Assembly: GCA_964595185.1 (NCBI GenBank) | Contig: CAZQOL010000003.1 | Span: 1 to 30,985 of the forward strand | DNA from: an uncultured Candidatus Saccharibacteria bacterium | Lineage (GTDB): Bacteria; Patescibacteriota; Minisyncoccia; Phycocordibacterales; UBA9973 | DNA: 30,985 nucleotides | Direction: 5' to 3' | Shown: one piece after another, positions 1-30,985 of the stretch | Numbering within the stretch: position 1 is the first letter of the stretch | How the letters are laid out: every line of letters begins with the position of its first letter | Program-made: the position numbers and the translations under genes | Notes under the pieces: generated by a model | What the model saw: the letters and a program-made list of their open reading frames with translations, nothing else | What the model was told of the DNA's origin: nothing | Databases searched by the model: none

Positions 1-1174
1 TAATTTGATCTCTTAATTTAAAATATTCTTCTTTGGTATACTGTCGGTTGAAGATACAATATTTTTTCTGACGAAGACCTATGCAAGCAAATAGATCTGA
101 TGAGCCATAACAATTAAAAGAATATTGGACGTTCTCGGCATAATATACAACACTATCAAACAATAAATTACCTCCCCCGGCGCCCGTATCAAAACATTCA
201 TACCCAAGTTGCAACATTCCAATTCCTGGACCTGAATCAAAAACATCTTTAGTGTTTTTCACTGACCAAAAAACATTTTTACAATCTTCAAGACCGTCAG
301 ATATATCAAAACAATTTTTGCAATTTTTGGCGTGATCAATATTGTTTCCTGTCACATCCTGAGAATTTATTATATTAGCAAAACGATGAATTGATTTTAA
401 TTTCATTTTCTCGAATTCCTCTTTTTTTTGTTTTATTAATTCATAGCTCCCCAAATTCATCTCTTTTAATTTTTGATTATATTCATCTTTTGAATATTGA
501 ATATTATTCATGACATAGCTCTTATTCCTAAGATTTGAAGACATAAAACAATTTGTGCAACCACGACAATCATAGAGAAAAAAAGAATCAACGCAACTAA
601 CTGAAATCTCGCTATAAAAAAGCTGATATGAATCAGTACAAACAATATCCTCATATGAAAATTCAGTACGATGAACAACATGTAAATCCATTGAATCCTT
701 TATATCTGATACCCCATCAGAATAAAGAACCCTTTCTATTTTCCATGATGCCGAAACTAAATAACTATCGTAGCTTTCTTCAGCCACATTACAATAATCA
801 CTATTTGTAGCTCTAGAGTTCGACATACTTTGTAATGGAAATTTATTGCGAAAATCTTTCCATTGACTGAAAAAGGGTCGAGAAAAATCATACTCTATCC
901 CATATTCATGTGGGTCCCAGCTATCACCCCACCAAATTTTTTGATCGATTACTGTTAAATCTTTATCGGCAGAATAAATAGAAATTAAATCTTTGCCCGA
1001 AAAACTATCTTTTCTTTTATAGAGAGAGTGTGTATTTCGGAAAGTTAGCCGACGTTGTGCCTTACATTCAACACAAAAGGTTGGTGGTGGAACTTTTATA
1101 CGTTCATAAAAACTCATATCGTCTTCCGTTATTTCAAATTCTACTTTGCAGTTTTGACATATTCTTTCCTTCAT
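1..1174 (-). CDS. Cys-rich zinc-ribbon/repeat family protein, paralog A (3'-truncated by window edge; absent from ORF track)
   Basis: Manual translation from ATG at 1174 gives MKERICQNCKVEFEITEDDMSFYERIKVPPPTFCVECKAQRRLTFRN...WWGDSWDP...DFSRPFF...CRGCTNCF...YCIFNRQYTKEEY, open to base 1 and colinear with the four complete paralogs. Confidence 0.92.
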   Translation of the reverse strand, partial: MKERICQNCKVEFEITEDDMSFYERIKVPPPTFCVECKAQRRLTFRNTHSLYKRKDSFSGKDLISIYSADKDLTVIDQKIWWGDSWDPHEYGIEYDFSRPFFSQWKDFRNKFPLQSMSNSRATNSDYCNVAEESYDSYLVSASWKIERVLYSDGVSDIKDSMDLHVVHRTEFSYEDIVCTDSYQLFYSEISVSCVDSFFLYDCRGCTNCFMSSNLRNKSYVMNNIQYSKDEYNQKLKEMNLGSYELIKQKKEEFEKMKLKSIHRFANIINSQDVTGNNIDHAKNCKNCFDISDGLEDCKNVFWSVKNTKDVFDSGPGIGMLQLGYECFDTGAGGGNLLFDSVVYYAENVQYSFNCYGSSDLFACIGLRQKKYCIFNRQYTKEEYFKLRDQI

Positions 1175-1184
1175 GTTTTTATAT

Positions 1185-1199
1185 TTCCAGCCTTGCTGG
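1185..1199. repeat. 15-bp motif TTCCAGCCTTGCTGG (hairpin CCAGC-N3-GCTGG), copy 1
   Basis: Identical 15-mer at 14113-14127; both copies are 10 nt upstream of the ATG of a Cys-rich paralog. Confidence 0.85.
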
Positions 1200-1214
1200 G
1201 ATTATAATTCGTAA

Positions 1215-1637
1215 TTATTTTAGCCTATCATAATGGTATCCTCTTTCATTTTTCTTTTTTATTTCAGCTTCTGTTTCTGTAATATATTCATCTTTACTTG
1301 TTAATATATTATCAGCCCAAAAAGTATATGGCTGATTAGCTAACAAAACATCTGTCCTAATAATAACTGGCACACTATAGGAATGTTCAGCTTCAATGTG
1401 TTTCATTAATTTGTCGCTCAAATGTTTCTGTGTCGCAAAAAGTAACATATATTGATCCCCTTCTTGGATAACATTCATCCAAGGATAAATAGAATTTATC
1501 AACCAATAATCAGCTGAGATGGCCAATTTTTCATTTATTGCCGACAACCCAATATCACGGGCCTCTCTAATTGTCGGACAAGTAGTGTAAACAAAAACAA
1601 TATTCTTTTCTTCTTTATCAACTCTTTCAAAAAGCAT
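1215..1637 (-). CDS. cutA: Divalent-cation tolerance protein CutA (divergent)
   Basis: VYTTCPTIREARDIG...EKLA...SIYPW...E..MLLFAT...IEAEHSYSVPVI matches the CutA pattern (TT.P..e.A..ia..l...LA..., S.Y.W, H.Y..P.I). Start moved to Met36 of the listed ORF (1637). Confidence 0.75.
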   Translation of the reverse strand: MLFERVDKEEKNIVFVYTTCPTIREARDIGLSAINEKLAISADYWLINSIYPWMNVIQEGDQYMLLFATQKHLSDKLMKHIEAEHSYSVPVIIRTDVLLANQPYTFWADNILTSKDEYITETEAEIKKKNERGYHYDRLK

Positions 1638-1756
1638 ATGATTTTGCAAATCACGTCGTGTAAGTCGATTGATACGCGACGCAAAATAATTATTGCTAAT
1701 TAAAATTATCTCGACAAGATAATTTTCTGAACTAAAATACAAAGAACAAATATTAT

Positions 1757-3427
1757 CTAATAAACTTCATTTTGATAGCACATCTCACAGTAAACTATCT
1801 CCGGTCGATCTGGGGCATAACTAGTTTCAAATTCATTCGTGCAACCTTCTTTCATGCAAGTTCGGTGCCAGAGCTTGCGTGGTAATCTTAATTTAAATCT
1901 TCTTTGATATCGACAATCTGGACACTCTCGTGGAATTGGAATTTCTTCTCTTCGATAAAAAGTTAATTCGTCAGTAATAATATTATAATTCTTACTACAT
2001 TCTAAACATTTCAATACTTCTTTTAAAATTGAATCATCAATATCACTAATACTATCTCGAATGTTCTCTGATTCAATTGTTTCTTTTCCAAAAATTCCAG
2101 GAACTTTATCTTCCCACAACCAACCTCGAGCAAGGATCTCTTCTTTGGTAAGTGGCATATAATAATTTCCTTGAGTTTCGTTGTAACAAACAGGAGAAAT
2201 TGATGGGGGGAAAAATTCTCCATATTCTCCTGTCTTTTTCATATGTTTAATTATTTTTTCTTTCAACTCTAAAAATTCTACCTTTCTATATTTCTTATTT
2301 AAAATCATATATTCCCCTTTTTTAATAGAAATACAACCAAAAAGATTCGAGGAATTATGACAAGTATCACAATACTGTAATTCTTGATTATCGTAACAAA
2401 GATGATTAAAATAACTGTTATAAAGCCCCTTGCACCCGTGGCATTCATACGCTAGTTCTGTTCCAAAACCGACATGATATAGATCCATCGATAATTTAAT
2501 AAATAAGCATGAAAAAATATTTTTTGTATCTTCTAAATTATCATCATCAAAACATAGCTTTGAATTCTTACTACCAAATAACATATTTCCAGTACAGTTA
2601 ACATTGCGCTCACTTATTATACAACGATGTTTGGAATTATTTCTTATTAAGTTTAAAAATTCTTTATTTAATTTTTTTCGAACTTCATACGAACAAAGAT
2701 TATACTCCTTAATTTTTTCTAAATATTCTTCGCGAGAATATTGTTCATTTTTAAAAATATAATTCTTATTTCTTAAATTAGAAGACAAGAAACAATTATT
2801 ACAATTGTTACAGTCGTAACAATAAAAACAATCAACACAATTCTCTATCAGAAAACTATTCTGGCAATGATATGCCTTACGTGAATCTATACATTCATAA
2901 AGCTTTTCTCCCCCGTCATAAATATAGCTACAGTCTATGCAATTTCTACTCTTCATCATCCAGGTAGAATAGAATACATCCTCACACCATGAACAAGTAT
3001 AAGAAAGATATACATTCTTATTATCACCTGAATGATTAGTGTAATCTGAATTAATACTATTTTTACTTAAGAGTGCTATTCTTGGCACTTCCTTTTGTAG
3101 TTCGTGATATTGCTCAAAAAAAGGACGAGAAAAATCAAAATCTCGTCCATAGGTTGCAGGATCCCAACCATCTCCCCACCAGCACTTTAAACAATAAACC
3201 CTTAAATCCTTATTCGGAGAATAAATAGTCACCGTGCTTTTTCCACACAAATCACAATCTCTTCGATAAAGAGTTCTCTCGTTTCTCCAAGCATATCGTC
3301 TTTGTTGACGACAGTCTGGACACCGAGTTGAAGGTGGAACTTTGATTTTTTCATAAAAAGAAAAATCATCTGGCTCGAGTACGAAGTCATGATGACAGTG
3401 TTGGCAAGTTTTTGTCACTCTTTCCAT
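1757..3427 (-). CDS. Cys-rich zinc-ribbon/repeat family protein, paralog B (556 aa)
   Basis: N-terminal CxxC...FYEKIKVPP..CPxCR, central Cys-rich repeats, C-terminal CxxC...CPxCR...C...C.FETSY.P...YCExCYQNEVY. Confidence 0.92.
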   Translation of the reverse strand: MERVTKTCQHCHHDFVLEPDDFSFYEKIKVPPSTRCPDCRQQRRYAWRNERTLYRRDCDLCGKSTVTIYSPNKDLRVYCLKCWWGDGWDPATYGRDFDFSRPFFEQYHELQKEVPRIALLSKNSINSDYTNHSGDNKNVYLSYTCSWCEDVFYSTWMMKSRNCIDCSYIYDGGEKLYECIDSRKAYHCQNSFLIENCVDCFYCYDCNNCNNCFLSSNLRNKNYIFKNEQYSREEYLEKIKEYNLCSYEVRKKLNKEFLNLIRNNSKHRCIISERNVNCTGNMLFGSKNSKLCFDDDNLEDTKNIFSCLFIKLSMDLYHVGFGTELAYECHGCKGLYNSYFNHLCYDNQELQYCDTCHNSSNLFGCISIKKGEYMILNKKYRKVEFLELKEKIIKHMKKTGEYGEFFPPSISPVCYNETQGNYYMPLTKEEILARGWLWEDKVPGIFGKETIESENIRDSISDIDDSILKEVLKCLECSKNYNIITDELTFYRREEIPIPRECPDCRYQRRFKLRLPRKLWHRTCMKEGCTNEFETSYAPDRPEIVYCEMCYQNEVY

Positions 3428-3500
3428 ACATAAATATTATGCCACAATATTTAAAGTGGTGCAAATAACTACACAGGTGTGTTCAATGTAGTTTTTTCCC

Positions 3501-3536
3501 TCGGACAAATCGCTACGATCGTGGCAATTTGTCCGA
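3501..3536. repeat. 36-bp imperfect palindrome/hairpin downstream of dsbB
   Basis: TCGGACAAAT (3501-3510) and ATTTGTCCGA (3527-3536) are perfect inverted arms; inner GCTACGA/TCGTGGC has one mismatch. Confidence 0.8.
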
Positions 3537-3543
3537 AGTGTTT

Positions 3544-4092
3544 TTATTTAACTCGTGCCATGTATTTATAATTAAGTAAAATCGAAATTATAAATAAAGA
3601 TAAAGTTAGGGCCATGATTGGCATTGTGACATAACCAAATTCGTATATGTAGCGAACGGCACAAGAGACTCCCCCATTTGAAGGATCTGCACAAGCGGGT
3701 CCTTCAGCAATTCCACTTTCAACAAAAATATGATAAATAGAAACAATAGACCCAAGAGTAGCAAAAACTAAAGAAAAATCAACAATTGATTTTTCTTTTT
3801 TATATAATTCCATTCCAAACAAAACTAGTTGCGGATAAAGAAAAATTCTTTGAATCCAACAAAGTTCACATGGTGGGTATCCAACAATCTCAGAATAAAA
3901 TAATGATAAGAGAACGGCTCCGAGTGATGCTAAAAATCCAAAGTGAAAAGTATATTTTTTAAAGAAAATTAAAATTTTATTTTCACTACTACGATTAAAA
4001 ATAAAATTAACGGCAATCAAAAGAATCACAACTTGGAGAAAAATTGTTCCAACGGCAAGTATTTTATTTATAATTTCTATATATGCTGGCAT
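3544..4092 (-). CDS. dsbB: Disulfide bond formation protein B (DsbB/BdbC family)
   Basis: Four hydrophobic segments, GYPPCELCWIQRIFLYP motif, second Cys pair (ACADP...VSC), GYVTMPIMAL. Confidence 0.9.
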   Translation of the reverse strand: MPAYIEIINKILAVGTIFLQVVILLIAVNFIFNRSSENKILIFFKKYTFHFGFLASLGAVLLSLFYSEIVGYPPCELCWIQRIFLYPQLVLFGMELYKKEKSIVDFSLVFATLGSIVSIYHIFVESGIAEGPACADPSNGGVSCAVRYIYEFGYVTMPIMALTLSLFIISILLNYKYMARVK

Positions 4093-4093
4093 A

Positions 4094-4654
4094 TTATTGT
4101 GGGAGAGTAAATTGTATTTGTTCAGCTAAATATGGAAGTGGCACTTCTCCTACAGCTTGGACATTGGCCGGAAATTGCCAAATATTCCCATCACGAATTG
4201 GATCAGTTGGGCTTTTAACTGAAAATTGGTAATCTGGAAAAGACCAAACTTTATAATATTTGGATGAAATATTTGAACATACCCCCTCTTGAGTTACTCC
4301 TTCTACATTGATCGGGCAAATTATTGGCTCAGATTCTGAATTAATTTTAATTCCATTATCAAATGTCCAAGTTGGATATCCTTCGATTTTATTATCAAGA
4401 CAAATCTGTTTTTGAGTATTATCAGTATTTGAACACTCAACATATGGAAGATATTTTTTAGACGCTCCAAATGCTGCTTTTTGAGCCTGACAATGAGTAC
4501 ACCAAAATGCTCCATAAAATTTTACTCCTTTTTCTCCGAGTGTTTTTGCAAAATCATCCAATTTGCCTGGCTTTGAACCAGAATAAAGACCGAAGCCTCC
4601 AATTACCACAACGACAATAATAATAAATATAATAAATTTTGTTTTTGTTTGCAT
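4094..4654 (-). CDS. Membrane-anchored thioredoxin-fold protein (VKOR-associated type) with internal insertion
   Basis: N-terminal TM anchor; FYGAFWCTHCQAQK..FG......YVEC...C....IEGYPTW resembles the Trx domain of cyanobacterial VKOR fusions. Confidence 0.8.
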   Translation of the reverse strand: MQTKTKFIIFIIIVVVVIGGFGLYSGSKPGKLDDFAKTLGEKGVKFYGAFWCTHCQAQKAAFGASKKYLPYVECSNTDNTQKQICLDNKIEGYPTWTFDNGIKINSESEPIICPINVEGVTQEGVCSNISSKYYKVWSFPDYQFSVKSPTDPIRDGNIWQFPANVQAVGEVPLPYLAEQIQFTLPQ

Positions 4655-4660
4655 GTTTTG

Positions 4661-4666
4661 ATTATA
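4661..4666 (-). promoter_or_regulatory. -10 box TATAAT 6 nt upstream of ATG 4654 (leaderless-type promoter)
   Basis: Minus strand reads aggTATAATcaaaacATG. Confidence 0.55.
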
Positions 4667-4690
4667 CCTTGTCTTTAGCTCTTTTCAAAA

Positions 4691-6631
4691 CTATTCCCCG
4701 GAAAGTAATCGAAAGCGGAACGCTCTGAAATAACTAAATAATCTCTGAAAAAAATTGTTAAGTTTTTGAAAAAATAAATTTGGGCTTTCGTCTTTCTCAA
4801 TAAATACTCCACCCGCACTTGCCAAAAGGGCATTGTTCACTTCTTTTTTTTCATCAATAACATTCTTTTCTTCTTTTTTCTCTACAACTAAATTATTTTT
4901 TAAATTCTTAATATCTTGATTATCTATGGTTATTTTTTCGATTGGTATTTCTACTTGAACTGGTGCTTCAATTAATTCTACTAGTGTATCTTCTTTTTCA
5001 ACTGTCTCTTCATCTTCCTGTGGAGTAATAATTTCTTCCTTGTCAAAAGATTCTAAAATATCATTCCAAGACATTTTTAAAACTGCAGGAATTGCATAAG
5101 CTGTAGACCAAACACGCGATTCTATTGCCCCATCGTCTAATCCTCCATCTTCTTTTTGTTGGTTGGCTAAATATAAAATTGCTTTTTCAACTTCTGTCTC
5201 GTATGAACTATCTAGGGCTAAAGCTTGCACTGCCCAGCTTGTAGAAAAAGAGTTTCCAAAATCTCCATCATCATTTTGCTCTCCCAATAAATACAGTCCA
5301 GCTTTTTCAATAGTCTCACTTACTTCATTTAAATTTTTAAAATTCCAAAGAGCCTGAATAGCTGACGAAGTCAGATCAATGCTCTCCCATGAACCATCAG
5401 CTGACTGTTCTCTGATTATATATGCAACAACTTTTTTTATTATCTCATCGTTTTTAGAAAAACCAGCATGGGCTAAAACAATCAAACCAAAAATATCGTC
5501 ATTAATAAGTGAATCATCGCCAATCTGCTGGCCATCAAATGCATCTGTTATTTTTTTAACATAATTTGTATTAGTTTCATTGTATGGATTTATGCCAAGA
5601 GACATCATGGCCATAATATGTCTCTCGTAGTCTGTAATGACGGATGATCCGAATTCATTATTAATAATACGATCATGAATCTTAGATTTTAATAAGTCCG
5701 CCTCATCACTAGAAGCACTAGCAATAGCCACCCAATCTGTATACATATCATTTTGGAATGAACCATCAGAATTTTGGTTGGCTAATAAGAATGAGATTGC
5801 CTTTTGAATTGAAAAAAATAATTCCGGGGTTGATCCTCCTCCACTTCCTCCTCCTGAGGAGGTTTCCACAACTTCAAAATTGACAGTCGGCCAATAATAA
5901 GAAAATCCATTATCATCAACTCTTATTCCGGCACTGTATGAACCAATAGGTATAGTAGAAAAAACTTTTTGTCCATTTTCATCTACCATACCTGATTGTA
6001 TTTCAATCGGATTGTATGGATCATCGGGATTAACTTTAGTGATTCCAACTGTCACTCCAGTTTTTACAAGCCATTGGTTATTTTCAAAATCATATTTCTC
6101 TGTAGAGACTGTTAAATCCTCAGATGTATCAATAGAACTTGCGCTTAATAAAATCCTATCGGTTTGGCCAAAAAATAAATAAATATTTTCACCTCCCGAA
6201 AGAATATTTTTATCCATCCCAACTGTCGGATAATATCCATCAACAACATACTGCCATTCATAACAAAGGGGTTCAGATTCTCCGGAAGTTATGCAGTTAA
6301 GCAAAAAGGCCCCAAATGATTCATTGTAACTAAAGTCTGAAATAGAAAATGAATCATCTTCCTGATCAAGAGTATAAAGCAAACCCAAGACACTTTGATT
6401 ACTTATTTCGTGCCCAGAAATTTCAACCATCTCTTGTACCTCAGGAAATAAAATTTTCCCGTCATATATAATGTTATCTCCATTTCGAATGGTAATTTTA
6501 TTTTCAACAGTAGGAGGTATCACTATCTCGGGCTCCCCGGGCTCAATCTCAGATTCAATAATTTCAGCAAAAACCAAATTAGGCCCCAGAAACATGACAC
6601 TCAAAATAAATATAACAAATATTTTTTTCAT
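4691..6631 (-). CDS. Exported protein: N-terminal DUF4430-like domain, Ig-like linker, prenyltransferase-repeat alpha/alpha barrel; putative cobalamin-binding protein
   Basis: Signal peptide; WQYVVDGYYPTVGMDKNILSGGENI resembles DUF4430; GGGSGGG linker; repeats such as LLANQNSDGSF, IIREQSADGSW, LLGEQNDDGDF, LANQQKEDGGL; lies downstream of the cobalamin riboswitch. Confidence 0.75.
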   Translation of the reverse strand: MKKIFVIFILSVMFLGPNLVFAEIIESEIEPGEPEIVIPPTVENKITIRNGDNIIYDGKILFPEVQEMVEISGHEISNQSVLGLLYTLDQEDDSFSISDFSYNESFGAFLLNCITSGESEPLCYEWQYVVDGYYPTVGMDKNILSGGENIYLFFGQTDRILLSASSIDTSEDLTVSTEKYDFENNQWLVKTGVTVGITKVNPDDPYNPIEIQSGMVDENGQKVFSTIPIGSYSAGIRVDDNGFSYYWPTVNFEVVETSSGGGSGGGSTPELFFSIQKAISFLLANQNSDGSFQNDMYTDWVAIASASSDEADLLKSKIHDRIINNEFGSSVITDYERHIMAMMSLGINPYNETNTNYVKKITDAFDGQQIGDDSLINDDIFGLIVLAHAGFSKNDEIIKKVVAYIIREQSADGSWESIDLTSSAIQALWNFKNLNEVSETIEKAGLYLLGEQNDDGDFGNSFSTSWAVQALALDSSYETEVEKAILYLANQQKEDGGLDDGAIESRVWSTAYAIPAVLKMSWNDILESFDKEEIITPQEDEETVEKEDTLVELIEAPVQVEIPIEKITIDNQDIKNLKNNLVVEKKEEKNVIDEKKEVNNALLASAGGVFIEKDESPNLFFQKLNNFFQRLFSYFRAFRFRLLSGE

Positions 6632-6635
6632 AATT

Positions 6636-7139
6636 TTATTTCAATTCCCATTTAATAATATCTCCCCCTTTTAAAATATATTCCGACACTCCAATTGTGG
6701 CTTCTTCCCCATTCACATAATAAAGCCAATATTTTCCCCCTCCCCCTTCCATATTATTTATTTTATCTATAAAAATCCCCAGGGAGGGATACTCTTTATA
6801 AGAAAAAGTAAAATTATTTTCTTTGTTTTTTTGTAAATTCTCCATTACCTTGTAAACACTGTCATTTTCTTTAATCGCTACTTCATATTTTTTTTCGAAA
6901 ACAATTAAATTTACTTTCTCTTCTGCTTTTTCATCTTCTGTATTTAAAGAAGAGGATGCCCCAGATAGAGGCTTCGCCTCTATCTGGGGCGAAATCATCA
7001 CAGATAAAGTCTTTGTCTCCTGTGTTGGTTGAGTTTCTTCTTTTTTTATCTGTAGATAAGACAAAAAATAAACAAAACAAATTATAATAATCAGAATTGG
7101 AAATGAAACTATTAAAATATTTTTTTTATTTTTTAACAT
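6636..7139 (-). CDS. Membrane-anchored DUF4430 (transcobalamin C-terminal-like) protein
   Basis: N-terminal TM helix; LGIFIDKINN...GKYWLYYVNGEEATIGVSEYILKGGDIIKWE is the DUF4430 signature. Start moved to Met25 (7139) because the listed extension runs through the riboswitch expression platform. Confidence 0.85.
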   Translation of the reverse strand: MLKNKKNILIVSFPILIIIICFVYFLSYLQIKKEETQPTQETKTLSVMISPQIEAKPLSGASSSLNTEDEKAEEKVNLIVFEKKYEVAIKENDSVYKVMENLQKNKENNFTFSYKEYPSLGIFIDKINNMEGGGGKYWLYYVNGEEATIGVSEYILKGGDIIKWELK

Positions 7140-7175
7140 AAATATAAAACCCTCCGGCTCAAGCGGGAGGGTCTT
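7140..7175 (-). terminator. Riboswitch expression-platform hairpin (terminator and/or SD sequestrator)
   Basis: Minus strand AAGACCCTCC-c-GC-ttga-GC-c-GGAGGGTTTT followed by atattt then ATG; the GGAGGG arm is 10 nt before the start codon. Confidence 0.65.
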
Positions 7176-7216
7176 ATCCAAATATATAAAATATTCTCCT
7201 GCTCGGGACACACCCT

Positions 7217-7335
7217 TGTATTAAGACCGGACTTGTCTCTTTCGACCTAAGTCGGAGAGCTTTACCGTTGCGGCACAGTGGAGGAATTTATGCTGTCGCT
7301 CGCGAGCGACAGCATGAACCTCACTTCCAAATACA
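7217..7335 (-). ncRNA. Cobalamin (B12) riboswitch aptamer
   Basis: Minus strand: P1 TGTATT/AATACA; GGAAG; P4 GAGG...CCTC; ACTGTGCCGCAACGGTAA (B12-box-like RCTG..CC.C.RC.GTRA); accessory hairpin; AAGTCCGG (RAGYCRG). Context is nrdJ, an ECF S-component and DUF4430 genes. Confidence 0.8.
7290..7315. repeat. Perfect 26-bp palindrome ATGCTGTCGCTCGCGAGCGACAGCAT
   Basis: The sequence equals its own reverse complement; it sits inside the riboswitch L4 loop. Confidence 0.95.
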
Positions 7336-7358
7336 TTGGTTTAAATTTTAAAATACAA

Positions 7359-7889
7359 CTAACTAACTACTGCAATCCTATTCTTTCTTTGGCTTGCTGT
7401 CGCACGGACAGAAGTTGCGACTAACCATTTCTCAATCACTGGTGATAGCACTATAGCAAACGAAACATTCGAGAGCAAGTGCAAAACCGTAAATGGAATC
7501 TGTCCGATCAAAGAACCCATGAAGGATTGATTAAAAAACAACGGGCCAATAGTTAATCCTGTTATTGCATCATAAAAGATTGTTGCAACAACAGCATAAC
7601 TTGCATAACTCATCCAGCCAGTTCGATTTTTGAAAAAATATGATGCACCTATTCCTAGTAATCCATAAGCGACAGCCGTGACTAAAGTCCAAATACCAAT
7701 TCCAGATGTTATCGAATCAAATAAAACAATACTTAAAAAACCAAAAGCAAATGCCATTATCTTTCCAGAAGTTTTACCCAGGGGCATGATGACTGCCATT
7801 ATTGGTTCAACATTTGGGGCTCGAAAAGGTAAAAGCCTCATTAAAAATACAGACAAAAATATAACGATGTATTTAAACTGTTTATTCAT
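7359..7889 (-). CDS. ECF transporter S-component, CbrT-like (putative cobalamin uptake)
   Basis: About six TM helices in 176 aa; RLLPFRAPNVEPI...LG...G resembles the PN(I/V)xP motif of CbrT-type S-components; lies between nrdJ and the B12 riboswitch. Confidence 0.7.
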   Translation of the reverse strand: MNKQFKYIVIFLSVFLMRLLPFRAPNVEPIMAVIMPLGKTSGKIMAFAFGFLSIVLFDSITSGIGIWTLVTAVAYGLLGIGASYFFKNRTGWMSYASYAVVATIFYDAITGLTIGPLFFNQSFMGSLIGQIPFTVLHLLSNVSFAIVLSPVIEKWLVATSVRATASQRKNRIAVVS

Positions 7890-7897
7890 TATTAATC

Positions 7898-7925
7898 AGT
7901 AATTGGTAATTGGTAATTAGTAATT
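7898..7925. repeat. Heptamer tandem repeat (A/G)GTAATT x4
   Basis: AGTAATT GGTAATT GGTAATT AGTAATT fills most of the 39-nt spacer. Confidence 0.85.
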
Positions 7926-7928
7926 GAT

Positions 7929-10270
7929 TTATACTATATCACAAACACCTGAAACACAAGCGAGTTCTCTCTTTGCTTCTGTCTCATCTTTTAATTCATA
8001 AGTAATTATTTTTGAAAAATCAAAATCTGGCATTTTGCTTATTAACTCTTTGTATGTTTTTTCATCAATTGCTTCATATGGTGCTAATTGATAAACATGA
8101 TTACTTCGTGGTAAGAAAGACAAACCTCCAACTATATCCCAGTTTTGATAAAGCCAATGTGCCACTTGTATCCATTCATTTTCCCCAACTGAAATAGTCA
8201 CAGATGGGTTATGTTCGGTATAATTTACTTTTACAATTTTCCAATGTTCAAGTTGGTCAATAGCCGAAATATCGTCCTTACAAATTGCCCCCTCTGGTGC
8301 TTTCATCGGAAACTCCAAAACAAAAGTATTAGCTGTATCATGTGTCTGCCCTACTTCAGGATGATAAGGGACACCCTGGTCTTTCATCATTTTAAATAAT
8401 GAGTCGGTTGCAGAAATTCGAATACGACGAATATAGTATGGAGCATGTCGTGGGTGCATTCCCGAAGAACAATCAACAGTCTGAGAAACTGTTCCTGAAG
8501 GTTTTACTGCCGTGATACATGTGGATTCACTAATTCCAAATCTCTTTGAATATATTTTATTGATACGGATAGATTCAAGTTTAAGTTTTTTTAACATCTC
8601 TGCATCACGAGAAAGTTTTGAATCCCACTGACCTGTAACCGAAACTCCCAACAATCTTTCTTCGTCACAGTTCTCACGCCATTCCTTACCTAAATATCCA
8701 AATTTTGTTAATGTCGCTTGATATGTTCCTAGAATAGTTGCAATTCGAACTTTTCTCATTAAATCTTCTTCGGTATCTTCACTTCGAGCAACTACTTCAG
8801 ATAAATTACAAAATTGTCTTGAGCGTAGGATTATTTCACCACAGGGGTTTGTTCCCATCTCACCAATATAGTCAGCTGATTTTTCTAATCTTCTTTTTGG
8901 TAATGTTTTATATAAAGATTCTCGATTAAATATTCCTCGCTCTCCACTGCCTGATTCCATTAAAGCAATCCACTCTTTGAGAAATTGAGTTTCGGTAGGT
9001 TTTGTATTGTAAACTGCTGAGTTGTTAGCAAGCATCCGCTGGCCTTCGTTGACCCAAAATTGGCCATTCTTCGAATCACGCATATCTTGATCATCTAAAT
9101 CAGACAATGAAATAAGGGCGCTTCGGCGAACTCCTCCTGAAACCACACACTCTCCTATTTTACAAATAATATCATGAGCATCAATATTGCGAAGATGTCT
9201 TCCTTGACGACGTAAAATTCTTTCCCGGGTAAATCCAAGTAAATTTATTAAAGGCTGAGGGCCGGAAGATTTTCCTCCCATTATTTTAAGTCTTGCTCCA
9301 GCAGGGCGAAGTAAAGAGAAATCAAAATCAACATCGTTACCCTCAAACCAGGTCTTCATTCCATGCACAAAGGCATCTGCCCATCCTTCTTTTGTGTCAG
9401 GAACAACGTAAGTTGGCAATTTTTTATTTGTCTGAATTTTAATTTGAGGAAGTGATTGAATATTTTTACTTTCAACGGAAAACCGACTCCTGTTCCACAC
9501 ATTGAAATATAAATAATGTCTCCAAAATCTTGGAAAGTAGAAGGAGCCACAAATGAACAGTTGTAAGCACAGACATTTGTTTTTTCCGCCGCCGCTCCAG
9601 CAAATTGTAATAATCGCATCGAAGGCATTGCTTCTTGTTTTAAAATTGCCTCACGAACTTCTTGGTATTCACTTTCTTTCAGTTTATCTCCAAGTTTACC
9701 TTTCATAAAATTTATATATCGGTCAACAGTCTCGATCCAAGTCTCACGTCTTCCCTCTTCTTCAATCCATTTTGCATAACTTCGATAGTAAACGAATTCA
9801 GAAAGTGGATTTCTAAAATATTTTTTACTCTCATCAGTTAATTTTTTTACACGCTCCGGCACTGAAATACCCTGAGCCCGAAGAGAAGCTCTTTCTTGTC
9901 TATATAAAATATAATGCTTTGATGTAATAGTATAGTCTGAAAGCATCAATTGCTTCTCAACAACATCTTGCACCGTCTCCACCGTTGGCGTAAAACCTTT
10001 ATTTTCTTTAACTATACTAGCGATTTCCATGGCAACTTTTTTGGCCACCATTTCTGCTTCTTTCAATGACCCTTCCCCACTAGTAAGCATTGCTTTATTA
10101 ATAGCATTCGTAATTTTTCCAATATCAAAAGGAACGATTTCTCCATCTCTTTTTTGAACGCCCTTAATAAAATAATTCTTGCTAACTTTTTTTAAAGTTT
10201 TTTCGCTTATATTTTTTTCTTTTGCAACGACCATTTTTTTGGCACCAGACATTTTCTTTTGTGAAGACAT
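7929..10270 (-). CDS. nrdJ: Class II (adenosylcobalamin-dependent) ribonucleotide reductase, monomeric RTPR type with N-terminal ATP-cone; 1-nt frameshift at 9479-9482
   Basis: ORFs 9356-10270 (ATP-cone VQKRDG..VPFD..KI, AYNCSF, CGTGVGF) and 7929-9500 (SGGVRRSA, NPCGEI, FCNLSE, VKPSGTVS, C-terminal CVSGVC) join as GVGF-SVE if one T is added to GGTTTTCC, giving 780 aa. Confidence 0.9.
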
Positions 10271-10318
10271 ATTTTTTAAATTTAGTTAATAATGGCCTCG
10301 AAACGTTTTCGGAATTAC

Positions 10319-10348
10319 ATTATACCCCTATGTAAAGTTATCCTGCAA
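10319..10348 (-). promoter_or_regulatory. Sigma70-type promoter of nrdJ (TTGCAG-18 nt-TATAAT)
   Basis: -35 at 10343-10348, -10 at 10319-10324, about 50 nt upstream of ATG 10270. Confidence 0.55.
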
Positions 10349-10500
10349 GGAATTTTGGGTCTTTTTTTATTTAAAAAAACACTATGTAAAAATTTCAGTA
10401 ATACGTCAACTTTATAAAAAATTTTTAGTAAAATTTGGCGTGAAAACACTACTATATAAAGGGCATTCCCGACTCAAAAATTTTGCATTTTTAATTTTTA

Positions 10501-10546
10501 AAAATCTCTCAAAAATTGTAATTTTTTAGAATTTTTGAGAGATTTT
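10501..10546. terminator. 17-bp perfect inverted repeat, probable intrinsic terminator
   Basis: AAAATCTCTCAAAAATT / AATTTTTGAGAGATTTT with a 12-nt spacer and T-runs at the stem base, between paralog C and the nrdJ promoter. Confidence 0.55.
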
Positions 10547-10550
10547 CGTA

Positions 10551-10578
10551 AGTAATTAGTAATCAGTAATTTGTAATT
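10551..10578. repeat. Heptamer tandem repeat NGTAAT(T/C) x4
   Basis: AGTAATT AGTAATC AGTAATT TGTAATT. Confidence 0.8.
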
Positions 10579-10602
10579 ACTTTAATATATTTCTTTTTGA
10601 TA

Positions 10603-10635
10603 GCCCCAGTAGTAGAGCATAGCTCACTACGGGGC
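10603..10635. repeat. GC-rich bulged hairpin just after the paralog C stop
   Basis: GCCCC-a-GTAGT-a-GAGC-ata-GCTC-ACTAC-GGGGC. Confidence 0.7.
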
Positions 10636-10645
10636 AGGCACCTAT

Positions 10646-12355
10646 CTAATAAACCTCATTTTGATAGCAACGTTCGCAGTATATTGTCTCGGGTCGCTCT
10701 GGAGCATAACTTGTCTCAAATTCATTGGTGCATCCAGGTTTCATACACTTCCTATGCCATAATTTTAAAGGATTTCTCTCCCTTATCCTCTCTCCATGAC
10801 GACAGTTAGGACAAAGTCGAGGCAATGGAAGCTTCATACGCCTATAAAAGGCTAACTCTTCAGGTATTATCTTAAATGCTTCCGTGCATTGTTGATTACA
10901 TGCTCCCTTGTGGGCACATTCGATAATTTTAGTGGTTATATCATCAGTTACATCGACTATATTGTCTGGAATATCAATAATATTGTATATATCTATGTGA
11001 TAACTACGTTCTTCCCTATCCTTCCACTTATAGCCTTGCTCAAGAGCCTCTTCTTTAGTCAAGGGAAAATACTCTTGGGCTACGGTTTCATTGTAAGCAA
11101 ATGGTGATAACTCGCTTGGAAAGAATTCCCCATATTTGTAGATCCTGCCCTTGGAGTCAATATATGGCATTTCATTCATATGTTTTATTATCTTTGGGAC
11201 CAATTCTTCGTATTGCTCTTTGGTGTATTGTTTGTTTAGGATGCAGTATTGTTTGGAACGAAGAGAGACACACCCGAAACAATTTGAACAATTTACACAC
11301 AGGTGTAGTAATTCTGAATTTTTATTCCCCTTGCAATGTGAAAAAAATTTAGTCATGTATCCTCCATCAGCGGCCAAAGAAGACTCGTACACAAGTTCGT
11401 TATTCAAACCACCCGATATATCATAGCTATCTTTCGCTCCATTAAACATTCTCCAACAATGTTTAATGTTTTCCCCCTCCACCATAAAACAATTTTTTGC
11501 ATTTTTTGAATTAATTATATTATCACCAGTCGAATCTATGCTATTCACAATATTTGCGAATCTATAAATTTTGTCTTTTCTTAAATCATTAAATTCATTT
11601 ACTGATTTACTAACAAAAGAATATGCCCCCATGTCAAAATCTTTAATTATTCTAAAATATTCTTCTTTTTCATATTTTACATTTCTTATATAATAATTTT
11701 TATTTCTTAATCCATAGCACATAAAACAATTACTACAATTTCGGCAATCAAAAAGAAAATTTGAATCAAAACAATCGCTACAATTATTTAAATAATGAGA
11801 ATTATAAATCTTTCGAGTTATAAAATTTTCATAACAAAATTCTGAAGTATAAACATAGTAACAATCAACCAGATTCTTGCTGCCCTCAGTGAGTCTCGAA
11901 TAATAAATATCCTCACAGTTTGTGGCATTAGAAAGATATATATTTTTTGAATATCCTGTGTAATTGGTATATTCCGAATTTGTATTTCCTAATCCCCATA
12001 AATTAATATTTGGAGTTATGTCCATTAATTCTTTCCATTGAATAAAAAAGTTTTTGCTGAAATCATAATTTCTTCCATATTCGAGTCCATCCCATTTATC
12101 TCCATACCAACAATCATTGCAATAAATCGGAAATTTATTCGATGGGGAATTATTTGTTATTATATTTTTTTTACATAAATCACATTGTTTTTTATAAAGG
12201 ATCCCTTCGTTCCGCCAAATAAAACGCCTTTGTAATCGACACTCCGGGCAAAAAGTTGGAGGTGAAACTTTGATTTTTTCATAAAAAGAAAAATCATCCG
12301 GTTCAATAGTGAAGTCATTTTTACAGTTTTGACATTGTTTGGTCTCGTTTTGCAT
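10646..12355 (-). CDS. Cys-rich zinc-ribbon/repeat family protein, paralog C (569 aa)
   Basis: Same conserved termini and Cys-rich core as paralogs A, B, D and E. Confidence 0.92.
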   Translation of the reverse strand: MQNETKQCQNCKNDFTIEPDDFSFYEKIKVSPPTFCPECRLQRRFIWRNEGILYKKQCDLCKKNIITNNSPSNKFPIYCNDCWYGDKWDGLEYGRNYDFSKNFFIQWKELMDITPNINLWGLGNTNSEYTNYTGYSKNIYLSNATNCEDIYYSRLTEGSKNLVDCYYVYTSEFCYENFITRKIYNSHYLNNCSDCFDSNFLFDCRNCSNCFMCYGLRNKNYYIRNVKYEKEEYFRIIKDFDMGAYSFVSKSVNEFNDLRKDKIYRFANIVNSIDSTGDNIINSKNAKNCFMVEGENIKHCWRMFNGAKDSYDISGGLNNELVYESSLAADGGYMTKFFSHCKGNKNSELLHLCVNCSNCFGCVSLRSKQYCILNKQYTKEQYEELVPKIIKHMNEMPYIDSKGRIYKYGEFFPSELSPFAYNETVAQEYFPLTKEEALEQGYKWKDREERSYHIDIYNIIDIPDNIVDVTDDITTKIIECAHKGACNQQCTEAFKIIPEELAFYRRMKLPLPRLCPNCRHGERIRERNPLKLWHRKCMKPGCTNEFETSYAPERPETIYCERCYQNEVY

Positions 12356-12390
12356 TTTAATTCGTAATTAGTAATTATTAATTATTAATT
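12356..12390. repeat. Heptamer tandem repeat NNTAATT x5
   Basis: TTTAATT CGTAATT AGTAATT ATTAATT ATTAATT fills the 37-nt spacer between paralogs C and D. Confidence 0.8.
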
Positions 12391-12392
12391 AT

Positions 12393-14102
12393 TTAAATCA
12401 CTTCATTTTGATAACATTTTTCGCAATAAATTCTTTCAGATCTATCAGGAGAATATGATGTTTCAAATTCATTACTACATCCTTCTTTCATACAAGACCG
12501 GTGCCAAATTTTTGGGGGTAAAACATTTAAAAGTCGTTCGTAATATCTACAATTTGAACATTTGTTTGGTATTGGAATATTATGTTTTTTATAAAAATTA
12601 TATTCATCTCTTGTTAAGCGAAAAGCCGTAATGCATTTATGATTGCATTTACCCCCATGAACACAGCCAAGTATTTCATTTAGAATTTTATCATCCACAT
12701 TCCTTATATCATCTGGAATATCTTTTTGTTCAATTGTAATATTAAAATTCTTTATTTCAGGTTCATACCATTTATATCCCTGCTTAATTATTTGCTCCTT
12801 CGTAAGAGGATAAATATCTTGCGCTAAAGTTTCATTATAAGCAAAAGCTGAAATCTCAACTGGAAAAAATTCCCCATATCTATATACTCTTCCCTTATTG
12901 TCTACATACGGCAAATCATTCATATGTTTTATAATTTTTTCTCTTAAAGATTCATATTCTTTTTTACTATAAACTTTATTAAAAATTACATTTTCTTTAT
13001 TTCTAATACTTATACAACCAAATAAATTTTTACTCGAAATGCACGACTCAATATATTCGGCGTGTTGAACTGAATCCACCGCCGAATATGAAAATTTGAT
13101 ATCATAATCATTTAATGCTCCGGTGCAATATTCATACAGAAGTTCAGATTTACCGGCATAATCTACATCCATGGAGTCTTTATTATTTAAAACACGAAAA
13201 CAATATTTAGCATTCTCTACATTATATAAATCAAAACAATTTAAACAGTTTTTTGAATTTAATATATCGTTTCCTGTTGAGTTTACAGATTTAATAATAT
13301 TTGCGTAACGATAAAATGCATTTTGACATAAATTCCTAAATTCAAACATTAATAAATCACGTGATTTACGACTTCCTAAATTTAATTTTTCAAGTTCCCT
13401 ATAATAATCTTCTTTATTGTATTGTTTATTTCTAATATAAAACTCCTTATTTCTTTGATTCGAACAAAGAGCACAATTACTACAATTTACACAATCAATC
13501 AAAAAATATGAATCTATGCAATTCCTAGATAACATTAAATATTGAGAGTTATAATTTTTTTCACCCTCAATACTTTCATAACAACTGTCAGATTCTTTAA
13601 TATTATAACTATCATATATGTTAAAGGACTTGTCAGCACCACGAGAATAAAAAATATCTTCTGAACCTAAAACAACAGAAACTGAAAGATAAACATTTTT
13701 GCACTCACCACACATGTTTGAATAATCTGAGTTAATAACATTTCTGTGCCAAATTCCAATTCTTGGAACAATATTTGAAAGTTTTATCCACTGTTTAAAA
13801 AACGGTTCTGAAAAATTATATTTAAAAGCATAATCCGTTGCATCCCATTTATCGGAATACCAACATTTAGTACAGTAAACTGGAAAAGTTACATTATGAC
13901 TATATATTGAAATCATACTATTCTCACATAAATCACAAATGCGCTTGTATAAAGTCCTTTCATTTCTCCAGCTCATCCTCCTTTGTTGCCGGCACTCCGG
14001 ACAAAAAGTTGGAGGTGGAACTTTGATTTTTTCATAAAAAGAAAAATCATCCGGCTCGATAATGAAGTCGTTTTTACAATTTTGACACTGCTTTGTTTCC
14101 AT
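12393..14102 (-). CDS. Cys-rich zinc-ribbon/repeat family protein, paralog D (569 aa)
   Basis: Same architecture; in tandem with paralog C. Confidence 0.92.
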   Translation of the reverse strand: METKQCQNCKNDFIIEPDDFSFYEKIKVPPPTFCPECRQQRRMSWRNERTLYKRICDLCENSMISIYSHNVTFPVYCTKCWYSDKWDATDYAFKYNFSEPFFKQWIKLSNIVPRIGIWHRNVINSDYSNMCGECKNVYLSVSVVLGSEDIFYSRGADKSFNIYDSYNIKESDSCYESIEGEKNYNSQYLMLSRNCIDSYFLIDCVNCSNCALCSNQRNKEFYIRNKQYNKEDYYRELEKLNLGSRKSRDLLMFEFRNLCQNAFYRYANIIKSVNSTGNDILNSKNCLNCFDLYNVENAKYCFRVLNNKDSMDVDYAGKSELLYEYCTGALNDYDIKFSYSAVDSVQHAEYIESCISSKNLFGCISIRNKENVIFNKVYSKKEYESLREKIIKHMNDLPYVDNKGRVYRYGEFFPVEISAFAYNETLAQDIYPLTKEQIIKQGYKWYEPEIKNFNITIEQKDIPDDIRNVDDKILNEILGCVHGGKCNHKCITAFRLTRDEYNFYKKHNIPIPNKCSNCRYYERLLNVLPPKIWHRSCMKEGCSNEFETSYSPDRSERIYCEKCYQNEVI

Positions 14103-14112
14103 GTCTTTATTA

Positions 14113-14129
14113 TTCCAGCCTTGCTGGAA
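14113..14129. repeat. TTCCAGC-CTT-GCTGGAA hairpin, copy 2 of the 15-bp motif
   Basis: Perfect 7-bp stem; 15-mer identical to 1185-1199. Confidence 0.85.
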
Positions 14130-14137
14130 AATGTCAA

Positions 14138-15922
14138 TTAATCTATATTTTCTTCAAATCCACCAGCTTGTAAGTTCCAGAGTTTTTTATAAATGCCCTC
14201 ATTTTTGTTTATCAACTGTTCGTGAGTATCATCTTCAACAATTTTTCCATCTTCAATCACGATAATTCTATCCATCGTCTTCACTGTTGAGAGTCGGTGT
14301 GCAACCACAATTGTTGTTTTATTTTTAATTAAATTCCGCAGTGCATCTTGAATAAGTATCTCTGACTCTGAATCAAGGGCCGAAGTCGCTTCGTCGAGTA
14401 CCAGAATCGGGGCATCTTTTAATATTGCTCGAGCTATAGCTACCCTCTGCCGTTCACCTCCTGATAGTTTAATTCCTCTCTCCCCTACATAAGTATCATA
14501 ACCTTGGGGTAGCCTGTCAATGAATTTATCACAGTGGGCAAGTTGAGCGGCTACTTTAACTTCTTCATCTGTGGCGTCCCGTCTTCCGTAGCGAATATTT
14601 TCCATAAGTGAACGGTGAAATAAAACTGGATCTTGTGGAACAAATCCGATCTGTTCACGTAGATTTTTTTGTGAAATTGTTGTTATATCAATTCCATCAA
14701 TTAAAATCCTACCCGACGTTAAGTTATATAATCTCATTAACAGATTAACAAAAGTAGACTTCCCCGCCCCTGATGAACCAACAATAGCAATTTTTTGACC
14801 CTTAGGTATAGTTAGTGAAAAATTATTAAATACTTTTGTGTTATTCTTGTCATATATATATGTGACATTATCAAAAACAACTTCACCCTTAATATCTTCT
14901 AGGGCCCCTGTTACATTATCTTCTATTTCATATGGCTTATCAAGAATAAGCGCCATTTCTTGGGCGTCAGCAAAACCATCATAAAAAGCTCTAACAATTC
15001 CAGCAAAACTCCAAAGGTTTTCTACTAAACGGCCAAGATAAGTCTGAATCAAAACAATAATAGGAAGAGTCATCAAACCGATTTTCCAATCTCCAATAGC
15101 TATCCAAAAAATTATAAATTCAATTACAACCGCATAAAGACCCTCAATTAATCCCAGGCCTCCCCATAAATACCAATTAAAAACTGTTTTTTCTTTTTGG
15201 TCCTTAATAACTTCACCAACACGTTTGTTCTCATAATCATGTCCAGAAAAAAACTGAACGGATGAATGATTTCCAATAGAATCTGCTAAAGTTCCATGTG
15301 TTTTTGTATCAGCAAAAGCCGCAATGATGTCATACTTAAGTTTTAGTCGTGTATAAATTAAAGCTGTTAACAAAAAAACTATACAAAAAACTAAAAGTAT
15401 ATATGCGTATTTAGGAGCAAGAGTATAAATCGCGATAATTGTTCCAATAGATCTAAAAATAAGAGGTATAACATTATCTACAAATTTATCTATAAGTCTT
15501 TCGAATGCTCTAGCATATTTATTTATTTTCTGAGTAAGCGAACCACTAAAGTTGTTTGCAAAAAAAGAACGGGAATTACCCATCATATATGAAAATGCTT
15601 GTTCACGAAGACCTGCCATTACATTCGCGGTAAAGTAAAAATGACAAAACTCAATTATTCTTTTAATTGCCCAAGCAAGGAGTCCCAAAATAAAAATAGT
15701 TATTACTATGCTCCTAGCTTTTGAAACAAAATCAAAATTATTTGCACTTAATACATTCCAAAGTTTAAGGAATTGAAATGGAATATAAATATCAAGACTT
15801 GCTCTAATTATTGATAAAAATATAACTGTAAAAAACGAAACTTTGAAATTCCTCATTACTTGCCAAAAATACTTCATGACAAGACCTCTATGTAAATTTG
15901 AATAATCTTTTTCTTTTTCCAT
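14138..15922 (-). CDS. ABC exporter, fused permease/ATPase (type IV, MsbA/Atm1-like)
   Basis: TM domain then Walker A GSSGAGKS, signature LSGGERQR, Walker B LVLDEATSALD, H-loop AHRLST. Confidence 0.93.
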   Translation of the reverse strand: MEKEKDYSNLHRGLVMKYFWQVMRNFKVSFFTVIFLSIIRASLDIYIPFQFLKLWNVLSANNFDFVSKARSIVITIFILGLLAWAIKRIIEFCHFYFTANVMAGLREQAFSYMMGNSRSFFANNFSGSLTQKINKYARAFERLIDKFVDNVIPLIFRSIGTIIAIYTLAPKYAYILLVFCIVFLLTALIYTRLKLKYDIIAAFADTKTHGTLADSIGNHSSVQFFSGHDYENKRVGEVIKDQKEKTVFNWYLWGGLGLIEGLYAVVIEFIIFWIAIGDWKIGLMTLPIIVLIQTYLGRLVENLWSFAGIVRAFYDGFADAQEMALILDKPYEIEDNVTGALEDIKGEVVFDNVTYIYDKNNTKVFNNFSLTIPKGQKIAIVGSSGAGKSTFVNLLMRLYNLTSGRILIDGIDITTISQKNLREQIGFVPQDPVLFHRSLMENIRYGRRDATDEEVKVAAQLAHCDKFIDRLPQGYDTYVGERGIKLSGGERQRVAIARAILKDAPILVLDEATSALDSESEILIQDALRNLIKNKTTIVVAHRLSTVKTMDRIIVIEDGKIVEDDTHEQLINKNEGIYKKLWNLQAGGFEENID

Positions 15923-15924
15923 AA

Positions 15925-15950
15925 AACAAAGGGCTTTTAAGCCCTTTGTT
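15925..15950. repeat. 12-bp inverted repeat abutting the ABC exporter start codon
   Basis: AACAAAGGGCTT-tt-AAGCCCTTTGTT, between a TATAAC -10-like box (15952-15957) and ATG 15922. Confidence 0.8.
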
Positions 15951-15982
15951 AGTTATACCATATTAATATGATTTCTCAATAT

Positions 15983-17917
15983 TTAATCTAATTTAGCTCC
16001 TCGAACAAGAGCTTGCAATAAAATAGATAATTTCATTGTCGCTACTCCCACTACTTTGTCTGCTCCACCATAATATATATATAATATTTCCCCTTTCAAA
16101 ACCATTCCACAAGGAAAGACAACATTATTTACAATTCCTATCTTTTCATATTCTTCTTCTGGCTCAAATATTGCATCAGATGATCGAGCGAGCACAATTG
16201 CTGGGTCTTTCAAATCAAGTAGAACTACTCCGACTCGATAGGTATTGTGACTTTTTGAAACTCCATGATAAAGGAGCAGCCAACCATATTTTGTTTTAAT
16301 CGGTGGAGCTGAAATACCTACCTTTGAACTATCCCAAGCATTTATTCGAGGTCCAATAATTCGAATACATTTATTAACTACATCGTTCTTAAAATCTAGT
16401 GATTTTAAATAGTCTCCACATATCTCATTCCCAACTCGATGAAGAACAAAATATCCATCATTTAATTTCTCTGGAAAGATACATGTATCTTTATCATCAA
16501 AACCTGGTGGGGTGATTAATGCTGGCTTTGTCCAATTCCAACGATGTGCCAAAAAGTCAGAGACTGTAATAGATGAAACGGCAACTCTTGGTGGACCAAT
16601 ACTATCATAGGCGGTATAACAGATATAAAGATTCTTTCCAATTTGAGTGATCCGCGGATCTTCACATCCGGAATTTCCATTACTAATTTTTTTCATTTCA
16701 AAATCTTCTCGGGGGCTATAAATTGGTTCCAATAATCTCTCCGAAACGGTAAAACCATCTAAACTCGAGGCATATCCAATATATGAAGTATTATCATTTG
16801 AAAGAGTACGATATAAAATGTGAATTTTATTTTTTAAATAAATTGCCGCCGGATTAAAAGTCGCCGTTGCTTCCCAATTATTTTCAGGCTTAGGGCTAAT
16901 AATTGGATTTGTTAGACCTCTCTTAAAATACCAATCATTCTTCGTCTCAATATACATTGAGCTAATCAAATCTTTCAGGCTCACATAGGCCACACAAGTA
17001 GTTGTATCTGCGGCCCCATAATAAATACTTAATCTGTCCTTTTCAACTAACGCCCCTGTCGGAAAGATTACATTTGAAATATAACCAGAAAGTTCATATG
17101 ATTCCTCGGGAGCTAAAATCGGACCCTTTGTTCTTCCAAGAATTTTTGTTGGGTCATTAATGTCCAACAAAAGGGCTTCGATGCCAAAAATACGGTCTAG
17201 TCTCTCTGGCGATTGAAAATAATTTTGAATGTGCGAATAAATAAGTAACCAGCCATATTTTGTTTTAATCGGCGGTGTCCCAATTTCTAAGTGGTCATAT
17301 TCATTGCGACGAAAATCAACCACATTCAAATCAATATTTTCCTCCCATTTTTTCCAATATGATTCATCCCACAATTGTTCTATCTTATCAAGTGAGGCTA
17401 TGGCCATTTTGGCAGGAGGCATGTCAGTATGAGCAGAAAAAATCACAGTGATTTTACCATTTATCCGCTTTGGAAAAAGAGTCATAGCTTTGGCATTAAA
17501 AGGTGTAACTAAATGTCTTTCATCAACTTTTTTTAAATCTTTCGAGATAGCTACTGCAACTTTAATGTTATCTTTATTAAATGGATAACCAGATAAAGCC
17601 GTATAAAAAATATAATATTTACCTTCAAAAAAAGTCACTCGTGGATCTTCACATCCGTGAACATCCCATGGTTCTTCTGGAATAATAAATGGAGCTCTTT
17701 CTTCAAAATGAATTCCTTCTCTACTCTTTCCGACCCCAATAATAGAAGTTTGTTGTTGAACTGTTATTTTATCAATCGCCGATATCGCTCGGTAAAAACC
17801 GTAAATAGTTTTACCCTTTTTTATCGGACACATATTAAAAGTTGCAAACTCTTCCCAATAATGATCTTTATTGGGTACAAGAATTGGATTGTGTTCAGAT
17901 CTTTTTACTACATACAT
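15983..17917 (-). CDS. Tandem two-domain GH130-family glycoside phosphorylase/hydrolase
   Basis: Two beta-propeller repeats, each with GCEDPR, PPIKTKYGWLL and VxFPxG...IYYGxAD. Confidence 0.85.
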   Translation of the reverse strand: MYVVKRSEHNPILVPNKDHYWEEFATFNMCPIKKGKTIYGFYRAISAIDKITVQQQTSIIGVGKSREGIHFEERAPFIIPEEPWDVHGCEDPRVTFFEGKYYIFYTALSGYPFNKDNIKVAVAISKDLKKVDERHLVTPFNAKAMTLFPKRINGKITVIFSAHTDMPPAKMAIASLDKIEQLWDESYWKKWEENIDLNVVDFRRNEYDHLEIGTPPIKTKYGWLLIYSHIQNYFQSPERLDRIFGIEALLLDINDPTKILGRTKGPILAPEESYELSGYISNVIFPTGALVEKDRLSIYYGAADTTTCVAYVSLKDLISSMYIETKNDWYFKRGLTNPIISPKPENNWEATATFNPAAIYLKNKIHILYRTLSNDNTSYIGYASSLDGFTVSERLLEPIYSPREDFEMKKISNGNSGCEDPRITQIGKNLYICYTAYDSIGPPRVAVSSITVSDFLAHRWNWTKPALITPPGFDDKDTCIFPEKLNDGYFVLHRVGNEICGDYLKSLDFKNDVVNKCIRIIGPRINAWDSSKVGISAPPIKTKYGWLLLYHGVSKSHNTYRVGVVLLDLKDPAIVLARSSDAIFEPEEEYEKIGIVNNVVFPCGMVLKGEILYIYYGGADKVVGVATMKLSILLQALVRGAKLD

Positions 17918-17920
17918 ATA

Positions 17921-19177
17921 TTATCCAAGTTTTAATTTTTTATTTTTTTCTAATTTGACTGGATTGTTTCTCTTCATTCCATTCAATAACTCTGTAAGTT
18001 TTATCGAGGCTACTCCAATATACTTATCTCCTCCACCATAATAGACAACTAGTTTATCATCTTTCACAATCGCTCCGCTTGCATAGATGATCCCTGGTTT
18101 CCAATCGTTTTCATACCATTCATCGGGTTCAAGAATTGGGCGAGAGGCTCTACAAATTACTTTACTTGGGTCATTTAAATCAAGTAACATTGCTCCTAAC
18201 TTATAACGACCACCATCTTCTTTGTCCATAGCGTGATACAAAAGAAGCCAACCATCCTTAGTTTTGATTGGTGGAGCAGCTGCACTCCTTGTACGCTTAT
18301 GCCAAGCCACAATATGATCTGGTAGCACTTGGGGGTCAGGAGCATCTTTAACCGTTGGAGTTTCTGAAGTATCAAGATTATTTACGTAAGTGATGAAAAC
18401 ACTATTTGGGTCACCTTTGTCTAAATTATTAAAAATTACGAATTTACCATTAATCTTTTCAGGAAATAGAACCCAATTTTTTTGTCTATCACCTAAATGG
18501 GAAAGATAGGAAAAATTTTGCCAGAGCCATTTTTTATTTATTAAATCCTCTTCTTTTATTGAAACAACCGCGACTCTCATCGAGTCCCATTTCCATCCAT
18601 TTGCCGCATTAAATATATTCATTGTAATATAAACATTCCCGTCAATCACCACCGCTCTTGGATCTTCACAGCCACCCCAACCACCGCCAGATGGGTAAAG
18701 ATCTCTGCTATACGCAGGCTGTACAGGAGAAGTATATGGCCAGTGATTTTTTGTTTCTTCAGCTTCATTCAAAAAGTAAACTGGGTAAAAAAGTCTGTCA
18801 TCAAAATTGATACCATCAGAACTTGAAGCGTAGCCTATTCTTGAGATTCCATCACTACCGAGGGCTCGATAAAAAAGATGTATCTTTCCTCCCGAAATAA
18901 CAGCTGCTGGATTAAATACCGCTTGCGACTCCCAAGAATACATTCTGGGTTTCATAATCGGATTTGCCAGTGATTTTTTTAGTTTTAATTTATTATCGTC
19001 TTTTTTTACTACTTTTTTCTTTTTTAAAGTTGGCTTTTTATTTTTAACAACCTTAGATTTTATTGAAATTTTTTTTACAATCTTTTTTTTAGATTTAGTT
19101 TTCACTTTTAAAAGTTTAACCTTCTTAGGGGCAACAACTTTCTTGATGATCTTCTTTTTTGTTTTTTTCTTCTCCAT
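17921..19177 (-). CDS. GH130-family glycoside phosphorylase/hydrolase with Lys-rich N-terminal tail
   Basis: AVFNPAA, LFYRA, GCEDPR, KNWVLFP, PPIKTKDGWLLLYHA, VYYGGGD. Confidence 0.85.
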   Translation of the reverse strand: MEKKKTKKKIIKKVVAPKKVKLLKVKTKSKKKIVKKISIKSKVVKNKKPTLKKKKVVKKDDNKLKLKKSLANPIMKPRMYSWESQAVFNPAAVISGGKIHLFYRALGSDGISRIGYASSSDGINFDDRLFYPVYFLNEAEETKNHWPYTSPVQPAYSRDLYPSGGGWGGCEDPRAVVIDGNVYITMNIFNAANGWKWDSMRVAVVSIKEEDLINKKWLWQNFSYLSHLGDRQKNWVLFPEKINGKFVIFNNLDKGDPNSVFITYVNNLDTSETPTVKDAPDPQVLPDHIVAWHKRTRSAAAPPIKTKDGWLLLYHAMDKEDGGRYKLGAMLLDLNDPSKVICRASRPILEPDEWYENDWKPGIIYASGAIVKDDKLVVYYGGGDKYIGVASIKLTELLNGMKRNNPVKLEKNKKLKLG

Positions 19178-19201
19178 TTCTAATTTCTCATTCGTAATTA
19201 A

Positions 19202-19561
19202 TTAAACTCTTCCATATTTATCCTCATATCTTACAATGTCGCCTTCATCAAACTCCCCAAATGAGATTTCAAGAATTTCCATACCATCTATCCCCGCTTT
19301 AATTTTATGTTTTGTCTTGATCGGTACATACTGTTCACTGCCTATTTCGACGATATCTTTTTTATCTCCAACTTCAAATACTCCGTCTCCGCCAATCACC
19401 CTCCAAAATTCTTCTCTCTTATGATGACTTTGTAAACTTAATTCTTCGTTCGGGTTTACCTTAAGAATTTTTACAGTTGATGGAATATTATCTGTGAATT
19501 TTCGAAAAGACCCCCAAGGCCTTTCTTCTTCGTATATATTTAGATTATCTTTAAATGTCAT
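19202..19561 (-). CDS. Stand-alone type II mannose-6-phosphate isomerase cupin domain
   Basis: ERPWGSF, VKIL.V.P...LSLQSH..REEFW.V, EI..G.F.E.DIVRYED.YGR match the C-terminal cupin of ManC/PMI-GMP proteins. Confidence 0.85.
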   Translation of the reverse strand: MTFKDNLNIYEEERPWGSFRKFTDNIPSTVKILKVNPNEELSLQSHHKREEFWRVIGGDGVFEVGDKKDIVEIGSEQYVPIKTKHKIKAGIDGMEILEISFGEFDEGDIVRYEDKYGRV

Positions 19562-19567
19562 TATTTA

Positions 19568-19576
19568 ATTATATCA
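19568..19576 (-). promoter_or_regulatory. Extended -10 (TGaTATAAT) 6 nt upstream of ATG 19561
   Basis: Minus strand reads TGATATAATtaaataATG. Confidence 0.6.
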
Positions 19577-19583
19577 TATATAA

Positions 19584-20360
19584 TTATTCTATCCATTTTT
19601 TAATCAGATCTTTTGTCTCAGTTGGGCCTGTCACTTTTATACACTCAATACCGGCCTCATAGGGGGAATAGTCATTACCTCCCGGGAAAATCGCATCTCC
19701 GACAAATACCATATCGTCAATAACCATTCCAAAATGATTAAGAAGCCTGATTAAACCCTTAGCTTTATTGAATCCTTTTGGTAAAAAATCGAGGGTTGTC
19801 ATTCCTCCAATATTTATCTCAACCTCTGGAAGCTTTGGGGCTAATTCTTCTACTATTTTTTTTCTTTTGACTTGATCCGGATCCCAAACACTTTTCCTAT
19901 CGAGGGGAGCATGTTGGCCTAGGGCTGACATTGAAATTTGAGTTACTCTATCCTCAACAACTTCATCACCTTCAATAATCGGACCAATTCCATATTGATT
20001 ATTAGCAATAAATTCTTTTAAAATGGCTAGCGTCTTCTCTTTGGCCATTGGTGGCATCCCCTCTTCGTCAGTTATAATCCAGTCTTTTTTCTCCAAATTA
20101 TATTGATATCGTCGACTGCCACTTGTTGGGAGTAAAATTAAATTACCATATATTTGTCTGGCCTCTTCTTCGCTTGGGTTAAAAGATGGTAAAAATTGTT
20201 TTTTAAACTGATTAAATGATCCACCAGAAATAATAGCGACCTTCTTTTCCGTTGCAAGATGACATAATAATTTTGCTGTATCCGAACCAAGCGTTTGCTT
20301 ACTTTCTGCTAACGTCCCATCAAGATCAAAAGCTATAATTTTTTTATCTAAATTTATCAT
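19584..20360 (-). CDS. HAD-IIB hydrolase, phosphomannomutase-like (eukaryotic PMM type)
   Basis: FDLDGTL, ISGG, FVGDAIFPGGNDY. Start moved to Met38 (20360), which gives an ATGA overlap with the upstream stop. Confidence 0.8.
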   Translation of the reverse strand: MINLDKKIIAFDLDGTLAESKQTLGSDTAKLLCHLATEKKVAIISGGSFNQFKKQFLPSFNPSEEEARQIYGNLILLPTSGSRRYQYNLEKKDWIITDEEGMPPMAKEKTLAILKEFIANNQYGIGPIIEGDEVVEDRVTQISMSALGQHAPLDRKSVWDPDQVKRKKIVEELAPKLPEVEINIGGMTTLDFLPKGFNKAKGLIRLLNHFGMVIDDMVFVGDAIFPGGNDYSPYEAGIECIKVTGPTETKDLIKKWIE

Positions 20361-21004
20361 TTTATTTGTGTCGGCTTCCATGAATAATAAAAAACAACAA
20401 TAAAAGAGAAGAATAAAAGGGTGTAAAAAAATACACCAGTACTTGAAGCGGGATCTGAAAATATATTCCAAACGTTCTTAATTAGTGATGTGTGATTTAC
20501 AAATATATCCCAACTATTAAAACGTAAAAATCTTCCAAGGTAGACTCCAAAACTAATAAGTAAAATAATACCCATCATTATTATCGTCGTCTTTGTTTTT
20601 GAATATTTTAGATCAAATATTTGTTCAATATGAAATAGCGAGTTCACTCCAAGGATTAATCCCAGGGTCGCTGAGCTAAAAATTAAAAGAATATCAAAAA
20701 GAATCGGGATCATGCGTATTTCCCCTAAATGAACAAAGTCTGTAATTATATAAGGAGCGTTTGGAATAAAAATAAGCCATAAAAACATTCCAACAATAAG
20801 TAAAACAGAATTCAATTTCTTTTCCTTGTAATAAAATAAAAGAAAAGAACTAATAACGAAAGGGATGATAGCCAAGAATATATTCCAAAGGATATAAACA
20901 AAAGAATCTTTACCCCAAATTACAATCCTTAAAATATTTGTGGCCACAGCAAAAGCTGTAAGGTAAATAATCGATTTTGGAATATAAATATTAAATAAAT
21001 TCAT
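20357..21004 (-). CDS. DUF1361-family membrane protein
   Basis: WNIFLAIIP, WLIFIPNAPYIITDFVHL, GVYLGRFLRFNSWDI. Confidence 0.85.
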   Translation of the reverse strand: MNLFNIYIPKSIIYLTAFAVATNILRIVIWGKDSFVYILWNIFLAIIPFVISSFLLFYYKEKKLNSVLLIVGMFLWLIFIPNAPYIITDFVHLGEIRMIPILFDILLIFSSATLGLILGVNSLFHIEQIFDLKYSKTKTTIIMMGIILLISFGVYLGRFLRFNSWDIFVNHTSLIKNVWNIFSDPASSTGVFFYTLLFFSFIVVFYYSWKPTQIK

Positions 21005-21005
21005 G

Positions 21006-22112
21006 TTATATATTACTAATTTTTTTATTAATTAATTCTGTAACTACTTTCTTCACTTCTTCGCTTCTACCTCTTGGTACAACTACAATAGCATTTTCGG
21101 TTGTTACTACAATAAAATTATCCAACCCAATTGTCGCGATAATTCTATTTTTATCATGCGAAAAAACGATCGTATTATGGGTATCTATATTTATTACTGT
21201 ACCCTCTGAATAATTTCCATCCAAATCCTTCTCTTGATTATTAACCATATCGGCAACAACGTCCCAACTTCCAACGTCTGACCAACCAATATCAACTGGC
21301 AAAACAAGTAATTTAGAAGTTTTTTCCATAATTAAATTATCAACAGCAATATCTTCAAATTTAATAAACTCTCGGTCCAAAATTTTCATAAAATCTTTCT
21401 GATCTATATTATTCGAGATTTTTATCACACCCTCATAAATCTTAGGACTATATTTTTTAAGTTCACTCAAAAAATTTTTTGCTTGCCAAATAAAATACCC
21501 GGCATTCCAAAAAAAGTTACCCGAGGAAACATATTGTTTTGCTAATTCTAGGTTTGGTTTTTCAACAAAACGCTTAGTGCCATAAACAATATGACCAGAA
21601 GTTTTTATAAATTTATCTTTTTTTTCAATATAACCAAGGCCAGTATGAGGCTTAGTAGGAGTAATTCCAATGCATAAAATGTATTTGGAATTATTTTCTA
21701 CAACATTAATTCCTGTTTTTATGGCTTTTATATATTTATCTGTATAAACAACCAGATGATCTGAGTGAACTGCTGTAATGATTGCTTTCGGGTCTTTTTT
21801 ATAGATAAGAGCTGTGGCTAATGCAATGGCAGGGCCGGTATTTCTTTTAACAGGTTCCATTATATAATTCTCAAGTGGAATCTGTGGTAAATATTTTTTA
21901 ATTAAATTAATATATTTATAATTTGAGGATATATAAATGTGATCATCATCTACTATTTTTTTAGCTCTGCCGTAAGCTTGCTCTATTAAGGTTTTTTCAC
22001 CAATAATTTTCTGAAACTGTTTTGGTAAATTATCAGTTGAGCGAGGATACAATCTAGATCCTGACCCTCCTGCCATAATTAAAATATATTTATGTTTTGC
22101 TTCTTTTTTCAT
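21006..22112 (-). CDS. manC: Mannose-1-phosphate guanylyltransferase (no fused cupin)
   Basis: MAGGSGSRLYPRS...PKQF, EPVKRNTGPAI, FVEKP, GWSDVGSW. Confidence 0.9.
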   Translation of the reverse strand: MKKEAKHKYILIMAGGSGSRLYPRSTDNLPKQFQKIIGEKTLIEQAYGRAKKIVDDDHIYISSNYKYINLIKKYLPQIPLENYIMEPVKRNTGPAIALATALIYKKDPKAIITAVHSDHLVVYTDKYIKAIKTGINVVENNSKYILCIGITPTKPHTGLGYIEKKDKFIKTSGHIVYGTKRFVEKPNLELAKQYVSSGNFFWNAGYFIWQAKNFLSELKKYSPKIYEGVIKISNNIDQKDFMKILDREFIKFEDIAVDNLIMEKTSKLLVLPVDIGWSDVGSWDVVADMVNNQEKDLDGNYSEGTVINIDTHNTIVFSHDKNRIIATIGLDNFIVVTTENAIVVVPRGRSEEVKKVVTELINKKISNI

Positions 22113-22113
22113 T

Positions 22114-22515
22114 TTAATTCAAAGATGACGTACAATAAGCGCATTTTTTTGCCTCGAGTGGAATCTCGCTAAGACACTCTGAACATTTTTTAGTTGTTGG
22201 GTCTAGGGGTTTTTCTTTACGAGTTTTTGAAATTAATGTATTGATAGGGGTGACGACAAAAAAATATACTGCTGCCGCTACAATCACAAAAGCAATTAAC
22301 GCATTAATAAAATTTCCATACATAAAACTGCTTCCGTTTATCGTAAACGACAAACCAGAAAAATCAGGAGCCTTAAAAATAGCACTAATTAGTGGTGTTA
22401 AAATATCTTTAACTAAAGAATTCACAACCGTCCCAAAAGAGGCTCCAATCACAACCCCAACCGCTAAATCAACGACATTCCCCCTTAAAATAAACTGTTT
22501 AAATCCTTTTAACAT
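22114..22515 (-). CDS. mscL: Large-conductance mechanosensitive channel with C-terminal CxxC-CxxC ribbon
   Basis: FKQFILRGNVVDLAVGVVIGASF, YGNFINALIAF; tail CSEC...CAYC. Confidence 0.95.
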   Translation of the reverse strand: MLKGFKQFILRGNVVDLAVGVVIGASFGTVVNSLVKDILTPLISAIFKAPDFSGLSFTINGSSFMYGNFINALIAFVIVAAAVYFFVVTPINTLISKTRKEKPLDPTTKKCSECLSEIPLEAKKCAYCTSSLN

Positions 22516-22572
22516 AATATGTAAAATAAACTGCTAATATATCAATTATAGCGTAATAAAAAACGAAAGTCA

Positions 22573-23682
22573 TTATTGATAATCCCCGTATCCCACATCC
22601 TTTAATCCCTTCTTAGCTTTACTGACGAATTTTCCAAAATCTTTACTTTTCTTTTTCTTCTGACTATCACTCATATCATAAAATTCAGCTTCTTTTTTGA
22701 GGTTTGTATAATTAGAATATTTTTCTTCATCAATAATTCCTTTTTCTTTAGCATCAAGCACTACACACCCAGGTTCATGAGTGTGAGTACAATCAACATA
22801 CTTACACCTCTGCCCAAGTGATGTAATTTCCTCAAAATAATTATCAATCCCTTCTCCCACATCAGTAAGACCAACCTCTCGAATTCCAGGATTATCGATG
22901 ACAATTCCACCGTTGTCCAAAAAATACATTTGTCTTCCAGTTGTCGTATGTTTACCCCTATTTGAATATGAACTGATACCACCAATTTTTATTCTTTCTT
23001 CACCAATTAATTTATTTATAAGGGAAGATTTACCCACCCCAGATGAACCAAGGAAACAATACGTTTTCCCTTTTTTTATATAATTTTTTAATTCATCAAA
23101 TCCATTTTGATTTACCGTACTGGTCGTAATAATATCTACGTCAGGAAATCTATCTTTTAATTCATTTAATTTATTTTGTTTTTCTTTCTCCGATAATAGA
23201 TCTATCTTATTCAAAATAATTGCTCCATTTACTCCCCCGTCTGCTAAAATCGCAAAATATCTTTCAAAACGATTTAAATTATAATCTCGATCAACAGATT
23301 CAATAACAAAACCCACATCAATATTTGTGGCAATAATTTGGACATCACTTTTTTCTCCTATTTTATTTTTATCTCCAAATCTTCTTTTAATTATTGTTTG
23401 TCTTGGTAAGATACTTTGAATAACGGCATGCTCACTATCAGCCGTGGCTATCAAAACCCAATCTCCCACGGCCGGATAATCTTCTCTATTTGTTGCCGTT
23501 AACATCTGTTTGCCTGTAACCTTGGCTAAAAATTCTCCGTCTAAATTCTTAACTTTATACGCTCCCTTGTATTCGGCAATTACCCTGGCAGGAGAAAAAT
23601 CTCCAGTTTCGGTTTCATCTTCCTTCAATTCAAAAAATGAATTGAAGCCTAAATCCTCTAATTTTTTTATTTGTTCTATCAT
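22573..23682 (-). CDS. rsgA: Ribosome small subunit-dependent GTPase A
   Basis: OB fold, circularly permuted G motifs NKIDL, GSSGVGKS, HTTT, DNPG, and Zn finger CKYVDCTH.EPGC. Confidence 0.93.
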   Translation of the reverse strand: MIEQIKKLEDLGFNSFFELKEDETETGDFSPARVIAEYKGAYKVKNLDGEFLAKVTGKQMLTATNREDYPAVGDWVLIATADSEHAVIQSILPRQTIIKRRFGDKNKIGEKSDVQIIATNIDVGFVIESVDRDYNLNRFERYFAILADGGVNGAIILNKIDLLSEKEKQNKLNELKDRFPDVDIITTSTVNQNGFDELKNYIKKGKTYCFLGSSGVGKSSLINKLIGEERIKIGGISSYSNRGKHTTTGRQMYFLDNGGIVIDNPGIREVGLTDVGEGIDNYFEEITSLGQRCKYVDCTHTHEPGCVVLDAKEKGIIDEEKYSNYTNLKKEAEFYDMSDSQKKKKSKDFGKFVSKAKKGLKDVGYGDYQ

Positions 23683-24071
23683 ACATGATTATTTTTCTTG
23701 CGTTTAGCTTCATAAGCCCTAATTCCCTTTTCGTCAAAACCCAAATGATGTCCCACCTCATGACGAACAACATCAAAAACTGTTTCTTTAATTTTCTCAG
23801 GATCTCCTCCAGAAAGCGTTTCAATCGGTCGTTGAAAAATTGTAATCTTATCTGGTAAAACCCAAGAATATCCCGAGCCTCTACTCAGTTTTGACACCCC
23901 CTCATACAGGCCAAGTAATAATTGCCCTCTTTTAATTTTCATTTCGTTTGCTTTTTCTCTTCGAACTTCTGGCTCAACAAGAAAAACCACATTCTTCATA
24001 GCTTTTTTACCGGCGGGTGGCAATGCTTCAATTGCATCTCTCACTAATTGTTCAAATTCTTTTTCTCCCAT
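23679..24071 (-). CDS. Zincin-like metallopeptidase family protein
   Basis: LLGLYEG...PDKITIFQRPI...VVRHEVGHHLG (HExxH). Confidence 0.85.
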   Translation of the reverse strand: MGEKEFEQLVRDAIEALPPAGKKAMKNVVFLVEPEVRREKANEMKIKRGQLLLGLYEGVSKLSRGSGYSWVLPDKITIFQRPIETLSGGDPEKIKETVFDVVRHEVGHHLGFDEKGIRAYEAKRKKNNHV

Positions 24072-24077
24072 ACTAGG

Positions 24078-24083
24078 ATTATA
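24078..24083 (-). promoter_or_regulatory. -10 box TATAAT 6 nt upstream of ATG 24071
   Basis: Minus strand reads tagTATAATcctagtATG. Confidence 0.55.
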
Positions 24084-24108
24084 CTATTTTCTTTTTTGTA
24101 TTGCATAA

Positions 24109-24158
24109 TTTTCTAATCACTATTTTCTAATCACTAGAAACTAGCTTACTAATCACTA
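24109..24158. repeat. Period-7 repeat NNNNCTA (includes TTTTCTAATCACTA x2)
   Basis: ttttcta atcacta ttttcta atcacta gaaacta gcttacta atcacta, immediately after the paralog E stop. Confidence 0.75.
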
Positions 24159-24160
24159 GT

Positions 24161-25864
24161 CTAATACACTTCATTCTGGTAGCAACGTTCACAATAAATA
24201 ATCTCTGGCCGATCTGGAGCATATGAAGTTTCAAATTCATTATTACAACCTTCTTTCATGCACTTTCGATGATATAATTTCATTGGATTTCTTTGAGCTA
24301 ATCTTTCATAGTGTCTACAATTAGGGCAGAGCCTGGGTAAGGGTAAATTCATGCGTTTATAGAATTGAAATTCTGCTTCGATGATTTTAAAAGCCTCCGT
24401 GCATTGGTGATTACAATCTTTATGAGCACATTCAATCACTTTATCAATAATGTCTTCTGAGATATTTTTAATATCATCTGGGATATCGTTGGTATAAATG
24501 TCTATATTGTAATTACGTTCTTCTTTGTCTTTCCATTTGTAACCTTGTTCTAAGGCTTCCTCTTTAGTTAATGGATAGTATTCTTGTGCTATTGTCTCAT
24601 TATAAGCAAATGGTGATAATTCGATTGGAAAGAATTCTCCGTATTTATATACTCTACCCTTACTATCTATATATGGCACATCGTTCATGTGTTTGATTAT
24701 TTTGGGCATCAATTCTTCGTATTTTTCCTTGGTGTATTGTTTGTTGAGGATGCAGTAAGACTTTTTTCTTAACCCCTCACATCCAAATAAATTAGAACAA
24801 TTGTGACATTCTTCACTATAATAAACATTCTGATTATCTAAATTTCTGAGACTAAAAGCCGTCCCAGACCCAGCAAAACCATGAGCAACTTCATATATAA
24901 GTTCTGCGTTAAATCCCTGAAAGGAAGTATCATAGCAATCTTTAGACTTATTTCTACAAAAAAATAGGTATTTAGAATCTTCTACTTCTCTTGAACTAAA
25001 ACAAGAATAAGAATTTTTTGCTTCATATAAATCATCACCAGTAGAGTTAAGGGATTTATATATACGAGAATAACGATGAGGAATAGTTAAATTTAAACTG
25101 TTTAATTGTTTTAAAATTTTTAAATGAGAACTATAACTACTAACATTTAGATCTTCAGTTAATTTTTGATATTCATCTCTAGTATACTGTTTATTAAAAA
25201 TACAATATTGTTTATTTACAAGATTGATACAACCAAAACAATTCATACAATTTCTACAATTTATTAAGTAAGAACTATCAACACAATCAATTGAATAAGA
25301 ACTAAAAAACAATTTATTCGCTCTACTACATTCAAAAATATCATAACTAAATTCTAATTTTTCAGAAAAAGCAACATCAAAAGAATCTCGAGAATCAATT
25401 ACCTGATTCCCAAAATAAACTCGCTCATTTAATTTGCCTCCGAAAAGCAAATAACAATCTTTGAAATCGAGTCCATAATTACAATAGTCACTATTAACAA
25501 AGTTGTCTCTATAAAGATTTTGCCTTGGGACTTTGTATTGAAGTGATCGGAATTGACTTAAAAATGGAATTGCAAAATCATATTCCTTACCATAATCAAC
25601 TGGATTCCATTTATCAGAAAGCCAACATTCTCTACAGTAGATAGTAAAGACACTATCTGGATTATATAAACTTAAAGTAAACTGATTGCATTTCGCGCAT
25701 TTTTGTCTATAAAAAACCCGATTATTTCTAAAAGCTAATCTTCTCTGAAATCTGCATTCTGGACAAAAAGTAGGTGGAGGAACTTTGATTTTTTCATAAA
25801 ACAAAAAATCATCTGGCTCGATGTTGAAATTAATCTTACAATTTTGACAAGTTCGTGTTTCCAT
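24161..25864 (-). CDS. Cys-rich zinc-ribbon/repeat family protein, paralog E (567 aa)
   Basis: Same architecture as paralogs A-D. Confidence 0.92.
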   Translation of the reverse strand: METRTCQNCKINFNIEPDDFLFYEKIKVPPPTFCPECRFQRRLAFRNNRVFYRQKCAKCNQFTLSLYNPDSVFTIYCRECWLSDKWNPVDYGKEYDFAIPFLSQFRSLQYKVPRQNLYRDNFVNSDYCNYGLDFKDCYLLFGGKLNERVYFGNQVIDSRDSFDVAFSEKLEFSYDIFECSRANKLFFSSYSIDCVDSSYLINCRNCMNCFGCINLVNKQYCIFNKQYTRDEYQKLTEDLNVSSYSSHLKILKQLNSLNLTIPHRYSRIYKSLNSTGDDLYEAKNSYSCFSSREVEDSKYLFFCRNKSKDCYDTSFQGFNAELIYEVAHGFAGSGTAFSLRNLDNQNVYYSEECHNCSNLFGCEGLRKKSYCILNKQYTKEKYEELMPKIIKHMNDVPYIDSKGRVYKYGEFFPIELSPFAYNETIAQEYYPLTKEEALEQGYKWKDKEERNYNIDIYTNDIPDDIKNISEDIIDKVIECAHKDCNHQCTEAFKIIEAEFQFYKRMNLPLPRLCPNCRHYERLAQRNPMKLYHRKCMKEGCNNEFETSYAPDRPEIIYCERCYQNEVY

Positions 25865-25900
25865 TTATTTTTTGACAGAAGTAATGGCTGATAGCTGTAT

Positions 25901-26440
25901 TTAATTTAAAAAATCATTCAAAGCTTTTCCTGAAATATAAAAATCAAGGTATTGACCCGTCCCTTCTCCATTATAAGAAACGTGAATTTGTTCAGGTATA
26001 TTATTTTTATAAAAAACTTCAACTTTTTCAGGTAAAACAGATCGGCTATAAATTTTTTCAAGAACTTTTGAATTCATTCCTGATAAATGAAACTCAGTAA
26101 TTGGGTCATAATTTCTTGATTTTGCTAGATAAATAAAAAGTTTTATTTCATTTTTATACTTTTCCACTTCATCCACCCAGCCTTCTTTTGGATTTTCAAT
26201 ATTATCCGACTTAAGGGATAAACTCTTATCTCCTAATATGGAATTTAATTCTCGCCAGTTGGGCTCGGTAAAACCCTGAGCTCCTCTTATCTCTTTTTCT
26301 GTTTTATCAGATAATTCACTTAATGAAGTAATTTTTAAAGAATTCTTCAAAAATTGATAGAGCCTAACACTTAAATCCAAATCGCTAATTAATAATGATT
26401 TACTTGCTCCTTCTTTCCCCAAAGAATATTTTTCGCTCAT
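25901..26440 (-). CDS. Hypothetical protein with N-terminal RNA polymerase alpha-CTD-like domain
   Basis: LLISDLDLSVRLYQFLK...ITSLSELSDKTEKEI...GF...RELNSIL...LSL parallels the alpha-CTD consensus I.ELELSVR..N.LK..I..IGDL...TE.EL....NFG.KSL.EI...L...GL.L. Confidence 0.65.
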   Translation of the reverse strand: MSEKYSLGKEGASKSLLISDLDLSVRLYQFLKNSLKITSLSELSDKTEKEIRGAQGFTEPNWRELNSILGDKSLSLKSDNIENPKEGWVDEVEKYKNEIKLFIYLAKSRNYDPITEFHLSGMNSKVLEKIYSRSVLPEKVEVFYKNNIPEQIHVSYNGEGTGQYLDFYISGKALNDFLN

Positions 26441-26446
26441 ATTTTA

Positions 26447-26452
26447 ATTATA
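26447..26452 (-). promoter_or_regulatory. -10 box TATAAT 6 nt upstream of ATG 26440
   Basis: Minus strand reads gaTATAATtaaaatATG. Confidence 0.55.
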
Positions 26453-26457
26453 TCTTT

Positions 26458-27318
26458 TTATATACTTTTTTCAAATTTCTTTTGTAATTCATTAAAGCTA
26501 TTTTTATACCATCCTTTGTCTTTTTCATATAACCAGTATTCAAAATTTTCGGCGTCAGTTCCATCTCTTAAAACAACAGCTTTGTTCGATTCTATGTCTT
26601 TATTAAATAGATTATGACGGGAACCATGGACCCCTTGCTCAAACACACTCGTTTCTTCTCGGCCAACTATTACTGGAGCTCCAAAATGACTACTGTCTTT
26701 ATTTGTTGGGTTATAAAAAAATCCTTCTTTAACAAATCCTATTTCTCCGTGATTACTTTTGGTTCTCGCCACAAGAGTAACCACACCCTTTTCATTGTTA
26801 GGATTAAGAATATATTTATTATATATTTCTTTTATTTTTGACGAATCCTCGGCATTTATTAATTCGAGTTCTTCAATAGAATAATCTGATTTTTTGCTAA
26901 TTTGATTTAATATTTGGCGGTCATAGAAAGAACCAGTGGGCAAATTTAAAGATTTATTTTTAATGATAGAAAGAATTTCTGATATACCCGTAACTCTATA
27001 ATATTTACCTTTTTCAATCGGTATTTCATTTAAATACTCAATACTGTTTCTTAATTTTTCTATTGAATCTTGAGTCTGCTGTATAGATGGAGGAATTTCA
27101 TCAGATTTTTCTAAACCAAACTCGGACCTAATATTATTTATTTTACTCGTAGTATTGTTAATACTATTTTCTTTTTGAGATATTTGTCGATTTACCTTAG
27201 ACAAAAAAGCAGAATTATCTCCTTTGAGAATATTTGTTTCTTGTTTGTGTTCAAAATTTTGCTCTTTTTTCTCAATCTGTTCAGGAATTAATTTTTGAGA
27301 GTTTTCTTGCTTTTCCAT
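26458..27318 (-). CDS. Hypothetical protein (N-terminal coiled coil plus globular C-terminal domain)
   Basis: Long open frame with the codon style of its neighbours; start placed at Met10 (27318). No family recognised. Confidence 0.7.
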   Translation of the reverse strand: MEKQENSQKLIPEQIEKKEQNFEHKQETNILKGDNSAFLSKVNRQISQKENSINNTTSKINNIRSEFGLEKSDEIPPSIQQTQDSIEKLRNSIEYLNEIPIEKGKYYRVTGISEILSIIKNKSLNLPTGSFYDRQILNQISKKSDYSIEELELINAEDSSKIKEIYNKYILNPNNEKGVVTLVARTKSNHGEIGFVKEGFFYNPTNKDSSHFGAPVIVGREETSVFEQGVHGSRHNLFNKDIESNKAVVLRDGTDAENFEYWLYEKDKGWYKNSFNELQKKFEKSI

Positions 27319-27426
27319 ATTGTTATTTAACCATAAAACGAACAATATATAAAGAAACTGGTGTGTTCATAGAAAAAATATTGATTACTTAAATTGGGTC
27401 CTATACTCGCAGAACTTCGAACTTTA

Positions 27427-27462
27427 TGTCTTAAAGAAATAGGATCCCCTATCTTTAAGACA
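27427..27462. terminator. Hairpin downstream of tRNA-His (possible terminator or 3' stabiliser)
   Basis: TGTCTTAAAG-aa-ATAGG-atcc-CCTAT-CTTTAAGACA; no clear U-tract on the minus strand. Confidence 0.4.
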
Positions 27463-27477
27463 CTTAATTTTAAATTG

Positions 27478-27549
27478 GGAGGTATATGGGATTTGCACCC
27501 ATGATAGCTCTTCCACAGAGAGCTGTGTTACTACTACACTAATACCTCC
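27478..27549 (-). tRNA. tRNA-His (GTG), with G-1 and C73; atypical D and T loops; CCA not fully encoded
   Basis: G-1, GAGGTAT/ATACCTC acceptor, GTGT/ACAC D-stem, GCTCT/AGAGC anticodon stem with loop CT-GTG-GA, ATGGG-TGCAAAT-CCCAT T-arm. Confidence 0.9.
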
Positions 27550-28028
27550 ATAAATTTTTCTTCTACATCTTTATCGTGATGGACAAGAAAATGACAATTG
27601 TGACACAACCAAACTAAATTTGAGATAGAATTATTTTTTCTATCACGGTCAATATGGTGCACAGCTAATATCCTTGTATCGTCAGTTTTACAAACTTTGC
27701 AAACTTTTGCAATTTTATTCCTAGACATTACACTCCTGTATGAATGTAGCCCATTTTTATAATTTGCGTGTTTTACTCCAATAAAAACCGAATTGCGCCA
27801 TTTTGCTTGGCAAGATTTATTACAAAAATAAGTTTTACTTTTTGAAACTCGTAAAGCTTTTTGTGTTTTATAAACTTCCTTACCACACGAATAACATTTA
27901 ACCACTTCCCCAGTTCTACTACCAACTCGCATACACTTCTGTGAACAATATTTCGCATGCCCGTTCTTAAGGAAAAACGGTTTTGCATAAAATTCATTAG
28001 CACAAATTTTACATGAAACTATCGGCAT
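27534..28028 (-). CDS. HNH endonuclease with two N-terminal zinc-finger repeats
   Basis: CKIC...YCSQKC; CYSC...FCNKSC; CKVC...VHHIDRDRKNNSISNLVWLCHNCHFLVH. The last 16 nt overlap the tRNA-His 5' end. Confidence 0.9.
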   Translation of the reverse strand: MPIVSCKICANEFYAKPFFLKNGHAKYCSQKCMRVGSRTGEVVKCYSCGKEVYKTQKALRVSKSKTYFCNKSCQAKWRNSVFIGVKHANYKNGLHSYRSVMSRNKIAKVCKVCKTDDTRILAVHHIDRDRKNNSISNLVWLCHNCHFLVHHDKDVEEKFMEVLV

Positions 28029-28053
28029 ATTGTTATTTTATCAAAATAACAAT
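28029..28053. promoter_or_regulatory. 11-bp perfect inverted repeat abutting the HNH start codon
   Basis: ATTGTTATTTT-atc-AAAATAACAAT, directly adjacent to ATG 28028. The regulatory role is inferred. Confidence 0.55.
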
Positions 28054-28080
28054 TCCATGTAAACTAGCCGTTTTCTGAAT

Positions 28081-28122
28081 AGTTCCACAAACTCTAGTGC
28101 TAACCATTACACTATAGGCACC
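28081..28122 (-). pseudogene. Truncated tRNA-His (GTG) 5' half (positions -1 to about 41)
   Basis: G-GTGCCTA-TA-GTGT-AATGGTTA-GCAC-T-AGAGT-TTGTGGA-ACT, then no T-arm and no pairing acceptor strand. Confidence 0.8.
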
Positions 28123-28209
28123 ATGACGACTCTAAATAAAATTATTCGAGTGATTACATCTTTATACCAGAAAAACGCCTATAAATCTAGGGCAAGAAAT
28201 ATATAGTTA

Positions 28210-30222
28210 TTATTTACAAATAAGACCTGTTGGTGGGTTAATAAGTTCTTTGTTTATACCTGTACTATCAATACAAAAATTATATTTAATCTCTCCTTTC
28301 TCTTTTGAGTAATCAGTTAGAATTGGAAATGTAAATGACCAAGCTTTTTGATTAGAATAACAATGTGCATTCTCATTTTCTTCTCCTAATATTTTTTTCA
28401 TTAAGAGAGAAATCGAACTTATTTCTTCACTTGTTTTCTTTGCATGGCCCAAAGGAGAAAATAATGATCCTGAAACTGGATCCATACAACTTCCATTTAG
28501 ATTTGAGCTCTTACCGTATGTGCCTTGTTTTTTATATAAACTTGAGGCTAATTTTCCAAAAGAAATAACATCATCTTTAATTCTTTTTTCCATAACCGTG
28601 TTAAAAAAATCAGTCATTAAAATAGAATTCTCTGGAATAACAATTTCATTTTCTTTATCAAAATCGAAATAAGTCGTCTTCCATTTAAAATTTATTTTAT
28701 TATCTCCAATGCTTGCATCTTCAAATCCAATTATTTTGGATAACGGAATATCTGCCATAACACTATATTGATATATATTGTTATCATCTTTACCTACCCA
28801 AACATCAAAGGAGTTTATAGTGCTCGAACTTAAAATTAAATTCAAATTATCTTTCTCGTCTTTTGAAATATTGGAAATGAAATTATCTACAATTTTATCC
28901 AAAAGTTTTTTTAATAATTGCTTATCGACATTAATAGAATAATGGTAAGTATCAATGCCCTTAATATTTTCTTGTCCTTTCTCAATTATTTCATCGTCAT
29001 TAATTAATAGGTTATATTCTCCTATAGTTTCACTGTTTATGTAGGAAGCAAGTCCGTTCGACAATATACTATAAGTATTTATTTTATTTAGCTTAGATTC
29101 AACCTCCGCATTAAACAGTCTTGGGATAAGGGTTATTTCTTTCTCATTGATTTTAATAAAATCTGATGAAGAATTATCTTCTTTCAACATCTGGTTAAAA
29201 CTGGAAGCTGAAACAAAGAGATCCGAGCCATCATTTTTAATATTTGAAGTAATATAATCTTCTAAAACTGAACCCTTGGCGTTTATTAATGTATCCGAAA
29301 TTGAATGATTGTCTTTTCTGTTAATCTTTCCGAGGATATTAATTATCAGAGTATCTTTATCTAAGGATTGGACTGCTTCCCCACTCAACAATCCGTAAGT
29401 AATATTTGAAAAAGAAGGAGAGGAAATCTCGATATTAGTTTCAGTCTTATATGCTTCTAAAGAAGATAAAGTCTTTGAATTACTTAATAACAAAACTTTT
29501 GGATCTTTTTTAATTAAAGAAAAATTAGTGTCACCATTGGCAAAAAACCAAATCATTCCCGCGGCTAATAAGAGAACTAAAATAAAGATAATCCATTTTA
29601 AGAATTTTTTCTTGTTTGGTTTAACTAACTCTGGGCTCTCTTGATTTACCAACAACAAATCACTCTTAAAAGATGAGAGCATGGCCCCTTGAGGCAAATT
29701 ATTTACTAATGATTTTTTGGGAGGTTGATTATCAATATTTGAATTTTTTGTGTCTTGAATAGTTTTTTTCGGCACAGAAATAGAATCAAAAGAATTCAAA
29801 GGTTTTTTGGGTATAAGAGTTGGAATAAACTCTTCTTTTTTTTCAAAATTTTCTTGATTAGTTTTCTCTTGTTTTATTATGGGGTTTTCCAACTCAAGAT
29901 TTGAAACTGAAACTTCATTTTTTTCTACCTGCTTAACTGGAACTGCCCGAGGAACCCAAACATTCGAAGGATTTGTATCTTTTTTCTCAATTATTTCTGG
30001 TTTCAATTCATCAGCTTTGGGTAATTCTGCTTTAAATATCTCTATTTCTTTATTTTGGGATTCAGATGAAATTATTTTTTCATTATTTTCTAAAGTCAAA
30101 AAACCTTCATCAATATCCGCTCTGTGCCAACCAGCTCCAAGAAGGTTGGAGATGATAGTATTTTTGGGCACATCTTTTGAAATTTGTTTGTTTATATAGG
30201 AAATTAACTCAGAAGTTATCAT
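28210..30222 (-). CDS. Bitopic membrane protein: cytoplasmic N-domain and low-complexity linker, TM helix, LolA/LppX-like beta domain, pilin-like Cys-containing C-terminus
   Basis: N-terminal LISYI...I...LLGAGW...IDEGF; TM WIIFILVLLLAAGMIWFFA; GQENIKGIDTYHY and DVWVGKDDNNIYQ; C-terminal C...CYS...AWS...FCIDSTG...C. Confidence 0.6.
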   Translation of the reverse strand: MITSELISYINKQISKDVPKNTIISNLLGAGWHRADIDEGFLTLENNEKIISSESQNKEIEIFKAELPKADELKPEIIEKKDTNPSNVWVPRAVPVKQVEKNEVSVSNLELENPIIKQEKTNQENFEKKEEFIPTLIPKKPLNSFDSISVPKKTIQDTKNSNIDNQPPKKSLVNNLPQGAMLSSFKSDLLLVNQESPELVKPNKKKFLKWIIFILVLLLAAGMIWFFANGDTNFSLIKKDPKVLLLSNSKTLSSLEAYKTETNIEISSPSFSNITYGLLSGEAVQSLDKDTLIINILGKINRKDNHSISDTLINAKGSVLEDYITSNIKNDGSDLFVSASSFNQMLKEDNSSSDFIKINEKEITLIPRLFNAEVESKLNKINTYSILSNGLASYINSETIGEYNLLINDDEIIEKGQENIKGIDTYHYSINVDKQLLKKLLDKIVDNFISNISKDEKDNLNLILSSSTINSFDVWVGKDDNNIYQYSVMADIPLSKIIGFEDASIGDNKINFKWKTTYFDFDKENEIVIPENSILMTDFFNTVMEKRIKDDVISFGKLASSLYKKQGTYGKSSNLNGSCMDPVSGSLFSPLGHAKKTSEEISSISLLMKKILGEENENAHCYSNQKAWSFTFPILTDYSKEKGEIKYNFCIDSTGINKELINPPTGLICK

Positions 30223-30228
30223 GCCTTT

Positions 30229-30234
30229 ATTATA
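30229..30234 (-). promoter_or_regulatory. -10 box TATAAT 6 nt upstream of ATG 30222
   Basis: Minus strand reads tagTATAATaaaggcATG. Confidence 0.55.
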
Positions 30235-30269
30235 CTATCTAATAAAATTTAAATAAAGTTTTATAAAAT

Positions 30270-30842
30270 CTAAAACTCGTAAACAAATAATTTACGTCCA
30301 AGTTTGTATTTACTTCTATTTAAGTCTATCTCGGCACTTGGTCTTTTGTTTGTAAATTTAAAAGAAAGCGAGACTAACCTTGTCCCCGGTTTTAATTCCC
30401 TATCGAATTTAGGAAGTAAATCATCCATAACATTGGGATATAAATAGGTAAAGATATGAGTAGCGTTCGATAAATCTTGATCAAAAAAATTTTTTCTTAA
30501 AATTGTTACATTATTATTAATTTTTTTCCTATTAAGATAGTTTCCTGCTTTAGATAGTAAAAATGGAAATACTCCATTTTCAATCCCAATATATTTTGCA
30601 TTCTTATTAAAATGAGTTAAATAAAACAACACCCTCCCATCGCCACAACCCAAATCATAAACAACGCTATCATCTTTGACCCCAAGTGCAATATTAATAT
30701 CTTTTAAAACAGCATTTGAAGAAGTCACAAACGGGGCTCTATTTTTAAAATTTCCAATCGTCCATAAAATAAACAAAACAATTATTATCAGAAGTAGGAT
30801 TAATAAAAAAACCTCAGACACATATAATAAAATATTTGGCAT
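30270..30842 (-). CDS. Membrane-anchored class I SAM-dependent methyltransferase
   Basis: N-terminal TM helix, APFV.S, YDLGCGDGR motif I, IGIE, FTYLYP...L..K...ELKPGTRLVS..F. Confidence 0.85.
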   Translation of the reverse strand: MPNILLYVSEVFLLILLLIIIVLFILWTIGNFKNRAPFVTSSNAVLKDINIALGVKDDSVVYDLGCGDGRVLFYLTHFNKNAKYIGIENGVFPFLLSKAGNYLNRKKINNNVTILRKNFFDQDLSNATHIFTYLYPNVMDDLLPKFDRELKPGTRLVSLSFKFTNKRPSAEIDLNRSKYKLGRKLFVYEF

Positions 30843-30935
30843 AATTTAATTATTATACTACATATTTGTTCTAATATATATTTTTTTATTTCTAAGGTGT
30901 GTAAAGTTTATTTTTTTAAAATAATATTGCAATAA

Positions 30936-30967
30936 AAAAATTACGCAAAATAAATTGCATAATTTTT
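30936..30967 (-). terminator. Probable intrinsic terminator of a gene beyond the window
   Basis: Minus strand AAAAATTATGCAA-tttatt-TTGCGTAATTTTT (one G-U pair) followed by further T residues. Confidence 0.5.
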
Positions 30968-30985
30968 AACTAATCTTTAAATATT

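Follow-up and report, generated by a model that had tools for sequence, protein, structure and literature searches.

The only DNA-precursor enzyme found in the genome of this tiny member of the Patescibacteria needs vitamin B12, and its gene adjoins those of a small membrane protein, the presumed importer, and of two surface proteins under B12 regulation. Is this neighbourhood a system for acquiring the cofactor as well as for using it? The locus lies in a 30,985-nt stretch of DNA (the window), for which the original prediction, made from the sequence alone, had listed a ribonucleotide reductase gene (nrdJ), a CbrT-like S-component, a cobalamin riboswitch, a DUF4430 membrane protein and an exported protein combining DUF4430 with an alpha/alpha-barrel.

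Organization of the locus

All of the listed parts are present and lie side by side, in one direction, on the minus strand (Table 1), and a conserved thioredoxin-like/DsbB gene pair takes the locus on to position 3544, giving an extent of 3544..10270. We consider it likely that the locus serves to acquire and use corrinoid (vitamin B12). The B12 reading had also been part of the prediction; it is now backed by independent comparative evidence (riboswitch orthology, recurrence in other lineages and nrdJ/pduO linkage), and it draws directly on gene identities, folds, riboswitch covariation, a terminator, synteny and phylum-wide co-occurrence.

Table 1. Features of the B12 locus, by position in the window.
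Feature	Position	Strand	Basis
DsbB/BdbC-type disulfide oxidoreductase	3544..4092	−	Pfam DsbB, 53.9 bits
Membrane-anchored thioredoxin-like protein, CxxC (WCTHC)	4094..4654	−	Pfam Thioredoxin, 24.6 bits
Exported SLBB/beta-sandwich/toroid protein, 646 aa	4691..6631	−	AlphaFold (pLDDT 80.6) and Pfam
Membrane-anchored SLBB/DUF4430 protein, 167 aa	6636..7139	−	PF14478
Expression platform: GC-rich hairpin (CCCTCC..GGAGGG), then T-run	7141..7172	−	RNAfold, −20.7 kcal/mol
AdoCbl (cobalamin-clan) riboswitch aptamer with 27-nt P4-loop insertion	7187..7354	−	RF01482, ortholog alignment and custom model
Solitary S-component-like membrane protein, 176 aa, presumed B12 importer	7359..7889	−	Predicted fold and distant homology
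nrdJ, AdoCbl-dependent ribonucleotide reductase, monomeric RTPR type, N-terminal ATP-cone	7929..10270	−	Pfam and NCBIfam

The B12-dependent reductase

The nrdJ product carries the Pfam domains ATP-cone, RNR_Alpha and RNR-II_ins_dom, and among NCBIfam models it fits TIGR02505 (RTPR) best, the C-terminal piece scoring 238 bits. The gene shows as two overlapping reading frames because the T4 run at 9479-9482 would have to be T5. This one-base frameshift is specific to this assembly. In all relatives nrdJ is a single intact frame of 746-813 aa, and the extra base is carried by every site-spanning contig from other metagenomes, including one with a near-identical 79-nt piece that has only one other difference. 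No other ribonucleotide reductase (including NrdD), B12-binding-domain enzyme, BtuC-type permease (FecCD) or CobS was found in the genome, while a PduO adenosyltransferase gene is present outside the locus.

A distant relative of CbrT next to nrdJ

The 176-aa protein has six helices in its AlphaFold model (pLDDT 79), and the top 18 Foldseek PDB matches of this model are all ECF S-components, as predicted; Pfam ECF-ribofla_trS is matched under its cut-off (E 7e-4). Its description as CbrT-like stands transitively and not directly. The sole PDB sequence match of the protein is CbrT (6fnp_A) at E 1.3, whereas its family aligns with DUF6580 (hhalign E 1.3e-4), the DUF6580 profile has 6fnp_A as its sole significant PDB match (E 5e-8), and intermediates from the relatives G137 and G183 pass the models of both the window family and DUF6580. 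On these sequence comparisons, we class the protein as distantly related to DUF6580 and CbrT.

The S-component gene adjoins nrdJ in 26 of 27 relatives, six of which have pduO added, one subclade having an S-nrdJ-pduO cluster. Five genomes of the genus have nrdJ and lack the S-component, three of them being at least 96% complete. EcfT was not found in any of the 41 genomes of the genus searched, nor were other S-components found in the bacterium's own genome.

A riboswitch and terminator upstream of the surface-protein genes

Scanning with Rfam, the check proposed for the riboswitch, gave no match over it at the gathering threshold, while in a permissive scan RF01482 scored 33.1 bits (E 0.003), the cut-off being 50 bits. 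The low score is due to the 27-nt insert, which holds a perfect 26-bp palindrome (7290-7315) and could impair the riboswitch of the window; every invariant core base of the aptamer is kept. Of 19 related loci, 11 have an orthologous riboswitch that reaches the Rfam cut-off (50.5-64.1 bits). The stretch before the DUF4430 gene was captured at 17 loci, counting that of the window; a custom model found the riboswitch at 16 of these, and there riboswitch and terminator lie directly upstream of that gene. The riboswitch helices covary, with 94% of cells paired and 11 pairs showing compensatory changes, a result reached by none of 500 shuffles. We conclude that the predicted riboswitch is real.

The hairpin of the expression platform looks, from its sequence, like an intrinsic terminator. 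The GGAGG ribosome-binding site, 11 nt ahead of the ATG, is also part of it, and 14 of the 16 loci scanned have an equivalent hairpin and T-run separating the aptamer from the start codon. In several orthologs the invariant 3' GCAGGAG of the aptamer recurs in the terminator's 3' arm. Other Patescibacteria lineages have cobalamin-clan riboswitches upstream of DUF4430 genes at five of 12 sampled loci, three of them at or above cut-off. The same arrangement occurs in L043 and in the sister genus G347, where the S-nrdJ-pduO cluster is located elsewhere, without a riboswitch.

Two surface proteins and a disulfide pair

Both surface proteins resemble the human B12 carrier. The smaller one matches PF14478 at 52.9 bits (cut-off 23.8); in it, about 50 aa of low-complexity linker separate a single N-terminal transmembrane helix (7-25) from a transcobalamin-beta-like domain at the C-terminus, in agreement with the predicted DUF4430 membrane protein. 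A GTG at 7211 was rejected as its start codon in favour of the ATG at 7139.

The 646-aa protein begins with a signal peptide and an SLBB-like domain (about 43-160), in which the cysteines C113 and C123 form a near-invariant pair. A beta-sandwich spans 165-255, and a Gly/Ser linker leads from it to the (alpha/alpha)6 toroid at 271-525; the protein ends in an acidic, disordered tail and a C-terminal helix (617-645). Its N-terminal domain is paralogous to the DUF4430 domain of its neighbour (34% identity, E 2e-5), which bears out the predicted combination of DUF4430 with a barrel in an exported protein. Pfam matches are SQHop_cyclase_C (41.7 bits) and Cobalamin_bind (32 bits, above its cut-off); across the 36 members of the family, PF14478 is matched in 15 and PF01122 (Cobalamin_bind) in 24.

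The thioredoxin-like protein (transmembrane helix 7-25, Cys52/55) is probably a DsbA/BdbD-like oxidase. Its gene is conserved next to the toroid gene and syntenic in most loci of the genus; in G347 the two also adjoin, but on opposite strands. This gene may be transcribed independently, from a promoter-like site at 4688..4661. The DsbB-type protein has four transmembrane helices, a CxxC and a second cysteine pair, and matches NCBIfam PRK03113 at 99.8 bits, under the cut-off of 124; the synteny of its gene is kept in loci of the genus and in G347.

Distribution in the phylum

DUF4430 occurs in 75 of 301 Patescibacteria genomes, DUF6580 in 72 and both in 66. NrdJ scores above the equivalog cut-off in 56 of 74 DUF4430-positive genomes, six more having the RTPR type, and nrdJ lies within 6 kb of the DUF4430-DUF6580 pair in at least 33 of the DUF4430-positive genomes. 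PduO is weakly enriched (30/75 DUF4430-positive genomes vs 66/226 others). EcfT was found in four of the 301 genomes; the kit without the usual ATP motor is common phylum-wide. The proposed synteny check across Parcubacteria showed that the toroid gene and the small SLBB gene form a tight pair conserved in distant members.

Alternative explanations

Several observations weigh against the B12 reading: the toroid is nearer to terpene cyclases, the direct match of the S-component to CbrT is poor, PduO enrichment is weak, the riboswitch scores below cut-off, nrdJ is frameshifted, five nrdJ-positive genomes of the genus lack the S-component, and a related operon in L. sakei has a heme link. Four other readings were weighed against it.

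The importer and surface proteins might handle heme or incomplete corrinoids and not complete B12, the riboswitch merely coupling expression to B12 status. The homologous L. sakei lsa1836-1840 operon has been linked experimentally to heme uptake (bioRxiv 10.1101/864751), cobinamide is also carried by ECF-CbrT (PMC5997447), and the reviewers of Burroughs 2007 cautioned about possibly diverse SLBB ligands (PMC1796856). We nevertheless think this unlikely, given the recurrence of cobalamin-clan riboswitches before DUF4430 genes in several lineages and the phylum-wide clustering of the DUF4430-DUF6580 pair with nrdJ and pduO. Furthermore, since CobS was not found in the genome, complete cobamide would be needed.

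A second possibility is that the SLBB and toroid proteins bind B12 without feeding the S-component, serving as a store outside the cell or, where host and symbiont meet, as a competitive sequestering or piracy factor, with import independent. Consistent with this, the importer gene lies upstream of the riboswitch in the genus and is separately regulated, the capture genes are unlinked from S-nrdJ-pduO in G013, G032 and G347, and three genomes of the genus have the importer with no toroid protein found. Complex prediction gave neither support for binding nor evidence against it. However, 54 of the 66 DUF4430-DUF6580 pairs share a contig and lie no more than about 3 kb apart, usually immediately adjacent, which argues for a physical or functional partnership and makes this separation improbable.

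The toroid protein could also be a B12-unrelated extracellular enzyme or cell-wall/lipid binder (terpene-cyclase, prenyltransferase or TED-like), the riboswitch serving the small DUF4430 gene only. Its toroid does resemble class II terpene cyclases more than intrinsic factor or transcobalamin (VIA Z 25 vs 20-21). In sequence it matches squalene-hopene cyclase (SHC) best, at E 6e-13, with no transcobalamin match at E<=1; an invariant NDD motif lies within it, and family members are named 'terpene cyclase/mutase family protein' by NCBI. The model, however, has a single toroid and not the two-domain cyclase architecture, and the protein is exported and fused to SLBB, a combination otherwise typical of transcobalamin-type binders (PMC1796856). 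Together with the Cobalamin_bind matches in the family and the conserved pairing with the small SLBB gene, this makes a B12-unrelated role very unlikely.

Finally, the frameshift and the drop in riboswitch score caused by the insertion could reflect decay of the locus in this genome, with nrdJ a pseudogene and the riboswitch inactivated, but this is very unlikely given the extra base in all spanning contigs from other samples, a genome with no other reductase found, intact invariant aptamer positions and terminator, and downstream reading frames that are all open.

Proposed mechanism

For the B12 acquisition-and-use reading, the proposed steps are as follows. Expression: NrdJ and the S-component importer would be co-produced without B12 control, the AdoCbl riboswitch and intrinsic terminator coming directly after the importer gene. 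When AdoCbl is plentiful, the bound aptamer would let the terminator form, and transcription would end before the two surface-protein genes; when B12 is scarce, both the tethered SLBB protein and the exported SLBB/beta-sandwich/toroid protein would be made. Capture: We infer that the exported protein holds the corrinoid between its beta-grasp and toroid domains, transcobalamin-style, and that the tethered SLBB protein would deliver it to the importer. The thioredoxin-like/DsbB pair probably forms the conserved C113-C123 disulfide of the exported protein. Import: As EcfT, part of the ECF energizing module, was not found, the importer would work alone, in the way proposed for BtuM and solitary BioY, and PduO adenosylation and NrdJ binding would then trap the B12 taken up.

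Comparison with known systems

Mammalian transcobalamin, intrinsic factor and haptocorrin share with the 646-aa protein an (alpha/alpha)6 toroid and a DUF4430/SLBB beta domain. Here, however, the domains are permuted so that beta comes first, a beta-sandwich is inserted and the linker is long, and the toroid is nearer in sequence to squalene-hopene cyclase repeats.

The solved B12 S-component, Lactobacillus delbrueckii ECF-CbrT (PDB 6FNP), is encoded in an nrdJ-cbrS-cbrT-pduO cluster (Santos et al. 2018, PMC5997447), and is thus, like the small S-component here, genomically tied to nrdJ and pduO. CbrT uses a shared EcfAA'T module, whereas none was found here. BtuM of Thiobacillus denitrificans (Rempel et al. 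2018, PMC6072759), a B12 transporter, is likewise a solitary S-component fold in an organism without an ECF module. It ligates cobalt via a cysteine, while the S-component of the window has zero cysteines, and it occurs chiefly in Proteobacteria, where it follows BtuB, with no known SLBB partner.

L. sakei lsa1836-1840 also places an S-component gene beside extracellular transcobalamin beta-like and alpha-like domains (bioRxiv 10.1101/864751). These are separate proteins there, whereas here one protein has both and an extra beta-domain protein is added. Unlike the present locus, that heme-linked operon has ECF A and T subunits; a B12 riboswitch or nrdJ linkage, both present here, is not reported for it.

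SLBB-toroid surface proteins of Gram-positive bacteria were predicted to be B12 scavengers by Burroughs, Balaji, Iyer and Aravind (2007, PMC1796856). Shared with the present locus are a secreted or surface protein joining an SLBB domain and an alpha/alpha toroid, a second paralogous SLBB gene in the operon, and an organism without B12 synthesis; in some of those bacteria the toroid is likewise the C-terminal part. Those proteins belong to Firmicutes and not Patescibacteria, and their operons have CbiO/CbiQ (the ECF energizer), whereas here EcfT was found in none of the 41 genomes of the genus and in four of the 301 of the phylum. Riboswitch control, nrdJ/pduO linkage and the thioredoxin-like/DsbB pair are features of the present locus outside that description. 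Since scavenging by SLBB-toroid proteins was already predicted in 2007, the type of module is not unprecedented. What is new is the ECF-less form of an already predicted kind of B12-scavenging module.

Gene arrangement of the locus

The reported contiguous and co-directional locus was borne out: nrdJ, the S-component gene, a riboswitch leader and two surface-protein genes follow one another on the minus strand, which is the coding strand throughout the 31-kb window. The observation of this locus is confirmed, and its B12 interpretation is well supported by the context. The ORF finder's start for the 167-aa protein, GTG 7211, was rejected, as it lies inside the leader and the tabulated ATG matches the orthologs. 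The assembly comprises 823 kb in 99 contigs and is 91% complete; its database relatives bear the names Candidatus Nomurabacteria or Paceibacterota. On both sides of the locus lie paralogous proteins of ~556-569 aa that are 40-50% identical (1757-3427, 10646-12355 and 12393-14102), the first with weak treble-clef zinc-finger matches at its N-terminus, and the same family occurs as 2-5 tandem copies around the B12 locus in relatives (loci L024-L035).

Features of the locus, domains of the large exported protein, and tandem NrdJ matches in comparison genomes (G, genome; C, contig)
Feature	Position	Strand	Remark
nrdJ	10270..7929	minus	first in transcription order
176-aa membrane protein (S-component)	7889..7359	minus	second in transcription order
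Structured leader	7354..7140	minus	between S-component and DUF4430 genes
167-aa DUF4430 protein (small protein)	7139..6636	minus	start ATG 7139, in agreement with orthologs
646-aa exported protein (large protein)	6631..4691	minus	
Thioredoxin-like protein	4654..4094	minus	
DsbB	4092..3544	minus	
Large protein, signal peptide	N-terminal		cleavable-looking
Large protein, beta-grasp (SLBB) domain	residues 43-160		AlphaFold model
Large protein, beta-sandwich	residues 165-255		followed by Gly/Ser linker; AlphaFold model
Large protein, (alpha/alpha)6 toroid	residues 271-525		AlphaFold model
Large protein, C-terminal part			disordered acidic tail and terminal helix; AlphaFold model
Tandem NrdJ matches	G152:C46:264-8296		
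Tandem NrdJ matches	G216:C7:11243-18275		
Tandem NrdJ matches	G196:C39:9546-19234		
Tandem NrdJ matches	G268:C1:84845-92290		
Tandem NrdJ matches	G313:C9:12055-17498		
Tandem NrdJ matches	G154:C6:15522-21082		

NrdJ and the use of B12

The assignment of nrdJ stands on domain content, but its frame is broken in the window. The gene is spread over two overlapping ORFs, the N-terminal one (10270..9356) encoding an ATP-cone and the RNR alpha domain and the C-terminal one (9500..7929) the class II insertion domain; TIGR02505 (RTPR) matched the C-terminal piece by itself with 238 bits, its cut-off of 340 being set for the whole protein. The split is due to a TTTT at 9482-9479 (minus strand), one base short of the TTTTT required to read ...GVGFSVES..., and the gene is a single open frame of 746-813 aa in 32 genus relatives. 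No public sequencing run contained the window strain (the best shares 0.34 of sampled words), and the site was compared against relatives' contigs. Every contig of other metagenomes spanning it carries the extra T: run X3 yielded two, including one of 79 nt with a single other difference from the window, and run X4 yielded one. On this evidence we take the frameshift to be an artefact of the assembly or the strain and not a sign of a dispensable enzyme.

In the window's own genome, searches found no NrdD, B12-binding-domain protein, FecCD/BtuC permease, CobS or second S-component; a PduO adenosyltransferase gene is present on contig 15. Since the PF02867 search of this genome missed even the window's nrdJ, it argues weakly for the lack of a class I RNR, the NrdD negative being firmer. 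NrdJ is thus the sole RNR and the sole B12 enzyme detected, and for this reason DNA synthesis in this genome seems to depend on B12 import.

The S-component

The ECF-ribofla_trS Pfam profile matched the 176-aa protein below its cut-off (E 7e-4). An AlphaFold model built on 20 homologs (pLDDT 79) gives the protein the six-helix S-component fold: the top 18 Foldseek matches in the PDB were all ECF S-components (FolT, RibU, ThiT, PanT and others), with TM 0.42-0.71 and probability 0.92-1.00. Its description as CbrT-like held only by an indirect route. CbrT (6fnp_A) was the sole PDB match to the sequence profile of the window protein, but at E 1.3, and ranked 33rd among the structure matches. The link is firmer by way of DUF6580. 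A DUF6580 profile of seven Patescibacteria proteins had CbrT 6fnp_A as its only significant PDB match (E 5.3e-8), and hhalign aligned the window family with DUF6580 over 142 columns (E 1.3e-4, probability 54%). A PF20221 search gave no match to the window S-component itself; distant homologs in two genomes, G137 and G183, score above the DUF6580 cut-off and thus bridge the two families, and a P-N-[VFM]-x-P-[IV] motif near the start is common to the window family, DUF6580 and CbrT. These two homologs, at L058 (G137:C16, 7058-7561) and L059 (G183:C118, 3726-4241), are 39-40% identical to the window S-component and belong to genomes without DUF4430, with no nrdJ in the 10 kb fetched around them. 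Unlike BtuM, which binds cobalt through a cysteine axial ligand (PMC6072759), the window S-component contains no cysteine and therefore lacks that ligand.

Within the genus, the S-component was found in 28 of 41 genomes, each of which also has nrdJ. It adjoins nrdJ in 26 of 27 relatives, and an S-nrdJ-pduO cluster occurs in six genus genomes. EcfT (PF02361), part of the ECF energizing module, was detected in 0 of the 41 genus genomes, 25 of these being at least 90% complete, and in 4 of 301 genomes across the phylum; PF02361 therefore recognises Patescibacteria EcfT where it is present.

The riboswitch leader

At gathering thresholds, an Rfam scan of the window returned tRNA alone, so that the expected cobalamin riboswitch was recovered only in a permissive scan, as an RF01482 match (AdoCbl, clan CL00101) at 7354..7190 with 33.1 bits against a gathering cut-off of 50 (E 0.003). 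Orthologous elements do pass. Large-protein homologs occur in 21 of 36 genus genomes, and 11 of 19 related loci carry an equivalent riboswitch at or above the Rfam cut-off (50.5-64.1 bits). Whole-genome searches of the window's genome with RF00174 and RF01482 gave zero matches and so missed the window element too, which makes such negatives uninformative for divergent copies. The window aptamer retains every invariant core column of a 12-sequence alignment, and its low score is explained by 27 nt added in the P4 loop and a P6 hairpin longer than in the orthologs. The P4 insert includes a perfect 26-bp palindrome, ATGCTGTCGCTCGCGAGCGACAGCAT (7290-7315), which is absent from 15 of 15 orthologs. 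Its 16-nt core, GTCGCTCGCGAGCGAC, has one further copy in the genome, inside another perfect palindrome (G000:C61:2867, G000 being the window's genome), and the two may belong to a small family of inserted, GC-rich palindromes.

A covariance model derived from the alignment found the element in 16 loci, the window included. There was no match in G026, where the gap from pduO to DUF4430 is ~100 nt, and probably none in G028, where the DUF4430 gene start is unresolved, the upstream region being covered in both. Over the 16 sequences, which are mostly from one genus and were aligned by fitting to the model, 94.4% of cells were paired, with compensatory changes in 11 pairs; slid controls were 34-52% paired, and 0 of 500 shuffles attained the observed values.

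In 14 of 16 loci scanned (the window and 13 of 15 related loci), the stretch that separates the aptamer from the DUF4430 start codon contains a GC-rich hairpin with a T-run behind it. The window hairpin, CCCTCC..GGAGGG followed by TTTTATATTT (-20.7 kcal/mol), buries a GGAGG ribosome-binding site, and in several orthologs the terminator 3' arm repeats the invariant GCAGGAG at the 3' end of the aptamer. As judged from sequence, this arrangement of aptamer and putative terminator corresponds to that of a transcriptional OFF switch. The aptamer begins 5 nt past the S-component stop codon, and inspection of the leader region revealed no convincing separate promoter. The leader may therefore be an attenuator within the nrdJ-S transcript. 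Alternatively, it may be transcribed from a promoter located in the conserved, AT-rich 5' flank.

The surface proteins and the thioredoxin-like/DsbB pair

Both surface proteins had been assigned to DUF4430 (PF14478), the beta-grasp SLBB domain. For the small protein, which has one N-terminal TM helix and a ~50-residue linker before the domain, this is secure (52.9 bits vs a gathering threshold of 23.8). The N-terminal domain of the large protein scored 17.3 bits, below the threshold, but is paralogous to the DUF4430 domain of the small protein (34% identity, E 2e-5). Among 36 members of the large-protein family, 15 have a PF14478 match (E<=0.01, best 3e-12) and 24 a Cobalamin_bind match. The remainder of the large protein agrees with the original prediction of an exported alpha/alpha-barrel protein, with a signal peptide and a modelled (alpha/alpha)6 toroid.

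The toroid structurally resembles class II terpene cyclases (Z 25), squalene-hopene cyclase (SHC; 23) and intrinsic factor/transcobalamin (IF/TC; 20-21). In sequence, SHC repeats come closest: the toroid profile matched squalene-hopene cyclases among PDB sequences, and no TC, IF or haptocorrin (HC) at E<=1. Membership of the class II terpene cyclases or squalene-hopene cyclases was rejected, as the model shows one toroid, placed behind a signal peptide, SLBB domain and beta-sandwich, and not the two-toroid beta-gamma architecture of these cytoplasmic or membrane-associated enzymes. Membership of PF01122 (TC, IF, HC) was rejected as well: the match, at 32 bits vs 25, is limited to residues 432-483, the order is beta then toroid, and the cyclases are closer. 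Because the toroid is generic and nearest to SHC in sequence, 'transcobalamin-like' here denotes a domain combination, in permuted order, and not family membership. Foldseek and VIA-align gave high scores to terpene cyclases, complement TED domains, IF/TC and GH76 enzymes alike, and the fold alone therefore does not single out a ligand. Complex prediction for the toroid (265-530) with the small-protein SLBB domain scored 0.02 against a mark of 0.32, which weighs neither way on binding.

The mature large protein has only two cysteines, C113 and C123, which are nearly invariant, and in most genus loci genes for a thioredoxin-like CxxC protein and DsbB lie 3' of the large-protein gene. In G347, of the sister genus, the thioredoxin-like/DsbB pair lies beside the toroid gene on the opposite strand. 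The conserved cysteines together with this synteny suggest a dedicated disulfide-forming pair. Between the toroid and thioredoxin-like genes lies a strong promoter-like site (4688..4661, minus strand), whose TTGAAA-16-TATAAT is the best sigma-70-like match of the region (11/12). If this promoter-like site is functional, the pair may be expressed independently, free of riboswitch control.

Distribution across Patescibacteria

The synteny extends to distant Parcubacteria, where the gene pair of small DUF4430 protein followed by large toroid protein is kept, in one case with an AdoCbl riboswitch upstream (48.7 bits). In a survey of 301 Patescibacteria genomes, DUF4430 was found in 75 (68 of 248 genera) and DUF6580 in 72, with both present in 66. 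Counted from the listed coordinates, the two lie within ~3 kb on the same contig in 54 of these 66, most of them less than 150 nt apart. Just upstream of DUF4430, a cobalamin-clan riboswitch was seen in 5 of 12 sampled loci, and in three of the five it reached or exceeded the cut-off. G347 has an RF00174 riboswitch (40.1 bits) ahead of its DUF4430 and toroid genes and, at a separate site, an S-nrdJ-pduO cluster without a riboswitch, a division of control that the window shows as well.

NrdJ accompanies the pair. Equivalog-level matches to TIGR02504 were found in 56 of the 74 other DUF4430-positive genomes, with the RTPR type in six more, and in at least 33 genomes no more than 6 kb separates an nrdJ gene from the DUF4430/DUF6580 pair; full clusters including pduO are present in G272, G204, G328, G358 and G068. 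PduO was rejected as a phylum-wide marker of B12 use, being weakly enriched with DUF4430 (30 of 75 positive genomes vs 66 of 226), in a tally that takes in one unpublished genome (G218) and on which no claim is built. Several Patescibacteria have 3-4 full-length NrdJ matches in tandem adjoining the DUF4430/DUF6580 pair, some in open frames of 1200-2000 aa; the matches may represent paralogs arranged in tandem or genes rich in inteins. A contrast to the ECF-less majority is L062 (G090:C28, ~4117-7308), in one of the four EcfT-positive genomes and of the same class as the window, with a canonical Firmicutes-like DUF4430-EcfT-EcfA-EcfA' arrangement that includes two ABC ATPase genes.

A proposed model for B12 import and its relation to known systems

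Patescibacteria (Candidate Phyla Radiation, CPR) have minimal genomes and rely on other cells. Little is known of the cofactors they import or of the routes used. We tentatively propose, at somewhat less than even confidence, an architecture of B12 import not yet described, in which a CbrT-like S-component (DUF6580 or the window form) would operate without any ECF ATPase module. Tethered, transcobalamin-beta-like SLBB proteins, sometimes joined by an SLBB-toroid 'bacterial transcobalamin', would feed this S-component, the whole forming a binding-protein-assisted solitary vitamin carrier. Cobalamin riboswitches would control the capture proteins, and NrdJ would be the main consumer of B12. Corrinoid binding, hand-off and energizer-free import at the locus are what we infer here.

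The proposal offers testable functions in Patescibacteria for DUF4430, as a candidate surface B12 receptor, and for DUF6580 and its relatives, as a candidate CbrT-like importer; about a quarter of the 301 genomes sampled carry the pair, and an ECF energizer is almost never present with it. A consistent regulatory logic also emerges: riboswitch control falls on the capture proteins alone. If confirmed, the model would add to solitary S-component transport a case in which extracellular receptor proteins take part, and would provide bacterial transcobalamin relatives with a new domain order for structural study.

The main elements of the module were described in Gram-positive bacteria by Burroughs et al. 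2007 (PMC1796856), who reported secreted transcobalamin-clade SLBB domains, fused to an alpha/alpha toroid on either side, in operons with a second paralogous SLBB gene and linked to CbiO/CbiQ, and proposed a role in B12 scavenging. In L. sakei, a homologous operon that encodes S, A and T components together with beta-like and alpha-like proteins has been tied to heme uptake (bioRxiv 10.1101/864751). The module type is not unprecedented. Our literature search found no paper on this module in CPR, none on DUF6580 and none on SLBB, cobalamin and riboswitch combined. New with respect to the earlier descriptions are the nearly universal absence of the ECF module, the recognition that DUF6580 and the window family are related to CbrT and pair with DUF4430, the confinement of riboswitch control to the capture proteins, the Dsb pair as part of the module, and the spread of the module through Patescibacteria beside nrdJ.

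The characterised S-type B12 transporters are ECF-CbrT (PMC5997447) and BtuM (PMC6072759). The S-nrdJ-pduO cluster of the window genus resembles nrdJ-cbrS-cbrT-pduO of L. delbrueckii (PMC5997447), whereas the cysteine-free window S-component differs from BtuM with its cysteine cobalt ligand. In mammalian TC, IF and HC the toroid precedes a C-terminal beta domain, whereas in the window large protein the beta domain comes first and the toroid follows.

Follow-up and report, generated by a model that had tools for sequence, protein, structure and literature searches.

In about a dozen genomes of Patescibacteria, the apex of the L4 loop of the AdoCbl riboswitch is occupied by hairpins, which differ between lineages. 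In the genome under study (G000; 823 kb, 91% complete, 33% GC) this hairpin is a perfect palindrome that has been inserted into the loop; the same site is empty in most congeneric orthologues, related copies of the palindrome are dispersed in this and other genomes, and the changes that separate its closest counterparts are compensated on the opposite arm. The window, i.e. the whole stretch of DNA that we analyzed, is an entire contig of this genome (C3) with a length of 30,985 nt. We consider it likely that the palindrome is a REP-like insertion that was tolerated at a permissive L4 apex, and that the AdoCbl riboswitch that carries it is probably a working one.

The riboswitch and its genes

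At gathering thresholds a tRNA is the sole Rfam match in the window. A sensitive Rfam scan placed the AdoCbl riboswitch model RF01482 on positions 7190-7354 of the minus strand, with 33.1 bits (E 2.4e-4) and a gathering score of 50 for this model, and a weak match to RF00174 (Cobalamin), which together with RF01689 belongs to the same clan (CL00101), overlaps this region. G000 falls below the gathering score because of insertions in L4 and P6: in the RF01482 alignment it has 33 nt where the L4 of the model has 7 nt, and 16 nt where the P6 tip of the model has 4. Note that the orthologue of G030, which is without the L4 insert, reaches 61.1 bits on the same model and lies above the gathering score. 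A covariance model built from the alignment of the genus orthologues (R1) found the riboswitch in 60 of the 93 genomes of the genus and gave 105.9 bits for G000 itself. When the canonical cobalamin fold with its 27 pairs was applied to the orthologues, 96.5% of the cells were paired, compared to 43-57% in slid controls; 12 pairs have changed on both sides, and the observed covariation score was reached by none of 500 shuffles. P4 is 100% paired across the orthologues, with a closing pair that covaries between GC, AU and GU, and all 50 invariant aptamer columns are retained in G000. On fold and gene context, we regard the element as a true AdoCbl riboswitch belonging to the RF01482 type.

The aptamer extends over 7192..7354 on the minus strand, as do all features of the window given below. 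In common with RF01482 AdoCbl aptamers it has, by the Rfam alignment, an outer helix, P4, P5 (UGU-GCC-GCA), P6 with the AAGUC box and the B12-box-like sequence AAGUCCGG, and the P13-like hairpin UCCCGAGCAGGA, and it is accompanied by B12-related genes. Unlike them, G000 has the 27-nt insertion in L4 and, at the tip of the P6 extension, a small extra hairpin of 12 nt that was recognized in the alignment (CGAC-UUAG-GUCG, 7243..7254). Within the genus alignment this P6-tip hairpin is common only to G000 and G102, the carriers of the same L4 palindrome family.

In the stretch from the aptamer to the start codon, fold prediction yields a terminator-like hairpin (ACCCUCC...GGAGGGU, followed by UUUUAUAUUU; 7141..7174), whose 3' arm GGAGGG is RBS-like and ends up approximately 10 nt before the ATG at 7139-7137. 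Hairpin and T-run are conserved at this place in the orthologues. A simple promoter and terminator scan of positions 7050-7500 flagged nothing, presumably because the loop of the hairpin exceeds the limit of the scan, so that the terminator call rests on folding and conservation. The first regulated gene (6636..7139) encodes a membrane or exported, transcobalamin-like DUF4430 protein (PF14478, E 5e-14) and sits downstream of the riboswitch in most relatives. The second one (4691..6631) encodes an exported protein of 646 aa with a Cobalamin_bind / prenyltransferase-like alpha-alpha barrel (PF01122 and PF13243); a search for related loci with this protein as the query gave no matches. On the upstream side, an ECF S-component-like gene (7359..7889; a weak PF07155 match with E 7e-4, under the cut-off) ends 5 nt before the riboswitch match, and a gene for a class II (B12-dependent) ribonucleotide reductase is found there as well. 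This gene neighbourhood is B12-related. Going by the class of the riboswitch, we regard it as probably an OFF switch for a B12-capture operon consisting of the DUF4430 gene and the gene for the transcobalamin-like exported protein, in which switching off would proceed via the terminator and the RBS-sequestering hairpin.

The insertion in the P4 hairpin

On the minus strand, positions 7322-7281 read GAGG-UUC-[AUGCUGUCGCUCGCGAGCGACAGCAU]-AAAUU-CCUC, and the bracketed stretch 7315-7290 is a perfect 26-bp palindrome, just as a preliminary description of this DNA had it. The palindrome, ATGCTGTCGCTCGCGAGCGACAGCAT with the core GTCRCTCGCGAGYGAC, consists of 13+13 bp without spacer, and its arms have 62% GC versus 33% for the genome. 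By chance, a perfect palindrome of 26 nt has a probability of ~4^-13 per position, with ~0.01 expected per 823 kb, and the full 26-mer is unique in G000 at up to 3 mismatches. The same description had placed the palindrome in L4 of a cobalamin riboswitch, an assignment that is borne out by the RF01482 match and by the alignment of orthologues. In the P4 helix (7281..7324), GAGG 7322-7319 pairs with CCUC 7284-7281, U7323 is bulged and G7324-C7280 is the closing pair; the residues UUC 7318-7316 and AAAUU 7289-7285 represent, in the Rfam alignment, the two parts of a split T-loop.

In a BLAST comparison of the leader with 60 relatives, the matches break exactly at the palindrome. The first alignments had GAGG-U-NNRA-UU-CCUC in 16 of 16 orthologues, and a plain 7-nt loop of the T-loop type (U-N-N-R-A-U-U) is present in 51 of the 61 genus orthologues aligned. 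With these empty sites, two earlier proposals, that L4 is T-loop-like and that the palindrome is an insertion, are both supported, and a covarying stem of this kind is not common to the relatives as a whole. A further proposal, that removing the palindrome restores the T-loop, holds only in part. The orthologues do have the T-loop, but removal of the 26 nt leaves a loop of 8 nt, GGTTCAAATTCC, while the loop of the empty orthologues has 7. The insertion is therefore 27 nt in length, the palindrome plus one base, and occupies 7290..7316 in alignments of 17 and 61 orthologues, with boundaries that are ambiguous by 1-2 nt. In G000 the T-loop feature of 5 nt plus 2 bulged nt is not intact, as the 26-bp helix splits the loop and only U1 and the A5-U-U flanks are left.

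That the palindrome could be an artefact of assembly or library preparation, for instance through a chimeric inverted read or adapter sequence, is extremely improbable. Amplification chimeras can indeed yield palindromes, and the contig of another genome, G005, breaks at this very site: its upstream gene is 98% identical to that of G000, the contig ends 12 nt into an apparent insert of the type found in G013, and the 3' half of the riboswitch is absent from that assembly. However, an independent Logan assembly of the probable source run (X1), made with a different assembler, reproduces the palindrome exactly, in a contig that spans 7260-7455 without a difference. Contigs from another sample of the same study (X2) and from activated sludge in another study (X3), which represent relatives with a few percent divergence, include the whole palindrome; in them the paired changes 7292 G>C and 7313 C>G give ATCCT...AGGAT and again a perfect palindrome. 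In addition G102, an independent genome, has a homologous palindrome, and related copies exist in nine genomes. In a further run, X4, the hairpin at this place is more divergent, and one X3 contig from a relative has the empty site; the sequence is found in runs from metagenomes of wastewater and activated sludge. To our knowledge no adapter or linker sequence matches the palindrome, and given contigs from several samples the question of such an origin is moot. The palindrome is real.

As RNA, the insert is predicted to form its own hairpin of 11-13 bp at the tip of P4, with -17.4 kcal/mol. Two to three unpaired nt flank the insert helix on each side. For P4, predicted pairing probabilities of 0.95-0.97 in the presence of the insert compare with 0.98 in its absence, and the remaining predicted fold is the same, in line with the earlier suggestion that the insert folds out as a stem of its own. 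Every change of the palindrome among G000, the X2/X3 strains and G102 is matched on the opposite arm, including a G:C to C:G swap, and the insert of G102, with three compensatory pair changes relative to G000, is still a perfect palindrome. The matched changes could stem from selection on an RNA or DNA hairpin, but they could also be due to arm-to-arm templated correction of quasipalindromes, which by way of template switching is a known mutational mechanism.

Hairpins at the L4 position of other genomes

Nine further genomes of the genus have a helix at exactly the L4 position of G000, bringing the number of insert-bearing sequences to 10 in the 61-sequence alignment. With the hairpin in brackets, the stretch reads TTC[ATCCTGTCATTCGCGAATGACAGGAT]AAATT in G102, TTC[ACCCTAGTCTGTTTAATCAGACGGGT]ACATC in G083, TTC[ATCCTAATCTATGTAAATAGACGGAT]ACATT in G068, TTCC[ATTCCGCCAAGGCGGGAT]AAATT in G079, TTT[ACCCGCGCCTTAGGCGGGGT]GCATT in G073 and TTC[TTGATTTATTAAATCAA]AATT in G069; G101, G105 and G013 have imperfect hairpins of 31-34 nt. 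All ten inserts of the genus are predicted to fold as a 4-bp P4, an internal loop of 3 x 4-5 nt and a hairpin of their own. In every one of them, G-U is retained 5' of the hairpin and A-U-(U/C)-C 3' of it. Beyond the genus, an L4 hairpin was found in 0 of 16 sequences of an order-level sample and in 2 of 21 of a phylum-level sample (G308 and G356); the plain 7-nt L4 loop is present in 16 of 16 and 19 of 21, respectively. Other long insertions in the order-level sample fall in the variable P6 extension.

The hairpins are 17-34 nt in length and belong to at least four classes that are unrelated by sequence: the 26-nt class, a CCGCC/GGCGG class, the AT-rich hairpin of G069, and long UGA-flanked hairpins. 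The 26-nt class comprises G000 and G102. The hairpins of G068 and G083, also of 26 nt, share length, ATCCT/GGAT ends and flanks, and judging by sequence they possibly share an origin with the G000 insert and have since diverged, instead of being events of their own. Similar hairpins, UUCCGCC..GGCGG(G)AA, are found in G079 and in G308, a member of a distant genus. Pattern searches with the hairpins of G079 and G073 in their own genomes gave only a few loosely similar GC hairpins that are possibly terminators. Note that the riboswitches of G105 and G013 are weaker or partly degenerate, with 60 and 35 bits on R1.

In the best tree built from the two proteins encoded downstream, the insert label changes nine times, and the well-supported branches force at least seven changes. 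We have rejected this as a count of independent gains. The number is unreliable as a number of events because the proteins evolve fast and the locus recombines, as is seen in G102, a filled genome that is almost identical to the empty G111 in the downstream region but has a riboswitch resembling that of G000.

Position 1 of the T-loop is always U and position 5 always A in the 51 empty orthologues, with free variation at positions 2-3. The insert is found at the apex of the loop, with the variable positions 2-3 on its 5' side and the conserved positions 4-5 on its 3' side. In the T-loops of tRNA, the corresponding place is the solvent-exposed outer corner. L4 is a 7-nt loop whose first 5 nt, together with 2 bulged nt, form a T-loop (PMC7367189; bioRxiv 10.1101/2022.12.26.521914), L4 T-loops have been described as universally conserved in these riboswitch classes (bioRxiv 10.1101/2022.12.26.521914), and in a solved structure of Cbl-II the P6 loop docks into L4 (PMC7367189). 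Insertions into UA-handle and T-loop motifs are restricted to defined points where they leave the key contacts untouched, and the U and the A of a UA handle cannot be connected directly by a regular helix (PMC2615604). The G000 hairpin resembles the T-loop/UA_handle scaffolds described by Jaeger et al. 2009 (PMC2615604), as well as expansion segments of the rRNA style, in that the key residues G-U ... A-U-U-C are kept and a helix is appended at a defined point. It is unlike the UA_handle scaffolds in that their documented insertion point is a bulge 3' of the A (PMC2615604), whereas the G000 helix lies between U1-N2-N3 and R4-A5. A literature search, with dedicated T-loop reviews outside it, returned no described helix insertion between U1-N2-N3 and R4-A5. 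A helix that enters between positions 3 and 4 rules out a contiguous classical 5-nt T-loop, a point that counts against the insert being a mere passenger.

The L4 position tolerates added helices, since other hairpins occupy the spot in about a dozen relatives, and with these hairpins unrelated to that of G000 the L4 apex appears to be a generally permissive site in Patescibacteria genomes. The simplest reading is that of a selection filter, by which hairpins would insert at many sites and persist at this one.

The palindrome family and the origin of the insertion

A search of the genome for the palindrome, as proposed in the preliminary description, uncovered a dispersed family of small palindromes, which we designate family A. 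Its 16-nt core, GTCGCTCGCGAGCGAC, is present in three copies in G000 (C3:7290, C61:1420 and C61:2861), and the two copies on C61 lie within 26-nt palindromes, ACCCCGTC(G/A)CTCGCGAG(C/T)GAC(G/A)GGGT. A degenerate form of the core was found in 9 of the 93 genomes of the genus, with 1-4 copies each, compared to a single genome for a reversed-pattern control. The outer arms differ between the copies yet stay complementary. Two copies lie in frame in miaA, one each in G000 and G115, and extend the protein by TPSLASDR at a position where at least 25 relatives have no insert; a third miaA copy, in G076, is located elsewhere in the gene, and other copies are found near secY, dnaX, clpP, mscL and tatD. 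Family A also occurs in RNA genes. In G000 and G064 it is in the D-loop region of a partial tRNA-Trp duplicate, which directly adjoins a GIY-YIG gene in G000 and neighbours a small ORF without Pfam match in G064, and the RNase P RNA of G116 has a family-A sequence as its P3 hairpin.

The idea that the element targets TTC^AAA T-loop-like sites did not hold up. TTCAAA is found in none of the empty riboswitch sites of the genus, and most other copies are in unrelated contexts. A flank pattern TTC...A(A/G)A is seen at the riboswitch, at the miaA copy of G000 and at the G064 copy in the tRNA-like fragment. No more than about 3-5 of about 13 loci have it, and one empty miaA site reads ATT TCA AAA; by sequence, such flanks cannot be separated from an AT-rich background or from a tail of the element itself.

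The family-A repeat is a short, dispersed, multi-copy palindrome, as is expected of a REP, with a copy number that is low for one. At the loci checked, no Y1_Tnp/RAYT gene or other transposase was found beside the family-A copies. Comparison of filled and empty sites revealed no target-site duplication, and there is no unpaired GTAG or CGTC tag, the palindrome being perfect from end to end with YGTC/GACR paired within the stem. We call family A REP-like rather than REP because it has no adjacent RAYT and no unpaired GTAG or CGTC tag, and because of the low copy number we infer its mobility only from dispersal and empty sites. With REPs and REPINs that are moved by RAYTs (Y1 HUH) it has in common that the palindromes are short, GC-rich and dispersed, that the same genomes hold RAYT-like genes, and that no target-site duplication is present; chemistry of the IS200/IS605 type makes none. 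It differs from them in having 1-4 copies per genome and no RAYT beside the copies, several of which are intragenic or inside RNA genes instead of extragenic. The REP superfamilies of Di Nocera et al. 2013 have an unpaired GTAG or CGTC tag and stems of 8-9 bp (PMC3733652), unlike family A, where YGTC...GACR is paired inside the stem, and membership in the CGTC-tagged superfamily, which by definition needs both tag and stem (PMC3733652), was rejected. We likewise rejected a MITE. MITEs have terminal inverted repeats, a target-site duplication and a length of 70-300 bp, whereas the insert has 27 nt and no duplication, and as a multi-copy element of G000 it does not qualify either, the 26-mer being unique with only the 16-nt core recurring (3 times).

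G000 contains several other GC-rich palindrome families and encodes two Y1_Tnp genes (IS200/IS605 TnpA / RAYT-type), one at C18:11304-11522, flanked by CCAGCCTTGCTGG, and one at C7:9822-10046, flanked by CAGATAGGGCTTTAAGCCCTATCTG. Each of the two is flanked by one palindrome family, which is a REPtron arrangement; the copies at the RAYT gene on C7 belong to family B. The number of Y1_Tnp genes is 3 in G102, 5 in G115 and 7 in G065, and at 11 of the 12 Y1_Tnp loci retrieved, GC-rich palindromes of families other than A lie close to the gene, mostly on both sides. In the window, a second, unrelated REP-like palindrome of family B2 (GCCCCAGATAGAGGCTTCGCCTCTATCTGGGGC, 6958..6990) lies in frame in the linker of the DUF4430 protein and encodes PQIEAKPLSG; similar peptides occur in relatives. 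Our literature search returned no paper that links RAYTs to Patescibacteria and none that links REPs to riboswitch aptamers.

Among the Rickettsia palindromic elements (RPE), RPE-1 has a length of roughly 100-150 bp. The RPE-like inserts found here are those in miaA and in the DUF4430 linker, and they resemble Rickettsia palindromic elements and intragenic REPs (PMC3733652; PMC1779305) as selfish-looking, in-frame palindromic insertions into conserved genes of reduced genomes. Unlike RPEs, the inserts here have 24-33 nt and are found in Patescibacteria, with one copy in a riboswitch aptamer. In frame and absent from orthologues, as for an RPE, is the family-A copy in miaA of G000 and G115, and not the riboswitch copy. 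In comparison with known systems, we are thus dealing with a known class of riboswitch that bears a REP-like or RPE-like insertion, the twist being the recurrent insertion of a helix at one T-loop position.

Spread at the DNA level is most likely, because the family is also found in miaA, in a tRNA-like fragment and in P3 of RNase P RNA. The L4 T-loop would then have received its 27-nt insertion in the form of a small hairpin element, and the insert would fold as a helix of its own, with the U1...A5-U-U residues and the P4 stem left intact. From the predicted fold, the riboswitch most likely still works, with the insert as a passenger; in this sense we infer the mode of mobility, a retained ligand response and the neutrality of the insert. 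Alternatively, the hairpin might have formed in place, with the small GAGG/CCTC inverted repeat as the site of template switching or snap-back synthesis, which we consider very unlikely. The insert does sit at the centre of an existing inverted repeat without a target-site duplication, and palindromes that remain perfect after divergence would fit arm-to-arm templated correction, but the 16-nt core with similar outer arms is present at two other loci of G000 and in eight other genomes, and the AT-rich local context cannot template a GC-rich sequence.

Two further alternatives concern the function of the riboswitch. One is that the extension of P4 is a selected, functional variant in which the added helix takes the place of the contact between L4 T-loop and receptor or remodels it, tunes ligand response or folding kinetics, or binds a protein. 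This seems unlikely to us, although the preliminary description had also offered a natural riboswitch variant and hairpins at the same position in nine further genomes of the genus and two of the phylum sample (10 of 61 and 2 of 21 sequences, respectively), with one shared geometry of P4, internal loop and helix, bear out that proposal in part, in a different sense. The stems that are kept by compensatory changes (G000 versus G102 versus X2/X3, and G068 versus G083) fit as well, as do the similar UUCCGCC..GGCGG(G)AA hairpins of G079 and the distant G308 and the changed P6 tip that G000 and G102 share, the P6 loop being docked into L4 in Cbl-II (PMC7367189). Nevertheless, the sequences, lengths (17-34 nt) and loops of the hairpins are unrelated between lineages, some 84% of the genus orthologues, near relatives included, do without a hairpin, the remaining genomes with an insert do not consistently show P6 changes alongside it, and the hairpin of G000 comes from a dispersed family that is present in unrelated genes. 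The other alternative, that the insertion has disabled the riboswitch, would leave a pseudo-riboswitch with the operon constitutively on or off, persisting either as a recent event or with regulation being dispensable, and strikes us as rather improbable. A contiguous T-loop of a kind described as universally conserved (bioRxiv 10.1101/2022.12.26.521914) is interrupted, the perfect palindrome is compatible with a recent event, and G105 and G013 combine L4 inserts with degenerate aptamers. Yet the insert is common to two species-level genomes, G000 and G102, and to strains in other samples, the insert-bearing aptamers have diverged elsewhere with all invariant core positions retained, and both expression platform and downstream ORFs are intact.

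We thus prefer a tolerated REP-like insertion in a riboswitch that probably works. Ultra-small CPR genomes carry active-looking REP/RAYT systems together with tiny palindromes that invade protein genes in frame and structured RNA genes. An insert of this kind lowers a real riboswitch under the Rfam threshold (33 versus 61 bits), so that such variants would systematically be missed by annotation. It is a doubtful proposition that insertions do more than survive at the L4 apex in AdoCbl riboswitches of Patescibacteria and that mobile DNA in hairpin form integrates there preferentially, at a hot spot in the strict sense. If so, palindromes would prefer the tips of existing hairpins in RNA genes, such as L4, the tRNA D-loop and P3 of RNase P, and Y1 transposases would possibly move them as single-stranded hairpin DNA; hairpins would be exchanged between species by recombination, with palindromy kept by arm-to-arm templated repair, and as a sub-case the added helix would let the riboswitch make a new tertiary contact or respond to a second regulatory input. 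The recurrent insertions amount to a natural experiment on RNA modularity, in which a helix has repeatedly split a loop that makes a tertiary contact and that has been called universally conserved for cobalamin and FMN riboswitches, and the natural L4 variants are ready-made material for testing what the L4 T-loop needs.

Family A palindromes in structural RNA genes

Copies of family A, the palindrome family of the insertion in L4, the T-loop of the adenosylcobalamin riboswitch, were also found within genes for other structured RNAs. On contig C61 of the source genome (locus L023) the tRNA-Trp gene lies at 2500-2571 on the minus strand, and in the surrounding region 2279-2899 its 5' part is partially duplicated upstream of it, with a family A palindrome placed within the D-loop region of this duplicate. 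A GIY-YIG gene (2584-2838) is located directly after the palindrome-bearing partial duplicate, and a GC-rich stretch at 2279-2470 terminates in a tRNA-like 3' end. A homologous arrangement was found in the related genome G064 (L024). Candidate explanations for this unit are a mobile GIY-YIG element, a split tRNA or an intron-bearing tRNA. In the RNase P RNA of a second relative, G116 (L032, contig C1, 1291-1647), the hairpin of helix P3 is itself a family A palindrome, CCCCGUCGCUCUCGAGUGACAGGG, that is identical in 22 of 24 positions to the copy in miaA of the source genome.

In-frame inserts and RAYT genes

The miaA gene of the source genome (L023, 634-1599) was compared to loci L045, L053 and L056. 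The loop preceding the conserved MIEK..WHYAKRQ motif of MiaA is an insertion hot spot: in the source genome it holds two adjoining inserts, LSRRAKADKM, whose coding DNA is a CGCC..GGCG hairpin, and TPSLASDR, and different inserts occupy the same loop in G012, G001 and G043. In the window, a REP-like palindrome of the unrelated family B2, GCCCCAGATAGAGGCTTCGCCTCTATCTGGGGC, is found in-frame in the DUF4430 gene (6958-6990), within its linker, where it yields the peptide PQIEAKPLSG; several relatives have similar peptides, QIE(A/S)K(P/A)LS, in the same linker.

Our literature search returned no paper linking RAYT transposases to Patescibacteria. The source genome contains two Y1_Tnp (RAYT/IS200-type) genes, C18:11304-11522 and C7:9822-10046 (loci L244 and L245), both flanked by GC-rich palindromes of a separate family for each gene, and this is the architecture of a REPtron. 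Seven Y1_Tnp genes were counted in G065, five in G115 and three in G102, and nearly all of those examined have their own GC-rich palindromes nearby.

The riboswitch locus in the window and in relatives

The class II (B12-dependent) ribonucleotide reductase of the window appears as two overlapping ORFs, the first (7929-9500) with ATP-cone and RNR_alpha domains and the second (9356-10270) with the RNR-II insertion and barrel domains. This arrangement may stem from a frameshift or a sequencing error, or the split may be genuine.

The riboswitches of G230 (L204) and G119 (L213), which represent two other genera, have palindromic insertions of 45-50 nt in their P6 extension, the part of the riboswitch that usually varies. 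The closest relative upstream of the riboswitch, G005, shows 98% identity, and its contig C19 (L014, 1-56) ends at L4, breaking off 12 nt past GAGGT with GACCCTCCTTCG, a sequence similar to the beginning of the long imperfect hairpin that fills L4 in G013-type riboswitches. Note that the remainder of this riboswitch is absent from the G005 assembly. In G102 (L220, L4 filled) and G111 (L079, L4 empty) the downstream proteins are near-identical, but the riboswitches are clearly different, and that of G102 resembles the one of the source genome. This discrepancy indicates recombination inside the riboswitch locus.

Follow-up and report, generated by a model that had tools for sequence, protein, structure and literature searches.

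On the minus strand of the 30,985-nt window (the whole stretch of DNA that was analysed), which belongs to an assembly of 823 kb and 91% completeness, a truncated tRNA-His gene is followed by a gene for an HNH endonuclease and by a second, complete tRNA-His gene. In 5' to 3' order on that strand, the features are:

28161-28190, minus strand: retained promoter region of the original (native) tRNA-His gene, upstream of the stump, with an extended -10 (TGgTATAAA at 28169-28161); its promoter function is putative
28079-28122, minus strand: stump of the native tRNA-His gene, 44 nt, from G-1 to position 43, comprising the acceptor 5' strand, the D arm and the full anticodon arm
28073-28090, minus strand: quasi-palindromic motif adjoining the cassette promoter, a candidate operator or recognition element
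28035-28063, minus strand: the cassette's own sigma-70-type promoter (TTTACA, 17 nt, TAAAAT), with TG before the -10
27534-28028, minus strand: free-standing HNH endonuclease gene, 164 aa (Pfam HNH_3, phrog_1271)
27477-27549, minus strand: cassette-borne tRNA-His(GTG) with encoded G-1:C73 (ARAGORN, Rfam)
27396-27461, minus strand: hairpin, TTCGAA box and decayed TAGGACCC, the 3' half of a structured element, with homology to that element judged by eye

The unit that we refer to as the cassette measures ~600 bp and comprises an anticodon-loop motif, a promoter, the HNH gene and the complete tRNA-His gene. ARAGORN calls this tRNA at 27477-27548 (minus strand), 27549 being its start when the encoded G-1 is included, and the Rfam tRNA score is 60.7 bits. 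The HNH stop codon TAG (27536-27534) coincides with tRNA positions 13-15, such that the last HNH codons and the stop form the 5' end of the tRNA over 15 nt (16 nt with G-1). An earlier, sequence-only reading of this DNA had described a tRNA-His 5' half, an HNH gene whose last codons lie inside the start of a tRNA-His, and a second complete tRNA-His, and all of these are present where it placed them with small coordinate corrections. It recognised the fragment as a tRNA-His 5' part, but erred in ending it just after the anticodon loop, as the whole anticodon arm is present (28122-28079). Its statement that no integrase is present, and the check it proposed on whether the cassette tRNA is the sole intact tRNA-His, likewise came out in its favour: the assembly contains one complete tRNA-His, that of the cassette, and no integrase, transposase or phage genes lie within ~5 kb, a region that encodes MscL, RsgA, a zincin, a methyltransferase and unknowns. 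A tblastn search of the assembly returned no second HNH copy.

The stump carries the anticodon GTG at 28088-28086, has a single mismatch at 28080 and lacks the T arm and the acceptor 3' strand; neither ARAGORN nor Rfam calls it as a tRNA. Over 28124-28081, the sequence agrees with ~45 sister-genome loci at 100% identity, and all 24 of those that were fetched and extend past the match are complete tRNA-His genes of 72-75 nt by ARAGORN. On the basis of this identity, the fragment is no chance look-alike. Homology with the empty-site relatives stops exactly at the stump end. The native promoter block upstream is common to genus genomes with and without the cassette, and tracks the host lineage and not the cassette; in the 70 nt before the tRNA, a cassette genome (G111) and a native genome (G102) are identical.

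On first inspection, a tRNA half beside an endonuclease gene is reminiscent of tRNA introns and of scars left by integration. We considered such readings (intron, split tRNA, att duplication by an integrase, artefact of assembly) and give them next to no credence. As the sequence-only reading had held, the halves cannot be spliced together: only 2 of 7 bases of the stump acceptor strand would pair with the 3' strand of the cassette tRNA, there is no 3' exon, and a search of the 823-kb assembly for a partner 3' half (a T arm followed by the complement of the stump acceptor strand, with at most one mismatch) returned nothing tRNA-like, so that a split or trans-spliced tRNA was rejected. An Rfam scan of 26500-29000 recovered the complete tRNA alone and matched no intron RNA family, which speaks against a group I, group II or BHB intron. 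An integrase-mediated tRNA-gene island was rejected because the neighbours include no integrase and the repeated part is the 5' and not the 3' part of the tRNA. Finally, the same architecture and junction occur in five genomes (this one and four other, independent genus assemblies) and five metagenome contigs, which removes the doubt, raised in the sequence-only reading, that the fragment is an assembly chimera.

The cassette tRNA differs from the native gene in the acceptor, anticodon stem, variable loop and elbow, whereas the anticodon loop is the same in both. With the cassette tRNA of a Staskawiczbacteria MAG it shares 82% identity, versus 73% with the native gene. Its elbow is non-canonical, with a D loop without GG and the T loop TGCAAAT, and the rare A18/G55 combination, new here, is common to this tRNA and to Parcubacteria cassettes and absent from the native gene. 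A compensatory change in the T-stem distinguishes sister cassettes. The position of the cassette tRNA as sole tRNA-His, the compensatory stem change and the shared elbow support the prediction that this foreign tRNA is functional.

The HNH protein is composed of two N-terminal CxxC...CxxxC zinc ribbons and a C-terminal zinc-bound HNH (beta-beta-alpha-Me) domain. The ORF matches Pfam HNH_3 (1.2e-5), a TRASH-like zinc ribbon and phrog_1271 'HNH endonuclease' (6e-21), and the catalytic motif HH...N...N...CxNCH...H is invariant among homologues: in 18 of them, the cysteine pairs of three zinc knuckles and H124, H125, N137, N144, H146 and H150 are unchanged. An AF2 model (pLDDT 83) has HNH domains as its best fold matches, e.g. 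the Gme nicking endonuclease and McrA; the HNH domain alone matches (E ~0.01), with no fold match over the whole protein. The dN/dS of the HNH gene is 0.07-0.10 at dS 0.8-1.5, indicating strong purifying selection. Low dN/dS and the invariant catalytic and zinc residues support the prediction of a functional nuclease.

In principle, such a nuclease could act on RNA, as an anticodon nuclease against mature native tRNA-His with the recoded tRNA-His as resistant antidote, the pair forming an addiction or defence module. That a nuclease is tightly linked to a tRNA of the same specificity and of unusual structure, and that an anticodon-loop-like motif accompanies the cassette, would fit such a toxin-antidote pair, and phage and defence systems built on tRNA cleavage and replacement tRNAs are known (e.g. 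PMC13096335). We nevertheless judge it very unlikely: the scars are in DNA, with the native gene broken at the anticodon arm in several lineages; the nearest sequence and fold relatives (phage HNH endonucleases, the HNH domain of a group II intron maturase, McrA and the Gme nickase) act on DNA; the anticodon loop is common to native and cassette tRNAs; and carriers have no native tRNA, so nothing is left to poison.

We next turn to the distribution of the cassette, for which the sequence-only reading had proposed a survey of the HNH family and a search for empty-site relatives. Both bore it out. At every intact locus read, in ~34 genomes from many Patescibacteria families, a tRNA-His lies directly downstream of the HNH gene, with an identical 15-nt overlap in 18 loci and the tRNA beginning 3-25 nt past the HNH stop elsewhere. 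Within the core genus clade the same tRNA co-travels with the HNH gene; one member of the HNH clade (L103) has a different, swapped partner tRNA, and paralogous HNH families are placed likewise before tRNA-Ser(TGA) and tRNA-Leu(TAA). Separately, a short, cut contig (L071) shows no downstream tRNA-His. Empty-site relatives form the majority (~75 of 93 genus genomes and 75 of 80 metagenome loci), with intact native genes occupying the syntenic site in non-carriers. Cassette carriers number 5 of the 93 genus genomes and, in an even draw of the phylum, 11 of 400 (~3%), spread over 11 genera.

These numbers bear on the disfavoured idea of an ordinary conserved operon, in which the HNH protein would have a housekeeping role and be co-transcribed with tRNA-His, while the fragment would be an unrelated pseudogene. 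A gene order that is constant across many families and the purifying selection on the HNH gene are what such an operon would show. However, carriers make up only ~3% of the sampled phylum genomes and 5% of the genus, the stump is native gene sequence, the carriers are polyphyletic on the flank tree, and tandem duplicates (G055, G439) as well as a pseudogene occur, all of which leaves this explanation highly improbable.

A stronger case can be made for an ancient single insertion that has been domesticated and is inherited vertically, with the interleaved native alleles as reversions by recombination and with HNH gene and stump kept for a host function (as transcript leader, regulatory tRNA half or DNA-binding regulator of tRNA-His expression). 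In its favour, the HNH genes that follow the genus stump fall into a single clade. The dS of the cassettes (0.8-1.5) is comparable in magnitude to, and modestly below, that of the flank gene (1.25-2.0), which old vertical inheritance with several reversions could also produce; both values are near saturation, and dS dating decides neither for vertical nor for lateral descent. Stump positions -1 to 38 are almost invariant among four carriers (37-39 of 39 identical) despite dS ~1 in the diverged cassettes; such a near-perfect stump needs recent or repeated homing, or selection. No within-species or otherwise recent filled/empty pair was found among 95 native upstream flanks, the closest being G111/G102 with 83% identity in the flank. 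Against domestication, the 5 of 93 carriers are interleaved with native genomes on the flank-gene tree, where four carriers form no clade and each pairs with a native genome (G000 with G109 at 100/100, G111 with G102 at 100/100, G004 with G066 at 85/87), forcing at least three changes; the 'reversions' invoked would themselves need lateral allele replacement. Moreover, the junction differs among carriers, with three junction types behind the same genus stump, and in distant classes the module again occupies tRNA-His, behind other stumps: 5' tRNA-His stumps of other sequence types precede the cassette in at least six further lineages (L053, L066, L070, L074, L082, L083). Also new here is a decayed stump in one sister genome (G065), which retains the native promoter block as well; the stump is hence not indispensable. 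Taken with the rest, we regard domestication as unlikely.

We favour, at a probability of roughly 75%, a putative free-standing homing-endonuclease cassette of a 'cut and replace' type. The HNH nuclease would recognise tRNA-His gene DNA around the anticodon arm and nick or cut it, and repair of the break would be templated by a cassette-bearing copy. The recipient's own 5' part, to about position 38-43, would be left as the stump and the 3' part of the native gene lost, while the cassette tRNA, recoded in acceptor, anticodon stem and elbow, would assume the essential function. Indirect evidence for such cleavage and resistance comes from the breakpoints, which cluster in the anticodon arm, and from the sequence differences between the two tRNAs. 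Since native and cassette tRNAs do not differ in the anticodon loop, any resistance would have to reside in the stem, the variable region, the elbow or something else. Within the genus, a single entry of the cassette may have been followed by spread between species or by exchange with native alleles from one species to another. A search for a vector that could carry it between classes came up empty, the viral contigs holding no full-length HNH relative and only two partial matches confined to the HNH domain. A selfish cassette with a replacement tRNA fused to its ORF is what the sequence-only reading had proposed, and genome comparison now supports it as a predicted element; its further claim that the element cannot easily be lost stands only as a surmise, as the element does decay, with the pseudogenised HNH gene of L084 and the decayed stump of G065 representing stages of its life cycle.

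Expression of the cassette would probably proceed from two promoters, with all three RNAs derived from the retained native tRNA promoter and the cassette promoter. The latter scored 10 of 12 in a promoter scan, has TG before the -10 and recurs with the same -35/-10 layout, equally spaced from the gene, in most homologous loci; the HNH gene thus has a promoter-like site of its own, without embedding in an intron by Rfam. As the -10 ends 7 nt before the ATG, the HNH mRNA is probably leaderless. An RNase P cut at the tRNA 5' end would strip the HNH stop codon, which would tie nuclease output to unprocessed transcripts and keep it low.

Adjoining this promoter, the motif at 28073-28090 consists of the stump anticodon loop TTGTGGA, 4 nt, and then TTCAGAA, the left end of the cassette. 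When we inspected up to 110 nt upstream of the start, YTGTGG or CCACAR was present in 17 of 30 loci, compared to 2.3 expected and a maximum of 7 in 500 shuffles. The position of CCACAR is fixed at -41 to -51 (in 12 of 13 cases at -47 to -51), and YTGTGG lies at -56 to -62 in 6 of 7 loci. Perfect palindromes are found in L061, L075 and L078, and variants in L150 and L164. This inverted anticodon-loop motif next to the cassette promoter is new here and is a candidate operator or recognition element. A DnaA-box reading was also considered, as TTATCCACA resembles the inverted anticodon loop; the genome holds 20 exact boxes versus 10 expected, with no cluster.

Among known systems, T4 SegB recognises a tRNA T-arm motif and drives the inheritance of itself and of neighbouring tRNA genes (PMC2330249), and the free-standing homing endonucleases of T-even phages show intronless homing and a sporadic occurrence among relatives (PMC2330249, PMC2988022). 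Similarly, the cassette features a stand-alone nuclease gene among tRNA genes, with nuclease and adjoining tRNA inherited together, putatively at the cost of an allele that lacks them; the SegB site contains a conserved tRNA-gene motif, and the distribution of SegB, like that of the cassette, is sporadic. The likeness is functional only, since SegB is a phage GIY-YIG enzyme and the cassette encodes a zinc-ribbon HNH protein in bacterial chromosomes; membership in the SegB family was rejected, as the domain is HNH and no GIY-YIG domain is present. SegB homing takes place when phages that share homologous flanks infect the same cell, and no stump results, while the cassette leaves one. Unlike SegB, the cassette ORF is fused to one tRNA gene, and the target of its putative cleavage is a single-copy essential gene that would be destroyed and functionally replaced.

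Phage HNH homing endonucleases share the catalytic domain, and phrog_1271 has the same zinc-ribbon and HNH layout. Many enzymes of the I-HmuI type are nickases, and the T5 enzymes F-TflI, F-TflII and F-TflIV are HNH proteins encoded in a tRNA gene region. These enzymes are phage-borne, however, with no tRNA overlap or replacement of a host tRNA gene described for them and with no close sequence relative of the cassette HNH in viral contigs. I-Ssp6803I is a homing endonuclease in the group I intron of a cyanobacterial tRNA-fMet gene; as with such tRNA-intron endonucleases, the tRNA gene is here invaded at the anticodon loop and tRNA function is preserved, but there RNA splicing saves it, whereas the cassette supplies a second complete gene, with no intron and no 3' exon. 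Integrative elements of tRNA genes also target a tRNA gene and restore its function with element sequence, yet they carry an integrase, duplicate the 3' part and are large, none of which applies to the cassette. With a nuclease of the appropriate class whose predicted catalytic residues are intact, a non-intron setting, sporadic presence alongside empty sites and a co-inherited flanking marker, the cassette would belong among the free-standing homing endonucleases.

On the usual view, homing endonucleases persist in essential genes only inside self-splicing introns or inteins, or else they reside between genes. The cassette would represent a third way, in which the essential gene is destroyed and a functional, recoded version joined to the nuclease gene is supplied, amounting to the take-over of an essential single-copy gene by a gene-cutting parasite without an intron. 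In the literature that we covered, which is incomplete, we came across no account of a Patescibacteria cassette that pairs an HNH gene with a replacement tRNA. If confirmed, the cassette would explain foreign-looking or structurally odd Patescibacteria tRNA genes that tRNA finders miss (ARAGORN missed the tRNA-His of G065), provide a mechanism for horizontal tRNA gene replacement in reduced genomes, define a family of small (~160 aa) zinc-ribbon HNH enzymes, possibly with specificity for tRNA-gene sequences, and offer a natural coupling of a selfish gene to an essential RNA through shared nucleotides. More tentatively, and with more doubt than confidence, we entertain a joint reading in which every part has a role in a self-limiting, hard-to-excise parasite of an essential gene: the stump might serve as left homology arm for further homing, the stump and the inverted loop copy as operator for self-repression of the nuclease, RNase P might couple nuclease dose to tRNA maturation, the recoded tRNA with its covarying A18/G55 elbow might escape cleavage, and related nucleases might be specialised on tRNA-Ser, tRNA-Leu and other tRNAs. 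Were this true, tRNA gene turnover in Patescibacteria would be partly cassette-driven.

Similarity between the stump and the cassette's own tRNA is no better than that of shuffles (z = 0), which means that a similarity test cannot find stumps in tRNA-Ser loci. As a side observation, the same test flagged possible stumps at a tRNA-Leu locus (L017) and a tRNA-Thr locus (L016). At the other end of the cassette, a structured element framed by tRNA-His-like ends (5' GGTGCCTAAG, 3' CCAGTAGGCACCC) is located behind the native tRNA-His at 9 or more of 25 genus loci; it has no Rfam match, and its hairpin covaries between G109 and G102. The replaced DNA probably extends on its right-hand side to the element at 27396-27461. 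No two genomes have the same right-hand junction, and G000 and G093 have ~84 nt in common downstream of the cassette tRNA.

The locus lies in an 823-kb source assembly (99 contigs, 33% GC, 91% complete), in which a cassette of about 600 bp, made up of a promoter, a small HNH nuclease gene and a complete tRNA-His gene, follows the 5' part of another tRNA-His gene (the stump). The features are as follows, in the direction of transcription:

Features of the tRNA-His locus
30222-28210, minus strand: upstream host gene of 670 aa, its 3' end nearest the stump
28190-28161, minus strand: conserved promoter block with an extended -10, upstream of the stump
28122-28079, minus strand: 44-nt tRNA-His piece (the stump) with G-1, the 5' strand of the acceptor stem, the D arm and the whole anticodon arm, anticodon GTG
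between the tRNA-His piece and the cassette promoter, minus strand: short motif TTCAGAA
between TTCAGAA and the ORF, minus strand: consensus-like promoter, TTTACA, 17 nt, TAAAAT, with TG preceding the -10
28028-27534, minus strand: HNH ORF of 164 aa (Pfam HNH_3)
27549-27477, minus strand: complete tRNA-His(GTG), called by ARAGORN and Rfam (60.7 bits)
27461-27396, minus strand: 3' half (remnant) of an element that trails native tRNA-His genes

The cassette -10 ends 7 nt before the HNH start codon. The HNH stop codon coincides with tRNA positions 13-15, so that ORF and tRNA share 15 nt, the end of the one serving as the start of the other. ARAGORN and Rfam both call this tRNA and both pass over the piece. 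Searches of the 823-kb assembly revealed no second tRNA-His, no second HNH copy and no candidate for the missing 3' tRNA half, and the neighbours of the locus are ordinary host genes, with no integrase, transposase or phage gene among them.

When 93 genomes of the genus were searched with the piece, 79 contained a match, and in about 45 of these the identity is 100% over 28124-28081. All 24 fetched identical loci that extend past the match are complete tRNA-His genes of 72-75 nt (ARAGORN), and upstream of them lies the orthologue of the window's 670-aa gene. The window is homologous to these empty sites across the upstream gene, the promoter and the stump, as far as tRNA position 43, and its complete tRNA further downstream is a different gene; the sequence-only reading, which had described the piece as the broken 5' part of a resident tRNA-His gene, was therefore correct, and the stump is a genuine remnant of the native gene. 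It is neither a chance look-alike nor an assembly chimera.

The linkage of nuclease and tRNA is strict. Each homologue of the ORF among 60 relatives is followed by a tRNA gene on the same strand: tRNA-His after close homologues (44-80% identity), tRNA-Ser(TGA) after a more distant family (29-36%) and tRNA-Leu(TAA) after a third family with a different N-terminus. A scan of one genome per species yielded 23 loci, all in Patescibacteria (including MAGs labelled Saccharibacteria, Staskawicz-, Yanofsky-, Kaiser-, Giovannoni- and Nomurabacteria), and tRNA-His directly follows the match at 22 of them, the match being limited to the N-terminal zinc-ribbon part at four of the 23 (taken up below). In a second, independent sample of 400 genomes drawn evenly from the phylum, the gene was present in 11, from 11 genera, with tRNA-His downstream at 12/12 loci. 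The identical 15-nt overlap recurs in 18 genomes, and the tRNA starts 3-25 nt past the stop in 14. The superfamily is large, with 3,010 clusters among 1.8 billion representatives at E <= 1e-10 and 56 at the stricter E <= 1e-30.

In the encoded protein, TRASH-like zinc ribbons precede the HNH_3 domain. The HNH catalytic residues are common to 18 homologues, as are the paired cysteines of three zinc knuckles, which are invariant; the third knuckle frames the HNH. The AlphaFold model of the 164-aa protein is confident (pLDDT 83) and has structural relatives for the C-terminal domain only, namely the Gme HNH nicking endonuclease, McrA and the HNH domains of IscB and Cap5 (all E ~0.01). By sequence, a group II intron maturase provides the closest solved chain (its HNH domain), and residues 5-159 are covered by the closest family, a PHROG of phage HNH endonucleases. 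All these relatives by sequence or fold act on DNA.

The cassette tRNA is foreign to the genus. It is 73% identical to native tRNA-His, from which it differs in acceptor stem, variable loop, elbow and three flipped pairs of the anticodon stem, and it retains G-1:C73 and the anticodon GTG; a T-stem change between sister cassettes is compensatory. Its nearest match (82%) is the cassette tRNA of a Staskawiczbacteria MAG. In the window's cassette tRNA the D loop has no GG and T-loop position 55 is G, whereas the native gene is canonical. These features covary in 23 tRNA-His genes (L001-L072): all ten with AG instead of GG in the D loop have G55 instead of U, and all 13 with GG have a pyrimidine at position 55, never G55. 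This covariation suggests that an A18-G55 tertiary pair replaces G18-Psi55 in a subset of Patescibacteria tRNA-His. In the carrier G065, the cassette tRNA-His (locus L203, ~1440-1512, minus strand) forms a clean cloverleaf with the T loop GGCAGTA and is uncalled by ARAGORN, and this genome would be annotated as without tRNA-His. At L103, a locus of the genus clade, a different, canonical tRNA-His lies 38 nt past the HNH stop, which indicates that the partner tRNA is exchangeable.

As a separate observation, native tRNA-His and its terminator are directly trailed in at least 9 of 25 genus loci (including those of the native genomes G109 and G102) by a 130-190-nt element without an Rfam match. 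It is framed by tRNA-His-like ends (5' GGTGCCTAAG, 3' CCAGTAGGCACCC) that are able to pair as an acceptor-like stem, and contains a hairpin covarying between genomes and a GTCWGGGATTYGAAA box.

The distribution of the cassette is patchy and incongruent with the host phylogeny. A profile search found the HNH gene in 5 of the 93 genus genomes (G000, G004, G111, G093 and G065). Four carriers have the upstream gene, and in a tree built from its C-terminal 460 residues they do not form a clade: G000 groups with the native G109 (100/100), G111 with the native G102 (100/100, short branches) and G004 with the native G066 (85/87), the well-supported branches forcing at least three changes. G111 and G102 do not differ over the 70 nt preceding the tRNA, and host DNA thus extends up to the stump itself. 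By contrast, the HNH genes behind the genus stump are one clade (100/99 for the four). The cassette therefore entered the genus lineage once; since then, cassette and native alleles have been exchanged on several occasions, through gain or replacement. Of 80 readable metagenome loci that matched a 26-mer of the stump, 75 had complete native genes and five had stump, HNH and tRNA-His, the five HNH proteins being 57-81% identical to the window's and the junctions of three types. No species yielded a filled/empty pair; the nearest such pair shares 83% identity in the flank, and dS is near saturation (0.8-1.5 for the cassette, 1.25-2.0 for the flank).

The cassettes of four carriers differ at one third of third-codon positions (dS ~1) and the nuclease is under purifying selection (dN/dS 0.07-0.10). 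Across the same carriers, stump positions -1 to 38 are identical at 37-39 of 39, and positions 39-52 are variable. A neutral relic carried along with the cassette should have decayed. We favour the reading that each homing event leaves behind, as the stump, recently functional DNA of the recipient itself; with the donor stump as left homology arm, the stump would be reset every time. Less probably, the stump is under selection. In G065 the native promoter is retained and the stump has decayed through substitutions and indels beside an intact HNH gene and tRNA, which argues that the stump is not indispensable.

Stumps recur outside the genus: at least six further lineages (L053, L066, L070, L074, L082 and L083) carry, upstream of the cassette, stumps of other tRNA-His sequence types, most ending within the anticodon loop (positions 33-38) and that of L070 retaining the entire anticodon arm. 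Within the genus, the junctions fall after position 38, 42 or 43. Of the data at hand, this clustering gives the strongest indication that the tRNA-His gene is acted on at its anticodon arm.

We propose that the HNH protein nicks or cuts tRNA-His genes near the anticodon arm, that repair then copies the cassette and that the recoded tRNA is resistant. The overlap of ORF and tRNA would couple both genes and, by way of RNase P processing, limit nuclease synthesis.

Immediately upstream of the cassette -35 lies an inverted copy of the anticodon loop, CCACAR (TTCAGAA in the window), which had not been noted previously. Together with the stump loop TTGTGGA, or its decayed form, it makes a quasi-palindrome with a spacer of 1-8 nt. 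Of 30 loci, 17 have YTGTGG or CCACAR, versus 2.3 expected, and the position is fixed relative to the ATG: CCACAR starts at -41 to -51 (-47 to -51 in 12 of 13), and six of the seven loci with YTGTGG have it at -56 to -62. The motif is a candidate operator: the nuclease presumably binds this sequence in its target and would act on the motif to repress its own promoter, which would resemble I-TevI. Given the similarity of the motif to TTATCCACA, a DnaA box is also a possible reading.

T4 SegB is the closest known system: it recognises a motif of the tRNA T arm and drives its own inheritance together with that of adjacent tRNA genes (PMC2330249). Unlike SegB, the cassette encodes another enzyme class (HNH), resides in bacterial chromosomes of Patescibacteria, has its nuclease fused to one tRNA, and replaces an essential single-copy gene, leaving a stump. 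Literature searches found no published description of a Patescibacteria cassette of this kind.

Paralogous small HNH genes directly precede tRNA-Ser(TGA) at L005-L012, tRNA-Leu(TAA) at L013, L017 and L019, and tRNA-Thr at L016, with consensus extended -10 promoters positioned for leaderless starts. The upstream sequence resembles the 5' part of the same tRNA at L017 (z = 4) and L016 (z = 10), relative to shuffles. Two genomes, G055 (L004/L018) and G439 (L077/L085), carry two diverged His-type HNH copies in tandem before a single tRNA-His, as if a second cassette had landed ahead of the first. At L084 (genome G362), two internal stops (TGA, TAA) interrupt the His-type HNH gene beside an intact tRNA-His; this gene is a degenerating copy, as expected late in the homing-endonuclease life cycle.

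Four other loci have the same zinc-ribbon N-terminus as the HNH family ahead of a tRNA-His gene. In three of them (L069:2971-4191, L070:1501-2706 and L072:2977-4182), ORFs of ~402-407 aa stay open through the complete tRNA-His into an HTH domain, the 'homing endonuclease associated repeat' PF18780 (2.7e-15) and one more C-terminal region, so that the tRNA gene is nested in frame within a putative nuclease gene; L071 is a truncated example. At L070, a tRNA-His stump also lies upstream of the in-frame ORF.
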